DNA of 64,000 bases from Dehalococcoidia bacterium. GTDB taxonomy: Bacteria; Chloroflexota; Dehalococcoidia; GIF9; AB-539-J10. The stretch is taken from positions 195,051-259,050 of the forward strand of contig DAOUDP010000017.1 of NCBI GenBank assembly GCA_034431195.1, written 5' to 3'. The position numbers and the translations under genes are program-made. Below are positions 1-64,000 of the stretch, piece by piece. Position 1 is the stretch's first letter. Each line of letters starts with the position of its first letter. The notes under the pieces were generated by a model. That model was not told where the DNA came from, searched no databases, and saw nothing but the letters and a program-made list of their open reading frames with translations.

Positions 1-993
1 CTGGCCGGGGTCAATATCGAGGTAGCCGATAAGATTAAAAAATTCATTGCCCAAGAGGCTAAAACCACCTTCCAGCCCGAGGTGTTAAATTTCGGCTCCT
101 TCGGTAGCCTCTTCCAGCTTAAAGGATATGAAGAACCTGTGTTGGTCTCCAGCGTTGATGGAGTAGGCACCAAGCTCAAAATCGCTGCTCTCTTAGGTAA
201 AAATGATACCGTAGGCATCGATCTCGTCAATCATTGCGTTAACGATATTATTTGTTGTGGTGCTTCGCCACTTTTCTTCCTCGATTACATCGCCATGGAT
301 AAGCTCAACACTGAGCAGGTGAAAAGCATTGTTACCGGCATAGTTTGGGCCTGCAGGGAAGTTAATTGCTCTCTCGTTGGTGGTGAAATGGCTGAAATGC
401 CTGATATTTATTCCCCGGGAAATTATGATTTAGTGGGCTTTATCATTGGTGTGGTTGAAGAGCGGGGAATTATTGATGGCAGCTCCATAGTCTCGGGCGA
501 CGTAGCCCTTGGCTTACCTTCTTCGGGATTACACACTAATGGTTATTCTTTAGTGCGGCGTACCTTCGGAATAGATGACGACCCTTCCCATTTACATAAA
601 TTCTATCCTCAGCTAGGGAAAACCCTGGGAGAGGAATTATTGATGCCGCATCGTTGCTATTACCATGAACTCAAGCCAGTTCTGTCATTAATTAAGGGCC
701 TGGCTCATATCACCGGTGGCGGGTATGAAGGCAACATACCTCGCATCCTACCTGAAGGGGTTGGCATCCATATTGATAGAAATTCCTGGGATATACCTCC
801 CATTTTCAAGCTTATCCAGCAGCGAGGAAATATTGATGAAGGGGAGATGTATCGGGTATTTAATATGGGGATAGGCATGGTGGCTATCTGCTCCAGCCAG
901 GATGCACCAAAAATTATCGAAGCTTTGCCCCAAGCCAAAGTCATTGGTGAAATAATTAAGGCAGAAAGAGAAGAGAGGATAAGGATAGATTGA
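1..993 (+). CDS. purM: phosphoribosylformylglycinamidine cyclo-ligase (AIR synthetase, PurM); 5' end lies outside the window
   Basis: Translation in frame 1 from nt 1 (LAGVNIEVADKIKKFIAQEA...) runs into listed ORF 82..993; VDGVGTKLKIA and GGEMAEMP motifs are typical of the PurM/AIRS family. Confidence 0.88.
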   Translation: MAGVNIEVADKIKKFIAQEAKTTFQPEVLNFGSFGSLFQLKGYEEPVLVSSVDGVGTKLKIAALLGKNDTVGIDLVNHCVNDIICCGASPLFFLDYIAMDKLNTEQVKSIVTGIVWACREVNCSLVGGEMAEMPDIYSPGNYDLVGFIIGVVEERGIIDGSSIVSGDVALGLPSSGLHTNGYSLVRRTFGIDDDPSHLHKFYPQLGKTLGEELLMPHRCYYHELKPVLSLIKGLAHITGGGYEGNIPRILPEGVGIHIDRNSWDIPPIFKLIQQRGNIDEGEMYRVFNMGIGMVAICSSQDAPKIIEALPQAKVIGEIIKAEREERIRID

Positions 994-1003
994 AGGAGGG
1001 TCT

Positions 1004-2527
1004 ATGCGTTCTATTCTAAGCGTTTCAAACAAGACAGGAATAGCTGATTTTGCTCGGGGCTTGCAAGAACTGGGCATTGAGATATTCAGCACCGGGGGGA
1101 CAAAGAAGTCACTGGAGGAGGCGGGAATAAAAGTTCATGGTGTTTCCGAACTTACTGGTTTCCCCGAGATTCTCGGTGGCAGGGTGAAGACCCTGCATCC
1201 TGCGGTTCACGGTGGAATTTTGGCGAGGCGTGACCTGCCTCAGCATATGGACGAATTAGCCCAAAATCAAATCGAGGCTATTGATATTGTGGCGGTAAAC
1301 TTATATCCCTTCGTTGAGACGGTAAGCCGAGGCAATGTTTCTTTGGATAAGGCGCTGGAGAATATTGATATTGGAGGTCCAACTATGATTCGGGCAGCAG
1401 CCAAAAATTTCCCCTCTGTCCTGGTAGTAGTTGACCCCAGAGATTATGAACCTATTTTATCTCAGCTACGGCAGGGCAATGCGGATTTGGCGGAACGGAA
1501 ACGGCTGGCACAGAAAGCCTTCCAGCATGTGGCTATCTATGATACCGCCATAGCACAATACCTTAGCGAAGAGACTCTTCCTGAAGAGATGACTATCGCT
1601 TTAAAGAAAGGTTATCCCCTTCGTTATGGCGAAAACCCGCATCAAGAGGCTGCTTTCTATACCGAGCAGGATGTGAAGCATGGACGGAGTGGTTTAGTCC
1701 TTGTGGAACATCTCAACGGTCCTGAAATCTCGTTCAACAATTTACTCGATTTCGATGCTGCCTTGAGCATACTTGGGGACTTCTCTGACACTACCGTAGC
1801 CGTGATGAAGCATACCAACTCCTGCGGGCTCGCCAGCCATGACGACTTAGCCGAAGCCTACCGAAGGGCTCTTTCCGGAGACCCTCTAGCTGCCTTTGGC
1901 GGTGTGGTCGCCACGAATCGAGCTATAGATTTAGCCACTGCCGAGGAGATAGACAAAACTCATTATGATGCCATACTGGCTCCGGATTACGGTGCAGAAG
2001 TACTGGAGCTATTGGGGCGGAAAAAGAGCTTACGACTGGTTAAGGTGCCTATATCGGAAACAAGCCAGAGGCAGCTAAATTTCCGCTATGTCCGAGGTGG
2101 TTTCCTAGTGCAAACGATGGATTTCCTGGCCGAGGAAGAGTTTCAACCCCGCGCAGTTACCAATCGTCAACCAACGGAAAAGGAGTTAGCCGATTTGTTC
2201 TTTGCCTGGAAGGCGGTAAAGGGGATAAAATCCAATGCTATAGTTATTGTTAAGGATAAAACATTATTGGGAATGGGAACAGGACAACCAAGCCGTGTAG
2301 TGAGCGTTGAGCTGGCTGTGAAAAGAGCTGGTGATAGAGCCAAGGGGAGCGTCCTTGCTTCTGATGCCCTCTTCCCGTTCACTGATGGTCCTGAATTGGC
2401 AATTCAGGGGGGAGTTACCGCTATTATCCAGCCTGGTGGCTCAGTAAGGGATAAAGAAGTAATCGAATTGGCTAACAGGTATAATATTGCTATGGTGTTT
2501 ACTGGCGTTCGCCATTTCAGACATTAA
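1004..2527 (+). CDS. purH: bifunctional AICAR transformylase / IMP cyclohydrolase (PurH)
   Basis: 507 aa; N-terminal MGS-like domain (ALISVSDK-like SVSNKTGI, GGTKKSLEEAGI, LHPAVHGGILARR) plus C-terminal AICARFT domain; immediately downstream of purM. Confidence 0.92.
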   Translation: MRSILSVSNKTGIADFARGLQELGIEIFSTGGTKKSLEEAGIKVHGVSELTGFPEILGGRVKTLHPAVHGGILARRDLPQHMDELAQNQIEAIDIVAVNLYPFVETVSRGNVSLDKALENIDIGGPTMIRAAAKNFPSVLVVVDPRDYEPILSQLRQGNADLAERKRLAQKAFQHVAIYDTAIAQYLSEETLPEEMTIALKKGYPLRYGENPHQEAAFYTEQDVKHGRSGLVLVEHLNGPEISFNNLLDFDAALSILGDFSDTTVAVMKHTNSCGLASHDDLAEAYRRALSGDPLAAFGGVVATNRAIDLATAEEIDKTHYDAILAPDYGAEVLELLGRKKSLRLVKVPISETSQRQLNFRYVRGGFLVQTMDFLAEEEFQPRAVTNRQPTEKELADLFFAWKAVKGIKSNAIVIVKDKTLLGMGTGQPSRVVSVELAVKRAGDRAKGSVLASDALFPFTDGPELAIQGGVTAIIQPGGSVRDKEVIELANRYNIAMVFTGVRHFRH

Positions 2528-2544
2528 GTTCAGGGAGTTCAAAG

Positions 2545-2865
2545 ATGTGGATGGTAAGCAAGGAGGCGATGGAAGAAGCAATGGAGGTCAAGCGGAAGTT
2601 AGCTGACCCTGAGAAAAGGGAAGAGTGCCTTGGTGACATAGAACACATGATAGAGGTAAAGCAGTCTCATTTGTGGCGAGCTGAGCTCGGTTCCTGTGCT
2701 GGAGGGCTTTGTTGTATAACAGGACAGGTGGAAATAGAAAGCGGCATTTTGCAGGATGCCGTGGAGGCTCTGAAAAGTAGCGATGATGGCAAAGCTGCTT
2801 CTTTGCTCGAGGATTACATTGCTTTTCTAAAAGAACATTATGAACCTGAGCGCCCGGGTTACTAG
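2545..2865 (+). CDS. hypothetical small protein (106 aa)
   Basis: ORF fills the purH-pncAB gap on the same strand as its neighbours; no recognisable domain; an antisense ORF of similar size also exists, so the call is tentative. Confidence 0.35.
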   Translation: MWMVSKEAMEEAMEVKRKLADPEKREECLGDIEHMIEVKQSHLWRAELGSCAGGLCCITGQVEIESGILQDAVEALKSSDDGKAASLLEDYIAFLKEHYEPERPGY

Positions 2866-2937
2866 TGAGTTTAATCGCCTTCATCGGACACACGAGGTTT
2901 TACCATAGAAAACCTGGAGGCGTTTTGAGGCAAGATT

Positions 2938-4464
2938 ATGGCTAGAGCGGTATTAGTATTAGACATGCTGTGTGGGTTTTTTGAGGAAGGGTATCCACTT
3001 TACTGTGGCGCCGAAGCTCGAAGTATCATACCCAATGTCAAGAGATTATTGGAGCGAGAGTTAGAGCAGAACTCAAAAATCTTCTATGTGTGTGACCACC
3101 ATATGCCCGATGACCCAGAATTCACAATGTTTCCGCCCCATTGCATTGAAGGCACCGCTGAAGCTGAAATCATACCCGAACTTTCCCCATATCCAGGTGA
3201 AATAATACCAAAAAGGACTTTTAGCTCTTTCTATAATACTCCTTTGGATGAGAAGCTGGAGGCACTCAAGCCCGAGACCATAGTCATCTGCGGTGTATGC
3301 ACCCATATTTGTGTTCTGCAGGCAGTAATTGATGCCAGAAACAGAGGTTACGAAGTTGAAATCCCAGTCGATTGCGTTGCTTCATTCGACAAGAGGGCAC
3401 ACTTCTTTGCTCTGGATTATATGGAGAAGGTGCTTGGAGCTAAATTACTCAGACCGACAGTCAAAATCTCACAGCCTCATTTCGAAATCCCTGATTCCTG
3501 GTTGAGTGGTGAAACCGCCGATATTTATTTTCCCCGCACCGTGGAAATACTCAAAAAGGAGAAAATAAACCCCGTAGCCACTATGGAGGTGTTCCCCAGA
3601 AGTGAAGGGATTCTCTGTGGGATGGAGGAAGTTAAAGCTCTGCTGGAGAAGGTGCTACCTGAAAGCAATAGTGAAGTCTGGGCATTATCTGAAGGCGAGC
3701 CTTTTGATGGAAAGGAAGTAGTCCTGAGGATAAAAGCTCCTTACCAGAGTTACGGGACTTATGAAACTACCTACTCGGGCATTCTTGCCCATTGTAGTGG
3801 CTGGGCAACTGCTGCCCGAGAGTGTATTAATGCTGCTCAGGGTATCCCGGTGATTAGTTTTGGTGCTCGCCATGTTCATCCTTCAGTAGTTGATGTTATG
3901 GAGTACTCCGCTATTGTGGGTGGTTGCACTGGTTGTGCCAGCACAAGTGGGGCAAAACTTGCCGGTATCCAACCCACAGGGACTATACCTCATGCTCTTA
4001 TTATTATTCTGGACAGCACCGCTCAGGCTACCCTTGCCTTTGATAAGCATATTCCTCCTGAAGTGCCGCGGATTGCCCTAGTGGACACTTTTGAAGATGA
4101 GGTCAGGGAAAGCGTTGCCGTGGCTAAAGCAATGCAGGGAAGGCTGCAGGGTGTAAGATTGGATACTCCTTCGGAGAGGGGCAGGGTCACTGCCGATTTG
4201 GTTAAGGAAGTAAGAGCCTGGCTTGACCTTGAGGGGTTCAAGCAGGTGAAAATTGTCGTCAGTGGCGGACTTGACCCGGAGCGCATCAGATATTTCATAA
4301 CCGAAGGAGCCCCTGTTGACATCTTCGCTGTGGGCAGTTACATCAGCGATGCTCCTCCAATCGATTTCACCGCCGACCTCCACGAGGTAGAAGGCAAGCC
4401 CATCGCTAAGAGAGGCAGAATGCCCGGCGTCACCCCAAATCCCAGACTAAAGAGGGTGATGTAA
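2938..4464 (+). CDS. fusion protein: N-terminal isochorismatase-fold nicotinamidase (PncA-like) + C-terminal nicotinate phosphoribosyltransferase (PncB-like, archaeal-type NAPRT)
   Basis: N-terminal ~170 aa resembles cysteine hydrolase/nicotinamidase (VLVLDMLCGFF..., ICGVCTHICV). C-terminal ~330 aa resembles NAPRTase family (ALVDTFEDE, GVRLDTPSERG, VSGGLD). Confidence 0.75.
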   Translation: MARAVLVLDMLCGFFEEGYPLYCGAEARSIIPNVKRLLERELEQNSKIFYVCDHHMPDDPEFTMFPPHCIEGTAEAEIIPELSPYPGEIIPKRTFSSFYNTPLDEKLEALKPETIVICGVCTHICVLQAVIDARNRGYEVEIPVDCVASFDKRAHFFALDYMEKVLGAKLLRPTVKISQPHFEIPDSWLSGETADIYFPRTVEILKKEKINPVATMEVFPRSEGILCGMEEVKALLEKVLPESNSEVWALSEGEPFDGKEVVLRIKAPYQSYGTYETTYSGILAHCSGWATAARECINAAQGIPVISFGARHVHPSVVDVMEYSAIVGGCTGCASTSGAKLAGIQPTGTIPHALIIILDSTAQATLAFDKHIPPEVPRIALVDTFEDEVRESVAVAKAMQGRLQGVRLDTPSERGRVTADLVKEVRAWLDLEGFKQVKIVVSGGLDPERIRYFITEGAPVDIFAVGSYISDAPPIDFTADLHEVEGKPIAKRGRMPGVTPNPRLKRVM

Positions 4465-4547
4465 GCTTCGTAGGCTCTATGACGGTTTGAGGTTCTCCTT
4501 GAAATTCCCCCGCCTTCTCAACTATGACCTTTTGCCACGGAGAACGT

Positions 4548-5363
4548 TTACTTGATTTTAGGGGCTGCTTTCAATTCCTGGATTCTAGCTGCTATAGCTC
4601 CACGGGCATCTTCTGCTTGAAAGCGTCTACTTTGAGCACGCAAATCAAACTCCATGGTTGCTTTTAGACTAACCTCAAGTGTAGTGTTTATCGCTCTCTT
4701 GGCTAGCCCCAGGGCTCCAGGTGATTTCATTGCTAATGTTCCTGCCAGATCAAGGGCAGCAGCCTCCAGATCCTTAGCGGGGACTACTCTATCTACCATG
4801 CCCATATCCAGGGCATCTTTTGCGCCTATCGGCTCACCGAAGAAAATAAGCTCCTTCGCTTTAGATAAGCCAACCAGTTGGATTAACCGGCACGCCCCAC
4901 CGGTGTCAGGGACTAGGCCCAGCTGGGTATATGTCATTCCAAGCTGTGCGTTTTTCGAAGCTACGCGGAAGTCACAGGATAAGGCAAGGTCGCATCCTTC
5001 TCCCAAGGCATAGCCCTTTATCGCTGCTATTACCGGCTTTTCCAGCCTTTCCAATCTGAAAGCCGCCTGCAGCTTACGCAGAAGCGTACCAACTTCTAGC
5101 ATGGGCCCTCTGGCTAGTTCCTCGGCATAGCTGAGATCCAATCCAATGGAGAATGCCTTGCCTGCACCAGTTATGATCACCACCTTTACTTCATCGTCAA
5201 CCCTCATATCCTCCGTGGCTGCCCATAATTCATCAATGATTACGTTATTCAAGGCATTCATAGCCTCGGGACGATTTAGGATTATCCTGGCAATTCCCTC
5301 CTTTTTCTCAACTATGACGCTTTGCAATTCCGCCATATGTGCCATATCTAAATTATAGCACAA
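4548..5363 (-). CDS. enoyl-CoA hydratase/isomerase (crotonase family)
   Basis: ARIILNRPEAMNALN, VVIITGAGKAFSIGLDL and GYALGEGCDLALSCDFR motifs of the crotonase superfamily. Confidence 0.85.
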   Translation of the reverse strand: MCYNLDMAHMAELQSVIVEKKEGIARIILNRPEAMNALNNVIIDELWAATEDMRVDDEVKVVIITGAGKAFSIGLDLSYAEELARGPMLEVGTLLRKLQAAFRLERLEKPVIAAIKGYALGEGCDLALSCDFRVASKNAQLGMTYTQLGLVPDTGGACRLIQLVGLSKAKELIFFGEPIGAKDALDMGMVDRVVPAKDLEAAALDLAGTLAMKSPGALGLAKRAINTTLEVSLKATMEFDLRAQSRRFQAEDARGAIAARIQELKAAPKIK

Positions 5364-5418
5364 ATGTTGAAGCGGTTATCATTACCTGAGGAGCTTATCG
5401 GAAGGAAAGTTGTTGCGG

Positions 5419-6249
5419 CTAGGAAGCTTTCTTTACTTCATCAACTATCTGCGGCAGTATCTCGCCGGTCTTCCCTTGAATCAAGTAATCTGAGATACCT
5501 TCATGGGTAAGCGGTGTTGGCTCTGCGTTCAGCTCGATTATTTTCACAGTGGTTCTGTAACCGGTGACATGAAGTCCTGAAGGTAACGTTCCAGAGCGGG
5601 ATCTTGCCATCAGGGGCAGATTGGCAAAGGGGTAGACCACCGCCGATGTTCCACAGATAAGCATCAGGTCGCAATTTAATGCTTCTTTCTCCGACTCCTC
5701 TGCGATATCTGAAGGTATTGGCTCTGTAAAGTGGACGATGTCATCTTTTACTGTTCCGCCACATTTTTTACAAAGGGGCGGCAACCCACCCTCGTCTCTT
5801 AGTTTTCGCAAATCATACTCTTCCAAATCATATCTAGCGTTGCAGGAAACACACCTGAGTTTGAACGCATTGCCGTGATAATCCAGGACGTTTTTGCTCC
5901 CTGCTCTTTCATGTAAATTATCAATGTTCTGAGTAACCACACACTTCAAAATTCCCATCTTTTCTAATTCAGCTAAAGCGTAATGACCGGGATTTGGTTC
6001 TACTTCTCTTAGATCTCCGAATAAAGAAGGGCTGCTCAATCTTTCTTCCCAATATTCTTTTGGATTCTGCTGGAACTTCCCATAAGTCTGATAAGCTCTT
6101 CTTTCCGCCTCAGGTTGTTTGGTCCAGATCCCTTTTGGTCCCCTGAAATCGGGTATTCCTGACTCAGTGGACATGCCTGCGCCGGTTAATGCAATGGCAT
6201 ATTTGCTTTCCACCAAATCCTTTGCGGCATGGTTAATCAGCTTCTCCAT
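5419..6249 (-). CDS. cobB: NAD-dependent protein deacylase, Sir2 family (CobB-like)
   Basis: GAGMSTESGIPDFRG, VTQNIDNLHERAG, Zn-binding CxxC...CxxC (CVSCNARY...CKKCGG). Confidence 0.87.
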   Translation of the reverse strand: MEKLINHAAKDLVESKYAIALTGAGMSTESGIPDFRGPKGIWTKQPEAERRAYQTYGKFQQNPKEYWEERLSSPSLFGDLREVEPNPGHYALAELEKMGILKCVVTQNIDNLHERAGSKNVLDYHGNAFKLRCVSCNARYDLEEYDLRKLRDEGGLPPLCKKCGGTVKDDIVHFTEPIPSDIAEESEKEALNCDLMLICGTSAVVYPFANLPLMARSRSGTLPSGLHVTGYRTTVKIIELNAEPTPLTHEGISDYLIQGKTGEILPQIVDEVKKAS

Positions 6250-7283
6250 TTAAAGCCAATCCCTTCTATTTCTATTATAAGATTATCACTAATTTTTGTC
6301 CTGGCACCAAGGAATTCCTCGATCAGCCACAGGTTTGTTTCCACATGTTCGGTAATTCTGGGGATGGAATATCGACTAATTCCCTCAGCTAACCCGGCAT
6401 AGATTATAACCTGATCGGCTATATGCCTATCAACTGCAGCGCCGGTTTCAATATCCTCTATGAAATTTTGGGCTACATATCTTCCGATGGATTCCGACCT
6501 TCTTCCCGGTCTTCCTGCCCTATCTGAGCCGATTATGCTCCCCGAGCTTGTCCCGGCATATATTGCCAGGGCGGCTCCCTCTTGAAGCGAGCTTTTGTCG
6601 TAAATTTCTTGGATTTCAGCCTTATAACCCTGGGCGCTTAATGCTTTTCGGCATTCCTGTGCCATCCGTTGGCTTACTTTTTTCTCCTCCAGGTGTGAAG
6701 AGAGGGCGATTCCGTTAATGGTAGTAATTTTACCTTGTTCAACAAGGTTGAGGGGTCGTAATTTCTCTACCGGCTCAACTTCGATTTGTATAATTCCTCC
6801 GCCTTTGGGTACATAGCCGGGGCGGATTATTTCCAGCCGGGCTTCGATGCTTATTTGTCTCAAAAACGGAAGAAGGACAAATTTCATATGATAGGCTGAG
6901 GGGGCGAAGTCCTGGAATAACCCTCCTTCGAGCCTGAACTTGGATGGCTTTTGGGCGAAACAGGCTAGAGGTAAGAGAGCCTGGGCAAACATAGTAGTTG
7001 ACCCTGCTGTCCCTATATCCCAGTGAAATTCCCCACTTTTAAATCTTTCCTTTGGAATATAGGTGATTTCCTTAGAGCCAACTGCGGCGTTCTCCACTAC
7101 GCCGTGGCACATCTCCTGGCAAGCCTGAATCACCTTGAGATGCTGTGCTCTTAACCCCGGCTTATCCCTCTTCGCCCTGATATTCTGTATCTTTATTTCC
7201 TTGCCCAGCAGGCTAGCCAGAGCTATAGAGTAGCGGACTATGGTTCCACTTCCCGACTTTGCCCCGCCATCTATGGTTATCAT
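6237..7283 (-). CDS. rtcA: RNA 3'-terminal phosphate cyclase (RtcA)
   Basis: 348 aa; IDGGAKSGSGTIVRYSIALASLLGKEIKIQNIRAKR N-terminus typical of RtcA; 13-bp overlap with the Sir2 gene. Confidence 0.85.
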   Translation of the reverse strand: MITIDGGAKSGSGTIVRYSIALASLLGKEIKIQNIRAKRDKPGLRAQHLKVIQACQEMCHGVVENAAVGSKEITYIPKERFKSGEFHWDIGTAGSTTMFAQALLPLACFAQKPSKFRLEGGLFQDFAPSAYHMKFVLLPFLRQISIEARLEIIRPGYVPKGGGIIQIEVEPVEKLRPLNLVEQGKITTINGIALSSHLEEKKVSQRMAQECRKALSAQGYKAEIQEIYDKSSLQEGAALAIYAGTSSGSIIGSDRAGRPGRRSESIGRYVAQNFIEDIETGAAVDRHIADQVIIYAGLAEGISRYSIPRITEHVETNLWLIEEFLGARTKISDNLIIEIEGIGFKWRS

Positions 7284-7307
7284 TTTGAGAGACCTATCAG
7301 TAACCCT

Positions 7308-7332
7308 GTGTCATTGCGAGCGAAGCAATGGC
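7308..7332. repeat. short copy of the GTCATTGCGAGCGAAGCAATG hairpin repeat family
   Basis: gtcattgcgagcgaagcaatggc: 6-bp stem cattgc/gcaatg with a 7-nt loop; same core as the repeats at 14961, 16242, 17895, 25920 and 36291. Confidence 0.6.
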
Positions 7333-7428
7333 AGAATACAGTGTCGATATTCAAATACCAAACGGTGTAGGCTCATCTCGACTCTCGGCAATGATTGCAA
7401 GGATCATAGCTACCTTCTTAACCTGCCC

Positions 7429-8577
7429 CTACTCCACATGTGATTCCCTACCATACAGCCGTTTCTTCCAGTGGACACCGGCGCTGACTGCTCGCCGCGA
7501 CCCGGCATAGATACTAACCAGAAAAAGAAAGGAAAACCCGACGGGGTGTAGCAGGGTGGAAACAACAGGCTCCTTGAAACGATTATCAACCAGCCGGCGC
7601 ATAAATAGTATTGTAGCCACCTGGAAGATAACAATAGCTTGCCAGGCAGCGGAAGTAGATACCACAAATAGGACTTTCCAAAGCCAGTAGAATGGAGCCA
7701 AAAAGAAAACATATCCGGCTGCAGCAAGTGCAACCAGTGCTACCGGGGATAACGATGCCACTGAGTAAATCCATTTGGTAAATCCCTCCCACATCGCCCC
7801 TGGACTTCGGTACATATTGCACGAAACGACAGGTGATAAATCCACTGCCAGATGTCGACCACCATGTCGGTTTACCTCAACCCCCAGCCAGACATCTTCC
7901 AATATCCTGGATCTTACCGCCTCGTGTCCACCAATGCGCCAGTACTCCTCTCTGGGAAAGAGGAGGAACTGCCCAATGGCTAAAGATGGCCTGCATTTTT
8001 TGGAGCGCTGGAGCCACCACAATGGTAACCAGCTCAGTATGACAAAGTATGATACCGGGATCACCACTTTCTGCGGTAGGGAAGTAGCCAGCTGGCGAGG
8101 AAATCCGGAAAGCAGCGAAAGTCTGAATTTGAGCGCCAGGGCAAGCACACCGCGTAGCATGTGAGGAGCGTGTACGGTATCAGCATCAACAAACAATAAC
8201 CAGGAACCTCTGGCTTTCCGGGCAAGTTGGTAACAGGCAAAAGGCTTACCCGCCCACCCTTCAGGAAGAGGTTTACCTTTGATTAATTGAATTCGGTTGT
8301 CTTCAGCCACTATCCGACCCGCGATATTAACTGTGTTATCTGATGAGTTATCATCCAGTACTAAAACCTCAAAGTTGGGGTAGTCCTGTTTCTGCAGGGA
8401 CCCAAGGCAGGACTCAATGTTTTGCTCCTCATTCCTGGCCGGTATGAGAACAGAGACCAAAGGTGCTGGATTGGGTATCTTATTGTTACCACGCACCTTT
8501 TTGAGGCTCCTCAAATTCAGGATAATGTTAATCGCAAAGCTAACCAGACCAGCGGCTATTATCACCTGATATAGCAT
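7429..8577 (-). CDS. membrane-anchored family-2 glycosyltransferase
   Basis: VSVLIPARNEEQNIESCL, VLVLDDNSSDNT, DADT motifs of GT2; multiple hydrophobic segments. Confidence 0.8.
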   Translation of the reverse strand: MLYQVIIAAGLVSFAINIILNLRSLKKVRGNNKIPNPAPLVSVLIPARNEEQNIESCLGSLQKQDYPNFEVLVLDDNSSDNTVNIAGRIVAEDNRIQLIKGKPLPEGWAGKPFACYQLARKARGSWLLFVDADTVHAPHMLRGVLALALKFRLSLLSGFPRQLATSLPQKVVIPVSYFVILSWLPLWWLQRSKKCRPSLAIGQFLLFPREEYWRIGGHEAVRSRILEDVWLGVEVNRHGGRHLAVDLSPVVSCNMYRSPGAMWEGFTKWIYSVASLSPVALVALAAAGYVFFLAPFYWLWKVLFVVSTSAAWQAIVIFQVATILFMRRLVDNRFKEPVVSTLLHPVGFSFLFLVSIYAGSRRAVSAGVHWKKRLYGRESHVE

Positions 8578-8601
8578 ACACCTAGCCCTGTATCTCCAAA
8601 C

Positions 8602-9219
8602 CTAAACTTGCCGCCTCCTTGATTGGAATGCACCGATGAGTCCACCTCTTATTCTGGGCCCAGTTTTTAGTTCCTCAAACTGTTTTATGCCAAATATGAC
8701 CAGCACGCATAGCATAAACAATGATGCCACCACATATGCCTCGGTGGCTACCAGGTATCCCAGAGAACCCACTGGACCAAGCATCACTGCCCATGAGTTA
8801 CTCCCCAGGATAAGAAAGCCCAAGGTCATAAACACTGCAAATGAGACCAGAATCTCATGCTGGGGTAATGCCAGAAGTACGCCATAGCTAACGGCTATTG
8901 ATTTACCGCCTTTCAAACCCAACACGGGTGAGAAGGCATGCCCCGCTATCGCACTCACTGCCACTGCCATGACTATTATGTCAGGGAGTCCAAGCAACAA
9001 ATATGCCAGGACTACGAAAGGCATACCTTTAGCTACGTCCAGAATCAGGGCGAGGCTCCCCGCTTTACAACCTCCAGCCCGGATAACATTAGCGGCTCCG
9101 GGATTTCCATCCCCATAATTCCTGATGTCTTTACCCAGAAGCCAATGCCCGACCCACAAAGAAAACGGGCAAGCACCCAGCCAGAAAGCGGCTATACTCA
9201 GTAAGGCGGCATAAAACAT
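8602..9219 (-). CDS. plsY: glycerol-3-phosphate acyltransferase PlsY
   Basis: GDGNPGAANV motif and five predicted TM segments; ~200 aa. Confidence 0.87.
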   Translation of the reverse strand: MFYAALLSIAAFWLGACPFSLWVGHWLLGKDIRNYGDGNPGAANVIRAGGCKAGSLALILDVAKGMPFVVLAYLLLGLPDIIVMAVAVSAIAGHAFSPVLGLKGGKSIAVSYGVLLALPQHEILVSFAVFMTLGFLILGSNSWAVMLGPVGSLGYLVATEAYVVASLFMLCVLVIFGIKQFEELKTGPRIRGGLIGAFQSRRRQV

Positions 9220-9409
9220 TTCGACTGCGGCAATTCCACAACTATACAGCTAGATATACTTGGAGCATCCAGATATATTGCATCCTAACCGAGCTTCTTT
9301 GTCAAGTGGATACAACGTTGATTTGGTCTTACGAAATTCATTCTTTGTTCTAACTTCAAGCCTCATTGCACAATATCGCCGGGTAACACTGTTGTATAAT
9401 ATCTGTGAT

Positions 9410-10495
9410 ATGCCTGGCTCAGCGCGAAGGACCGGGATTGCCAATCTACCGCTGCATTATGGCAAGGTGCCTCCGTGGCTGTTTGGACGGATGTCTCAGC
9501 TTGCTCGGGAGATTGCCATTGTCATCGTTGATGAGTTTAGTGTTGAAGAGATGCTTCGCCGCCTTTCCGACCCTTTCTGGTTTCAAGCCTTTGGCTGTGT
9601 TCTAGGCTATGACTGGCATTCCAGCGGTGTTACCACAACCGTCTGCGGTGCCCTGAAAGAAGGGATGAGAGGATTGGAAAAAGAACTCGGCTTGTTCGTT
9701 GCCGGCGGCAAAGGCAGGACTTCTCGAAAGACTCCTGCTGAAATAGAAAACTCTGGGCATCTGCTAAAGGTAAATCCATCACCTCTGGTTTATGCCAGCC
9801 GAATGTCAGCTAAAGTGGATAATTCAGCCCTTCAGGATGGTTATCAGCTCTATCACCACACTTTCTTCTTCACCAAAGGCGGCTCCTGGGCAGTTATTCA
9901 GCAGGGCATGAATGAAATCAACCGCTATGCTCGGCGATACCACTGGCTGGGGGAGAAAGTTACCGATTTTGTTTGCGAGCCTGAGTCTGCTATCTGCTCT
10001 CAGGGTAGAGGTGAGGCGCTGAATCTGGTGGCTTCAGAAAGCACAAAGGCAAGGAATGTCATCGCTCAGGTTGCCACTGAGGAGAAACCAGAAAAAATTG
10101 TGATTCAGTTGAGTAAATTGAAAACGTTAAACCTGCCCCGGCGACCTTACATCACGCTGGAGGACATCCACCCTGACAGACTGAGCAAGATTTTCACCAT
10201 TGCCTACGAGCATCAGCCGCAAGATTTCGAATCACTGCTCGGGCTTGAAGGTGTAGGACCAAAGACGCTTCGCGCCCTCAGCCTTATCTCGGAGCTGGTG
10301 TACAATACACCAGTCAGTCTGCGTGACCCGGCAAGTTATAGCTTTGCCCACGGCGGTAAGGATGGTCATCCCTATCCTGTGGATAGAAAAACTTACGATA
10401 GCAGCATCCAGTTTCTGGCTCGAGCTCTGGACAAAGCCAGAATCGGGGACAAAGAGAAGCTTGAAGCCTTGCGTCGTCTGAAGGCATGGCAGTGA
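9410..10495 (+). CDS. DUF763-like protein with C-terminal helix-hairpin-helix motif; probable start at ATG 9410 rather than listed 9260
   Basis: RTGIANLPLHYGKVPPWLF N-terminus resembles archaeal/bacterial DUF763 proteins; LEGVGPKTLRALSL HhH motif; TATAAT at 9395-9400 lies 9 nt upstream of ATG 9410. Confidence 0.55.
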   Translation: MPGSARRTGIANLPLHYGKVPPWLFGRMSQLAREIAIVIVDEFSVEEMLRRLSDPFWFQAFGCVLGYDWHSSGVTTTVCGALKEGMRGLEKELGLFVAGGKGRTSRKTPAEIENSGHLLKVNPSPLVYASRMSAKVDNSALQDGYQLYHHTFFFTKGGSWAVIQQGMNEINRYARRYHWLGEKVTDFVCEPESAICSQGRGEALNLVASESTKARNVIAQVATEEKPEKIVIQLSKLKTLNLPRRPYITLEDIHPDRLSKIFTIAYEHQPQDFESLLGLEGVGPKTLRALSLISELVYNTPVSLRDPASYSFAHGGKDGHPYPVDRKTYDSSIQFLARALDKARIGDKEKLEALRRLKAWQ

Positions 10496-10537
10496 GAATT
10501 GACCCAACTATGCACCTGATTTAACATAAGCAGCAAA

Positions 10538-11878
10538 ATGACCGATTTCAATATTGCACCTTATGTGTCCCACATCGAGGCTAACCGTTCGGTTAAGGAC
10601 GCCGTGATGGAGAAGCTACAGGAGCGTCGCCCTCCCTATCGCGTCTCGGTAACTGACTTAACCAATTTGAAGCAAGCTTATTTCCGCAGAAAGCATCCCG
10701 AGATAGTCCCCCCTCTGGAGAAACAGCAGCTCATGTGGAAGGGGACCGGGTTTCACAAGCTTTTTGGCTTCGCTGTATCCAGCGAGGAATATCTGGAGCA
10801 ATTTGTGGAGACTGAAGGTGTGGTGGGTAAAATTGACATCTACGAAAATGTTCCCGTGGAGGTTAAAACGACTTCAGCATTGGCGAAGGGAAAAAGCTTA
10901 CTCCAGCAAAGACCGACTTACATTGAGCAAGTAGGCATGTATTGTGCTATGGTCAATGTTGGGGATGGAAAGATTGTCATTTACGAACGGCAGGGTGCAG
11001 AGGAATCGGGTGTGGTTCCTCTTACCGCCTATCATGTCACCTTTCCCAGCTTGGAAGCAGTTCGGGAAGAGATGCGTCGCAGGCGAGACTTATTGATTCA
11101 GGCGCTCATCTCCAACGACCCCAGCAACTTGCCTGTATGTGACTGGTTTGGCAGAGGATGCGACTATTCTGCAGTGTGCGACTGCGGCACCAGCTCGGTG
11201 CCCCCATCACACAAAATCGCTGAGTTAGCGGAGCAGGTTCAAATTGATGTGGCTACCCGCCAGCAACTGCTGGATAAACTTGGCAAGCCAAAGCCATCGC
11301 AGCTATTTCGCACTACCGACCTCGTCTTTCCCCGCAAGGCATATTTCGAGCGTCGCAAATCCTTGGAGACCATTTCAGAGGAGGAGGCAGCTGAGGAAAA
11401 AGGAGAATCCCTCCGCTCTATGGAGGAGGCGGGCTTTGTGGGCGCCCTCAAAGGGCTCATCCAGTTTGGTTCTCCCGGGGAAGTGGAAAATATTCCGATT
11501 CAGCATGCTTCGCTCAGCGACCTGGTTCGGCTCCGCCAGGGTTTGCCCACTATGGTGCGCATCCCTAAGTTCCAGTCACTTGTGGAACGGGGGCGGCTGC
11601 CTTCAGCATTTCCACACTATTTTTATCGCCTGGGCTTTGATTGTGCGTTAATAGACCATCCTAAAGGCAGACTATTTCTTTACTATGCTAATATCAGGGA
11701 TGAGAATGCCAAGATGATGGTCTATGATGTTTCCTTCAGAAACCTGGGTGCTATAAAGGCTGAGGCGATACGCCGCATAGAGCTTCTGGAAAAGGCGACT
11801 TCAGTAGCCCAGCTTCCGAGATGTCCTTCGTGGATGTGCCGCTATTGTTCCTACAGAGACGAATGCGGCGAGATTTAG
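10538..11878 (+). CDS. RecB/Cas4-like PD-(D/E)XK nuclease with two homologous domains, each ending in a 4-Cys cluster
   Basis: Domain 1 has GKIDIY (D), EVK (ExK), QVGMY (QxxxY) and C-x5-C-x5-C-x-C; domain 2 aligns with domain 1 but lacks D/ExK and ends C-x4-C-x2-C-x5-C. Confidence 0.6.
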   Translation: MTDFNIAPYVSHIEANRSVKDAVMEKLQERRPPYRVSVTDLTNLKQAYFRRKHPEIVPPLEKQQLMWKGTGFHKLFGFAVSSEEYLEQFVETEGVVGKIDIYENVPVEVKTTSALAKGKSLLQQRPTYIEQVGMYCAMVNVGDGKIVIYERQGAEESGVVPLTAYHVTFPSLEAVREEMRRRRDLLIQALISNDPSNLPVCDWFGRGCDYSAVCDCGTSSVPPSHKIAELAEQVQIDVATRQQLLDKLGKPKPSQLFRTTDLVFPRKAYFERRKSLETISEEEAAEEKGESLRSMEEAGFVGALKGLIQFGSPGEVENIPIQHASLSDLVRLRQGLPTMVRIPKFQSLVERGRLPSAFPHYFYRLGFDCALIDHPKGRLFLYYANIRDENAKMMVYDVSFRNLGAIKAEAIRRIELLEKATSVAQLPRCPSWMCRYCSYRDECGEI

Positions 11879-11988
11879 CAAAGCTGCAGCAAAGCATGGA
11901 GCCTTTTAGATATAATAAGGCTGACAAAGGATGCAGGGAATAATAAGCTCGCATATATCGAAGTTATCTACCACGCCGCTGTTGTCGG

Positions 11989-12825
11989 GTGAGACTAAAA
12001 GTTGGGGTGAGAAGTAATATGATCGAGGTCAACCAGTTTGAGGAAGTTGTTCAAATCAAGATGAGCCGTGAGTTTGAAGGGCAACCGCTTTACTGGGTTG
12101 CGGCGTACCTTGTTGACGGGCTCCTTATTGATACCGGCTGTAAGCATACGGATGAGGAGTTGGTCGAATTTCTGGATGGGCAGAATCTCAAATTCGCCGT
12201 AAACACGCATTATCACGAAGACCATATCGGTGCCAATCATCTTTTGAAGCAGAAATTTGGCATCGAGATATTTGCACCTCGTGAATCAGTTCCTCTCATC
12301 AACCAGGTTCCCAAGTTGTATCCATATCAGGAGATGGTTTGGGGTTATCCGGAGCCCACTGAAGTGGATTGTTTGACTGAGAGAGTAGAAACTGGTCATT
12401 TTCACTTTGATGTGGTAGAGACTCCCGGGCATTGTAACGGACACGTGGCATTAATAGAGCCTGAAAAAGGGTGGTGCTTTTCGGCGGACCTTTTTATTTC
12501 GGAAAAGCCAAGGGTTATCCGCCCAGAGGAGGATATCACGGGCATTACAAGGTCAATGAAAAAGCTCGTTGCTCTCGAGACCGACAGACTTATTCTATTT
12601 ACCTCCATGGGCAATGTGGTACAGGATGGCCGCAATGCCCTTCAAACATGTATAGAATACTTCCAGGACTTGTCTCGAAGAGCAAAGCAGCTTGAAAAAA
12701 AGGGTCTCTCGGTTGTTGCTATTCGGGATGAAGTTTTCGGGAGAGAAAGTTCCCTTGCTGGTCTTACAGATGGACAGTTCTCGTCTGAAAACCTGGTCCG
12801 AGCTGCTCTTCGTGCACAGATATGA
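11989..12825 (+). CDS. MBL-fold metallo-hydrolase
   Basis: HYHEDHIGANH zinc-binding motif, downstream H and D ligands (TPGHCNGH, FSADLF); alternative start at ATG 12019. Confidence 0.8.
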   Translation: MRLKVGVRSNMIEVNQFEEVVQIKMSREFEGQPLYWVAAYLVDGLLIDTGCKHTDEELVEFLDGQNLKFAVNTHYHEDHIGANHLLKQKFGIEIFAPRESVPLINQVPKLYPYQEMVWGYPEPTEVDCLTERVETGHFHFDVVETPGHCNGHVALIEPEKGWCFSADLFISEKPRVIRPEEDITGITRSMKKLVALETDRLILFTSMGNVVQDGRNALQTCIEYFQDLSRRAKQLEKKGLSVVAIRDEVFGRESSLAGLTDGQFSSENLVRAALRAQI

Positions 12826-12942
12826 TTTACCATGAGCGGCACACGCAGATAACAACCTGTTTGCAGAAAAGGCAACGAAACACGATTCCATGAATGAGGA
12901 ATCAAGACGCTGGAGAATTATAGATGTATCTGGGGGTAATTT

Positions 12943-14037
12943 GTGAAACTTAAAAAGGTTGCCAAATGGACTTTGCTAAGTCTAGTAATTATCCTTGTAT
13001 CCCTTTCAGCCTGGGGATGGCTGGTCACCTATCATCCCGCTGAGGTGCAATCAGAGCCGATAATTTGCTCTGACCAGACACCTATTTTGAGTCCAGGGCA
13101 GAAACTGAAGGTGTTAAATTGGAATGTGCAGTTTATGGCAGGCAAGAATTATGTCTTTTTCTATGATTTACCAGATGGTTCTGGGCCTGATGAAAGACCC
13201 TCACCAGAAGATATTACTAAGACCTTCAGTGAAGTCTCCCGCATTATCCAGGATGAAAAGCCCGACATTATTTTGTTGCAAGAGGTTGATGCTGGAGCGA
13301 AACGCACAGATTATGAAGACCAACTGGCTCGCCTATTATCGTTACTACCTGAGGAATATAGCTGCTATACTTCTGCATTCGAGTGGAAAGCCTCTTTTGT
13401 TCCTCACCCACGGATTATGGGAGCTGTGGGGCTGAAAATAGCTATTATATCTAAATATAGGATAACACAGGCTACTCGCTATCAATTGCCTTTAATGCCC
13501 CAACCAGTAACTCGCGAATTTAACTTAAAGCGGGCTGTTTTAGAAGTCCATATGCCTGTAGAAAATGCTACAAATTTCGTAGTGTTAAACACGCATTTGG
13601 AAGCTTTTGCGCAGGGTACCGACACCCTGGAAAAACAAGTTAATCAAGTAGAATCTATTTTAGAAAACCTGACCCAAGAGGGCTATCCCTGGATTATAGG
13701 AGGCGATTTCAATTCGCTACCTCCTGGCAAAGCCTATGGTCTATTACAGGAAGAACAAAAGAAATATTATAGCCAGAAAACGGAAATAGAGTCCTTATTT
13801 GAAAAATACCAGGCTGTGCCCAGCTTGCCAGAAGTTAATAGTCCCGACTGTGAACAATGGTTCACGCACTTTCCCAACGACCCTGGCGTAGGAAAGCCCG
13901 ATAGGACTATTGATTATATCTTCCTAGCGAATAACGTTACCTTAGAAAAGCATTGTGTAAGGCAGTATGATACCCTGACAATATCAGACCATCTGCCTGT
14001 GCTGGCTGAGTTTGAACTACCTTCTTCCCCTGAATAA
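12943..14037 (+). CDS. endonuclease/exonuclease/phosphatase (EEP) family protein with N-terminal membrane anchor or signal
   Basis: Hydrophobic N-terminus (WTLLSLVIILVSLSAWGWLV), LNWNVQF, ILLQEVD, GGDFN, SDHLPV motifs of the DNase I-like EEP fold. Confidence 0.8.
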   Translation: MKLKKVAKWTLLSLVIILVSLSAWGWLVTYHPAEVQSEPIICSDQTPILSPGQKLKVLNWNVQFMAGKNYVFFYDLPDGSGPDERPSPEDITKTFSEVSRIIQDEKPDIILLQEVDAGAKRTDYEDQLARLLSLLPEEYSCYTSAFEWKASFVPHPRIMGAVGLKIAIISKYRITQATRYQLPLMPQPVTREFNLKRAVLEVHMPVENATNFVVLNTHLEAFAQGTDTLEKQVNQVESILENLTQEGYPWIIGGDFNSLPPGKAYGLLQEEQKKYYSQKTEIESLFEKYQAVPSLPEVNSPDCEQWFTHFPNDPGVGKPDRTIDYIFLANNVTLEKHCVRQYDTLTISDHLPVLAEFELPSSPE

Positions 14038-14120
14038 TGAGGCGTGGATAGGCAATGAGATGTTCTCAAGGGGTGTTTCTTGCGGTATACCCACTTGCCC
14101 CGGGTGCTGTTATAATCTAA

Positions 14121-14612
14121 GTGATGAACTGGGTTGATATAGTCATTATAGCTGGCGCCGTTCTATTCGGTTTGTTAGGGCTGTGGCAAGGATTTATCAA
14201 GGCATTATTCGGGATTTTAGGGTTGATAGTTGGAATAGCGCTGGCGGGGCATTTTTATCAAGGGCTTGCGTTAAAGCTTTCCTCGGAGGGTGCTGCATGG
14301 GCGGGGGTAGCTGCCTATGCCATTATTCTGGTAGGCACGGTAATCGTTGCTGGTGTAGCTGGCTGGTTTGTGGCTAAGATGGTTCACATTTTGCCCTTTG
14401 GCTGGCTGGATAGGCTGCTCGGCTTTATTCTGGGAGCTTTTATGGGAAGCATGCTGTGTGCTGCCGTGTTTGCCATCCTGTGCAAATATGTCCCCGGCGT
14501 GGAAGCTGCTGTGGCACAATCTGCGGTGGCAGCAACAGTGATGAAGGGATTTCCGCTGTTATTGGCTCTTCTTCCTGATAATTTTGATTTCCTCAGCGGA
14601 CTGTTTACTTAG
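14121..14612 (+). CDS. CvpA family membrane protein
   Basis: Four predicted TM helices; MNWVDIVIIAGAVLFGLLGLWQGFIKALFGILG N-terminus typical of CvpA; ATG at 14124 lies 7 nt after TATAAT 14111-14116, so the start may be leaderless. Confidence 0.72.
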   Translation: MMNWVDIVIIAGAVLFGLLGLWQGFIKALFGILGLIVGIALAGHFYQGLALKLSSEGAAWAGVAAYAIILVGTVIVAGVAGWFVAKMVHILPFGWLDRLLGFILGAFMGSMLCAAVFAILCKYVPGVEAAVAQSAVAATVMKGFPLLLALLPDNFDFLSGLFT

Positions 14613-14937
14613 CGCCTTTCAGGATATTATCTATTATCTGCTTAAGTTCCCTTTTAGGTTTGTAGCCAACGATTTGCTGCACTGGCTGACCATTCTGGAA
14701 AACGAGCATGGTGGGAATGGCAGCGATGCCATACTTGGCGGCGATGGAGCTATTTCCATCCACATTGACCTTGGCAAAATTTACCTTTCCTTGATATTCC
14801 TTAGCCAGCTCTTCCAAAATAGGAGCGGCAGCCAGGCAAGGGCCACACCATTCTGCCCAGAAATCCACCAGAACCGGCGCTTTTGATTGTAAGACATCTT
14901 TTTCAAAGTCAGCTTCACTGTTTATTGTTATCATCAC
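14605..14937 (-). CDS. trxA: thioredoxin
   Basis: 110 aa with WCGPC active site. Confidence 0.92.
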   Translation of the reverse strand: MMITINSEADFEKDVLQSKAPVLVDFWAEWCGPCLAAAPILEELAKEYQGKVNFAKVNVDGNSSIAAKYGIAAIPTMLVFQNGQPVQQIVGYKPKRELKQIIDNILKGAK

Positions 14938-14952
14938 TCCTCCTTCTGGGAT

Positions 14953-15834
14953 TCAACAGCGATTGAGATTGCTTCGCTTCGCTCGCAATGACAATGGGGG
15001 CTTGCGATGACGATGGGGACTCGTAATGACATTTTCCAGGGAAAAGAACTCTATGGCATTCCTGGTAGTGTACTCAGCCACTGCAGCCTCGTCAATTCTC
15101 TTGAGTTGAGCCACAGCGCCGAGACTTCTGGTTATGTCACCAGGAGCGGAACGATATCTTGTCCCCCGGCCATAATATACCGGACAATCGGTTTCCAGAA
15201 GCAACTTATCCATTGGCGTTTCCTTAACCGCCCTCCTATGCTCTTCATGATATTCAGCGGCAGGAGTGGCGGAGACATAATAGCCGCCGTTAATTATATC
15301 CCTGAGGACACTGGAAAAGCCAGTAAACCAGTGAAAAACGGCTTTAGCTATGCCAGCATCTTGGACTAATTGTAGCCCATCTCTCCAGGCATACCTGGTG
15401 TGAAGGCTCACCGGCTTGTCGTATTTTTTAGCTAACCGTAAAAAGCGTGCTAACACTTCTTTTTGGAATTCTTTGGATGCTCTTTTTACCACCCTCTTGT
15501 CGTAATCCAGTCCTATCTCACCGATAGCAATTGCTTGGGAGATATTCTGCTTGATGAATTCCAGTTCACCATTGACCTGGGAAGAATTGAGTTCGCCTAA
15601 TTGCCACGGGTGCAATCCCAGTGCCGGGAAAACGAAGGAGGGATATTTCTGAGAAATCTCCAGCGTTTTTATATTCGAGCGATAATCTGAGCCCACGGCT
15701 ATGATGGCGACGATGCCCCTTTCCCGGGCATTATCAAGTGTAGAATCGAGATTTTGTAATTCATCCAGGTGAGCGTGAGTATCGATAAGGCTATACAACT
15801 TCAGGTTGCTTTTCAGGGCGTGTTTGCTCGGCAC
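14953..15834 (-). CDS. tatD: TatD-family metal-dependent hydrolase; C-terminal ~25 aa encoded by a repeat element; alternative TTG start near 15798
   Basis: IDTHAHLD, EIGLDY and ETDCP motifs; terminal ...SPHRHRKPPLSLRAKRSNLNRC is translated from the repeat at 14961-15035. Confidence 0.83.
   Translation of the reverse strand: MPSKHALKSNLKLYSLIDTHAHLDELQNLDSTLDNARERGIVAIIAVGSDYRSNIKTLEISQKYPSFVFPALGLHPWQLGELNSSQVNGELEFIKQNISQAIAIGEIGLDYDKRVVKRASKEFQKEVLARFLRLAKKYDKPVSLHTRYAWRDGLQLVQDAGIAKAVFHWFTGFSSVLRDIINGGYYVSATPAAEYHEEHRRAVKETPMDKLLLETDCPVYYGRGTRYRSAPGDITRSLGAVAQLKRIDEAAVAEYTTRNAIEFFSLENVITSPHRHRKPPLSLRAKRSNLNRC
14961..15035. repeat. 75-bp composite repeat (three ~19-bp GCTCGCAATGACA-like units ending AATGACATTTT), inserted in-frame at the 3' end of tatD
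   Basis: gattgagattgcttcgcttcgctcgcaatgacaatgggggcttgcgatgacgatggggactcgtaatgacatttt; near-identical architecture to 36291-36366. Confidence 0.7.
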
Positions 15835-16231
15835 GCATTTTCTTGTAATACGTGAGTCCCAGTTCAGTGGGCTTGTAGCTATAAAGGGAGAATTGTCCGG
15901 TTTCCCTGGTAATCATGGTTGCCGAGAGAAGCACTTTCACCGCTGTCTCTCCAGTTTGTCCTACCAGAAGGAGATGGTGGTCAGGCACCGGCTTATCGGT
16001 GTCTTCATATTCCTCACAAATGCTGGTTAGCAACTTTGCGGGCTCCTCTACCAGGTTCTTGAGAATCTCCTGCATTGCCTCAGTCTTTCTGATTATGTCG
16101 ACGAAATTTTCAAAAGCACCCATTTGACCCAAATGTATTTTAGACCATCGGATGGTAATATGACAAATAACGACTATTCGTTCACATGATTGGTGGTAAT
16201 ACACAGCTTCTTCTTGGTCGCTGTGAGGCAT
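15791..16231 (-). CDS. hypothetical protein (~146 aa); start at second ATG (16231) because the first ATG lies inside the repeat
   Basis: AAGGAG 6 nt upstream of ATG 16231; first listed ATG (16249) is part of repeat core gcaatgacaag; no recognisable domain. Confidence 0.45.
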   Translation of the reverse strand: MPHSDQEEAVYYHQSCERIVVICHITIRWSKIHLGQMGAFENFVDIIRKTEAMQEILKNLVEEPAKLLTSICEEYEDTDKPVPDHHLLLVGQTGETAVKVLLSATMITRETGQFSLYSYKPTELGLTYYKKMRAEQTRPEKQPEVV

Positions 16232-16241
16232 GTTCTCCTTT

Positions 16242-16585
16242 CTTGTCATTGCGAGGAGCGCCCCTCTTGTCGTTGCCGGGAAATCCTAAACTCAAATTAG
16301 TAGCTATCAGCTATCAGCCATTAGCTAACTGCTGACTGCTGATTACTGACTGCTTTTTCATATTGTTTAGTGTTTCGGATTTGGGATTTAGAGTTTTCTT
16401 TGTAAGGGATTGCCGCGCTTCGCTCGCAATGACAGTAAGAAAGGCTCGCAATGACACTAAGAAGGGCTCGAAATGATAATCTCCTTATTGTCACCCTGAG
16501 CGATAGCGAAGGGTCTGAAGGAGATTCTTCGGTCGCTGTGCTTCCTCAGAATGACAGTAAAAAGGGGCTCGCAATTACAGTGAAA
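16242..16585. mobile_element. MITE-like ~345-bp repeat element with GTCATTGCGAGG... / ...GCTCGCAATGAC inverted termini and internal tandem ~22-bp units
   Basis: Shares start (cttgtcattgcgaggagNgcccctcttgtcNttgccgggaaatcctaaactcaaa), internal tagctatcagc/gactgctttttcat blocks and terminal gctcgcaatgac with the copy at 25920-26155; no ORF. Confidence 0.6.
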
Positions 16586-16587
16586 AG

Positions 16588-17439
16588 TTGACGCTAAAAT
16601 TTGACGATGTTACAGTTGATTTACCTGTGAAGAGGATAGGTATTTTATACCACCCCAAGCTGGAGAAAGCTCGAAATTTGGTTGGCGAGCTGGAAGGGCT
16701 ATTGTCCACCAAGGGAGTTCCCTGCTGGCATTGTTCTGCCTGGGATGAAGACGAGGCTAGAGCTCAGGTAGCTGGCTCAGATTTAATCCTCAGCATTGGT
16801 GGTGATGGCACTATCCTGCACGCGGCACGGGTTATTATTCCTCTGTCGGTGCCGTTGCTGGGTATAAATTTGGGTGAACTGGGATTTATTGCTGAATTAA
16901 GTGCCGATGAGGCTTTGTCCAACCTACCTCGCGTGATCAATGGTGAGGGCTGGTTTGATGATAGGGCTATGCTTGAAGCCAACGTTGACGGTAGGAGTTT
17001 TCATGCTCTGAACGATGTTGTGCTGCGGAGTCCTATTGCTCGATTGATTCACATAAAGGCGAAAATTGACGGTGAAGAATTAACCACATATCGAGCTGAT
17101 GGTGTTGTCATTGCCTCGGCTACCGGTAGCACCGGCTATTGTCTGGCAGCCGGAGGACCGATTCTTTACCCTCAATCGACTCAAATAATCGCCATGCCGG
17201 TATCGTGTCATCTCGGTTTAAATTATGCAATGGTTTTATCATCACAGAGCGTGATTGAATTAAGCATTGCCGAAAGAGAGGAAGCCATGCTTAGCCTCGA
17301 TGGACAAGTTAATTTGTCCGTGAAAGAGGAGCAAGTGATCATGGTGAAGCTTAGCCCTTATACTACGCGGTTCCTGAGGATCCATCCACCGAGCCACTTC
17401 TATGTCTCGCTATGGCAAAGATTGAAGGAGAAGGGATAG
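16588..17439 (+). CDS. nadK: NAD kinase
   Basis: GGDGT motif (LILSIGGDGTILHAA), NDVV, DGVVIASATGSTGY; listed ORF starts at TTG. Confidence 0.85.
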   Translation: MTLKFDDVTVDLPVKRIGILYHPKLEKARNLVGELEGLLSTKGVPCWHCSAWDEDEARAQVAGSDLILSIGGDGTILHAARVIIPLSVPLLGINLGELGFIAELSADEALSNLPRVINGEGWFDDRAMLEANVDGRSFHALNDVVLRSPIARLIHIKAKIDGEELTTYRADGVVIASATGSTGYCLAAGGPILYPQSTQIIAMPVSCHLGLNYAMVLSSQSVIELSIAEREEAMLSLDGQVNLSVKEEQVIMVKLSPYTTRFLRIHPPSHFYVSLWQRLKEKG

Positions 17440-17440
17440 C

Positions 17441-17893
17441 ATGAAAGTTGATAAAGCAAAGGTGAGCGATGCTGATACAATGCATCGCCTGATTAATCAC
17501 TTTGCTGATAAAGGTGACGTGTTACCTCGCGCTTTAAGCGAGATATATGAGGGTATTAAAGATTTCTTTGTGGCCAGGAACAAAGGGAAAGTTGTCGCCT
17601 GTGCTGCTCTACATGTCATGTGGCTTGATTTAGCTGAAATCAGGTCTGTGGTTGTGGAGGAGGGAAGCCAGAATCAGGAAATTGGCTCTTCGCTTGTCCG
17701 TGCTTGCCTTGATGAGGCTAAAGCTTTAGGCATCCCCACCGTTTTTTCTCTTACCAGTGAACCGTCTTTCTTTGAAAAACATGGGTTTAAATTAATTGAC
17801 AAGGCGGAATTGCCTCGTAAGGTGTGGGGGGAGTGCTACCGCTGCCCTAAATTCCCTGATTGCGATGAGGTGGCTGTTATTTACCACGTTTAA
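17441..17893 (+). CDS. GNAT family N-acetyltransferase (short ArgA-like)
   Basis: 150 aa; acetyl-CoA binding-like segment (EIRSVVVEEGSQNQEIGSSLVRACLDEAKALG) and GNAT fold pattern. Confidence 0.75.
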   Translation: MKVDKAKVSDADTMHRLINHFADKGDVLPRALSEIYEGIKDFFVARNKGKVVACAALHVMWLDLAEIRSVVVEEGSQNQEIGSSLVRACLDEAKALGIPTVFSLTSEPSFFEKHGFKLIDKAELPRKVWGECYRCPKFPDCDEVAVIYHV

Positions 17894-17894
17894 T

Positions 17895-18012
17895 GTCATT
17901 GCGAGGAACAATAGCGGTTGCGAGGCGTAGCCGAAGCAAACTCGGAGCAACAGATTCCTCATTTCACTTGGAACAAGGATTGCCATGCCTTCGGCTCGCA
18001 ATGACAAGGAGG
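17895..18012. repeat. repeat-family copy with inverted GTCATTGCGAGG ... GGCTCGCAATGACAAGGAGG ends; 3' end supplies the SD for the NUDIX gene
   Basis: tgtcattgcgaggaacaatagcggttgcgagg ... gccttcggctcgcaatgacaaggaggag immediately upstream of ATG 18023. Confidence 0.6.
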
Positions 18013-18022
18013 AGGGAAAGTT

Positions 18023-18556
18023 ATGTTGATGCCGGAGAAAAAATTGTCTAGACAACAGCTCTATCAGGGTAAAGCGGTGAGTTTATATGTGGATACGGTA
18101 GAAAAACCAGGCGGGAAGACGACTACCAGGGAAGTGGTGGAGCACAGCAAATGTGTGGCGGTTGTTGTAATTGATGAACAGGATAACGTGCTTTTAGAAC
18201 GCCAGTTTCGTTATCCAGTGAGCAAGTTCTTGCTGGAGATACCCGCTGGACGGATTGACCCTGGTGAGGAACCTATTGACTGTGTCCGCCGTGAGTTGCA
18301 GGAGGAAATCGGCTATTATCCTCAAAAAATAGAGGAGCTTGGTGGTTTTTATTCCGTTCCTGGCTATGGCACGGAGTATCTATATTGCTATTTAGCTAGT
18401 GATCTTGTCCCCAGCCGCCTTATAGCTGAGGATACTGAAGACATAGAGGTAGTGCGAGTTCCCATAAGCAAGATTACTCAGCTCATCACTTCAGGCGAGA
18501 TTTGCGATGCTAAGAGCATCGCTGCGTTACTCCATTTTCTCGTGCAGCGAGAATAA
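18023..18556 (+). CDS. NUDIX hydrolase, ADP-ribose pyrophosphatase-like
   Basis: Nudix box GRIDPGEEPIDCVRRELQEEIG. Confidence 0.85.
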   Translation: MLMPEKKLSRQQLYQGKAVSLYVDTVEKPGGKTTTREVVEHSKCVAVVVIDEQDNVLLERQFRYPVSKFLLEIPAGRIDPGEEPIDCVRRELQEEIGYYPQKIEELGGFYSVPGYGTEYLYCYLASDLVPSRLIAEDTEDIEVVRVPISKITQLITSGEICDAKSIAALLHFLVQRE

Positions 18557-18575
18557 TAATTAGGATAAGGAGGTT

Positions 18576-19382
18576 TTGACGGTGCCGAAGGTAAGGGTAA
18601 ACGACATCCAGATGTTCTACGAAGTACACGGGGAGGGCTTTCCGCTGATGATGATCATGGGGTTCACTGGAAACACAAGCTGGTGGGCCCCTCGCTGGAT
18701 TGAAACGCTCTCCGAGAAATTTAAGATAATTGCATTTGATAACAGGGGAGCTGGACGCACCGACATATCTGACAGGGAATATTCTATCAAATTGTTTGCC
18801 GACGATACTGCAGGTTTGATGGATGCTTTGGGTGTCTCCCGGGCTGATGTGCTTGGAATCTCAATGGGGGGGATGATAGCTCAAGAGCTTGTCCTTAACT
18901 ATACTGAGAAGGTGAAAAAAGTTGTCCTGTGTTCAACCCACTGCGGGGGTGCGAAGTCAGTTCAGGCGTCTGAGGAGGTGCTGGGAACGCTCACATCCGC
19001 TAGGAGTGGTGTGTCTGTGGAGGAAGTGGCCAGAATGACGATTCCACTTTTTTTCACCGAGGACTTCCTCAAAAATACCCCTGGCGTGGAAGAACTGGTA
19101 ATCGAGCAAATCACCAAGAACCCAATTTCAAATGAAGCCTTCATGCGCCAGATGAGCGCAATAATGCAATTCGATACTTATGATAGGCTGTCGCAGATCA
19201 AAACACCCACTCTGATACTGCATGGCAAGCAGGACATTCTCATACCCCCAGAAAACGGTTCAATCCTGGAAAAAGCCATACCCGGCTCCAGGCTTGTCTT
19301 CTTTGAGGATTGCGCCCACGGACTTTTGGAAGAGACGGAGGAGGTGCTTGGCACCATTTTGGAGTTTCTCGCCGAATCCTAA
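18576..19382 (+). CDS. alpha/beta-fold hydrolase
   Basis: GISMGG nucleophile elbow, HGxxD tail; GTG at 18582 with AGGATAAGGAGG 8 nt upstream is the likelier start. Confidence 0.8.
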   Translation: MTVPKVRVNDIQMFYEVHGEGFPLMMIMGFTGNTSWWAPRWIETLSEKFKIIAFDNRGAGRTDISDREYSIKLFADDTAGLMDALGVSRADVLGISMGGMIAQELVLNYTEKVKKVVLCSTHCGGAKSVQASEEVLGTLTSARSGVSVEEVARMTIPLFFTEDFLKNTPGVEELVIEQITKNPISNEAFMRQMSAIMQFDTYDRLSQIKTPTLILHGKQDILIPPENGSILEKAIPGSRLVFFEDCAHGLLEETEEVLGTILEFLAES

Positions 19383-19394
19383 CAATGTAAAAGC

Positions 19395-20468
19395 TTATTT
19401 CAGCTTCTCTATGACGGCATCGGCAACCTGGCTGGTGCCTACAGGATTGTCAGGCTTTAGATCATAGGTCAGGTTCTTGCCTTCCGCAATGACATCGGCG
19501 ATTGCCTTTTCCAGTTTATTGGCAGTGTCTGCTTCCCCCAGGTAGCGAAGCATCATTACCCCGGAGAGCATCATTGCCATAGGGTTGACCTTATTTTGCC
19601 CGGCATACCTGGGGGCGCTGCCATGTGTGGGCTCAAAGACAGCGATATCATCCCCGATATTAGCCCCGGGGGCTACTCCCATACTGCCGACTAATCCGGC
19701 ACAAAGCTCGGAGATAAAGTCTCCATAAAAATTGGGCAGGACCAGAACATCAAATTGCCACGGTTTTCGCACTAACTCCATACAAGTTGTATCTAAAACC
19801 ATGTCGTTAAATTCGATGTCGGGATATTCCTTAGCCACCTGGCGAGCGGTATCGAGGAAAAGGCCATCGGAGAACTTCAGTATATTGGCCTTGTGAATAG
19901 CGGTTACCTTTTTCCTGTTGTTTTGCCTGGCGTAGTCGAAGGCAAATTTGACAATTCGCCTGCTTGCTGTCTGGGATATGACTTTCAGACTCACTGCGGA
20001 ATCTTCCTTTATCCTATCTCCAGTTGTTTTGAAGACGAAATCCAGTAACTGTGTAGTCTGCGAGCTATCTCTGGCAAATTCTATACCTGAATAAAGGTCT
20101 TCGGTATTTTCCCTGACCACCACTATGTCTACATCTTTGAACGGTGTCGGTATGCCAGGATAAATTTTGTATGGCCGAAGGCAAGCGTAAAGGTCTAGTT
20201 CCTTGCGCAGAGCGACATTAACGCTTCTAAACCCACTACCGATGGGTGTGGTCACCGGCCCTTTTAGGGCAACTTTATTTTTTCTTATTGAGTCCAGTGT
20301 GGTTTGGGGAAGCGGCGTGCCAAACACTTCCTGAGCTCGGGAGCCTATAGTGACTACATCCCATTGAAACTGGACTCCGGTTGCCTCTAATACCCTTCGA
20401 GTGGCCTCAGCAACCTCGGGTCCTATACCATCGCCGGGGATGAAAGTTACCCTATGCTGCATGGTCAT
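19395..20468 (-). CDS. isocitrate/isopropylmalate dehydrogenase family beta-decarboxylating dehydrogenase (IDH/HICDH-like; may serve as LeuB)
   Basis: IPGDGIGPEV, KGPVTTPIGSGFRSVNVALRKELDLYACLRP, NLFGDILSDL-like motifs; the TPIGxGxxSxN block is more IDH/HICDH-like than classical LeuB; ATGA overlap with leuD. Confidence 0.8.
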   Translation of the reverse strand: MTMQHRVTFIPGDGIGPEVAEATRRVLEATGVQFQWDVVTIGSRAQEVFGTPLPQTTLDSIRKNKVALKGPVTTPIGSGFRSVNVALRKELDLYACLRPYKIYPGIPTPFKDVDIVVVRENTEDLYSGIEFARDSSQTTQLLDFVFKTTGDRIKEDSAVSLKVISQTASRRIVKFAFDYARQNNRKKVTAIHKANILKFSDGLFLDTARQVAKEYPDIEFNDMVLDTTCMELVRKPWQFDVLVLPNFYGDFISELCAGLVGSMGVAPGANIGDDIAVFEPTHGSAPRYAGQNKVNPMAMMLSGVMMLRYLGEADTANKLEKAIADVIAEGKNLTYDLKPDNPVGTSQVADAVIEKLK

Positions 20469-20971
20469 AGTTTGAAATCCTTATGCTTTTTAATATAGGG
20501 GATGAGCCCTCCTTCCTTAAGTATGGCGAACATCAATGGTGGCATTTTAGTGGAAGTAAGTCTAGCATTGGAGGTCAGGTTAGTTATCACTCCCTCGGTT
20601 AAATTTATCTCAAGCTGGTCTCCATCGTTAATCTGGTCGGTATCGCAGAGCAATACCGGTAAGCCTTGATTTATGGCGTTTCTGAAAAAAATACGAGCTG
20701 CTGATTTAGCCAGAATGGCAACTATTCCTGACATTTTGATTACCAAAGGGGCATGCTCCCTGCTGGAACCTGAGCCAAAATTCTTGCCTGCCACCAGAAA
20801 ATTGCCCTGATTTACCCTGGAGGCAAAATTGGGGATGAGGTCCTCAAAGGTGTGTTTGGAAAGCTCAGGCAGGTTGCTTCTTAGATGAGCGAATCTGCCG
20901 GGAATAATGTCGTCTGTGGAGATGTCGTCCCCCAGCTTAATTGCTTTTCCTTTGAGCACTGCTTCAGGCAT
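20465..20971 (-). CDS. leuD: 3-isopropylmalate dehydratase small subunit (LeuD-type)
   Basis: 168 aa aconitase swivel domain (LGDDISTDDIIP, NFGSGSSREHA). Confidence 0.87.
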   Translation of the reverse strand: MPEAVLKGKAIKLGDDISTDDIIPGRFAHLRSNLPELSKHTFEDLIPNFASRVNQGNFLVAGKNFGSGSSREHAPLVIKMSGIVAILAKSAARIFFRNAINQGLPVLLCDTDQINDGDQLEINLTEGVITNLTSNARLTSTKMPPLMFAILKEGGLIPYIKKHKDFKL

Positions 20972-22224
20972 TATATAGCCTCCCTGGGGTCGGTAATTTC
21001 GCCCTTGATAGCTGAGGCGGCGGCGGTGGCTGGGCTAGCCAGGTATATCATGGCTTCAGGATTGCCCATGCGTCCCTTAAAATTTCGGTTGGCGGTGGAA
21101 AGGCAAGCCTCTCCATCTGCTAATACGCCTTGGTGTAAACCAAGGCAGGCTGCACAGCCTGGAGGCAGGATAACAGCTCCAGATTCAACCAGGCTGTGGA
21201 TATAGCCTTTCTCTATCGCCTGCAAAAGCACCTGCTGTGAAGCTGGCGCCACCAGAAGCCTGGTATCAGAATACCTCTTCTTACCTTGCAGAATATTAGC
21301 CGCCAGGGCTAAGTCTTCAAGACGCCCATTGGTGCAGGTGCCGATGAATACTTGCTGGACTTTAATCCCCTTTGCTTCGCTGACGGGACGGACATTATCC
21401 ACGGTGTGGGGAAAGGAAACCATTGGTTCAAGGGAAGCGAGATTTAGCGACATGATCCGCTCATAACTGGCATCGGCGTCGGGATAGAGCGGGTTATAGC
21501 TATTGCCGTGTCCTTGTGAAGAAAGAAAGCTTTTGGTGACTTCATCGCTGGGAAATAAGCCAACTTTGGCTCCTGCTTCCACAACCATGTTAGCTATGGT
21601 GAGACGCTCGGACATTGTCAAGCGAGCTAAGGATTCACCACCGAATTCCAGAGCTTTATAGGTGGCACCATCAGCACCAAGCTGACCAATGAGGGATAAA
21701 ATCAGGTCTTTGGCATAAACCCCTTTAGGGGAGGAGCCGCTGAGGTTAATCAGAAAAGTTTCTGGCACGCGGAACCAGGTTTTGCCCAGTGCCATGGCTA
21801 TAGCTATATCAGTGGACCCCATGCCGGTGGCAAAAGCACACAAGGCTCCAGCAGTAACGGTATGGGAATCAGCACCAACAATGATATTCCCTGGATTGGC
21901 AAATAGCTCAGCTACTAACTGGTGGCATATCCCATTTCCCACCTCATAAATATGGCAATTTGTTTCCCTGGCAAAGTGGCGCAAAAGTACGTGGTCATTA
22001 GAAATCTGCTGGGCAGGACTGGGGGCAGCGTGGTCGAGGAAAATCGCTGCCTTTTCCGGCTCGGCTATAGCCGCAAGGCCGCTTTCCTTAAATTGTTTTA
22101 TCACTAGCGGTCCTGTGGTATCCTGGAGGAACACCAGGTCCACGTTGGCAATGACGATATCGCCTGACTTAGCGTCGGTGCCTGCTTTAAGGCTAAGGAT
22201 TTTTTCAGCTAAAGTTTTCCCCAT
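20971..22224 (-). CDS. leuC: 3-isopropylmalate dehydratase large subunit (LeuC-type aconitase family)
   Basis: 417 aa; aconitase catalytic motifs (GICHQ, GADSHT, GTCTNGR, cysteine ligands). Confidence 0.9.
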   Translation of the reverse strand: MGKTLAEKILSLKAGTDAKSGDIVIANVDLVFLQDTTGPLVIKQFKESGLAAIAEPEKAAIFLDHAAPSPAQQISNDHVLLRHFARETNCHIYEVGNGICHQLVAELFANPGNIIVGADSHTVTAGALCAFATGMGSTDIAIAMALGKTWFRVPETFLINLSGSSPKGVYAKDLILSLIGQLGADGATYKALEFGGESLARLTMSERLTIANMVVEAGAKVGLFPSDEVTKSFLSSQGHGNSYNPLYPDADASYERIMSLNLASLEPMVSFPHTVDNVRPVSEAKGIKVQQVFIGTCTNGRLEDLALAANILQGKKRYSDTRLLVAPASQQVLLQAIEKGYIHSLVESGAVILPPGCAACLGLHQGVLADGEACLSTANRNFKGRMGNPEAMIYLASPATAAASAIKGEITDPREAI

Positions 22225-22230
22225 TAAAGA

Positions 22231-23781
22231 TTACAGAGGGATATTGCTATGTTTTTTAGGGGGATTAGCAACTTTTTTATTCTTGAGCATTTCCAGGGCT
22301 TTGATGACCTTTGGGCGTGTTTCTCGGGGGTCGATGACATCATCAATATAGCCTCTGGCTGCAGCTATATATGGACTGGCAAACTTATCGCGGTACTCCT
22401 GAATCAGTCTTTCCCTTGTTTCCTCGGGTTTTTCTGATTTAGCTATCTCGGCACGGTAAACGATGTTGGTTGCTCCTTCGGGGCCCATCACAGCGATTTC
22501 CGCCGTTGGCCAGGCGTAACAAATATCTCCCCGCAGCCCTTTGCTGCTCATGGCTACATAGGCTCCACCGTATGCCTTGCGGGTAATTATGCTTATCTTG
22601 GGCACAGTTGCCTCAGCATAGGCGAAGAGCAACTTAGCTCCGTGCCTGATGATACCTCGGAATTCCTGGTCAGTTCCAGGCATATATCCCGGCACATCAA
22701 CGAAGGTAACCAGGGGGATGTTGAAGCAATCGCAAAAGCGGACGAATCTGGATGCCTTATCCGAGGCGTCAATATCGAGTACGCCGGCCAAATGAAGGGG
22801 CTGCTGAGCTAGAATGCCTGCACTCTGTCCGCCCATCCGGGCAAAGCCCACGATGAAGCTGCGAGCAAATCTGTGGTGAACTTCGAGAAAGTCACCGTTG
22901 TCCACCACTTTGGTTATGATGTGTTTCATATCATAAGGCTTGGCTGGGCTATCAGGCACCATGTGAAGTAATTCTTCATCTGTGCGATTAGGGTCATCAC
23001 CGGTGTCTTCAAAGGGAGGGGGGTGTTGATAGCCTTGGGGGAGAAAGCTCAACAATTTACGCACCAGTTCAAAACATTCCTGTTCGGTATCAATGGCGAA
23101 ATGAGCATTTCCACTTTTGGTGGCATTTACCATAGCGCCGCCCAGTTCCTCCAGGCTGATTTCCTCTCCAGTTACCGTTTTGACCACCTCAGGTCCAGTG
23201 ATATAGCTCTGACCTATTCCCCTGACCATAAACACAAAATCGGTTATGGCTGGTGAGTACACAGCGCCTCCTGCGGTAGGTCCAACTATCACCGAAATCT
23301 GGGGGATAGTGCCTGAGTATATAGTGTTACGGGTGAAGATTTCGCCGTAGGCTTTAAGACTATCAGCCCCTTCCTGGATGCGTGCTCCTCCTGAGTCGAG
23401 TATGCCCACGAAGGGCGCGCCAGTTGTGGCGGCTAAGTCCATTACCTGGCAGATTTTGTTGGAGGCTACTTCTGATAATGAGCCGCCGAGAACGGTGAAA
23501 TCCTGGGAAAAGGCGAAGATAAGACGTCCAGCAACCTTTCCATAACCGGTGATGACTGAATCGCCGGGGAACTTCTGCTCTGCCATGCCAAAGTCAGTGC
23601 AGCGGTGGGTCACAAAAGGGTCTATTTCCTCGAAGCTGCCAGGGTCGAAAAGGAGGTCTAATCGTTCCCTGGCGGTCAACTTCCCCTTGCTATGTTGCGC
23701 TTCAATGCGCTTCGCTCCCCCACCTTGCCTTGCCTTCTCTCTGAGCTCGTTTAATTGCGCTAACTTTTGTTCGATATCCAT
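22231..23781 (-). CDS. acyl-CoA carboxylase carboxyltransferase beta subunit (propionyl-CoA carboxylase beta / methylmalonyl-CoA carboxyltransferase 12S family)
   Basis: 516 aa; GKLTARERLDLLFDPGSF, GGAR, GPTAGGAVYSPA, AYGGAY motifs. Confidence 0.87.
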   Translation of the reverse strand: MDIEQKLAQLNELREKARQGGGAKRIEAQHSKGKLTARERLDLLFDPGSFEEIDPFVTHRCTDFGMAEQKFPGDSVITGYGKVAGRLIFAFSQDFTVLGGSLSEVASNKICQVMDLAATTGAPFVGILDSGGARIQEGADSLKAYGEIFTRNTIYSGTIPQISVIVGPTAGGAVYSPAITDFVFMVRGIGQSYITGPEVVKTVTGEEISLEELGGAMVNATKSGNAHFAIDTEQECFELVRKLLSFLPQGYQHPPPFEDTGDDPNRTDEELLHMVPDSPAKPYDMKHIITKVVDNGDFLEVHHRFARSFIVGFARMGGQSAGILAQQPLHLAGVLDIDASDKASRFVRFCDCFNIPLVTFVDVPGYMPGTDQEFRGIIRHGAKLLFAYAEATVPKISIITRKAYGGAYVAMSSKGLRGDICYAWPTAEIAVMGPEGATNIVYRAEIAKSEKPEETRERLIQEYRDKFASPYIAAARGYIDDVIDPRETRPKVIKALEMLKNKKVANPPKKHSNIPL

Positions 23782-23857
23782 GCTCGTCTTTCCTTGATGA
23801 TTTATTCAGTTGAGTTATTGTGCTATTTTAGTTGCTTCCTTTGCTATAATCAACAGC

Positions 23858-24763
23858 ATGACTGATCAGAATAGTAAGCCAGTGAAGCCTGCTTTCACTC
23901 ATTGTGGCCAGGCTACCTTTTATTGGGGTAGGCGGACCTATATCATGGGGATCATAAATCTTTCTCCAGACTCCTTCTCTGGGGATGGATTAGAAAATGG
24001 GGATGTTGCCTTACTTAAGGCGAGGCAGTTAGTGGCTGATGGGGCAGACATAATTGACGTAGGTGGGGAATCCACTCGCCCCAGTGCTGCTCATCTTTCG
24101 GTTGATGAAGAATTACGCCGGGTAATTCCTGTCCTGCAAAAGCTGCGCAAGGAGATATCAATACCGTTAAGCATCGATACTTATAAGCTTGAGGTAGCTC
24201 GTGAAGCGCTGGATGCTGGTGCCAACATGATAAATGACATCTGGGGATTGAAGAAGGAGCCCCGACTGGCTGAGTTAGCAGCTCGGAGGGAAATACCGAT
24301 CATCCTGATGAGCAATCAGCGGGATATTTCTCTTCACCACGATGTTATCTTCCCCGATATTATCTCCGTGGTTATTGCTGATTTGCAGAAAGCTATTGAG
24401 CAAGCCCTCTCTGCAGGCATGCCTTGCGAAAATATCATCGTTGATCCCGGCATCGGTTTCGGCAAGACACAGGAACAGAATCTGGAGATTCTACAGCGAC
24501 TGGAAGAGCTTAAGATGCTGGGCAGGCCAATCCTTTTAGGTAGCTCCCGTAAATCGGTAATAGGGTGGGCGCTTGATTTGACTCCAGAACAAAGGTCACA
24601 AGGGATGGCATTTGTTCCCCCTGCTGACCAACGTTTAGAGGGAACAGCAGCTACTATAGCTCTCGGCATCGCCAAGGGTGCTGATATGGTTAGAGTGCAT
24701 GATGTCAAGGAGATGGCACGCGTTTGTAAGATGAGCGATGCCATTGTTAGAGGATGGCGGTAA
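23858..24763 (+). CDS. folP: dihydropteroate synthase
   Basis: IMGIINLSPDSFSGDG, DVGGESTRP, IDTYK, GFGKT motifs; start placed at ATG 23858 (MTDQNS...). Confidence 0.85.
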   Translation: MTDQNSKPVKPAFTHCGQATFYWGRRTYIMGIINLSPDSFSGDGLENGDVALLKARQLVADGADIIDVGGESTRPSAAHLSVDEELRRVIPVLQKLRKEISIPLSIDTYKLEVAREALDAGANMINDIWGLKKEPRLAELAARREIPIILMSNQRDISLHHDVIFPDIISVVIADLQKAIEQALSAGMPCENIIVDPGIGFGKTQEQNLEILQRLEELKMLGRPILLGSSRKSVIGWALDLTPEQRSQGMAFVPPADQRLEGTAATIALGIAKGADMVRVHDVKEMARVCKMSDAIVRGWR

Positions 24764-25253
24764 ATTGGCTATTGCTCATCTTTGTCTTGGCTCAAACTTA
24801 GGGGATAGAATGGCAAACTTGAACAAGGCTGTGGCATTGCTTTCTAAGAGGGTAGATATTGAAAAGGTTTCCTCCATTTATGAAACTGAGCCGATAGGCT
24901 ATAAAGAGCAACCACTGTTTCTTAATATGGTATGTCAAGTCACCACCGCCTTGAACCCCTGGGAGCTTCTTCACTTTGTCAAGGATATTGAGGCAAAAAT
25001 GGGCAGGGTACAAAATTTCCCCAACTCACCGCGTCTTATAGATATAGACATCCTCTTTTATGGTCGTGAGGTTATCAGGACCGATGAATTAAACGTACCG
25101 CACCCTCGGCTGGCGGAAAGAGCCTTTGTGCTTATACCATTAGCTGAAATTGCTCCACAGCTAACTCATCCTGAACTGGACAGGGAAATTAGTGAACTGG
25201 CTGAGGTTGTGGAGGGGCAAGATGGTGTGCGAAAATGGACATCGGAGGATTAA
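24738..25253 (+). CDS. folK: 2-amino-4-hydroxy-6-hydroxymethyldihydropteridine pyrophosphokinase (HPPK)
   Basis: LGSNLGDR, YETEPIGY, PRLIDIDIL, PHPR motifs. Confidence 0.82.
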   Translation: MPLLEDGGKLAIAHLCLGSNLGDRMANLNKAVALLSKRVDIEKVSSIYETEPIGYKEQPLFLNMVCQVTTALNPWELLHFVKDIEAKMGRVQNFPNSPRLIDIDILFYGREVIRTDELNVPHPRLAERAFVLIPLAEIAPQLTHPELDREISELAEVVEGQDGVRKWTSED

Positions 25254-25622
25254 ATGTACCAGCTATTCGTAGAAGAACACTTTGATGCGGCGCACTATCT
25301 CCGCAAATATCGCGGTAAATGTGAAAATCTACATGGGCATCGCTTTAAGGTGATAGCCCGCCTGCAAGCAGAGGAACTCGATGAGGCTGGTTTAGCCTAT
25401 GACTTTGCCCGGATAAAGCATTGGTTGAGGGAAATTTTAGCTTCCTTCGACCACATCTGTCTCAATGATGTGCCCCCATTCAATAACATTGAGCCTTCCT
25501 GTGAGAACATTGCTGCTACGATATATAACGAACTTAAGCCCCGTCTTTCAGGCTCATCAGCCACATTGGCCTGTGTGGAAGTCTGGGAGTCACCTACGAG
25601 CGGCGTAGTTTATACCCCCTGA
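25254..25622 (+). CDS. 6-pyruvoyl-tetrahydropterin synthase family protein (QueD/PTPS); candidate PTPS-III
   Basis: 122 aa; EEHFDAAHYL and CENLHGH zinc/catalytic motif. Confidence 0.8.
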   Translation: MYQLFVEEHFDAAHYLRKYRGKCENLHGHRFKVIARLQAEELDEAGLAYDFARIKHWLREILASFDHICLNDVPPFNNIEPSCENIAATIYNELKPRLSGSSATLACVEVWESPTSGVVYTP

Positions 25623-25667
25623 GAATAAAGGGGGTTCCCAGAAATTTGGGGAATTTCTGGGGTAAAG

Positions 25668-25859
25668 TTAATCCTTCTTTTCGTCGAAGTTTGGCGGCAG
25701 CAAGTTGGGGATTGTGTCCACAATAGGATAAGAATGCTGACATTTGGCGCAGTACAGAGAGCCGGTAACTATTTCATTATCCTCTTCCTTCTCCAAAGTA
25801 AGCTTCAAATCCCCCTTGCATACTGGACACGCCAGAATTTTCATAAGCTCTCTTTTCAT
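25668..25859 (-). CDS. Trm112-like / UPF0434 small zinc-ribbon protein
   Basis: 63 aa; LACPVCKG ... CAKCQ ... YPIVDTIPNLL pattern. Confidence 0.7.
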   Translation of the reverse strand: MKRELMKILACPVCKGDLKLTLEKEEDNEIVTGSLYCAKCQHSYPIVDTIPNLLPPNFDEKKD

Positions 25860-25919
25860 GATGGCTACGTATTATAGCAGATAAATATCAAATGCAGTAA
25901 ATGAAATATAGCCTCTTTC

Positions 25920-26155
25920 CTTGTCATTGCGAGGAGTGCCCCTCTTGTCATTGCCGGGAAATCCTAAACTCAAAGCACTAAACCCTAAACAAATCCCAAT
26001 TTGGTAGCTATCAGCCTTCAGCTTCATATCGACTGCTTTTTCATTTTTGCTCTGTCATTCTGCCTTTTGATTTTTGAGTTTTGCTTTCCTGAGATTGCCA
26101 CGCCTTCGGCTCGCAATGACAGACAAGGAAGGCTCGCGATAATATAAAGAATGAC
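25920..26155. mobile_element. second MITE-like copy of the GTCATTGCGAGG/GCTCGCAATGAC element (~235 bp)
   Basis: First ~55 bp nearly identical to 16242-16296; shared internal tagctatcagc and gactgctttttcat blocks; ends gccttcggctcgcaatgacag; no ORF. Confidence 0.6.
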
Positions 26156-26249
26156 CATGGCTTACCCCAAACTTACTTTGAGATGTCACCTGCGTATCTG
26201 GATGGGTTTAGGAGAGGCGAACATGGTATAATATGCCGCAGGAGGTAAA

Positions 26250-26579
26250 GTGACTGTACAAATCAAGAAAACTTACAGCGGGATAAACCCTGAGATGCTT
26301 CGTGACGAAATACGGGATCTGGTTCAAAAGCGGGGGATTATGGTGGAAGAAGCGAAGGTGCAGACCTACGGTCTTCCCAGTGGTGCAACGCAATCCCGGG
26401 TTACCATGGTGTTTAAGGCAGGGGAGGAGGAGTGCGGCAGTGCCGAGATTATCGACTTACCAGGGGGCGAAACAAAGTTGATGGTCGATCTGGATGAAAG
26501 ACTCCTCTCCCAGGAGGGCATTTCATCCCTTCAGAAGGACCTGGATTTCATCCTCGACTCATACGAGGTCAAGTGGTAA
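26250..26579 (+). CDS. hypothetical protein (109 aa)
   Basis: Intact ORF with GGAGG 8 nt upstream of its start; no recognisable domain. Confidence 0.4.
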   Translation: MTVQIKKTYSGINPEMLRDEIRDLVQKRGIMVEEAKVQTYGLPSGATQSRVTMVFKAGEEECGSAEIIDLPGGETKLMVDLDERLLSQEGISSLQKDLDFILDSYEVKW

Positions 26580-26860
26580 CTCATGAGGGAAACCAGACAG
26601 GATAGGAGGGAAAAGCGCCGGGCAAAGGAAAAGGCGAGGATGCCTAAGCACGGCAAGAGCCTGGCAAGGGTATATAAGGATGCTGTATCTAAGAGGGCGG
26701 AGGAGATAAAGGGACATGGATAAGAAAAAAAAGAAGAAACCGAAGAAGAAGGAAAAAAAATAAGGTTTACCTAAAAATCAGGACACGCTGGCAAAAATCA
26801 ATTGCCCACTGAAATTAGTATTCATCGTGTTGTATAGAGATAGTTTATTCTTTTTGTTAC

Positions 26861-27412
26861 CTATGCTGTTCTTCTGTATCTGATGGGGCGTTTGCCTATC
26901 CACAGGCCTCTGAAGAAAGCTCGGTTGAGGAGATGGCAATAATCGGCGACATCAAGAAGGTCTTTAGATATACTTCTTTCGAAATAAGCCACTTCGACAT
27001 GCCTGCCGATATTCTTCGCTGCCTGAAGGACATAAGCAAAATCGGAGTCTCCACTTACCAGCACCGCTATATCATAGAGTCCATTGTAGCCGAAACGGAG
27101 CAAATCCGTGGCTAACATGATGTCTATGCCCTTTTCCACAGGGATGCCCTGAGATAGCTTGGTGGTGCCCAGGCGAACTTCCAAGTAAGGCGTCTTTCGC
27201 AAGCTGTCGAGAAATTCTTGCTGCTCTCGATAGGCATCAGGCCAGCGGTTTGAGTCCTGGAGCACGTTATAATAATAAACTCGGAACAGGTGCCTTGTAT
27301 CACAGAGCTTGCGGGCAAATTCGCCGAAGTTGAGGTCATGGCGCTTAAAGTTGTTCTGCAAAGCATGATACAAATTGCTTCCATCTATAAAAACGGCAAC
27401 TTTATCTTCCAT
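26861..27412 (-). CDS. NYN-domain (LabA-like PIN-fold) protein
   Basis: VFIDGSNLYHAL, ATDLL and VSGDSDF acidic motifs characteristic of NYN/LabA. Confidence 0.8.
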   Translation of the reverse strand: MEDKVAVFIDGSNLYHALQNNFKRHDLNFGEFARKLCDTRHLFRVYYYNVLQDSNRWPDAYREQQEFLDSLRKTPYLEVRLGTTKLSQGIPVEKGIDIMLATDLLRFGYNGLYDIAVLVSGDSDFAYVLQAAKNIGRHVEVAYFERSISKDLLDVADYCHLLNRAFFRGLWIGKRPIRYRRTA

Positions 27413-27503
27413 GTTCCTCCCTTATACCAGATTGTGTCTTTAAGTATACACCGTTGAAACGGAAAATCGCTAGCACTCAAGTTCTCATCGCCTGGGTGCT
27501 CAA

Positions 27504-29177
27504 TCAGGATGTGCTACCTTTTTGCTTTTTCTCTTCCTCCTCTCTGAGAACCTTACGAAGGACCTTCCCTATGATTGACTTAGGAAGCGCATCCCTGAAC
27601 TCTACAAGCTTTGGGGTTTTGTATGCCGCTAATTTCTGTTTGCAGAAGTCCATAATCTCGTCTTCCGTGGCTGTCTCACCCGGTTTTAGAACGACATAGG
27701 CCTTGATTGTCTCCCCTCTGTATTCGTGAGGTATGCCTACAGCGACCGCATCCATAACCTTGGGGTGCTGATAGAGCACCTCATCGATCTCTCTGGGATA
27801 GATGTTGAATCCGCCCGCAATGATCATGTCCTTCTTGCGGTCTACTATGAACATATAACCTTCCTCGTCCTCCGTGGCGATATCTCCGGTATAGAGCCAT
27901 CCATCTCTGAGCTGATTCGCTGTTTCCTCGGGGTTGTTCCAGTATTCCTTCATGATCAGGGGTCCCTTCATTATGATCTCACCAGGCTCTCCCTGCGGCA
28001 CATCTTCCACTCCTTTGTCTACATCCACCAAACGCACATCATTATCAGGGAATGGGACCCCGATGCTGCCGACCTTCTTGAGACCCAGTATTGGACTCGA
28101 GGTTCCCAGCGAGGTAGACTCACTCAGCCCGTATCCCTCGCTGAAGAAGATCCCCATGTCGCGAACCTGCTGGATAAGCTCCACAGGCATAGGCGCTGCT
28201 CCCGAGTTCAACAAACCCAGTTTCTTTGCCAGGTTTAGCTCTGTGGCCTTGGGGTGGTTGATGAGGACGGTGATCAGTGTGGGTACAGTGGGGAAAAAGG
28301 TGATTTCTTCGAAATTGGCCAGGAGCCCCATCAGTTCATCGAGATCAAACCGAGGAACCAGTATCTGGGTAGCACAATTGGCCATGGCCCAGTTCATTGC
28401 TACAATGTTTCCATACACATGGAAATAGGGTATCACAGCCAGCACGGAACGTCTCTCCGGAGGAATAAGAGGTGCAGTGGCACTGCCCCACAGGGAGCAC
28501 TGGAAGGTGGCAGCTACTATGTTGGCGTGGGTGAGCACCGCCCCCTTGGGAATCCCGGTAGTTCCTCCAGTAAACTGAATAAGGGCAGGATCGTCCTGGG
28601 CTATCTCGACTCGTGGAACTCTCGTGTCAGAAGAGTTATCCATGAGTGTTGAAAAATGGTGCCAACCCTCCTCCAACTCCAGGTCTTTAGGTGTGCTCAC
28701 CCCCATCCCCGTTATGTAATCGGTTACTTTAGTGACCACTATCCGGGGAATGTCCACCTCTTGAGCAACGGTTCGAACTGCAGGAAGGACAATATCAAAG
28801 GTAAACAGGGTTGTCATTCCAGTGGTTTTGATCATGGGTTTGAGTTCATCAGCCGTGTACATGGCGTTTAGATTCACCACGATAGCCCCCAGGGATAGAG
28901 TAGCCAGGTAAGCAATGACATACTGGGGGCAGTTAGGGAGATGAAGCCCTACCCTTTCTCCTTTCTGTACCCCGATGGCACCAAGCGCATTGGCCATGCG
29001 CAACGCCTGGTGGCGCAACTCCCAGAAGGTCATCTCAGTACCGTAAAAATTCAGAGCTGGTTTGTCTGGATGTGTACCAGATGAGATCTGAAGGATATCC
29101 TGAGCAGGCACCCGGGGATAGCGGATTGTAGTAGGAACATTGTAGTCATAGTGACGATGCCAGGGTTTTGTTTCCAT
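27504..29177 (-). CDS. AMP-dependent acyl-CoA synthetase/ligase (FadD-like)
   Basis: 557 aa; TGGTTGIPKGAVLTH AMP-binding motif, YGLSE, GWLYTGD, PKSIIGKVLRK. Confidence 0.88.
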   Translation of the reverse strand: METKPWHRHYDYNVPTTIRYPRVPAQDILQISSGTHPDKPALNFYGTEMTFWELRHQALRMANALGAIGVQKGERVGLHLPNCPQYVIAYLATLSLGAIVVNLNAMYTADELKPMIKTTGMTTLFTFDIVLPAVRTVAQEVDIPRIVVTKVTDYITGMGVSTPKDLELEEGWHHFSTLMDNSSDTRVPRVEIAQDDPALIQFTGGTTGIPKGAVLTHANIVAATFQCSLWGSATAPLIPPERRSVLAVIPYFHVYGNIVAMNWAMANCATQILVPRFDLDELMGLLANFEEITFFPTVPTLITVLINHPKATELNLAKKLGLLNSGAAPMPVELIQQVRDMGIFFSEGYGLSESTSLGTSSPILGLKKVGSIGVPFPDNDVRLVDVDKGVEDVPQGEPGEIIMKGPLIMKEYWNNPEETANQLRDGWLYTGDIATEDEEGYMFIVDRKKDMIIAGGFNIYPREIDEVLYQHPKVMDAVAVGIPHEYRGETIKAYVVLKPGETATEDEIMDFCKQKLAAYKTPKLVEFRDALPKSIIGKVLRKVLREEEEKKQKGSTS

Positions 29178-29482
29178 GGTTCCCCCCTCCTAATATTTAT
29201 TTGAACCTAGAAAAACCAAGACTAGACTAACTAAATAAAAATACGCCTATTGAACCCTATTGTTCCTCCCTCGCTCATGGGTAACGGTAACAAATAATCG
29301 ATCACAACGCAATTAAACTTTATATATAAGTATATTTAGCATCCATTAATGTTAAGCAAAAAGGTAAAGCGAGCTTTACTAGCGAAGCCTTTGACTAGTG
29401 ATGATTTCGTACTTGCCTACCCCGATGGCGCGTTAAGAGCAGTTGAAACAGAAAATATTGGCAAAGAGGCCTGAATCAAATA

Positions 29483-29510
29483 TCGGGGTGAGAGGATTTG
29501 AACCTCCGAC
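29483..29510 (-). other. tRNA 3'-end-like remnant (T-arm plus acceptor-like segment) on the minus strand
   Basis: Minus strand reads cggaGGttcaaatCCtctcaccccga (GGAGG-TTCAAAT-CCTCT T-arm); no complementary 5' acceptor strand or full cloverleaf could be built from flanking sequence. Confidence 0.2.
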
Positions 29511-29711
29511 TAAATGTTCGCCAATGCTTCCTCGGCCCTCGTCACCTGCCCGTCGGCTCCGCATTCGAAGAAAAGCGAAGTTTTTCCCACTTCAAGGAGA
29601 AATTTTATCGCCGCTTGCCGAAGTTTGGTATTAAGAATAGGTGCTCCCTATCTGCACACCCGTGACAAGTCCGTTAAGACACCCAGCGCAATCAACCCTA
29701 TTGCCTTCGGT

Positions 29712-30944
29712 TCAAGAAACTCGCTTGGGGCGCAGCCCCGTTTCCTTTATTGCTAAACACAGTCTCACAGTTACAAGGTTCAATACTCCGAGCAACAGGA
29801 ATCCGGGCCAAAACAGATGGCTAACGTCTATGACCACCCCCATGACGACGGGCAGGATAAATGCGCCAACACGGTTTAGCACGAAAATCAGCCCGATGGC
29901 AGAGCCCGTATGAAGGGGACCGATACCCTCCATTTCCAACACTATGGTTCTTAACAGGGGAATGGCGACTCCTACACCCACAGCAATCAAAATCAGCACA
30001 GCAATCAAGGGTACACCCATAAAAAAGGCTACCAGGGACATACCTACGCTGCTTAGCAGTAAAAAAGGCCACACAAAGGGCTTCCTGACACCGAGCCTGT
30101 CCGAGAAAGACGGCCCCACGACATTAAAGACACCGCTACTCACCAGGGTGAGTCCAAGAAGAAGCCCAGCCTTTGCAGCAGTCATCCCCTTTTCAACCAG
30201 CATGGTCGGGAGAAAGCCCTGGAAAGCAAGAAAGCCACCGACCAAGCAGAATTCCATTAAACATACAAACCAGAGATCCCTAACCCTGACGACCCTCTTC
30301 AAGCCCTCCCAGGTTCCCGGTTGACGTGCCGCACGTTCAGCCGTAATTTCCTCGACCGGTTGCTCTCTAGCCCCTGTAATCCACATGATGAAAAGCACCA
30401 CAGCAATAGCCCCGGTTAACCACATCGTTGGTCTCCAGCCACCAAGGAGCGGAGATAGCACCGAGGCACCCGTCATATTCCCAAGAACCAGACCCACACC
30501 AACTGATATGCTAAGTATTCCATTAGCCCGTCCTAGCTCCGTTCTACCGAACCACATGCCAATCCCCTTTGTTAGATTAGGCACGATGAAAGCCAGAGAT
30601 ACACCGAAAAGGAACATAGCCACCGTCAATCCCTGGAAGCCTGGCATAAAGCCGCGCAGAGCACAGAATACGGCTGAAAAAATAAGCGCACCCGCTATTA
30701 CTCTTTTCACTCCAAAGCGATCGGCCATAGCGCCGCCTACAAGCGAGAATAGCATCATCCCTAGAAACCATGAGCCCCAGATGATTCCTACCTGGGTATG
30801 TGTCAAGCTTAATTCAGTAGCAATCTCAGGCAGCAGAGGAGGCACCACACCTATGTTTAAGCCGTTAAGAAAGCAATCTATCAAGCAAAAATAGACAAGC
30901 ATATGTCGCCTGTATGCCCATTTCTGCTCTACCATCCTACGCAC
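29712..30944 (-). CDS. MFS transporter
   Basis: 410 aa, ~12 TM segments, MFS loop 2-3 motif (GAMADRFGVKR). Confidence 0.85.
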   Translation of the reverse strand: MRRMVEQKWAYRRHMLVYFCLIDCFLNGLNIGVVPPLLPEIATELSLTHTQVGIIWGSWFLGMMLFSLVGGAMADRFGVKRVIAGALIFSAVFCALRGFMPGFQGLTVAMFLFGVSLAFIVPNLTKGIGMWFGRTELGRANGILSISVGVGLVLGNMTGASVLSPLLGGWRPTMWLTGAIAVVLFIMWITGAREQPVEEITAERAARQPGTWEGLKRVVRVRDLWFVCLMEFCLVGGFLAFQGFLPTMLVEKGMTAAKAGLLLGLTLVSSGVFNVVGPSFSDRLGVRKPFVWPFLLLSSVGMSLVAFFMGVPLIAVLILIAVGVGVAIPLLRTIVLEMEGIGPLHTGSAIGLIFVLNRVGAFILPVVMGVVIDVSHLFWPGFLLLGVLNLVTVRLCLAIKETGLRPKRVS

Positions 30945-31133
30945 CTTAATTTCGCAAGATAGCCGCTACTCCTCTTTGAGACTCCTTTATGGTAACGAAC
31001 GGCTATTTTGTTCAGGCTTGGGAAGCTTTATCGCCGCTTGCTGAAGTATGCCCTTAAGAGTATTTACCCAGCTTTGCCTCTTCGCTAGCAAGAAGAATCT
31101 CGGCAGAGCTAGCCTGGTAAAATGGACTTTCGT

Positions 31134-31886
31134 TCAAGCGGATTTTATCCTTTTCTGTATCCTGAGCCACGAGTCTGTGATAAGGAAACTCTCCTCCATA
31201 TTGTGAATCATTCTTACAAACTTGCTCATAGGTACTGAGAATGTGAGTACATTGTTGGGAACAAAAGGACGCGCTGAAGGGTCGAACATTCCGATGACTC
31301 CTCTGGGGCGGGCAGAATCTCTTTCAAGATACGGATACTGGACAATTGTGGAACAGCCCGAGCCAAAGGGGGTGAATACTGCATTTTGCTCAGCTTCATC
31401 GAAACGCGCCAGAGTAAAGAGCCCCGAGAGAACATCGGGCTCCGCAAAGAAGATAACAACTTCAGGGTCGTCTGACTCCTCAAGCTTGTCCCATCTTTTA
31501 AATACTATGAAGCGTCCGGGTGCTTTGAACGTAGGCAAGCGTTTCATTATTTCCTTGACCAGTTCCGGAGATTTGCAATAGCGCTCACCGGTCAACTTGC
31601 CGGGAATTCCGTAGGAGAGGAAGTATTCAAAGTCTGGCATAATCCCTTCTGTAAAGCCAAGGTATCGTTTGCCCCCAGGACAGCCAACTGAGTCCACATC
31701 AAAACATGAGGAACTTCCCCTCCTCACATCTGATAATGCCCCAACCACACATCCTGGTACTGAGCCGGGCTCGACCAGCTTGGCATGTCCTTCTTCGTTG
31801 GTATAATAGAAAATAACCGGAAGTTCCGCACCGTCGAAATACTTTTTCCAGAGCCAACTGAATTTCTCTTTGATATGTTTGTTCAT
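31134..31886 (-). CDS. DUF169-family protein
   Basis: 250 aa; paralogous to 33447-34226; architecture resembles COG2043/DUF169 proteins. Confidence 0.55.
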   Translation of the reverse strand: MNKHIKEKFSWLWKKYFDGAELPVIFYYTNEEGHAKLVEPGSVPGCVVGALSDVRRGSSSCFDVDSVGCPGGKRYLGFTEGIMPDFEYFLSYGIPGKLTGERYCKSPELVKEIMKRLPTFKAPGRFIVFKRWDKLEESDDPEVVIFFAEPDVLSGLFTLARFDEAEQNAVFTPFGSGCSTIVQYPYLERDSARPRGVIGMFDPSARPFVPNNVLTFSVPMSKFVRMIHNMEESFLITDSWLRIQKRIKSA

Positions 31887-31893
31887 ATGGAAA

Positions 31894-33363
31894 CTAAGCA
31901 GTCACGTTTTCCCTTTTGTCGATGCCAGCTAAACTGCGAGCGAGCCTCTGCTTGAGGTCCATATCCGTCTCGCGCTCAATCATAATTTTCTGTGCCTGAG
32001 GCGAGCCCGCTCCATGTAGCGACTCTGTACGATAACTGGGAGCTATTTGGCCAAAAGTCATGGAGTGGATGAGCGTCAACATACGGATTCGGTGCTCTGT
32101 AGGTACATCAGGCACTCCCTTCAGGTATTTATCGACATATTTGCCCATCACAGGGTGCCTGAAGTCTTTTTCGGAGGGCAGTGTTACCAGAATACCGCCG
32201 GCTATGTCCTCGGCAAGCCTGCAAAGCTCGTAGGGAAACCTCGTCACATTGTGCTTACATACATTGGCTAAAAGAATGTTGGACTGGTAGTTGCCAGACA
32301 TAGTCTGCCACCCTTCGTAGGCGCAGGCTAATCCGCAGGCATGTATCGTTTCAGCGAGGTGAATCATCTCCCCGAGCTTCTCTCTGATGTGAGGGGCTCT
32401 GCGTGTCCCGTTGTAATCAGCCATTGAGGCCGCCGCCCCAATAAGCACATCGCCTATGCCCGGCTTGCAACCGCCGTAGCTCTGTCTATGATAAGCGGCG
32501 AATCTCTCCACCATCATAATGGCAAATTCGATCTCCCCGCACATGAAAACCCTATCCCACGGGACAAAGACGTTATCCAGGATAGTCAGTGTCTCCTGTC
32601 CACCGAAGCTGTAGTTGCCGACATCGATGTCACCATCCTCAAGCTTGCGCGTATCACAGGACTGTCTTCCATAGATGAGGTGTACGCCTTCAGCGTCCGT
32701 TGGTATAGCACAGCTTAGTGAATAGTCCTCATCGCCGTCCCGCATTCTCAGGGTTGGCATAATGAGCATTTCATGTGAATTCACGGTTCCCGTTTGACTT
32801 GCTTTTGCCCCCCTTATGATGATTCCATCACTCCTTCGCTCTACCACATGCACAAACATGTCTGGGTCAGTCTGCTTGCTTGGAGCCACCACCCGGTTGC
32901 CCTTGGCATCAGTCATGGCACCCTGGACACAGAGGTCATTCTGTTGAACATACTTCAGCCACTCTCTAAACCTGTGGTGATACTTGGTTCCGTGCTCCTG
33001 GTCAATTTCGTAGGTGGTACTAAAAACAGCATTGATCCCGTCAAGACCAACGCACCTCTGGAAACAACAGGCTGTCCTTTGTCCCAGCTCCCTCTGTAAT
33101 CTTACCTTACTGACCATATCACCGGTGCTCTTGAAGAGAGAGTTAAATCGGTTTACCTTCTTTTCTGTAAGCATCGAGCCCGTGGTTGCCAGTTCCTTGT
33201 TCTTGGGCTCGTGAGCAAGCTTGTAGGTCATCGCCACAGCGTTGATTGATGGTCTGATAATAGGATTATCAACCCAATTCTCCACCTTTTCACCAAGTAG
33301 ATAGAGGTCCAGTTTCAGCTTACGCAGACTCTCGATGTACTCTGCAGCGGTTTTCAATGGCAT
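31894..33363 (-). CDS. abfD: 4-hydroxybutyryl-CoA dehydratase / vinylacetyl-CoA delta-isomerase family flavoenzyme (AbfD-like)
   Basis: 489 aa; CCFQRCVGLD (Fe-S Cys pair), HxxxxxxC later in sequence, FGGQE; same length as AbfD; HpaB-like flavin monooxygenase is the alternative. Confidence 0.75.
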   Translation of the reverse strand: MPLKTAAEYIESLRKLKLDLYLLGEKVENWVDNPIIRPSINAVAMTYKLAHEPKNKELATTGSMLTEKKVNRFNSLFKSTGDMVSKVRLQRELGQRTACCFQRCVGLDGINAVFSTTYEIDQEHGTKYHHRFREWLKYVQQNDLCVQGAMTDAKGNRVVAPSKQTDPDMFVHVVERRSDGIIIRGAKASQTGTVNSHEMLIMPTLRMRDGDEDYSLSCAIPTDAEGVHLIYGRQSCDTRKLEDGDIDVGNYSFGGQETLTILDNVFVPWDRVFMCGEIEFAIMMVERFAAYHRQSYGGCKPGIGDVLIGAAASMADYNGTRRAPHIREKLGEMIHLAETIHACGLACAYEGWQTMSGNYQSNILLANVCKHNVTRFPYELCRLAEDIAGGILVTLPSEKDFRHPVMGKYVDKYLKGVPDVPTEHRIRMLTLIHSMTFGQIAPSYRTESLHGAGSPQAQKIMIERETDMDLKQRLARSLAGIDKRENVTA

Positions 33364-33446
33364 GATACATCATCTCCCTTCTCGTCTTTTTTGCTTGACT
33401 TCGGCTTCTCCTTAACAACATGGGAACAAATTCGATAAAAAGGCCC

Positions 33447-34226
33447 CTAGGGCTTTAAGTGTTTTTCAAGTTCTTCAAACTGCGGGATCTGCATGGGCTC
33501 AAATAACAGATAACTCTGAACAGGGTAGCGTGAGCCCGCCTTATGGGTTGCCTCAAGTCCTGCTATTAGGTCATCCACCTGAGATGCAGGTAGACTAAAC
33601 GCCATTTCGTGGTCCTGGGTAAGCCCGAGCACCCTTTCTCCTCTGCCGGGATGGATCAGATGGGCCTTATCATCTTTAAATGGCCATATCATCTCGCTGG
33701 TACAGGTAAACCCCAGGTTTGTCTCAGAGGTAACAACCCCACCCCTTTTATAGATATAGCCCTGGGCGAGTCTCATCATCTGCGCCGGATTGCCATATAT
33801 GACCACTATGTCTGGCTCAAGCCTTGTCCTTGAAAGGGGGGAGATATAGAGCCGTTCAAATCGCCCTGGCTCCATTATGGTCATTTTCTCAAGGGTTTTT
33901 ATAGCAGCTTCTTTTGTCTCAAAATAACCCATGCTCATAAGGAAATCTATTACTGCGTCCGGGGTTTCAGGCTCTCTCCAGCCAAAGCCCATGAGTGCCG
34001 GGATACAATTTATGTCATCTTTTGTTACCCCCATAGACCATCCCCATCTCCTGGCAATATTTGTTGCCTGGCATACGGCGGTCTTTATTCCCATGCTTGA
34101 AGGTGTCCCTGTCTTTTCCGGGAATGCATCTCCCTTTTTCAGGAAATTTACACCTAAAGGAAATGTATCCAGCCTTACATACCTATTCAATTGCTCTTCT
34201 TTCGCCTTCCATACATCTTGAGTCAT
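33447..34226 (-). CDS. DUF169-family protein (second paralog)
   Basis: 259 aa; similar layout to 31134-31886. Confidence 0.55.
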   Translation of the reverse strand: MTQDVWKAKEEQLNRYVRLDTFPLGVNFLKKGDAFPEKTGTPSSMGIKTAVCQATNIARRWGWSMGVTKDDINCIPALMGFGWREPETPDAVIDFLMSMGYFETKEAAIKTLEKMTIMEPGRFERLYISPLSRTRLEPDIVVIYGNPAQMMRLAQGYIYKRGGVVTSETNLGFTCTSEMIWPFKDDKAHLIHPGRGERVLGLTQDHEMAFSLPASQVDDLIAGLEATHKAGSRYPVQSYLLFEPMQIPQFEELEKHLKP

Positions 34227-34239
34227 AGCTACCTCCTTA

Positions 34240-34761
34240 TTATTTCTTCTCGTCTTTTTGGCGCTCCATCTCTTCCAGTATTAGCTCTGTAGCCAGCCTA
34301 GCAGCGGTACCAGCAACCTTTGAGCAATGAGCAAACATCTCAGCCTCAATGGCTTTTTCCAGCTCCGATGTGTCATATAGATTAAAAGTCCTGCCCATGA
34401 GGCGCTTCTGGATGTCATAGCATCTGCATGATCCATACTGTTCAACAAATCTGTCATGAAGCTTCTTGACCATCATATATGACCTCATGGGTTTTAACAT
34501 GTCGGAAAAGTCCTTCTTTTCCCTGCCAAAGAGGTAACTGATTGCCATTGCACCACCAACCAGGGCGCCGCACGAACCGTCCCCTGTTAAGCCCAATCCG
34601 TCTGCCAGCCCACTTGCACTTCGGAACACATCATCATTTTCAATATCCAAGGCATCGAAGATGCCAGCAATGGTCGTCTGGGCACACCCGGTGCACTTCA
34701 TCTCGTATTTGCGGGCAGACTCAAACGCCCTTTCTAATATAGCATCCCGCGAGTTTTTCAT
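34240..34761 (-). CDS. C_GCAxxG_C_C family protein
   Basis: CTGCAQTT near N-terminus, then GSCGAL and GSCRC cysteines in the spacing typical of this family. Confidence 0.65.
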   Translation of the reverse strand: MKNSRDAILERAFESARKYEMKCTGCAQTTIAGIFDALDIENDDVFRSASGLADGLGLTGDGSCGALVGGAMAISYLFGREKKDFSDMLKPMRSYMMVKKLHDRFVEQYGSCRCYDIQKRLMGRTFNLYDTSELEKAIEAEMFAHCSKVAGTAARLATELILEEMERQKDEKK

Positions 34762-34835
34762 AACTACCTCCTTATATCCCTCTTTTCTTCAAACCATCCT
34801 CAATTGATAAACATCCTTAATAGAATAAATATTCA

Positions 34836-35459
34836 CTATTTGCCCAGCTTTGCTTCCAGCTCCTTTTGCCGCAAAGCCATGGTCACATCGCCGCGAGTCC
34901 TCTCAATGACACCACGAATCGCATCCGTGGTCCGCCTCAAGCCATGAGTGATGATTTCGGTGAAATCCATAGTCATCAATATGCCATAAATATCATCCAT
35001 GGCACCGAGCAACTCTTCACAGCGAGAGAAATCCCCTCTCCTCATGCTATCCAGTAAGTAGCGCCTTAATTCACCCACCGCTTCGCCAAGTCCATTGAGA
35101 TATGCGGCATAATCAACGCCTATTGCCTCAGCTTTGGGGAGCTCTTTCCCAACGATCAAAGCGAAGGTGATGCTCCCTTCGGCGAATTCCTTTTTAGCAT
35201 CATGAACGAATCCTGAATGAAGCAAACCGGGATGGTCATTGAGGCTACCATTTATCTCCTGAACCAATTTGTAAGTTGAGTCAAGAATTTGCCTTGCCTT
35301 ATCCTGCTCCTGACGATGAACAGCCCTTATAGCATTGGCGCTATTGCGAATTATCTGGCGGCAGAGGCGCAAAGCCTTCTCCCTGGCTTCATCCTCAGCG
35401 GTGAAATAGGCGTGGATTTCTTCAGCGATAGCTTTCAGCTCATCCCCTAACCCTGGCAT
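34836..35459 (-). CDS. translin-family-like protein (tentative)
   Basis: 207 aa all-helical; segment YLNGLGEAVGELRRYLLDSMRRGDFSRCEELL resembles the translin/TRAX core (GL.D..GEL.R); 13-bp overlap with thiE. Confidence 0.4.
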   Translation of the reverse strand: MPGLGDELKAIAEEIHAYFTAEDEAREKALRLCRQIIRNSANAIRAVHRQEQDKARQILDSTYKLVQEINGSLNDHPGLLHSGFVHDAKKEFAEGSITFALIVGKELPKAEAIGVDYAAYLNGLGEAVGELRRYLLDSMRRGDFSRCEELLGAMDDIYGILMTMDFTEIITHGLRRTTDAIRGVIERTRGDVTMALRQKELEAKLGK

Positions 35460-36577
35460 TTTCTCTTTGCCTTCCTTATCTCACTAACCAACCCCTTGGT
35501 GGCTTTTTTGATATCTGGCTTGCTTAACACGGCACTAATCACAGCAACACAATCAGCACCAGCAGCAATTACCTCACCAACATTGCTTTGATCAATGCCA
35601 CCGATAGCCACCACTGGTGAGGATACTGCCTCCCTCACCTGCTTGAGAATATCCAGGCCGACGACAATAGCCCCTTCCTTGCTCTCCGTAGGGAACATCG
35701 AGCCCACAGAAATGTAATCCGCCCCTTCATCCCCCGCCTCAATTGCCCGTGATACCGTGGTAACCGAGCTACCAATTATCTTAGCCATCGGCAATTCTCT
35801 CCTGGCAACATGAACCGGCAGATCTCCGTAGCCAATATGGAGACCATCAGCATCGACTGCCAGTGCTAAATCCAAATAGTCATTGATGATGAATAAAATC
35901 CCTGCCTTCAGGCATAGCTCCTTAAGCCCCTCAGCAACGGGCAATAGTTCCACCATACTCCTTTGCTTATCACGAAGCTGGATAACCTTGGCCCCTCCCT
36001 GAATAACCTCTCGCGCTACCTCCAATTCATCCCTGCCACCCAGAACTTGCCTATCAACGATAACATAAAGGCCAGTCAACTCCTTCAGCTTATCCTGCCG
36101 CGTTAGTCTGGAAACCATCTTTTTTTCCACCGAATAAAGGCAGAACCTCACCTTCTCAAACCTGGTAGCATCCAGCTTGGAGCTCAGTTCATCCAGCTTG
36201 GCCAACTCCTCCAATACTCGCAGAGATTCCTCCACCCTGTTGGCATTGGCTTCGACCAGGCTGGCTAAATCAGGGTAGGACTGCTTGTTGAGATTGCTTC
36301 GCCTTCGGCTCGCAATGACAGAGGGAGGGCTCGCAACGACAGAGGGGCAGCTGTCAATGACATTTTCTCTGCCGACATCGTGTTCCGAGTCCCGTTCCTC
36401 AAGAAGAATTATGCCCAGAGACTCACCGACTTCAGCAAGACTGTGACGCGTGGTTCTTAACTGCTGGCTTAGTGTAGCGTCATTAAGAACGAAGCGGGCA
36501 ACATCTTCCAGAACACGCAGCCCCTCAGCAGAACGATTGAGGTTGGCATCAACTATACGAAGCAGTTGGTGAGGCAC
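35447..36577 (-). CDS. thiE: thiamine-phosphate synthase (ThiE) with ~160-aa N-terminal extension containing an in-frame repeat insertion
   Basis: C-terminal ~215 aa carries ThiE TIM-barrel motifs (LYVIVD, IQLRDK, GADYISVG, AIGGI); N-terminal extension has two helical repeats (DANLNRSAEGLRVLEDVARF / EANANRVEESLRVLEELAKL) split by repeat-encoded ENVIDSCPSVVASPPSVIASRRRSNLNK. Confidence 0.8.
   Translation of the reverse strand: MPHQLLRIVDANLNRSAEGLRVLEDVARFVLNDATLSQQLRTTRHSLAEVGESLGIILLEERDSEHDVGRENVIDSCPSVVASPPSVIASRRRSNLNKQSYPDLASLVEANANRVEESLRVLEELAKLDELSSKLDATRFEKVRFCLYSVEKKMVSRLTRQDKLKELTGLYVIVDRQVLGGRDELEVAREVIQGGAKVIQLRDKQRSMVELLPVAEGLKELCLKAGILFIINDYLDLALAVDADGLHIGYGDLPVHVARRELPMAKIIGSSVTTVSRAIEAGDEGADYISVGSMFPTESKEGAIVVGLDILKQVREAVSSPVVAIGGIDQSNVGEVIAAGADCVAVISAVLSKPDIKKATKGLVSEIRKAKRKCQG
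36291..36366. repeat. 76-bp composite repeat inserted in-frame inside thiE
   Basis: gagattgcttcgccttcggctcgcaatgacagagggagggctcgcaacgacagaggggcagctgtcaatgacatttt; same architecture as 14961-15035. Confidence 0.7.
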
Positions 36578-36923
36578 TTTGTAAATCCTTCAGAGGCTCA
36601 GGCATCACACCCTCTCTAGCTGCCTGTATTTCCTCTTTAAGCTGGGAAGGCATCTCTTCGCCCATCTCCTTAAATTTCTTCTCCGCCCAACGCCCGATGT
36701 TGCGTGGGTCTTTGTAATAATCATCGCTGAGATGCGCTGCTGGTTCGCCACTCTCCTCCCATACAGTTTGTAATGACTTATGGTAGGCGAAGCTTGATAC
36801 AGTACGGGATAAATTAGCGCTTCCGCAAAAGCGACAGGTGGCCGAAACAGGCTCCGAGATACTCCTCAGCAGAATACTCGTCTTTTCACGACAATCATGG
36901 CAGATAAACTCATAGATTGGCAC
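36549..36923 (-). CDS. FmdB-family zinc-ribbon protein with long charged C-terminal tail
   Basis: MPIYEFICHDC...CRFCG (CxxC-x16-CxxC) at N-terminus as in FmdB-family proteins. Confidence 0.65.
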   Translation of the reverse strand: MPIYEFICHDCREKTSILLRSISEPVSATCRFCGSANLSRTVSSFAYHKSLQTVWEESGEPAAHLSDDYYKDPRNIGRWAEKKFKEMGEEMPSQLKEEIQAAREGVMPEPLKDLQSASPTASYS

Positions 36924-36935
36924 CCTGCCTCCTTA

Positions 36936-37319
36936 CTAATCCCCTTCCGCCTCTGATGACTCGGATAGGCCCATCACCTCTTTCCTCTTTTGTTCAATCT
37001 GCTCAACAGGCCATTCCCCGCTCTCCATTCTCTCTGTCATTTCCTCATAATCTGGAGGAGGCTTCTCGCCTCCGGTCATTCTCTTATTCCACTCAGCTAA
37101 AGCTCTGGGGTCATTGCGCATCATCCCCTCAGTCAAGTTCCTGTCGGAAAGTATATCGTCATAAGCATCCTTGTAGGTTTTATGCATGGCGAAAGTGGAG
37201 AATGTCCGTTTGAGCTCACCCCCGCAGTGAGGGCAGGCAGGAGCATCAGGCGAAAAATTGTGCCGAAATAAGCTAACCTTGCGGTGGCAGGAATTACAAC
37301 GGTATTCGTAAACTGGCAT
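36936..37319 (-). CDS. FmdB-family zinc-ribbon protein, tandem paralog
   Basis: MPVYEYRCNSC...CPHCGG; same organisation and charged tail as 36549-36923. Confidence 0.65.
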   Translation of the reverse strand: MPVYEYRCNSCHRKVSLFRHNFSPDAPACPHCGGELKRTFSTFAMHKTYKDAYDDILSDRNLTEGMMRNDPRALAEWNKRMTGGEKPPPDYEEMTERMESGEWPVEQIEQKRKEVMGLSESSEAEGD

Positions 37320-37369
37320 AGCTAATCAATAAAGATTTTATCACATTGCCCTCAAAAGCCAAATCACTG

Positions 37370-37398
37370 TTGCAATATAAAGCCTTGTGGTATACAAT
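37370..37398 (+). promoter_or_regulatory. candidate sigma70-type promoter (TTGCAA-17 bp-TACAAT) with ~115-nt leader for the zf-trcl gene
   Basis: ttgcaa at 37370-37375, 17-bp spacer, tacaat at 37393-37398. Confidence 0.35.
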
Positions 37399-37515
37399 AT
37401 TTCTGTTGGAGTTGGTTTTAGGTCATTACATACCGGGTTAAACTCCGCTAGGTTTATTCAAGGTGCTGAGTGACCTTAGCTCTAGCCAACAATTTAATAG
37501 AGAGGAGGTCATCCA

Positions 37516-37821
37516 GTGGGTTATGAAGACAAAACGCTCGAATGCGCTGATTGCGGCGCGACTTTCACCTTCACCGCTGAGGAACAGGAGTTCTTTGCCA
37601 CTAAAGGCTATGCTCATGAGCCCAAGCGTTGCCCAGCGTGCCGCAAAGCAAGGAAATCCCAGCGCTACGGAGGCGACTTCGGCTTTAGACGCCAGATGTT
37701 CCCTGCAGTGTGTGCCCAGTGTGGTAAAGACACAGAAGTGCCGTTCCAGCCCCGTGAAGGTAGACCGGTATATTGCAGCGAGTGCTACAACGAGCTTAAA
37801 GCAAATAAGCAACTTGACTAG
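37516..37821 (+). CDS. small zinc-ribbon protein, zf-trcl-like (two CxxC pairs and a third Cys cluster)
   Basis: DKTLECADCGATF...CPACRK and CAQCGKD...CSECYN; DxxLxC + CxxC signature of the probable zinc-ribbon family. Confidence 0.55.
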   Translation: MGYEDKTLECADCGATFTFTAEEQEFFATKGYAHEPKRCPACRKARKSQRYGGDFGFRRQMFPAVCAQCGKDTEVPFQPREGRPVYCSECYNELKANKQLD

Positions 37822-37851
37822 CAAGCAGTGGGCAGAGAGTAAGCCTGATTC

Positions 37852-38961
37852 CTAGTAATCATCGCCGAGAAGATGGATATTCCCAATTCTTATGCTTTTT
37901 AATCCTTGTGCTTTTGCTTCCGCTAGGCATTCCTCAGCGTGACGCCTAGAAGTGGTAGGCAAGTCCCTCATCATAAAGTGGGGATAAAAGGCAAGAAGTG
38001 AGTAGGGGATATCAGAATTAAGGGAGGAAATGAACCGGGAAATCCGGGAAATTTCCTCCCGGTCTATGTATCCCGGGACGAGTAAAGTGCTTGCTATTAA
38101 GAATGGAGGCGAAGGTCTCTTCCGAGCATATTCTGCCAGGAGCTGAAAGTTTTCCAGGGTTCTTTTGTTGCTTACACCACAAAGAGCAATATGTAATCCT
38201 TCATCCCAGGCTTTAAGGTCAACCTTAATACAGCCACCTGAATTCAAAGCAATTTCGGCAGCTTGTTTCAATAGAGCGGGACGCATTGAGCCATTGGTCT
38301 CCCAGCAGACGCGGAGGATTCTGCCTTTGTTCCTCTCCAGAGCCAGCCGGGCAACATGGATTGAATGGGGCAACTGCGGTGTGGGGTCACCACCGAAGTA
38401 GCAAATGCATGAAGTGTGGGCATCAACAGCATCAGCAAGCATTGAAGCAGTAATATTGGACTCCCGCAACGCTAAGTCACGATAGTGCCAGTTCTGGCAA
38501 AATAAGCAATCGAAGGAGCAGGCATGATAAAACACGGCAAGGTTTTTGTAGCCATATTCAGGTCCACTGCGATAAGCAAAATGAGGATAGCCAGCTCCGG
38601 TGCCACCGGGGCAAACCCAGTCTGCTACACAGTTGGTCGGCAAGGGATCATGGTACCAACTAACATTAGCTCTATTTGACGTAGCACCCTTGAGCCTGTT
38701 TCCTTCATTATAACGGAGCCCACAATAGCTCCTGCCGTTTGAGGGTAGTCGGCATTCGTTTACACAAATATGGCATTGAGGACCAGTTTCGCTTCTAGGG
38801 GGATGAATGGGGAGATTGAATTGGCTTCGCGACTCGCGGTGAGCTTCTTCTATGTCAGGCAGTACTGCAGCGAAGTCCTCCCGAATACAATCCACACATA
38901 CTCCCAATATTTGGGAAATACGGGGGGATTCTTTGCCACAATTTCTGCATCTAGATAACAA
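37852..38961 (-). CDS. radical SAM enzyme, AmmeMemoRadiSam-system (AmrS)/PflA-like family, with extra N-terminal Cys-rich ribbon
   Basis: CHICVNEC...CGLR, YHDP, then radical SAM CSFDCLFCQNW; extra N-terminal CRNCG...CVDC. Confidence 0.75.
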   Translation of the reverse strand: MLSRCRNCGKESPRISQILGVCVDCIREDFAAVLPDIEEAHRESRSQFNLPIHPPRSETGPQCHICVNECRLPSNGRSYCGLRYNEGNRLKGATSNRANVSWYHDPLPTNCVADWVCPGGTGAGYPHFAYRSGPEYGYKNLAVFYHACSFDCLFCQNWHYRDLALRESNITASMLADAVDAHTSCICYFGGDPTPQLPHSIHVARLALERNKGRILRVCWETNGSMRPALLKQAAEIALNSGGCIKVDLKAWDEGLHIALCGVSNKRTLENFQLLAEYARKRPSPPFLIASTLLVPGYIDREEISRISRFISSLNSDIPYSLLAFYPHFMMRDLPTTSRRHAEECLAEAKAQGLKSIRIGNIHLLGDDY

Positions 38962-38964
38962 AGG

Positions 38965-39675
38965 CTATCTTCGTCCCAGCCCTATAGCGAGCAATACAAA
39001 ATACATCAACTGAGCTAATGCCATGAAGAAAGAAGCTACATAGGTTAGAGCTGCCGCAGAAAGGACAGCCCTGGCACCACCGTATTCCTCAACGGAGACC
39101 AAACCACTGCCACGCAGCATGTAGAGGGCTCTACTGCTGGCATTAAACTCCACAGGAAGAGTAACCAAAGAGAAAAGAACCGCTAAGGCAAACAGGAAAA
39201 CACCACCCCAAACGACATACAGCCCAAATTTACCAGCGAGAAGATAGAGAAACAGACCAATAATGACGCATATCCAACCCAACTGGCTGCCGATATTGGC
39301 TGCAGGAACCAGAGTGGTGCGAAATCTCAAAAAGGCATAACCAGTCCTGTCCTGAACAGCGTGCCCGATTTCATGGGCAACGATTCCCAACGCTGCCACT
39401 GAAGGGGTAGAATAGACCTCGGGAGAAAGTCGCAACACCCTATTCCTGGGGTCATAGTGGTCGCCTAACCTAGTTCTTACCTGCTCCAGCCTCACATCGT
39501 CCAGCTCATTATCCCCCAACAGTGTCCGGGCTACATCCACTCCAAGTACTCCGTGCATATTGCGCACCCGAGAATACTTCTTGAATGCTGAATTTACCTT
39601 CACCTGAGCGTAAATCATGAATAGGAACGGCGGTATCACAAATAAGAACCACATCGGGTCAAACAGGAAAAACAT
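38965..39675 (-). CDS. membrane zinc metallopeptidase (HEXXH; peptidase_M/PF04228-like)
   Basis: HEIGHAVQ zinc motif between TM helices; N-terminal and C-terminal hydrophobic segments. Confidence 0.72.
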   Translation of the reverse strand: MFFLFDPMWFLFVIPPFLFMIYAQVKVNSAFKKYSRVRNMHGVLGVDVARTLLGDNELDDVRLEQVRTRLGDHYDPRNRVLRLSPEVYSTPSVAALGIVAHEIGHAVQDRTGYAFLRFRTTLVPAANIGSQLGWICVIIGLFLYLLAGKFGLYVVWGGVFLFALAVLFSLVTLPVEFNASSRALYMLRGSGLVSVEEYGGARAVLSAAALTYVASFFMALAQLMYFVLLAIGLGRR

Positions 39676-39738
39676 CTCTCACGCCTCCACGAAATATTAT
39701 TAACTTAAATAAAAATCGAGTCAAATAAGCTAGCACCC

Positions 39739-40671
39739 TCAACCCAGAACTGAGCCGACAAAGCTTCTTTGTCCTCTCAGAAACTCAGCGATTGCCATTT
39801 CCTTCCTTCCCTCCAGTTGCACTCTACCAAGCCCCAAGACGCCGTGCCCGGTGATCACACCTGCTTCAGGTGACGAAGGCAAAGCCACCACCTCCCCCAC
39901 CTTTCCTGGAGTTATATCCTCCAAAGGAACAGCGCTGTGAATTCTAATCCTTCTGTCACCCCACCAGCCATAGCAAACTGGCCATGGGTTATAAGCCCTT
40001 ACCCTTCGCCAGATTTCCACAGCGGGAAGATGCCAGTCTATTTCCCCATCCCCGCTGGTTATCAGCCTGCTGAAAGTAGCTCTCTTTCCCTCCTGAGATT
40101 GTGGCTTAATCTTGCCGTCAAGCCATTCAGGCAAAATATCCACCAGAAGAGCAGCTCCCAGTTGAGCTAGTTTATCAGTGAGTGAGCCAGTGGTGTCTTC
40201 AGGCAAGATAGGCATTTCCCTCTGAGCCAAAATAGGGCCGCTATCCAATCCGGCATCCAATAACATGATGGTGACACCGGTAGTTTCATCCCCATCAAGA
40301 ATAGCATTAACCACAGGGGAGGGTCCGCGATGACGGGGCAACAATGAAGGGTGAACATTAAGACAACCAAACCGCGGCAGGGATAACATCTCCGCAGGGA
40401 GAATGAGACCAAAAGCGGCAACCACGATGAAATCGGGACAGAAGCGACTCAATTCCCGCACTGCTTGGGAAGACTTAACCGTCTTTGGTTGCATAACAGG
40501 GATATGGCGATTCAAAGCCAGAGCTTTTACCGGCGAACGAATGAGGTCCCGCCTTCTCCCCGCCGGCTTATCAGGTTGAGTGCATACTGCCACTACCTGG
40601 TGAGAACTATTAAGCAAACGTTCCAGCACAGGCACGGCAAATTGCGGAGTGCCCATAAAAATAACTTTCAT
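39739..40671 (-). CDS. fmt: methionyl-tRNA formyltransferase
   Basis: MKVIFMGTPQFAVP N-terminus, formyltransferase HPSLLP motif (NVHPSLLPRHRG), C-terminal Fmt domain. Confidence 0.9.
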   Translation of the reverse strand: MKVIFMGTPQFAVPVLERLLNSSHQVVAVCTQPDKPAGRRRDLIRSPVKALALNRHIPVMQPKTVKSSQAVRELSRFCPDFIVVAAFGLILPAEMLSLPRFGCLNVHPSLLPRHRGPSPVVNAILDGDETTGVTIMLLDAGLDSGPILAQREMPILPEDTTGSLTDKLAQLGAALLVDILPEWLDGKIKPQSQEGKRATFSRLITSGDGEIDWHLPAVEIWRRVRAYNPWPVCYGWWGDRRIRIHSAVPLEDITPGKVGEVVALPSSPEAGVITGHGVLGLGRVQLEGRKEMAIAEFLRGQRSFVGSVLG

Positions 40672-40782
40672 AACTAGCCCAACAGCATTTTCAAATATTT
40701 TTTTTGTTATGTCAAAATTCCCCTAGATGACCAAAAACCGTTTTTGTCATAATTTGACCTTGGTATTCTCCGATTACCCCAT

Positions 40783-42129
40783 GTGGCTACCGGTGATTCT
40801 ATTTCTATGAGTGAACCATTTTCGGCAAAAGAGGCTTGGGCAAGAGCTTTAGGACAGCTTCAACTCCAAGTCAACAGGATAAACTATGATACCTGGCTTA
40901 GGGATAGTCAAGGTATCAATTGCGAAAACGACGTCTTCGTAGTTAGCGTTCCCAATACTTTCATCGCTGAGTATCTTACAAAACGCTTTCACTCATTGAT
41001 AAAGAAGACCATTGCCATTATCTTAGGAAAAGACTTGGAGGTCCAATTCGTGGTACAGCAGCCAACACTGGCCAGGGAGAAGTCATTGCAGCGCGACGGT
41101 GGAGTAAGCACCAAGATGAAAACCTACCGATTTAACCCCAAATACACTTTCGCCAGATTTGTGGTGGGTGATTGTAATCGCCTTGCCTATGCTGCAGCCA
41201 CAGAGGTAAGCCAGAAACCATCACTGGTCTACAATCCACTCATCATTCACGGAGATACTGGTCGCGGCAAGACTCACTTGTTACATGCTATCGGGCACAT
41301 GGCGATAGGAAGTGGACTGAACGTGGTTTACTCCTCCGCTGACCAATTCATCACTGAATTTGTGCTCGCAGTCAAGCAGAACGATGTAGACCATTTCCGA
41401 AGTAAATTCGCCCCGGTAAATGTGTTCCTTTTCGATGATTTCCAACTGCTAGATAATAAAAAGCAGACTCAACAGTTTTTCTTTCACACTTTCAACGAGC
41501 TTTATCATAATAACTGTCAAATCGTGATCGCTGCTGACTGCGCCCCCAAAGAGATGTCTTTAGTCGGCAACAGGCTAAGGTCACGCCTGCAATGTGGTCT
41601 TGTTACTCAAATTCAACCACTCGATTTTGGGACACGGTTAGCTATACTTCAAGCCAAGTCAACGGAGAAGAGACTCCCTATCATCGAAGAGACGCTGCAA
41701 TTTATCGCACAGAAGATACAGGATAACGTCTACCAGCTTGAAGGTGCCCTCACATACCTCGATGCCTATACCAAGTTAACCGGGCTTAGCTTAACTCCAC
41801 AAATAGTCACCAAATTATTAACAACTAATAAAAACAACGATGACTGTAAATTAATAGTCCAAACGGTAGCTGAATATTTTGACTGTTCCCTAGAGCAATT
41901 GCTAGGCAGAAAGAGGGATAGGGAGACTTCCCTAGCACGCCAAATCGCAGCGTATCTCCTGCGAGAGAAAGGAAATTACTCTTTCACCGAGATCAGCAAT
42001 ATATTGGGTAATAGGAATCATGCCACAATACTCCATGGATATAAGAAAATAGCTAACGATTTAGGGGTTAATTCCAAGCTGAAAAGGCAAATCAGTCAAA
42101 TTAAACGACAAATTGACAATTCGTATTAA
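40783..42129 (+). CDS. dnaA: chromosomal replication initiator DnaA
   Basis: Walker A GDTGRGKTHLLHAIG, Walker B LFDDFQ, sensor motifs, C-terminal DNA-binding domain (LARQIAAYLLRE...HATILHGYKKI); start possibly at ATG 40807. Confidence 0.92.
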   Translation: MATGDSISMSEPFSAKEAWARALGQLQLQVNRINYDTWLRDSQGINCENDVFVVSVPNTFIAEYLTKRFHSLIKKTIAIILGKDLEVQFVVQQPTLAREKSLQRDGGVSTKMKTYRFNPKYTFARFVVGDCNRLAYAAATEVSQKPSLVYNPLIIHGDTGRGKTHLLHAIGHMAIGSGLNVVYSSADQFITEFVLAVKQNDVDHFRSKFAPVNVFLFDDFQLLDNKKQTQQFFFHTFNELYHNNCQIVIAADCAPKEMSLVGNRLRSRLQCGLVTQIQPLDFGTRLAILQAKSTEKRLPIIEETLQFIAQKIQDNVYQLEGALTYLDAYTKLTGLSLTPQIVTKLLTTNKNNDDCKLIVQTVAEYFDCSLEQLLGRKRDRETSLARQIAAYLLREKGNYSFTEISNILGNRNHATILHGYKKIANDLGVNSKLKRQISQIKRQIDNSY

Positions 42130-42171
42130 TATACTGTGAATAAAATGTTACAAGCTTAAGAAGCATTTATC

Positions 42172-42190
42172 CCTTGCTCAAAGGTTTTTT
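42172..42190 (+). terminator. weak candidate intrinsic terminator after dnaA
   Basis: ccttgctcaaagg (4-bp stem, 5-nt loop) followed by tttttt. Confidence 0.2.
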
Positions 42191-42287
42191 CTAATCCCCA
42201 TATACATTCTTATTAGTGTTATTATTATTCAAATACTATAGGTAAATATATAATTATCATAATCAGGGATAACCGGACAGTGAAGTT

Positions 42288-42890
42288 ATGAAAGTAGGGG
42301 TCTTGGGAGGCACCTTTGACCCTGTTCATATAGGGCATCTCATTATTGCTGAAGCAGTCCAAGTCCAGTTACGGTTGGAAAAAGTTCTTTTTGTACCTGC
42401 GGGTCAGCCGTGGCTTAAACTGCAGCATCCGATTACCCCAGCAGGTTATCGTGTGGAGATGCTGCGTCTGGCTATTCTCCCTAATCTTCACTTTGAACTA
42501 AGCGATGTGGAGGTGGAGCGCTCTGGCCCCTCGTATACTATAGATACTATGGTTGAGCTCAGGAATCGGTTAGGTGCTCAGGCGGATTTGTTTTTTATCC
42601 TGGGATGTGATGCTCTAGCTCAGTTTGCTGAGTGGAAGGAGCCGAGCAAGCTAATCCAACTATGCAAGTTAGCCGTTGTGCCCAGAGCAAATTTAGCCTT
42701 ACCAGCTTTGGAAGGTTTAGAGCGTCGTATTCCGGGGATAACTGATAGAGTTAGCTATGTCGCTACCCCGATAATTGATATTAGTTCTTCACAGATTCGG
42801 GAGCGTGTGGCTCGAGGATTATCAATCCGGTATCTTGTGCCGGACAAAGTAGAGGAATATATAGCACAGCGTCGGTTATATCGCAGCTAG
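42288..42890 (+). CDS. nadD: nicotinate-nucleotide adenylyltransferase
   Basis: GGTFDPVHIGH motif; ~200 aa. Confidence 0.88.
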   Translation: MKVGVLGGTFDPVHIGHLIIAEAVQVQLRLEKVLFVPAGQPWLKLQHPITPAGYRVEMLRLAILPNLHFELSDVEVERSGPSYTIDTMVELRNRLGAQADLFFILGCDALAQFAEWKEPSKLIQLCKLAVVPRANLALPALEGLERRIPGITDRVSYVATPIIDISSSQIRERVARGLSIRYLVPDKVEEYIAQRRLYRS

Positions 42891-42901
42891 CAAGGATTTG
42901 T

Positions 42902-44848
<1,947 letters not shown>

Positions 44849-44953
44849 CTAAGGTGAATGTTGCAACTCTAGGTGACCAATTTGCCAAAACACCATATTT
44901 ACACACTTATTATACCACATCTACGAATAGAAAGCTATATTTTGTGCTCTTTC

Positions 44954-46234
44954 TCATCTTTTCTCAAGTAAGCTTGCTATTTCGCTTAAGCCAACAGTTT
45001 TCTGTTCTCCGCTCGACATGTCTCGCAATACCGCTGTTCTATTCGCCACTTCCTTTTCTCCAATGATAACGGTGTATTTAACGTCTAGCGAATTAGCCTG
45101 TCTCAGTTGGCTTTTCAAACTCTTCTCTCCAGTAGCTTGGATGGCAGCGATGCCTTGGTGGCGTAATCTGGAAACAAGTTTTGCTGCCTCTAATTTAGCT
45201 TGTGTTCCGAGGCAAGCTACATAAGCAACAGGTTTAGGGAGGGCAGGAACAATTACGTTCTGGTTTTTCAAGGCAATGATGATTCTTTCTATACCAGCGG
45301 CAAAGCCAACTGCTGGCGTAGGTTTACCCCCCAGTTCCTCAATAAGATTATCGTAGCGACCGCCTCCACCAAGAGCGATTTGTACTCCTTTCCCTTCAGG
45401 CTTAACCTCGAAGACTGTTCTGGTATAGTAATCCAGTCCACGCACTAGCCTGTGATTTAGTTGGTAACTTATCCCCAGTTCAGTTAGATATTTCTGGACA
45501 CTTTGAAAATGGGTCTGGCATTCGGAGCAAAGATAGCCTGTGATTTTTGGCGCACCTGTTATTATTTCCTGGCAGGAAACTTCTTTGCAGTCGAGAAGTC
45601 GCAGGGGATTTCTAGCCAACCTGACCTTGCAGTCGGGACATAGTCTATCCCGGTAGGCGGAATAGTATTTTTTCAATGCCTCGACATAGCCAGGCTGACA
45701 TTGTCGGCAGCCAATGCTATTAATCTCAATGAACAGTCCGGAAAGACCCAAAGAAGATAAGAAACGATACATCAATTCTATCACCTCAGCATCGAGGGCA
45801 GGGTCAGCATCACCTATTGCTTCGCATCCAAGCTGATGATGCTGACGATAGCGTCCTGCCTGAGGGCGCTCGTATCTGAAGGCGGGGATAATATAATATA
45901 GCTTTACTGGCTGAGGTAGGTTAAATAGCCCATGTTCAAGGTAAGCGCGACAGATCGGCGCAGTTCCCTCTGCAGTCAAAGCCAGCTTCTGTCCACTTCT
46001 ATCCTCAAAGACATACATCTCCTTAATGATGTCTGCGCCATCAGGCGCGATGTGGGCAAAGAGGTGGTAATCTTCAAAAACAGGGGTGTTGAGGGGCTGG
46101 TAGCCGTAAAGATGGCAGAGGTAAACAGCTTTTTCCTCTATATACCTCCAGTAAGCCTTTTCTTGAGGCAAGATGTCCGATGTGCCGCGAGCTACTTTGA
46201 ACAAAAGAAAAACTCCTTGACTTGTAGAATACAA
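44954..46234 (-). CDS. hisS: histidyl-tRNA synthetase
   Basis: Class II aaRS motifs (RYERPQAGRYRQHHQLG, GGGRYD), HisRS anticodon-binding domain. Confidence 0.92.
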   Translation of the reverse strand: MYSTSQGVFLLFKVARGTSDILPQEKAYWRYIEEKAVYLCHLYGYQPLNTPVFEDYHLFAHIAPDGADIIKEMYVFEDRSGQKLALTAEGTAPICRAYLEHGLFNLPQPVKLYYIIPAFRYERPQAGRYRQHHQLGCEAIGDADPALDAEVIELMYRFLSSLGLSGLFIEINSIGCRQCQPGYVEALKKYYSAYRDRLCPDCKVRLARNPLRLLDCKEVSCQEIITGAPKITGYLCSECQTHFQSVQKYLTELGISYQLNHRLVRGLDYYTRTVFEVKPEGKGVQIALGGGGRYDNLIEELGGKPTPAVGFAAGIERIIIALKNQNVIVPALPKPVAYVACLGTQAKLEAAKLVSRLRHQGIAAIQATGEKSLKSQLRQANSLDVKYTVIIGEKEVANRTAVLRDMSSGEQKTVGLSEIASLLEKR

Positions 46235-46283
46235 GAGAGTAGGAAGGATGTAAAGGAATTTGCCTTGCTTTTGTTATTAAGTT

Positions 46284-48443
46284 ATGATGAATTTGATGGA
46301 AAAGGAGAAGTTTTTAGCTAAAGCACAGGCATACCTGCCAGAAGAGCAGGTAGCACTGGTTGAGAAAGCTTACGATTTTGCTCTTGATGCGCATCGAGGG
46401 CAATTGCGGAAATCAGGAGAGCCTTACCTGGAGCATCCTGTTGGTGTAGCAATGATTTTAGCCGAGCTTCAATTTGATGGTGCTACTCTAGCTGCCGCCT
46501 TGCTTCACGATGTTCCCGAGGATTGTGGAGTCTCAGTGGGTGAAATCAAGACTAACTTTGGTGATGAAGTAGCTAGATTGGTAGGGGGCACCACGAAATT
46601 GAGCAAGTTGTCAAAGCCTGTTTATGGAGATGCAGCCAGGAGGGAGCTTCAAGTGGAGAATCTGCGCAAGATGCTTATAGCCACTGCTGAGGATTTAAGG
46701 GTTATATTTATAAAATTAGCTGACCGGCTACATAATATGCGTACTCTTGGAGTTTTGCCGCGGGGAAAACGCGTTGCCATTGCTCAAGAGACTTTAGAGA
46801 TATACGCTCCGCTAGCTCATCGTCTGGGTATCCGGAGCGTAAAATGGCAGCTAGAGGATTTGGCTTTTCGTTATTTAGAGCCACGAGAATATCATCGGGT
46901 TGCTCGTTTGGTAGCTTCGAAACGAGAACAAAGAGAAGTTTTTGTAAACGAGGCTATCCAAGCGGTAGGCGAGGAATTGAACAAAGTGGGTGTAGAAGCA
47001 AGCGTTTTTGGCAGGCCAAAGCATGTTTATAGTATCTTTCGGAAAATGGGCAAATATGCGTCGCAGGGTAAGGATTTTGGCGATATCCATGATCTTTTTG
47101 GCTTGCGCATACTGGCTAATTCAATTCCAGACTGCTATAAGGCACTGGGAATAGTTCATAGCCTTTGGCATCCTATACCTGAAGAAATTAACGATTTTAT
47201 TGCTAATCCTAAAGAGAATGGGTATCAATCTTTACACACAGCGGTGATATATCACGGGAATGCATTGGAGGTGCAAATTCGGACTTATCAAATGGACCGA
47301 GTTGCTGAGTTTGGGGTGGCTGCCCACTGGCGCTATAAGGAGGGAGAAAAGGGAGGGGAGTCTTTTAGGGAAGTGGCTTGGTTACCTCAACTGGTTGAGT
47401 GGCGAGATGTATTTGACAGCAAGGAATTTTTGGAATCCGTCAAAAGCGATATGCTCGCTAATCGGGTGTTTGTTTTTACTCCCAAAGGCGAAATAAAGGA
47501 ATTGTCCAAAGGAGCAACGCCTTTGGATTTCGCTTTTCACGTTCATACCGACTTGGCTTATCGCTGTGTTGGGGCAAAAGTGAATGGCCGATTGGTGCCA
47601 TTGAACTATAATCTTAATAATGCTGATGTGGTGGAAATCATTGCTGCTAAGAAGGAGAAAGAACCTAGTCTGGATTGGCTCAATCCTGGACTTGGCTATG
47701 TCAAAACTTCTCATGCACGGGCGAAAATCCGCCAATGGTTCAACAAGCAGGATAGGGCTCAAACCATTGAGGCGGGGAAGCAATTTCTGGGACGGGAACT
47801 CAAAAGGGCAGATATTGTCCTCCCAAGCGTTGGTGAAGTGGCATCACTATTTGGTTTCAAGAATATGGATGACTTTTTTGCTGCCATCGGGAGTGGTAAC
47901 CTTAGTCCCTCTCAAATAATAGCAAAACTAGCCGTAAGTGAAGAGCGGCCTGAAGAGCTGGTTGAAGTTCGTCCTTCAAAAAAGGTTAGCCCGGCGAGCG
48001 TTAAGGTACTGGGCGTAGGAGACTTGGTCACTCATCTGGCTAACTGTTGTCATCCCTTGCCAGGGGATAAGATTATTGGTTATATTACTCAGGGACGAGG
48101 TGTTACCGTGCATCGTCGAGATTGCCCTAATATCGTTAATGAAGTGGAGAGGGAGCGGCTGGTTGAGGTGGGTTGGGGCGGTGTGGAGCAAGTTTACCCG
48201 GTGGCTATTCAAGTTAATGCTTGGGATAGGATAGGCTTACTTCGGGATATTAGCGTTATTATTGCTGAGGAAGGAGTAAATATCACTGACTTTCATGTGG
48301 CAGACCACGAGGATATTGTCTCATTGAATCTTAGTCTGGAAATAAAGGGTACTGCTGAGTTAGCTAGTTTGATATCTAAAGTTTACTCAGTTGGGGGCGT
48401 AGTAAATGTGAGAAGGAAAGGAGGAGTGAATGCCTCGCATTAA
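46284..48443 (+). CDS. relA: bifunctional (p)ppGpp synthetase/hydrolase, RelA/SpoT family
   Basis: 719 aa; HD domain (HRGQLRKSGEPYLEHP), synthetase domain (GRPKHVYSIFRKM), TGS and ACT domains. Confidence 0.92.
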   Translation: MMNLMEKEKFLAKAQAYLPEEQVALVEKAYDFALDAHRGQLRKSGEPYLEHPVGVAMILAELQFDGATLAAALLHDVPEDCGVSVGEIKTNFGDEVARLVGGTTKLSKLSKPVYGDAARRELQVENLRKMLIATAEDLRVIFIKLADRLHNMRTLGVLPRGKRVAIAQETLEIYAPLAHRLGIRSVKWQLEDLAFRYLEPREYHRVARLVASKREQREVFVNEAIQAVGEELNKVGVEASVFGRPKHVYSIFRKMGKYASQGKDFGDIHDLFGLRILANSIPDCYKALGIVHSLWHPIPEEINDFIANPKENGYQSLHTAVIYHGNALEVQIRTYQMDRVAEFGVAAHWRYKEGEKGGESFREVAWLPQLVEWRDVFDSKEFLESVKSDMLANRVFVFTPKGEIKELSKGATPLDFAFHVHTDLAYRCVGAKVNGRLVPLNYNLNNADVVEIIAAKKEKEPSLDWLNPGLGYVKTSHARAKIRQWFNKQDRAQTIEAGKQFLGRELKRADIVLPSVGEVASLFGFKNMDDFFAAIGSGNLSPSQIIAKLAVSEERPEELVEVRPSKKVSPASVKVLGVGDLVTHLANCCHPLPGDKIIGYITQGRGVTVHRRDCPNIVNEVERERLVEVGWGGVEQVYPVAIQVNAWDRIGLLRDISVIIAEEGVNITDFHVADHEDIVSLNLSLEIKGTAELASLISKVYSVGGVVNVRRKGGVNASH

Positions 48444-48711
48444 GTTGGCTAACAAAATAGCTTGCGCTACGGAAAGAAGGAGATTGCGGAATAGTACGAC
48501 AAAGAACAGAATGAAGACTGCTATTGCTAAAGCGGGGAAGCTTATTGTAGCTGGGAATATGGAATTAGCGGAAAAAGAGACGGTAAAGGCGATAAGCGAT
48601 ATAGATAAGGCGGTAAGCGCAGGGGTTATTCATCGCAATAAGGGTGCTAGACTCAAATCTCAGCTAACAAGGCAATTAAATCAGGCAATGTCGAAGGAGA
48701 AAGGAGGTTAG
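48430..48711 (+). CDS. rpsT: 30S ribosomal protein S20
   Basis: 93 aa basic protein, ...KRRLRNS...KNRMKTAIAKA; start overlaps relA stop by 14 bp. Confidence 0.85.
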   Translation: MPRIKLANKIACATERRRLRNSTTKNRMKTAIAKAGKLIVAGNMELAEKETVKAISDIDKAVSAGVIHRNKGARLKSQLTRQLNQAMSKEKGG

Positions 48712-48716
48712 CTTTT

Positions 48717-49358
48717 TTGGCTGATAAAGCTCTTTCCAGAAAGCAAAAACAGATCATAAGCTTCATTCGCCAGTATTTGCGTGATAATGGTTATCCTCCT
48801 AGTGTTAGAGACATTGTTAAAGGATGTGATATAAGTTCTACTTCTGTGGTAGTTTATAATCTAAATAAATTGGAGCGAGCAGGTTATATTCGTCGTCAAA
48901 GCGATATATCGCGAGGGATTGAGCTCTTAGATAAACGCCGTGAGAAAAGACTCGTCTATATACCTATAATAGGAGAGATAGCCGCTGGTGAGCCCATTCC
49001 TGTGCTTGATGCCAATAAAAGCGCTGTTACCTCTGATGAAGGGCTGGAGGTAAGTGACGACTTAATTCAAAGAAGGGGCAATATTTATGCTGTTAAGGTG
49101 AAAGGTGAATCGATGGTTGATGCCTTGATAGGGGATGGGGATATTGTGTTATTGAGTTACGTAGATAATGTTGAGGAAGGTGACATGACGGCAGTCTGGC
49201 TGAAGAAGGAGCAAGAAATTACTCTGAAAAAATTGTTTAAAGAGGGAGAGCGCGTGCGTCTTGAGTCGGCAAATAGCCAGATTAGTCCTATTTACACCTC
49301 TGTTGATAATATTGATATCCAGGGGAAGGTAGTTGCTGTCATCAGACGAATGTCATAA
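48717..49358 (+). CDS. lexA: LexA repressor
   Basis: N-terminal wHTH, Ala-Gly cleavage site (IAAGEP), S24 peptidase Ser/Lys (GESM ... LKK). Confidence 0.88.
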   Translation: MADKALSRKQKQIISFIRQYLRDNGYPPSVRDIVKGCDISSTSVVVYNLNKLERAGYIRRQSDISRGIELLDKRREKRLVYIPIIGEIAAGEPIPVLDANKSAVTSDEGLEVSDDLIQRRGNIYAVKVKGESMVDALIGDGDIVLLSYVDNVEEGDMTAVWLKKEQEITLKKLFKEGERVRLESANSQISPIYTSVDNIDIQGKVVAVIRRMS

Positions 49359-49361
49359 AAG

Positions 49362-50294
49362 TCACGTCTTCACAGATTTGGGGGAAACCAGCGTATACCA
49401 GTCAGCGTATCTAGGATTTCTTCCCAGTATTACCTGGCTAAACAGTTTTTGTAACTCAGCGGTTATTTTGCCGATTTCCCCTGTGCCTATCATACGGTGG
49501 TCGATTTCAATGATTGGAGTGATATGGGCTGCGGTGCCAGTAAGGAAACATTCTTCCGCAAGGTAGAGTTCGCTTCTATCAACAGTTCTCTCTATGGTGT
49601 CTACGCCCAGCTCGTTTTTAGCTAGTTTCATAACTGTATCTCTGGTGATTCCAACGAGGATATTATCGGATGAAGGGGGCGTGACTAGCTTCCCATCGAT
49701 AACCAAGAAGATATTTTCGCCACTGCCCTCGGAGACATGTCCATCATGGCTTAATAGTATTGCTTCATCATAGCCATTTTCCCATGCCTCGGTTTTAGCT
49801 AATGCGCTGTTAACATAGATACCACAAATTTTTCCTCGGGCTGGTATCATGGTGTCGTCGACACGCCGCCATGATGATGTACCGCAACAAACGCCATTCT
49901 GAGTATCAAGATAAGCAGGGAGTGTAGTCACAATGATAAGAAAATCGTCTTCAAGGTCGTGAAGGCGAACCCCGAGAGCTTCGGAACTTTTGTATGCCAT
50001 AGGGCGGATATAGACATCTTCATGGTAATTGCTTCTTTCTGTGGTCTCTATAGTCAATTGACATAATTCATCAAGGGAGTAGGATAGGTTGATTTTTAAC
50101 AAACGGCAACCATTGAGCATGCGTTTGTAGTGGTCTTTGATTCTGAAGAGGCAAAATCTCTTATGCTCACTATCCCAGTTTCCCCGAATGCCCTCGAAGC
50201 AAGCGGTGCCATAATGGAAAGCATGAGTCAAGATTCCAATTTTGGCTTTATCTAGCGGCATGAATTGTTTTTGAAAAAAAGCATAAGGTGGCAT
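49362..50294 (-). CDS. ilvE: branched-chain amino acid aminotransferase
   Basis: Fold-type IV PLP enzyme, ~310 aa, EGSGENIF-like and TREL-like motifs. Confidence 0.87.
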   Translation of the reverse strand: MPPYAFFQKQFMPLDKAKIGILTHAFHYGTACFEGIRGNWDSEHKRFCLFRIKDHYKRMLNGCRLLKINLSYSLDELCQLTIETTERSNYHEDVYIRPMAYKSSEALGVRLHDLEDDFLIIVTTLPAYLDTQNGVCCGTSSWRRVDDTMIPARGKICGIYVNSALAKTEAWENGYDEAILLSHDGHVSEGSGENIFLVIDGKLVTPPSSDNILVGITRDTVMKLAKNELGVDTIERTVDRSELYLAEECFLTGTAAHITPIIEIDHRMIGTGEIGKITAELQKLFSQVILGRNPRYADWYTLVSPKSVKT

Positions 50295-50397
50295 TTTCCC
50301 CTCTCGTTATAGTCTTGCTCAATTATACTTTTGCTGAAAGCTGAAAACAAGCCTCCTGCTGGCTCGCTTTGCGCGAAGTTGCGGCTTGGGGTGATAG

Positions 50398-51603
50398 TTA
50401 AAGGTTCTTGATAGGGATGTCGCTGCCTCTTTTTATGGATGTTGCACTGTATTTCCTTCGGATTTGGGCGATAGCATTGTCTAGACGCTTCTGTTTTTCT
50501 GTATCAGGCTCCGTGGAACCGAACAAAGAAAGTTGTTTCTCCTTGCCAGTCAGAGTTGATACTTTAATGCCAATAAGGCGAATGGGCTTTTCGCTTTTTG
50601 ATAAGACTTCATTTAGCAGCTGTAACGCGGTGGAGAAAATAACTTGCGTAACATTACTAGCCTCTCTTAAAGTAACCTGTCGAGTGATTGTTTTGAAATC
50701 AGCGTATCTGAGTTTTATAGCAATGCAACTTGCCAGGCTATTTTGAGAGTGCAACTTAGCGCTAATCTCGTTACATAATCCCCGCAAATTAGACTCAAGA
50801 AAATTCCGGTCTGAAGTATCATGAGCGAAAGTAATCTGGCGATTAATGGATTTGGATTCACCTGGCATCTCTACCGCGCGGTTGTCTATGCCATTAGCAT
50901 AACGATGCATTATTATTCCTGGCATTCCAAAGGTTTTCCTTATTTCCTCCAGAGGACACGAAGCTAGCTCGCCTATAGTGGTTATGCCCATTTCTTTTAA
51001 TGCCTGTTCTGTTTTTCCACCCACGCCAGGCAATTTAGATACCGGAAGGGGGGTTAAGAAATCTCGCTCTTTCCCCGGAGCTATCTCCAGTAACCCGTCA
51101 GGCTTACACAGGTCTGAGGCAATTTTGGCTACTACCTTACATGGTGCTATGCCCACTGATGCAGTGAGATTTAAGTTCTTATTTATTCGTGCTTTTATTG
51201 CTAGCGCCATCTGCTCAGGGGAGCCATGAAGTTGTTGGTATTCAGTGACATCAAGATAAGCTTCATCAAGCCCCAGCGGCTCAATAATGGGAGAGAAATC
51301 AGTCAGGATTTTCATAAACTTGGTTGATGCTTCTCGATATCGGTTAAGATTGACTTGCAGGAAGATAGCTTGAGGGCAAAGCCTGCGAGCTTTGGACAAA
51401 GGCATACCAGACCGTATCCCATAAGGGCGGGCTTCATATGAGGGGGAGGATACTACGCCACGACGGTTTGGGTCTCCGCCAACAACCACTGGCTTCCCCT
51501 TCAGCTCTGGATTGTGAACCTGCTCTACAGAGGCAAAAAAGGCATCCAAATCAATATGGAAAATGCACTGAGCCATAACCAAATTATAGATTGGCTGGAG
51601 CAA
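50398..51603 (-). CDS. dinB: DNA polymerase IV (Y-family)
   Basis: HIDLDAFFASVE, PVVVGG, SIDEAYLDV motifs; probable start at internal ATG 51576 (MAQCIFHIDLD...). Confidence 0.9.
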   Translation of the reverse strand: MLQPIYNLVMAQCIFHIDLDAFFASVEQVHNPELKGKPVVVGGDPNRRGVVSSPSYEARPYGIRSGMPLSKARRLCPQAIFLQVNLNRYREASTKFMKILTDFSPIIEPLGLDEAYLDVTEYQQLHGSPEQMALAIKARINKNLNLTASVGIAPCKVVAKIASDLCKPDGLLEIAPGKERDFLTPLPVSKLPGVGGKTEQALKEMGITTIGELASCPLEEIRKTFGMPGIIMHRYANGIDNRAVEMPGESKSINRQITFAHDTSDRNFLESNLRGLCNEISAKLHSQNSLASCIAIKLRYADFKTITRQVTLREASNVTQVIFSTALQLLNEVLSKSEKPIRLIGIKVSTLTGKEKQLSLFGSTEPDTEKQKRLDNAIAQIRRKYSATSIKRGSDIPIKNL

Positions 51604-51605
51604 GC

Positions 51606-51625
51606 TAACAATGACTAGATTGTTA
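51606..51625. promoter_or_regulatory. perfect palindrome TAACAAT-GACTAG-ATTGTTA upstream of dinB (candidate operator)
   Basis: 7-bp inverted arms with 6-bp spacer located ~30 bp upstream of the probable dinB ATG. Confidence 0.25.
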
Positions 51626-51633
51626 TTCTCTTT

Positions 51634-53049
51634 TTAATTCAATGGTGGTTTTTTATCAGCCCATGGGCAGGCTTTCTCAAAGGCTGCCGAAGCTCGAATG
51701 ACTGTAGCCTCATCATATCGCCTTCCCACGATTTGCAAGCCAACGGGCAACCCTTCCTTGGTAAATCCACAAGGCACACTAGCTGCCGGCTGCCCGGTAA
51801 AGTTAAACGGAATGGTGAAGCAAGGTACGGCCGTGGGGCTGACGTCTTGGCCATCAATCTTGGTGGGTCCCAGAGGGGTCGCTACGTCAAAGGCGGTTAT
51901 GGGCATGGTGGGAATGAGGAGAAAGTCGTAGGTTTCAAATATTTGGCGAATTTTAGCCCAGAGGTCCTCCCGATGAAATTGGGCCATAGCCATGTCTCGC
52001 GATGTAAAAGTGTCAGCCATTGGGATAAAAGCTTTATAAACGGAATACATCACTTTCTCCCATTCCTCGCGGCGCTCTTCTAAGGCGGCAGCTGTTTCAC
52101 AGATTTCTAAGACCAGCCAGTCAGATTCCATATTAAGGAAATCTGCGGTGATCTCCTCCACCTTACATCCTAGATGTTCAAATTGCCGGGCAGCCTTCCG
52201 AGTGACATCTCTCACCTCTGGATCCACCACAGCGTAGCCCAGATTCGGACTCCATGCCACCTTACAACCTTCCACCCCACCCTTGGCAGCCTTCATAAGA
52301 TCCATTTCCTGGGTGGGGAGGGAGAAGTGGTCTCGGTCATCAGGGCCGGCCATGACAGATAGCATCAATGCGCCATCGGCCACAGTCCTGGTCAGGGATC
52401 CTTCAGCAGCCAGGGTCTCCCAGCCATGAAGGGCAGGCTGTCGAGCTATCCGACCAAATTGAGGTTTTAGTCCATAGACGCCGCAAAAGCTTGCTGGGAT
52501 GCGGATAGAACCACCTCCATCGCTTCCATTATGTAGGGGTCCCAAGCCCGCTGCTGTAGCAGCCGCTGCACCACCGCTGGAGCCCCCAGGGGTCTTATTT
52601 AAATTCCAGGGATTTCTGGATGGGCCGAAGACCGGGTTGTCGGTGTTAGCAATAAGGCCAAACTCTGGAACGTTGGTCTTACCTAAAATAATTGCCCCGG
52701 CAGCTTTCAATTTTTCCACGAAGGCACAGTCTTCATCGGGAATGAAATCTTCGTAGAGTTTCGAACCAAATGTCGTCCGGATCCCTTTGGTAAAGACAAG
52801 GTCCTTAATAGAGACTGGGATACCATGTAGCGGCCCAAGAGCCTTCCCCTTCATCACGGCGTCCTCAGCTGCCTTGGCGGCATTGCGCGCCGCCTCAGCT
52901 GTGAGAGTCACATAGGCATTGATCTTTGGATTGATTTCTTCGATACGGTCCAAGACGGCATCTACTACCTCTACCGGAGAGAGTTTCTTCTTTTTGATGG
53001 CTGTTGCCATCTCCGTGGCTGGCATAAAACAAAGCTCTTCATTCTTCAT
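51634..53049 (-). CDS. amidase-signature family amidase (GatA-like)
   Basis: 471 aa; GGSSGG motif, Ser-cisSer-Lys triad context (KDLV...GGSSGGAAA). Confidence 0.85.
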   Translation of the reverse strand: MKNEELCFMPATEMATAIKKKKLSPVEVVDAVLDRIEEINPKINAYVTLTAEAARNAAKAAEDAVMKGKALGPLHGIPVSIKDLVFTKGIRTTFGSKLYEDFIPDEDCAFVEKLKAAGAIILGKTNVPEFGLIANTDNPVFGPSRNPWNLNKTPGGSSGGAAAATAAGLGPLHNGSDGGGSIRIPASFCGVYGLKPQFGRIARQPALHGWETLAAEGSLTRTVADGALMLSVMAGPDDRDHFSLPTQEMDLMKAAKGGVEGCKVAWSPNLGYAVVDPEVRDVTRKAARQFEHLGCKVEEITADFLNMESDWLVLEICETAAALEERREEWEKVMYSVYKAFIPMADTFTSRDMAMAQFHREDLWAKIRQIFETYDFLLIPTMPITAFDVATPLGPTKIDGQDVSPTAVPCFTIPFNFTGQPAASVPCGFTKEGLPVGLQIVGRRYDEATVIRASAAFEKACPWADKKPPLN

Positions 53050-53358
53050 AGTGACCTCCTGTTGTTACACTCGCTGCGTATTTACGGAATATGTTTTCTT
53101 CTTTCCCTGTCAAAATTCTCTTGCAAAACAAAGCTGTCACTGTTGCTAGTCATAGGTTTATAATTAACTAAATCGCCTATAGTTTAGTCCATCCATAGGG
53201 GTTATCAGGGCACATTCTGGGGGGAACAACGGAGAAAACATCCAGAGCGATATGGGAAATGCTGTGGTCATAACGGAATTATAACTTGGCTAGGAGAAAC
53301 TGGCAATGACTTGCTAACCGAGTGGTGTCTTGAAAGAGTGTTACAATAACTTCGTTCT

Positions 53359-53709
53359 ATGGTGAGAAATGTATGCTGGGTGGCGCGAATCTTAGGTTTG
53401 GCTTATAGTGGGTTTGCCATTTATTTTTGGTTTTTCTGTTATGAACCCAGGTTACTGCCTGCAGCTATATTGCTCAGTGCGCCATTTGTGGTAGCGGTAG
53501 CCATAGCCTGGAAATGGATGGGTAAATCACCTGAATTGCTCGGTGGAGTATCGTTTATACTTTTGGGTCTTGTTCCGCTGGTACATTTTGCAGTTACCTC
53601 TGGTACGGCAATTTTTTATTCCCAGCCAGTTGTGGCAGTGTTATGTTTCACACCGCTGGCTATCGGAATTCTGTTTGTCTTGGCGTATGGAAAGAGCCAG
53701 GATAGCTAA
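53359..53709 (+). CDS. hypothetical membrane protein (116 aa, 4 TM)
   Basis: Hydrophobic profile only. Confidence 0.45.
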
Positions 53710-53897
53710 TCGCTTTTGGGGATAACCTGTTTTAGCCTTCTTTCAAAGACGCTTCTTGATAACAGAATTCTTCGCTGGCATCTAAGGCACTTTAAGCCTA
53801 TATCAGTGCCGACCCTCACTACCTCCCATTCATAGCTGCCGCAGGGATGTGGTTTGCGGAGAAGAGCCACATCGCCGAGTTTTATATCGGTGGACAA
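53706..53897 (-). CDS. DUF951-family small protein
   Basis: 63 aa; [14 protein letters not shown]...[15 protein letters not shown] pattern of DUF951. Confidence 0.6.
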
Positions 53898-53905
53898 AGT
53901 ATCCT

Positions 53906-54730
53906 TTAGCGGGAGGCTAAGCAGGCGTTAATTTCGTTGCGAATTCTCTCAGCCGTATCTCTGGCTGCTTGGGCAAAATCCCTTTCTTTTGAGGTGTATA
54001 TAATTTGCCTTGATATAGTGATAATGGCGTTTTCCCCCTTAGCATCCACTCCGTATTTAACTGCTGAAGCTAAGTCTCCACCCTGAGTGCCGATTCCGGG
54101 AATGAGCAAGGGCATGTTGAGGCAAATTGAGCGTATCCTCCTCAATTCCCCAACGTAAGTAGCTCCCACTACCACGCCAACATTGCCATAGATATTCCAT
54201 TGTCTTGCCTTCTGAGCTACCAGGTCATACAGTGATGCCCCAGCGCATAGAAGCCTCTGGAAGTCTGAAGCTCCAGGGTTCGAGGTTAAACTAAGGATGA
54301 ATACCCCTTTATTCTTGTAATTGATGAACGGCTCTATGGAATCGAAGCCAAGGTAAGGGTTGACGGTGGCAGCGTCGAATCCGAAGGTAGAGAAAAGAGC
54401 CTTGGCATAAACTTTGGCGGTATTACCTATATCCCCACGCTTGGCATCGCCAATTACGGGGATATGGTCGGGAGTATGTTCGATGGTCTTATTCAGTAGA
54501 GTTAGCCCCTTGGCTCCCAGAGCTTCGTAAAAGGCTAGGTTAAGCTTATAGGCACATACTAAATCGCAAGTAGCGTCAATAATAGCTTGATTGAATTCCA
54601 GAGGCTTTACTTTAGGCATAAGGTCCGGGTCGGGGTCGAGTCCAACACAGAGCAAACTTCTATTGCTCCTGCTGGCGCTTAGGAGTTTATCGATAAAATT
54701 CGTCGGTTTGTTCTTGGACAAGTTACCCAA
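53906..54730 (-). CDS. pyrF: orotidine 5'-phosphate decarboxylase, type 2
   Basis: [18 protein letters not shown] motifs; 274 aa. Confidence 0.8.
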
Positions 54731-54802
54731 ACAACGCAGCCCCTACTTACTACCCTTAGCTAGACTTCACCAAAGCGCTGCTTATCGTCTTTGGATCCTA
54801 TC

Positions 54803-55306
54803 TCAAGCATAGAGTATCAAGGTTCCGGTAGCTTTAGCAACCTGCTCATTACGCTGATTGACGATGTTTGTTTCCGCGGCGTAAAAATACATCTTGCCCA
54901 TTTTGCCCCGTCGTTCGTAGATATTGGCAAGCTTGGTGCGGGAGGTAATGACATCGCCAACCTTCAGCGGTTTGAACATCTCCCACTCTCCTCCCCCATC
55001 CAGTACGCCTTTAACGTTTTGGGGGAATTGCATACCTGGAACTGGTGATCCCATGTAGCCTGCGGGGGCTTTGGGGTCGGTAGGAGGGGCCAAGAACATA
55101 GAGGCACATAGAAGATATGGAGGTGCGATAATGCCGCCATACTTGGTTTTCTTGGCATATTCCTCATCTCGCCACAGAGGGTTGGGGTCATCTACAGCAT
55201 GGACAAAGCGGCCAATCATTCCCTTCTCTATCTCCACCGTAATCGCTGGTCCCTCAATGCCTATCTGCTTTCGCAAATCCTCTAAGGTAACTTCCTTCTC
55301 AGCCAT
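54803..55306 (-). CDS. hotdog-fold MaoC-like protein, probably non-catalytic partner (HadA-like)
   Basis: VDDPNPLW region resembles the hydratase-2 motif but lacks the catalytic His. Confidence 0.65.
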   Translation of the reverse strand: MAEKEVTLEDLRKQIGIEGPAITVEIEKGMIGRFVHAVDDPNPLWRDEEYAKKTKYGGIIAPPYLLCASMFLAPPTDPKAPAGYMGSPVPGMQFPQNVKGVLDGGGEWEMFKPLKVGDVITSRTKLANIYERRGKMGKMYFYAAETNIVNQRNEQVAKATGTLILYA

Positions 55307-55333
55307 TCTTTATCCTCCAAAATCTTGCTGATC

Positions 55334-56119
55334 TTACATATATGCTCCGCCAGATATGTTTAGCAAATTACCGGTGATGAAGTTGGAATCGTCTGAAGCA
55401 AAGAAAAGTATTGGTTTTGCTGCCTCTTCAGGGGTCAATGTCTTGCCACCCATTGCTCCTATCATGATATCCCTGATCTTCTTGGGAATGCCTACTGGTT
55501 CTCCGTCAACTATATCGCCTGTTTCCTTCTCCTGAGTTAACCTGGTATCAACTACTCCGTAGGCGACGACATTGCACCTCACCCCAAAAGTTGCCCACTC
55601 TCTGGCGACCGTTTTGGTCATGCCGATGAGCCCAGCTTTGGCGCTGGCGTAGTTAATCTGTCCCACATTGCCCATTAAACCGGCTACCGAAGACACATTA
55701 ACTATTCTGCCATTATGGTCTCGATGTCGCATATATTTGGAAGCTGCCCGAACGCAATTAAACGCCCCTCTGAGAGAAATATTGACGCAGACGTCCCATT
55801 GAGCATCGGTCATCTTGTGAATCATGGCATCCCTGGTGATTCCGGCATTGTTTATCAGGATGTCCAGCTTGCCGAATTTCTCCACAGCGGCGTCCATTAA
55901 CTTCTGGGCATCTTCTGCTTTAGTTATGTCAGCAACGCAACATGCTGCCTTTCCAGGAAAGGCTTTGTTTATCTCATTTGCTGCTTCGCTGCAAGGAGCT
56001 GGATCAATGTCGTTCACCACCACACTTGCTCCCTCTTGGGCAAAGAGCATTGCTGTTGCCTTTCCTATTCCTCTTCCTGACCCTGTGACTACCGCTACTT
56101 GACCATCTAGCTTCCCCAT
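55334..56119 (-). CDS. short-chain dehydrogenase/reductase (3-oxoacyl-ACP/CoA reductase, FabG-like)
   Basis: TGSGRGIG Rossmann motif, NNAG, S...YxxxK catalytic triad (SSVAG...YASAKAG). Confidence 0.88.
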   Translation of the reverse strand: MGKLDGQVAVVTGSGRGIGKATAMLFAQEGASVVVNDIDPAPCSEAANEINKAFPGKAACCVADITKAEDAQKLMDAAVEKFGKLDILINNAGITRDAMIHKMTDAQWDVCVNISLRGAFNCVRAASKYMRHRDHNGRIVNVSSVAGLMGNVGQINYASAKAGLIGMTKTVAREWATFGVRCNVVAYGVVDTRLTQEKETGDIVDGEPVGIPKKIRDIMIGAMGGKTLTPEEAAKPILFFASDDSNFITGNLLNISGGAYM

Positions 56120-56152
56120 GGATGCCTCCTTTAATTGTTTTTGCTAAAAGAA

Positions 56153-56584
56153 TTAGCCTTTTGATGGTAAGCTGACCACTGCGCTGCCAGTTATTGTCTT
56201 TTCGCCCTGTGGGTTTTCTGTCCAGATATCAAGTTCAACGAGGTGTTCATTGTTTTCGACATATTTTTTGGTTACTTTCCCTTTACAGGTTAGGTCTTGG
56301 TCAGGGAAATCCATGCCCCGGTAGCGAACATTATATTTCTTTAAGTTTCCTTCTAATCCAGTCCAATCGGTGAGCATTTGTCCCAAGAAGGAGGCCTTGA
56401 GCCTGCCGTGAACTATCACATCGGATAATCCTGACGCTAAAGCAAAATCTTTGTCATAATGAATCTCATAGAAGTCCCCTGATGCTCCGGCCCACTGTAC
56501 TAGCTGTCGTCTCGTAGCTCGTTTAACTAAAGAAGGGATCTCTGAACCTACCTCGATATCCTCATAAAAAACTTGCTCTGCCAC
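56153..56584 (-). CDS. MaoC-like (R)-specific enoyl-CoA/ACP hydratase (catalytic hotdog subunit)
   Basis: SGDFYEIHYD matches the hydratase-2 D-x4-H motif. Confidence 0.78.
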   Translation of the reverse strand: MAEQVFYEDIEVGSEIPSLVKRATRRQLVQWAGASGDFYEIHYDKDFALASGLSDVIVHGRLKASFLGQMLTDWTGLEGNLKKYNVRYRGMDFPDQDLTCKGKVTKKYVENNEHLVELDIWTENPQGEKTITGSAVVSLPSKG

Positions 56585-56686
56585 GATTTACCTCCGGTGC
56601 ACAAATTAGCGCACCGATTATATCAGGCTATTTCCCGACCTGTCAATGTTTAAATTTTTGTTGCCGTAGATTAGTATTACTGGTGA

Positions 56687-58021
56687 ATGAATTATAGCCA
56701 GGCTGAAGAATATCTTTCCCGCCTTGTCGATTATGAAAAAATTCCTGGCGTATCCTATGCCTCGCCAGATTATAACTTGAAGCATGTCGAATATCTGTTG
56801 CAGTTATTGGGCAATCCTCATTTATGTGCTAGGGCAATACATATAGCAGGGACTAAAGGGAAGGGGAGTGTAGCGGCAATGGTTGCCCAAGTTTTAACTG
56901 CCTCAGGATATAACACAGGGCTATATACTTCACCCCACCTTAATACTTTGAGGGAGCGTATTAGGGTCAATAGTAATTTAATCTCCGAAGCCGAGTTTGC
57001 CTTTCTCATGACCAAGCTCAAACCTTACATTGAGATAGTAAATCATAACCCTGATTTCTGGAAGCTGACCTACTTTGAGGTATTGACTGTGCTGGCATTT
57101 ACTTATTTCAGGGAGAAACAGGTGGATTTTCAGGTATTGGAGGTGGGATTAGGTGGCAGGCTGGATGCCACTAATGTAGCTAAACCAGATGTCTGTGTTA
57201 TCACTCCCATCAGCCGAGACCATACCGAGATTTTGGGTGACAATCTGGATAAGATAGTTCTGGAAAAAGCAGGCATCGTTAAACCTGGCTGTTTTGTTGT
57301 CAGCTCTCCACAAACTGAGGAGGTATCTAAGGTGTTAAGCGATGTTTGCTGCAGGCAAGATGTGGAATTAATTCAAGTAGGCAAGGACATTGTCTGGGAT
57401 GGTGTAACCAATGACCTTCACCAGCAATCATTTATAGTTGAAGGAAGGGAGGAGGTTTATCATCTTACCGTTCCACTTCTGGGAGATTTCCAAGTGGAGA
57501 ATGCCTGCACTGCTATAGCGGCGTTAGAGATGTTGAGGTCTCACGGTTTTGATATCTCAGTGGGAAGTATTGTCACGGGGTTGGCGGAGGTTGATTGGCC
57601 GGGGCGGTTTCAGATTTTGAATCGCAAGCCATTGGTATTAGTTGATGGTGCTCATAATGTGGCATCGATGACGAGATTGGCTTGGAATGTAAAAAAGTAT
57701 TTCCACTATGAACGGCTCTTTGTTATTTTGGGTGTCTCGGTAGACAAAGATATAGACGGCATAGCGCGAGAATTAGCCTCCCTTTCGCCTCAGGTTATTG
57801 TTACCCGTTCTTCGCAGCCGCGTGCTGCTTTTCCCGATGATATAGCTGCCAAGTTCAGTGAGCATGGTTTTAATCCACAGATTGCCGAAAACGTTTTTCA
57901 AGCTCTCACCTTAGCTTTATCTGTGGCGAAGGATAATGACCTTATCTTGGTTACCGGCTCTCTATTTGTAGTGGCTGAAGCTCTGGATTATGCTACCAAA
58001 TATCTGCCGAAAGCTAGTTAG
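56687..58021 (+). CDS. folC: folylpolyglutamate synthase / dihydrofolate synthase
   Basis: Mur-ligase family P-loop GTKGKGS, ~440 aa, FolC-type N-terminus. Confidence 0.85.
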   Translation: MNYSQAEEYLSRLVDYEKIPGVSYASPDYNLKHVEYLLQLLGNPHLCARAIHIAGTKGKGSVAAMVAQVLTASGYNTGLYTSPHLNTLRERIRVNSNLISEAEFAFLMTKLKPYIEIVNHNPDFWKLTYFEVLTVLAFTYFREKQVDFQVLEVGLGGRLDATNVAKPDVCVITPISRDHTEILGDNLDKIVLEKAGIVKPGCFVVSSPQTEEVSKVLSDVCCRQDVELIQVGKDIVWDGVTNDLHQQSFIVEGREEVYHLTVPLLGDFQVENACTAIAALEMLRSHGFDISVGSIVTGLAEVDWPGRFQILNRKPLVLVDGAHNVASMTRLAWNVKKYFHYERLFVILGVSVDKDIDGIARELASLSPQVIVTRSSQPRAAFPDDIAAKFSEHGFNPQIAENVFQALTLALSVAKDNDLILVTGSLFVVAEALDYATKYLPKAS

Positions 58022-58290
58022 TGCTGTATAGATTCAGTCAGGGTGGGTGACGCGAGGGCTTCCTGGGGTAGCATTTTGGGTAACATTTGCTGCAATGCCA
58101 TAACGTGACTGCATATCCCCCATTGGGAAAAGAAATGGCAAGAACAATGCCAATTCCCATCTTGGTAAGCTAATTTGTGGATATCATTCTCTCCGCGAAA
58201 ATTCACTGAAAACGAGGAAAAAGTCACTCGCTCTGGTTGTTGAGCATAAATGCTAGCTTTTTCAATCTTACCAATGAAACTGGATCTCAT
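58018..58290 (-). CDS. SWIM zinc-finger protein
   Basis: CSCHFFSQWGICSHVMAL = CxC-x(n)-CxH SWIM signature. Confidence 0.55.
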   Translation of the reverse strand: MRSSFIGKIEKASIYAQQPERVTFSSFSVNFRGENDIHKLAYQDGNWHCSCHFFSQWGICSHVMALQQMLPKMLPQEALASPTLTESIQH

Positions 58291-58377
58291 CTAAAGCCCT
58301 CCTTGTTTGACAAAAATTCTTGAATTTTCAAGCGACATTTAACTAGAGTATATAATATAGGCGGTCAAAAATCCATT

Positions 58378-59766
58378 TTGGGTGATCTGTGGAAAGGAAG
58401 AAAGCCGATGCGTGAGCGATTTGCCGGTATTTTATCTAGGTGCAATGCTGACTATGCAGAGATTCGTTTTGAACAAAATCAAACCACTCAGATTAGTTAC
58501 CGAGGTGGGAAACTGAAAGAGGTGGGTGGGATCTACAGTGCCGGTAGCAATGTTAGAGCTTTGGTCAAGGGAGGTTGGGGATTTGCCTGTTTTAATTCTG
58601 TTGATAGATTAGGTAGCTATGTTGACCTGGCGATAAAGCAGGCAAAATTAACTCGCGGAGAGGAATTTGCCCTTCCTTCTACGGAGCCCGTAGTGGATAT
58701 GGTAGAGGTGCCAGTAAAGAACGACGCTGCTAGCATGCCGTTGGTGAAGAAGAAAGAACTCTTTGATGAATACAACGATATTATGCTCACTTCACCGCAG
58801 ATTCAGGATTCGAGAATTAGCTATCGAGATGTCAATCGGAAGGTTATTTTTGCTAATTCCAATGGGAGTTATATTGAGCAAAACAAGCCAGACCTTACTT
58901 TACGGTTGACAGCCATAGCACGAGGGAATGGTGAAATCCAGCAAGCGGGTCTAAGTTTGGGCAGTGTTGGTGATTTTTCTGTTATAGAGAATTTGCATGA
59001 CCAGGTAAGAGAAATAGCTAAACGTGCTGCTGCGCTTCTTCATGCTCCTCAGGTAAGGGGGGGTGAATATGCTGTCATTTTAGACCCTGTTCTGGCAGGT
59101 GTTTTTGCCCATGAGGCTTTCGGGCATTTATCTGAGGCAGATTTTGTTTACCAGAACGAGCCATTGCAGCAGGTTATGGTGCTGGGCAAAAGGTTTGGGA
59201 GCAAGCATCTTAACATCGTTGATGATGCCACCATCCCTGGCTTGAGAGGAAGCTATAAATATGATGATGAGGGGATGCCCGCCTCAAAGACTTATCTTAT
59301 TCATGAAGGTGTTCTGGTGGGAAGGCTTCATTCCAGGGAGACAGCGTTAAGAATGGGGGAAAAGCCTACCGGCAATGCTCGTGCCATCAATTATCTCTTT
59401 CCTCCGATAGTGCGGATGACCAATACCTTCATTGAGTCTGGAGGTGCATCTTTTGACGAAATGCTTGGTGAAATCAAAGAAGGTGTTTACGTTAGAGATT
59501 GGTATGGAGGGATGACCAGCTTGGAGATGTTCACCTTCTCTGCAGGCGAAGCTTACACGATTCGGAATGGAAAATTGGGAGGGTTGCTACGACCGGTGGT
59601 ATTAACAGGCAATGTTTTTGTTACCTTGAGTAACATAGATGCTGTTGGCAACGATTTAGATATGAATCAAGGTGGAGGATGTGGCAAGGGTGGGCAATTT
59701 CCACTTCCTGTTTCTAATGGTAGTCCACATATCAGGATTCGTCATTGTGTAATTGGAGGTAGATAG
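58378..59766 (+). CDS. tldD: metalloprotease TldD
   Basis: HEAFGH zinc motif, GxC...GGGxCGKGG tail typical of TldD; start possibly at ATG 58408. Confidence 0.85.
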   Translation: MGDLWKGRKPMRERFAGILSRCNADYAEIRFEQNQTTQISYRGGKLKEVGGIYSAGSNVRALVKGGWGFACFNSVDRLGSYVDLAIKQAKLTRGEEFALPSTEPVVDMVEVPVKNDAASMPLVKKKELFDEYNDIMLTSPQIQDSRISYRDVNRKVIFANSNGSYIEQNKPDLTLRLTAIARGNGEIQQAGLSLGSVGDFSVIENLHDQVREIAKRAAALLHAPQVRGGEYAVILDPVLAGVFAHEAFGHLSEADFVYQNEPLQQVMVLGKRFGSKHLNIVDDATIPGLRGSYKYDDEGMPASKTYLIHEGVLVGRLHSRETALRMGEKPTGNARAINYLFPPIVRMTNTFIESGGASFDEMLGEIKEGVYVRDWYGGMTSLEMFTFSAGEAYTIRNGKLGGLLRPVVLTGNVFVTLSNIDAVGNDLDMNQGGGCGKGGQFPLPVSNGSPHIRIRHCVIGGR

Positions 59767-59796
59767 ATATAAACTCCAAATTCGAAATCCTAAAGT

Positions 59797-61122
59797 TTGG
59801 AATTTAAGATGGACGATCTTTTGAGGATTCTTGACTTTGTTCAGAAGAGGGCTGAGCAGGCAGAAGTGTTTAAAGTCTCAAGCCAGACAGTGCTGGTACA
59901 TTTTGAAGCTAATCGATTGAAGGGAATTCAGTCTAGAGAAAGCACCAGCGTTGCCCTGCGAATTTTCAAGAAGGGTAAGGTTGGTTTCGCCGTTGGTAGT
60001 GGTGTGAATGATGTGGATACCTTAGTTGCCATGGCGGTGGAAACAGCGCCTTTTGGGCCTTCAGCTAACTTCGAATTCCCTTCATTAAGTGATTATCCTG
60101 ATGTGGCTGTTTTTGACTCAGAAGTGCCCAAAATAACCATGGAACAGATGGCTGAGCTTGGCAGTCAACTCATCGCGAAGGTCAAGGAACATACTCCTGA
60201 GCTTCTCTGCGATGTCGAGGTGACAAAGGGAGTAAGCTCAGTTCACCTGGTTAATTCTCGGGGTGGTGAAGCGAGATGGGATAGGAGCCTCTTCGCCATT
60301 AACCTGGAAGGTGTGCTTACGAAAGGCACTGATATGCTTTTTGTCGGGGATAGCGAAGGTTCATGTCGTTTTCTTACCGACGTTGATATTCTGGCAAACA
60401 GGCTAATTAGGCAGCTGGAGCTGGCTAAAAGAAAGGCTGCTATATCTACTAAACAACTACCAATTATCTTCACTCCTTGGGGAGTAGCCAGTGCTTTGCT
60501 ACCCCCGCTGGTATTTGCTTTTAGCGGTAAGGCAGCCCTTGAAGGGATTTCGTGGTTGAAGGACAAGTTAGGAGAGCGTGTTTTTGATACCAAGCTCACC
60601 ATTTGGGATGATGCTACTTTGCCTTACTGTCTCGGAAGTTGTCCTTGTGATGGCGAAGCTGTACCTAGCCAGCGAATACCTCTGGTTACAAAAGGGGAAG
60701 TGACGAATTTTCTCTATGATTTGCAAACAGCAGCTTTAGCTGGTAAAAAGAGCACTGGTAGTGGCAGGCGGTTAGGGGATAGGCCTCCTGTTCCGAACAC
60801 AAGCTCAGTGGTAATAGATGAAGGTAAGGAGCGGTTTGAAGACATGGTGAAGGACATGAAAGAGGGGTTGATTGTGGAGCGGCTTATAGGTGCGGAACAG
60901 GGCAATTTGCTTAATGGTGACTTTAGTGGTAATGTCCTGTTAGGCTATAAAGTAGCTAATGGTAACATAGTGGGGCGAGTAAAAGATACCATGGTTTCGG
61001 GGAATGTTTACCAGGTGTTAAAAGAAATCATTGGTGTTGGAAATGAGGCAAGGTGGGTTGACGGAGTTTTTCTCGTTCCTCACTTATATTGTCCCCTATT
61101 ATCCGTAGCGACGAAAACATGA
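59797..61122 (+). CDS. pmbA: TldE/PmbA family protein
   Basis: Paralogous TldD/PmbA fold without HExxxH, immediately after tldD. Confidence 0.8.
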   Translation: MEFKMDDLLRILDFVQKRAEQAEVFKVSSQTVLVHFEANRLKGIQSRESTSVALRIFKKGKVGFAVGSGVNDVDTLVAMAVETAPFGPSANFEFPSLSDYPDVAVFDSEVPKITMEQMAELGSQLIAKVKEHTPELLCDVEVTKGVSSVHLVNSRGGEARWDRSLFAINLEGVLTKGTDMLFVGDSEGSCRFLTDVDILANRLIRQLELAKRKAAISTKQLPIIFTPWGVASALLPPLVFAFSGKAALEGISWLKDKLGERVFDTKLTIWDDATLPYCLGSCPCDGEAVPSQRIPLVTKGEVTNFLYDLQTAALAGKKSTGSGRRLGDRPPVPNTSSVVIDEGKERFEDMVKDMKEGLIVERLIGAEQGNLLNGDFSGNVLLGYKVANGNIVGRVKDTMVSGNVYQVLKEIIGVGNEARWVDGVFLVPHLYCPLLSVATKT

Positions 61123-61907
61123 AGGATATATTAAAGCTTTCTAAGGAACCCCATGCCAAAAGTTGCTTCATGCTTGCTTCATGGCCTGGCATAGGCAATG
61201 TCTCGTTAATAGTGGCTCAATATTTAAAGGACAGGCTGAATGCTGAGAAAATAGGGGAAATAGACCCGGTTAACTTTTTTGAGCCTGTTGGTGTTGCGGT
61301 TGAGGACAATGTAATTGAGGAGCCACGTTTTCCTGAAAGTAATTTTTATTACTGGCAGGATGGTAAAGCTGAGAAAGGGCTGATAATATTCATTGGCGAA
61401 GAGCAACCCAGTTCCAAAGGGTATGAGTTATTATCTCATGTTCTAGATGTTGCCCAGAAATTCAAAGCAAAAAGGGTGTATAGCTGTGCTGCTGCACTAA
61501 CTCGGATTCACCCCAGTGAGGATTCGAAGGTCTGGGCGGCAGCTACAAAGCCCGAGCTAATTGAAGAGTTGCAGAAATACGACGTTGTTCTTAGGGGTAA
61601 CCTTCGCATTGCTGGATTAAACGGTTTATTTTTAGGAATGGCTAAGGAGCGTGATATTGAAGGTATCTGTTTATTAGGGGAGGTGCCGAGATACGCCATT
61701 CAGATACCAAATCCTGGGGCATCTTATGCCGTGCTCAAAGTTCTAACCAGGATGTTGGAGATTGATATTGAGTTGACTGAGCTTAGCGATATGGCTAAGG
61801 AATCAAAGGAGGAGATGGGGGAAATAATCAAGCTGGCTACTGCTGAATTTATTGACCACTTCACCGAGCCTATTTGGGAACAGGATGAAAGTGAAGAGGA
61901 GGAATGA
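61119..61907 (+). CDS. PAC2 (proteasome assembly chaperone 2)-family-like protein; start ATG overlaps pmbA stop (ATGA)
   Basis: Weak family resemblance only: ASWPGIGNVSLIVAQYL with acidic C-terminal tail. Confidence 0.5.
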   Translation: MKDILKLSKEPHAKSCFMLASWPGIGNVSLIVAQYLKDRLNAEKIGEIDPVNFFEPVGVAVEDNVIEEPRFPESNFYYWQDGKAEKGLIIFIGEEQPSSKGYELLSHVLDVAQKFKAKRVYSCAAALTRIHPSEDSKVWAAATKPELIEELQKYDVVLRGNLRIAGLNGLFLGMAKERDIEGICLLGEVPRYAIQIPNPGASYAVLKVLTRMLEIDIELTELSDMAKESKEEMGEIIKLATAEFIDHFTEPIWEQDESEEEE

Positions 61908-61923
61908 GTTTTTCGCTTTTTAG

Positions 61924-62517
61924 ATGTCAGCTTTGACGGAACTTTATAGACAGATTGCCAATTGCCGAGGTTGTGAATTGGCTAATTATCGCACTAAAGT
62001 AGTGCCTGGCGAAGGCCCCGAGGATGCTGATTTGCTGTTTATTGGCGAGTCACCTGGCTGGAATGAAGATCAGCAGGGGCGCCCTTTTGTAGGAGCAGCA
62101 GGGGAATTCTTGGACCAGCTGTTAGCCTCCATTGGATTGAGCCGGGAGCAGGTTTACATTGCCAATGTGATCAAATGTCGTCCCCCGCAAAATCGTGATC
62201 CTTTACCTGCCGAAATACGAGCTTGCTCCAAATGGCTTGACCGTCAGGTGGAAATAATCCAGCCCAAGATAATTGTCACTCTGGGGCGTTATTCTCTGGC
62301 CAAGTATTTTTCTGGGGAAGGCATAAGCAAAATTCATGGAAAACCGCGGAAATGTGATAATGTCGTTTACTATCCTATGTATCATCCCGCTGCTGCTCTT
62401 CACCAAGGAAGTCTACGTAAAATCATCCAGGAGGACATGCTCCGAATTCCTCAAATACTAGCTCAATATGAAAAGATGCCTGAAGAAGTCAATGCTCGGC
62501 AGCTAGAATTATTCTGA
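61924..62517 (+). CDS. uracil-DNA glycosylase, family 4
   Basis: GEGPEDADLLFIGESPG motif, Fe-S cysteines (CxxC ... C ... C), HPAAALH. Confidence 0.85.
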   Translation: MSALTELYRQIANCRGCELANYRTKVVPGEGPEDADLLFIGESPGWNEDQQGRPFVGAAGEFLDQLLASIGLSREQVYIANVIKCRPPQNRDPLPAEIRACSKWLDRQVEIIQPKIIVTLGRYSLAKYFSGEGISKIHGKPRKCDNVVYYPMYHPAAALHQGSLRKIIQEDMLRIPQILAQYEKMPEEVNARQLELF

Positions 62518-62527
62518 GGTTGAAATA

Positions 62528-64000
62528 ATGGTGCAGGAGAAACTAAGCATAATTCCATTTGGGGGGCTGGGAGAGATTGGCAAGAACATGATAGCTTTGG
62601 CATGTGGCAGCGACATTATCGTCATTGATGCCGGGCTTATGTTTCCTAATGAAGAAATGTTTGGAGTCGATTTTCTTATCCCTGATATTAGCTATCTTTT
62701 GGAGAAGAAAGAAAATATAAAGGGGATGATTATTACTCACGGGCATGAAGACCATATTGGCGCTTTGCCTTATATCTTACCTCAACTTGATTGTCCTGTT
62801 TACACCGCTGAGTTTACCGGGGAATTGCTCTCTAGCGGGTTCAAGCAACGAAGGATGAAGGATAAATCAAAGCTAAATATAGTTTCCCATGGGGATAAAA
62901 TCAGGCTTGGTAGCTTTACCGTGGAGTTTTTCCCGGTGTGTCATAGTATTCCTGATACTACGGGGTTAATCATTGATACCCCTTTAGGCATCATAGTCCA
63001 CAGTGGTGATTTCAAGATTGATTACACACCGATAATTGACAAGCCAACTGACCTTAGTCGGCTGGCGCAATTAGGAGGGAAGGGTGTTTTACTTCTTCTC
63101 TCCGACTCTACTTATGTTGAGCTTTCTGGATATACTCCTTCTGAAAAGGTGGTCAGCGATGTTTTAGGTAATATCATTGCTGGGGCTTCAGGAAGGGTAA
63201 TTATAACCACTTTTGCTTCCCTTATTTCTCGCATACAGCAGGTAATCGACGCTGCTGCTAAACACAATCGCCGTGTGTTTATCACCGGACGAAGTATGAA
63301 GGAGATAGCGCGAGTAGCTCTGGAGTCAGGTTATCTCGTTGCGCCTCCGGGCATTTTCTGCCAGAGTGATGAGCTCAGATATTTGGCGCACAATCAAATT
63401 GTGATATTAGCTACCGGGAGTCAAGGTGAACCTACCTCTGCTTTAGTGAGGATAGCTAATGGAAACCATGACCAGGTGCAGATTGTCCCTGGTGACACTG
63501 TGGTGATATCAGCAACACCTATTCCTGGCAATGAAGCGTTGATTAATAAAACCATCGACAGCCTTTTTCGGCAAGGTGCTTACGTGGTTTATGATAAATT
63601 AGCTCAAATTCATGTCCATGGCCATGGCAGTCGAGAAGAGTTGAAGTTGTTACTTACCCTGGTTAAGCCTAAGTTCTTCATCCCTATTCATGGCGAATAT
63701 CGCCATTTAAGCTTGCATGCTAAGCTAGCTGAAACTCTGGGCATGGCTAAGGATAATGCCTTTGTCCTTCAAGACGGAGATATACTTGAATTAGGGAAGG
63801 AGAAGGGGAAGGTTGTGGGTAAGATTGCGATGGAGGACATTTACGTGGTTGGTTCAAAGACATATGCCCTGGATAGCGCTGTGTTTCGTGACCGAAAGCA
63901 GCTTTCTCAAGATGGAATTGTAGTGGTAGTGACTGTCATTGATGTTAAAGGTGGCAAACTAGCAAGGAAGCCTGAAATTCTAAGCCGGGGGTTTGTTGAT
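62528..64000 (+). CDS. rnj: ribonuclease J (beta-CASP MBL RNase); 3' end outside window
   Basis: LSIIPFGGLGEIGKNM N-terminus, HGHEDHIG motif, beta-CASP region; ORF open to end of window. Confidence 0.9.
   Translation, partial: MVQEKLSIIPFGGLGEIGKNMIALACGSDIIVIDAGLMFPNEEMFGVDFLIPDISYLLEKKENIKGMIITHGHEDHIGALPYILPQLDCPVYTAEFTGELLSSGFKQRRMKDKSKLNIVSHGDKIRLGSFTVEFFPVCHSIPDTTGLIIDTPLGIIVHSGDFKIDYTPIIDKPTDLSRLAQLGGKGVLLLLSDSTYVELSGYTPSEKVVSDVLGNIIAGASGRVIITTFASLISRIQQVIDAAAKHNRRVFITGRSMKEIARVALESGYLVAPPGIFCQSDELRYLAHNQIVILATGSQGEPTSALVRIANGNHDQVQIVPGDTVVISATPIPGNEALINKTIDSLFRQGAYVVYDKLAQIHVHGHGSREELKLLLTLVKPKFFIPIHGEYRHLSLHAKLAETLGMAKDNAFVLQDGDILELGKEKGKVVGKIAMEDIYVVGSKTYALDSAVFRDRKQLSQDGIVVVVTVIDVKGGKLARKPEILSRGFVD

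Follow-up and report, generated by a model that had tools for sequence, protein, structure and literature searches.

Do the extra residues in the N-terminal part of ThiE and at the C-terminus of TatD in a Dehalococcoidia bacterium represent ancestral protein sequence, or do they derive from a DNA repeat that has entered two unrelated housekeeping genes? Both genes lie in a 64-kb stretch of genomic DNA (the window, i.e., the whole stretch analyzed), which consists of core housekeeping DNA around dnaA and gyrB. A preliminary description, made from this sequence alone, had proposed that a composite of three ~19-bp repeat units is inserted in frame in the N-terminal part of ThiE, that an almost identical element forms the 3′ end of tatD, and that such in-frame insertions are reminiscent of Rickettsia palindromic elements.

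An in-frame segment splits the ThiD2 domain of ThiE

The thiE open reading frame (376 aa; 35447–36577, minus strand) encodes a TMP-TENI thiamine-phosphate synthase domain, preceded by an N-terminal ThiD2 domain that the repeat interrupts. The region 36290–36364 (minus strand) reads AAT, GTCATTGACAGCTGCCCCTCT, GTCGTTGCGAGCCCTCCCTCT and GTCATTGCGAGCCGAAGGCGAAGCAATCTC in succession, is in frame and encodes ENVIDSCPSVVASPPSVIASRRRSNLNK, so that both the sequence and the translation of the composite are as first claimed. Alignment with an orthologue that has no insert (L001) delimits 69 extra nt, or 23 codons, at 36293–36361 (minus strand), made up of two 21-nt half-units and a 27- to 30-nt hairpin; because AAT stands on both sides, the segment boundary can slide by 3 nt. 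The terminal hairpin GTCATTGCGAGCCGAAGGCGAAGCAATCTC (36290–36319, minus strand) has an outer stem of 5 bp (ATTGC/GCAAT), an internal loop, an inner hairpin GCC-GAA-GGC and the tail CTC. Half-unit 2 (36320–36340, minus strand) consists of GTCGTTGCGAGC and the pyrimidine spacer CCTCCCTCT, and half-unit 1 (36341–36361, minus strand), the more decayed of the two, of GTCATTGACAGC and TGCCCCTCT; each is 21 nt long.

With the insert in place, the match to the Pfam ThiD2 profile, which itself has no such segment, is split at profile position 69 and scores 115.9 bits; in silico removal of the 23 residues gave a continuous match over positions 1–124 with 126.0 bits. In the AF2 model of ThiE (mean pLDDT 84.9), the repeat segment falls within residues 67–98, with pLDDT below 50, between the confident helices H34–66 and H104–126, which places it in the loop that joins the second and third of the four ThiD2 helices. 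The preserved frame suggests that the repeat is translated, and the predicted tryptic peptide of the repeat-bearing ThiE is ENVIDSCPSVVASPPSVIASR.

The segment belongs to a hairpin repeat family dispersed in the window

The motif GCTCGCAATGACA, with up to two mismatches, occurs 17 times in the 64-kb window against 1.41 expected, a count reached by none of 100 shuffles, and intergenic copies lie on both strands. About eight repeat loci carry a hairpin, two of them coding (thiE and tatD) and six intergenic; the eight hairpins include one inverted pair (16489–16556), and the window contains two long inverted composites. Units repeat every 21 nt in thiE and every 22 nt in the intergenic copies; the proposed ~19-bp unit holds only for tatD, where the period is 19 nt. 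A solo intergenic hairpin, TGTCATTGCGAGCGAAGCAATGGC (7309–7332, plus strand), has a 9-bp stem and a 7-nt loop, with a DNA fold z-score of −3.2. The inverted pair joins TGTC-ACCCT...AGGGT on the plus strand (16489–16517) to TGTC-ATTCT...AGAAT on the minus strand (16521–16556), with compensating stem changes. Between the GNAT and NUDIX genes (17894–18015), a degenerate plus-strand copy abuts the TAA stop codon (17894–17943), and a minus-strand hairpin (17976–18006) is followed by the spacer AAGGAGGAGG, which adjoins the NUDIX start codon.

The basic module of 26–30 nt comprises a [C/T]GTC tag, an ATTGC stem, a GA(G) internal loop, a GC-GNA-GC inner hairpin, the GCAAT stem and a CTC or CCA tail, with the consensus [C/T]GTC-ATTGC-GAGC-GNA-GCGAA-GCAAT-C(TC/CA); all window hairpins carry TGTC. 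In most copies the outer stem has 5 bp, the internal loop is 2 × 2–3, the inner stem has 2–3 bp and the loop 3–4 nt. Nearest-neighbour models give single hairpins little stability (−3 to −6 kcal/mol as DNA, with z-scores that mostly fall short of significance), so that the case for a hairpin rests on compensating stem variants and not on energy. Such variants include ATTGC/GCAAT, ATTCT/AGAAT and ACCCT/AGGGT, among others, and in 360 kb of related Dehalococcoidia DNA a complementary 5-mer was present in 56 candidates versus 1 in a reversed-5-mer control. A covariation count with a slid control placed the 3′ arm of the common hairpin type one base out of register. Nearest-neighbour models underestimate the stability of GNA-loop mini-hairpins that contain G-A pairs. 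The 86- to 88-nt composites are no better folded than shuffles on either strand (z-scores −0.6 to +0.35); hence "palindromic element" is not a fit term for the whole insert, of which the hairpin is only the terminal part. Rfam gave no matches at gathering thresholds across the whole window.

The tatD copy

The tatD open reading frame (293 aa as listed; 14953–15834, minus strand) draws its C-terminal ~27 residues from the repeat; homologues point to codon 13 as its true start. The element at 14965–15030 (minus strand) reads GTCATTACGAGTCCCCATC, GTCATCGCAAGCCCCCATT and GTCATTGCGAGCGAAGCGAAGCAATCTC and contributes the final ~27 codons, the ORF ending in SLRAKRSNLNRC before the stop. The two 19-nt half-units, GTCATTACGAGTCCCCATC and GTCATCGCAAGCCCCCATT (14993–15030, minus strand), are in a reading frame shifted relative to the thiE copy, and the terminal hairpin GTCATTGCGAGCGAAGCGAAGCAATCTC (14965–14992, minus strand) forms the 3′ end of tatD, upstream of trx. 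The Pfam TatD domain stops at residue 265 of 293, and most TatD orthologues have 258 aa and end 4 residues past FFSL. The preliminary description was thus right about the sequence and translation of this tail, but the thiE and tatD elements are not almost identical: 60 of ~80 columns are identical and three 2-nt indels separate the copies, which approach identity only in the terminal 28- to 30-nt hairpin.

An orthologue at 72% identity (L204) has an empty tatD–trx spacer, free of the element. The tatD stop codon is kept in a 93%-identical orthologue, and L002 and L003 retain it; the element is read through in the window strain and in L205, L206 and L207, in different frames. Comparison of these loci suggests that in the window strain a small deletion took the stop along with the last native codons, so that translation would run through the element to the next TGA, and the TatD tail would be a by-product of this read-through. 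Internal in-frame insertion is not a description of the tatD case, in which a stop codon has been lost beside a 3′ element.

thiE alleles among relatives

Two ThiE orthologues with 70% identity, L001 and L020, possess the site but not the segment. Linker lengths in related strains are 51, 78, 99, 120, 141 and 162 nt, every one in frame, a series of the 27-nt hairpin plus n × 21 nt. The alleles have 0, 1, 2, 3, 4 or 5 modules. The linkers of close relatives differ by whole 21-nt units; two identical adjacent units are found in L006 and L021 and one in L007, and the units closest to the consensus are those nearest the hairpin. Substitutions in the units are spread over codon positions 1, 2 and 3 (12, 23 and 28), which suggests that the peptide is under little constraint. 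Differences of whole 7-codon units, with some adjacent units identical, are like those of coding minisatellites or VNTRs, which change by slipped-strand mispairing; unlike in the latter, the thiE unit stems from an interspersed genomic repeat and not from its own gene. No on/off or functional switching is evident among the thiE alleles.

Intact or nearly canonical hairpins, or relics of them, occupy the same ThiD2 loop in 60%-identical orthologues, and the element at thiE is old. The "empty" thiE alleles could consequently be secondary deletions; in a neighbour-joining tree built from ThiE minus its linker, one gain and one loss were as parsimonious as two gains.

Relation to CGTC-tagged REPs and other repeat systems

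The hairpin was found at more than 120 genome loci in many phyla and is shared almost base for base among Chloroflexi, Proteobacteria, Bacteroidota, Patescibacteria, cyanobacteria, and viral contigs. Of 143 hairpins from across phyla, 104 have C and 34 have T immediately before GTC, with a GNA loop and a tail of CAG/CAT or TC; of 318 core matches, 173 carry the tag CGTC and 62 TGTC. The tail after the stem is C followed by CAG/CAT in Proteobacteria (86/143) and CTC, CCC or CCT in the window lineage and other non-proteobacterial matches.

These features recall the CGTC-tagged REPs surveyed by Di Nocera et al. (2013, BMC Genomics 14:522; PMC3733652). In that survey they are stem-loops with an unpaired CGTC tag at one end (often TGTC; CCTC accepted), A-T pairs at stem positions 1 and 2, a stem of 8–9 bp, a loop of 4–5 nt, and a 3-nt tail with the consensus CCA. 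They are present in high copy number, mostly extragenic, as singles, dimers (frequently inverted) or clusters, are often found inside ORFs, adding 7–80 residues, and have no dedicated transposase known. The window hairpin is like these in its TGTC/CGTC tag, AT-first stem, intragenic copies and the absence of a transposase from the window, and perhaps in its short tail, and its head GTCATTGC is the same as in the back-translated CGTC-3 peptides VIAGLDPAI. It is unlike them in its inner part GAGC-GNA-GCGAA, with a shorter and more interrupted stem, and, in the window lineage, in its CTC tail and in tandem arrays of 19- to 22-nt half-units, a form that the text of the survey does not describe. 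The first two stem positions are A-T in ATTGC/GCAAT and ATTCT/AGAAT, and only the first in ACCCT/AGGGT. Most copies depart from the published stem and loop lengths, a 9-bp stem occurring only in the copy at 7309, with its 7-nt loop. Among the CGTC peptides of Additional file 3 (VIPAKAGI, VIAGLDPAI, and others), the products of the window hairpin are absent. Judged by these sequence features, the hairpin fits the CGTC-tagged REP superfamily by its textual definition, an assignment at the level of the superfamily and not, by consensus sequence, to one of the families CGTC-1 to CGTC-4. Chloroflexi are listed for GTAG repeats only in the survey (PMC3733652), and the present copies would extend the CGTC/TGTC-tagged class to Dehalococcoidia.

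The likeness to Rickettsia palindromic elements (RPEs) is closer than "reminiscent" would imply: RPE-4 and RPE-6 end in CGTC and are assigned to the CGTC superfamily (PMC3733652, PMC10969869), whose tag and AT-first stem, and perhaps tail, are those seen here. Classic RPEs have ~150 bp, encode a conserved peptide of ~45–50 residues and occur in Rickettsia only (PMC10969869). Like RPEs, the thiE and tatD repeats are tolerated in frame in unrelated housekeeping genes. Unlike RPEs, with their ~100- to 150-bp palindrome and conserved peptide, they form a module of 27 nt + 21n, with a drifting peptide and another frame in each gene, in a free-living member of the Dehalococcoidia. The behaviour is RPE-like, but the element lies outside the classic RPE families.

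Short extragenic hairpins just past stop codons or between operon genes, frequently as inverted pairs, are also a likeness to GTAG REPs and BIMEs; unlike in the GTAG REP/RAYT system, the tag here is TGTC/CGTC and the stems are much weaker. Pfam scans of the 60 window ORFs found no transposase, whether RAYT, IS200/IS605-type, other Y1 or of another kind. A full-text literature search with the repeat sequence strings returned only unrelated primer matches.

Origin and persistence of the segments

We consider it probable, at roughly 80%, that the thiE and tatD segments are TGTC/CGTC-tagged, REP-type interspersed hairpin repeats and not ancestral protein, selfish or near-neutral sequence tolerated at permissive sites of the proteins, with unit numbers that change by slippage. 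They are a further case of a known phenomenon and do not constitute a new kind of system. The arrays of 19- to 22-nt half-units in the window lineage would stem from tandem duplication, beside the hairpin, of the module's 5′ half, which consists of GTCATTGCGAGC and a pyrimidine spacer of ~9 nt. Within the disordered ThiD2 loop, only alleles with a length that is a multiple of three (27 nt + n × 21 nt) would survive, so that the presumably mobile element would be carried along and translated as a floppy loop extension of 9–37 residues, its unit number growing or shrinking by replication slippage. The thiE allele series may show an interspersed hairpin repeat entering a housekeeping enzyme, passing the filters of reading frame and protein structure, and then growing and shrinking in minisatellite fashion.

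A neutral passenger should have drifted, however, and the thiE hairpin has not. It is identical at 29–30 of 30 positions in all 13 related strains, the flanks of which are 79–93% identical, even where the coding flanks are ~82% and third positions 64–75% identical, whereas the half-units beside it drift freely. For L019, with flanks 82.4% identical, the calculated chance of a 30/30 hairpin is ~0.003, a statistic that is not independent because the strains compared are few and related. Nucleic-acid selection, gene conversion or re-insertion must therefore be added to the explanation. The first of these would make the hairpin a functional nucleic-acid signal under selection in thiE and at the tatD–trx junction, the proteins being merely tolerant; it might govern mRNA stability or processing, mark a site of translational pausing, or be bound by a conserved host factor as single-stranded DNA or RNA. 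The intact hairpin in the same loop of the distant L024 and L035, the compensating stem variants and the REP-like siting directly past stops or between co-directional genes (tatD–trx, GNAT–NUDIX) speak for such a signal, and REPs are known to affect mRNA stability (PMC3733652, PMC10969869). Its low predicted stability, weak z-scores and lack of an Rfam match speak against it, gene conversion from other genomic copies or re-insertion would produce the same conservation pattern, and some lineages (L001, L020, L204) cope without the element at both loci. We regard this account as unlikely; it overlaps with the REP-type repeat reading, since it concerns why the element persists and not what the element is. 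A bolder version, in which the hairpin is a signal selected at the nucleotide level even in coding DNA, a universal host or mobile-element factor recognizes it, and the ThiD2 loop is a long-lived landing pad that palindromic repeats reach again and again, is a long shot. The strict conservation in thiE, taken with the near-identity across phyla, is the only aspect that might lead further.

The mobile unit might instead be a palindromic composite of ~220–240 nt, a MITE with half-unit arrays as terminal inverted repeats, of which the thiE and tatD copies would be one-ended deletion remnants. The first of the two composites in the window is an imperfect palindrome of ~240 nt in a divergent intergenic region (16235–16478), with inverted unit arrays and a hairpin (16406–16434, minus strand) at its ends and a fold of −81.5 kcal/mol (z-score −4.6). 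The second, of ~220 nt (25913–26135; hairpin 26091–26121, minus strand; z-score −2.9), has a 62-nt left arm that is 94% identical to 16235–16296. The common arm, folding far beyond that of shuffles and the shared end architecture, which matches the unit and hairpin of the coding copies, favor this idea, and the inverted ends are like those of bacterial MITEs (Correia/NEMIS, ERIC, Coxiella QMITE), which are non-autonomous and can fuse in frame with ORFs (PMC10969869, PMC5896051). Yet the widespread unit is the hairpin alone (26–30 nt), without the composite, across phyla and at most loci; L208 and L205 have one hairpin each; and only two composites were seen, with differing centres. In addition, no transposase, parent IS or target-site duplication was identified among the 60 window ORFs and the repeat flanks, the flanks of copies other than thiE being unrelated and having no duplication in common. 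A composite origin is improbable in our judgment.

It is very hard to maintain that the segments are an ancestral low-complexity linker of ThiE and tail of TatD with a coincidental likeness to intergenic repeats. Every ThiE of the wider clade has a linker of 17–56 residues at the repeat site, and the frame is always kept, as this would predict. But the same DNA motif stands in non-coding DNA on both strands and at the many genome loci in other phyla, and the element is read in different frames to give VIASRRRSNLN, SLRAKRSNLN, VIAREAKQSQ, VIASEAKQS, and MSLRAE. Neither the Pfam profile nor some of the orthologues have the segment, and since the ThiEs of L001 and L020 and the TatD of L204 do not share the peptide, the interpretation as an insertion stands. 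In other lineages, moreover, the ThiD2 loop is occupied by an unrelated palindrome, CCCTCTCCC..GGGAGAGGG, with further copies elsewhere.

An assembly or binning artefact, with repeats mis-joined or collapsed in this metagenome-assembled genome (MAG), can practically be dismissed: the assembly is from an uncultured Dehalococcoidia bacterium and short repeats are prone to mis-assembly, but the same loci, flanks and gene order recur in dozens of independent assemblies (JGI, ENA, NCBI, Logan), and the arrays, at ≤111 nt, are below typical read length.

For the annotation of MAGs, odd linkers or tails containing ...VIASRRRSNLN..., ...SLRAKRSNL... or ...VIASEAKQS... are probably to be read as repeat read-through and not as protein features.

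Copies of the repeat in the window

We read the repeat segments of thiE and tatD, with a probability of roughly 0.8, as copies of a REP-like hairpin repeat (short and interspersed) that carries a TGTC/CGTC tag and tandem half-units specific to the lineage, and that is tolerated in a ThiE loop and fused to TatD. Allowing at most two mismatches, we counted 17 copies of the motif GCTCGCAATGACA in the window, where 1.41 would be expected; not one shuffle in 100 had as many. A search for [C/T]GTC, 5 nt, GA[GA] and then the reverse complement of the 5-mer identified eight hairpins, at 7309 (+), 14993 (−, tatD), 16434 (−), 16489 (+), 16556 (−), 18006 (−), 26121 (−) and 36320 (−, thiE), six of them intergenic, and one further, unrelated-looking match at 47503. 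Related Dehalococcoidia DNA totalling 360 kb yielded 56 hairpins of this pattern versus 1 in a reversed-5-mer control, and the stem variants are compensating (ATTGC/GCAAT, ATTCT/AGAAT, ACCCT/AGGGT, ATCCC/GGGAT and others). Predicted folds are alike: an outer stem of 5 bp leads through a small internal loop to an inner stem of 2-3 bp, capped by a loop of 3-4 nt; energies are modest and z-scores weak for most copies. The whole 86-88-nt composites are predicted to fold no better than shuffles, and an Rfam scan of the window at gathering thresholds gave no match.

The thiE composite (36290-36364, −) reads AAT / GTCATTGACAGCTGCCCCTCT / GTCGTTGCGAGCCCTCCCTCT / GTCATTGCGAGCCGAAGGCGAAGCAATCTC and the tatD composite (14965-15030, −) GTCATTACGAGTCCCCATC / GTCATCGCAAGCCCCCATT / GTCATTGCGAGCGAAGCGAAGCAATCTC, each being two half-units plus a terminal hairpin. 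The preliminary description had called them almost identical and built of ~19-bp units. The shared architecture stands, but only 60 of about 80 columns are identical; the 19-nt period holds for tatD, whereas it is 21 nt in thiE and 22 nt in intergenic copies. The three 2-nt indels that separate the two composites thus correspond to the 21-nt versus 19-nt unit period.

Two imperfect intergenic palindromes of ~220-240 nt (16235-16478 and 25913-26135) have inverted arrays of the repeat's units at their ends. A 62-nt arm is 94% identical between them, and both give much better folds than their shuffles do (z-scores −4.6 and −2.9, respectively). They could represent MITE-like composites or else structured RNAs; their centres include short AGCTATCAGC / CTGACTGCTGA-type repeats. 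Elsewhere, the repeat appears from its sequence to supply the Shine-Dalgarno sequence of a NUDIX gene, since a purine-rich unit spacer (GCTCGCAATGAC-AAGGAGGAGG, 18007-18025) is found 7 nt before the ATG (18023).

An in-frame repeat in the ThiD2 domain of ThiE

The thiE ORF (35447..36577, −; 376 aa) encodes a ThiD2 domain (PF17792) at the N-terminus and a domain of the TMP-TENI thiamine-phosphate synthase type, and the composite lies in frame within it, as had been described. The ThiD2 match falls in two stretches, broken at profile position 69 (115.9 bits); for an insert-less orthologue and for the window domain excised in silico it runs through positions 1-124 in one stretch (126.0 bits). At the insert point, two orthologous loci from other assemblies (L001 and L020, ~70% identity) have only GAGAAAAT/CTCCCC; relative to this insert-less allele the window gene has 69 nt extra, with AAT at both edges. 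The orthologues lacking the segment and the continuous profile match support the proposal of an insertion rather than ancestral protein sequence. In an AlphaFold2 model of the window ThiE (mean pLDDT 84.9), ThiD2 is a four-helix bundle (H2-30, H34-66, H104-126, H137-166) and residues 67-98 have a pLDDT below 50, which places the repeat-encoded residues in the helix 2-helix 3 loop. This disordered loop probably tolerates the repeat, subject to a reading-frame filter.

Close ThiE relatives (Dehalococcoidia, by the names that the sources give them) are 362, 369, 376, 383 and 396 aa long and differ in length only in the repeat segment. We compared the linker DNA between the conserved motifs RDSEHDVG and ANAxRVEES in 80 metagenome loci plus targeted look-ups. 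Within the window clade (79-94% identity) it measures 78, 99, 120, 141 or 162 nt, that is, a 51-nt base, a 27-nt hairpin module and n × 21-nt units, with the frame always kept. Two identical neighbouring units in alleles L006 and L021 versus one in L007, and units that are nearest the consensus beside the hairpin and decayed distally, form the pattern expected at sequence level of slippage-type duplication beside the hairpin, by which unit number would change. Substitutions relative to the unit consensus (12/23/28 at codon positions 1/2/3) indicate little constraint on the repeat peptide.

Immediately upstream of thiE are two paralogous Zn_ribbon_8 genes (36549-37319; 124 and 127 aa), the nearer overlapping the listed thiE start by 29 nt; relatives L001, L208 and L209 have these genes in the same order.

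History of the thiE loop

The thiE loop is an old, repeatedly occupied site. Orthologues of ~60% identity have four kinds of ThiD2 loop content: a single near-canonical hairpin, GAAAACGTCATTGCGAGAGAAGCGAAGCAATCTCAG, in a different frame (peptide ENVIAREAKQSQ; L024, L035); hairpin right-arm relics, GAAGCAATCTC (L022, L037, L073); an unrelated palindrome, CCCTCTCCC-TCGAA-GGGAGAGGG (L023, L025, L055); and degenerate sequence. Since unrelated loci contain the palindrome too, it must be a further interspersed repeat. It is perfect as (ACCCTCACCC)-CCCTCTCCC-TCGAA-GGGAGAGGG at L023:1715-1735 and L055:427-447, and also in L025, L052 and L064, encodes ...LPSPSKGEG... in the ThiD2 loop of other Dehalococcoidia lineages, and recurs in unrelated proteobacterial loci (L090, L111, L176, L180, L188) and, in L207, on the downstream side of trx.

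In a neighbour-joining tree of ThiE without the linker, the empty alleles L001 and L020 are sister to the window clade, so that early gain followed by loss is equally parsimonious with two gains. The AATCTC of the empty alleles may have remained from the hairpin 3' end, or it may have been the target to begin with.

The terminal hairpin retains 29-30/30 identity across 13/13 related alleles, including L017 and L019, in which identity is ~82% in the flanks and 64-75% at third codon positions. By our own calculation, 30/30 would arise at 82.4% identity with a probability of ~0.003, for lineages that are few and related. On these comparisons a neutral passenger does not explain the conservation, for which nucleic-acid selection, gene conversion from other copies or re-insertion would be needed.

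Stop loss at the 3' end of tatD

The tatD ORF (14953..15834, −) ends in ~27 codons supplied by the repeat, where the preliminary description had given ~25. The Pfam TatD domain ends at residue 265/293, and orthologues are mostly 258 aa, terminating four residues past FFSL. In the related locus L204 (72% identity), a TAA stop precedes a 23-nt spacer that holds the trx ribosome-binding site, and the element is absent; L002 and L003 (93% identity) retain the native stop (…RMPLP*) with one hairpin directly after. The ORF reads through a single hairpin in L205 (NVIASEAKQSRSPLNPGRRSNDNNKR*), a longer hairpin in L207 (MSLRAEALRAAKQSQPLIVL*) and four to five 19-20-nt units in L206. The window copy has two 19-nt units and a hairpin, lacks ~15 nt with the native last codons and stop, and reads through to a TGA 16 nt ahead of the trx ATG. 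The element-free L204 site agrees with the suggestion of an inserted element, but the event was stop-codon loss beside a 3' element, not internal insertion; TatD would have become fused to the repeat by this stop loss. The peptide is a by-product, because frames and tails vary among strains.

The listed tatD start (15796-15834) is probably too early, because homologues begin at the codon-13-aligned residue (MY/LYxLIDTHAHL); the real protein would then be ~281 aa.

Distribution and class of the hairpin

The pattern GTCATTGCGAGC-N2-8-GAAGCAATC, with 21 fixed bases, was found at 120 or more loci in a species-representative genome collection; by our arithmetic, chance alone should give ~2 matches in 596 Gb, counting both strands and seven gap lengths. 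Hosts among the matches listed are Bradyrhizobium, Sphingomonadales, Rickettsiales, Legionellales, Desulfobacterota, Bacteroidia, Chloroflexi/Dehalococcoidia, Patescibacteria, Planctomycetota, cyanobacteria, Sporomusa, Zixibacteria and others. At least 120 IMG/VR viral contigs have the hairpin pattern; one of 4.6 kb contains four tandem hairpins at a 33-nt period (L234:2695-2818). Among the matches listed, the base preceding GTC is C in 104 of 143 hairpins and T in 34; loops are GAA, GCA, GTA or GGA, and tails CAG/CAT or TC.

Di Nocera et al. 2013 (PMC3733652) describe CGTC-tagged REPs as having a CGTC, often TGTC, tag, A-T at stem positions one and two, tails that are short and close to CCA, dimers as a frequent form, intragenic copies that add short peptides and no associated transposase, and place RPE-4 and RPE-6 of Rickettsia in this superfamily. 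Our hairpin broadly corresponds to that textual definition. Most copies differ from the dimensions given there (stem 8-9 bp, loop 4-5 nt). Pfam scans found a transposase in 0 of 60 window ORFs. The likeness to Rickettsia palindromic elements (RPEs) noted in the preliminary description holds in behaviour and, through RPE-4 and RPE-6 as assigned in that paper, probably in superfamily, yet the element lies outside the classic RPE families, whose members measure ~150 bp and encode a conserved peptide (PMC10969869).

Pfam gave no match for three window ORFs of 106-152 aa (2545-2865, 15791-16249, 26250-26579); relatives conserve the one at 15791-16249 in its place upstream of tatD, with a called length of 110 aa. 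The window is housekeeping DNA, and since it includes dnaA (40783-42129, +) and gyrB (42902-44827, −), the region is probably near the chromosomal replication origin.
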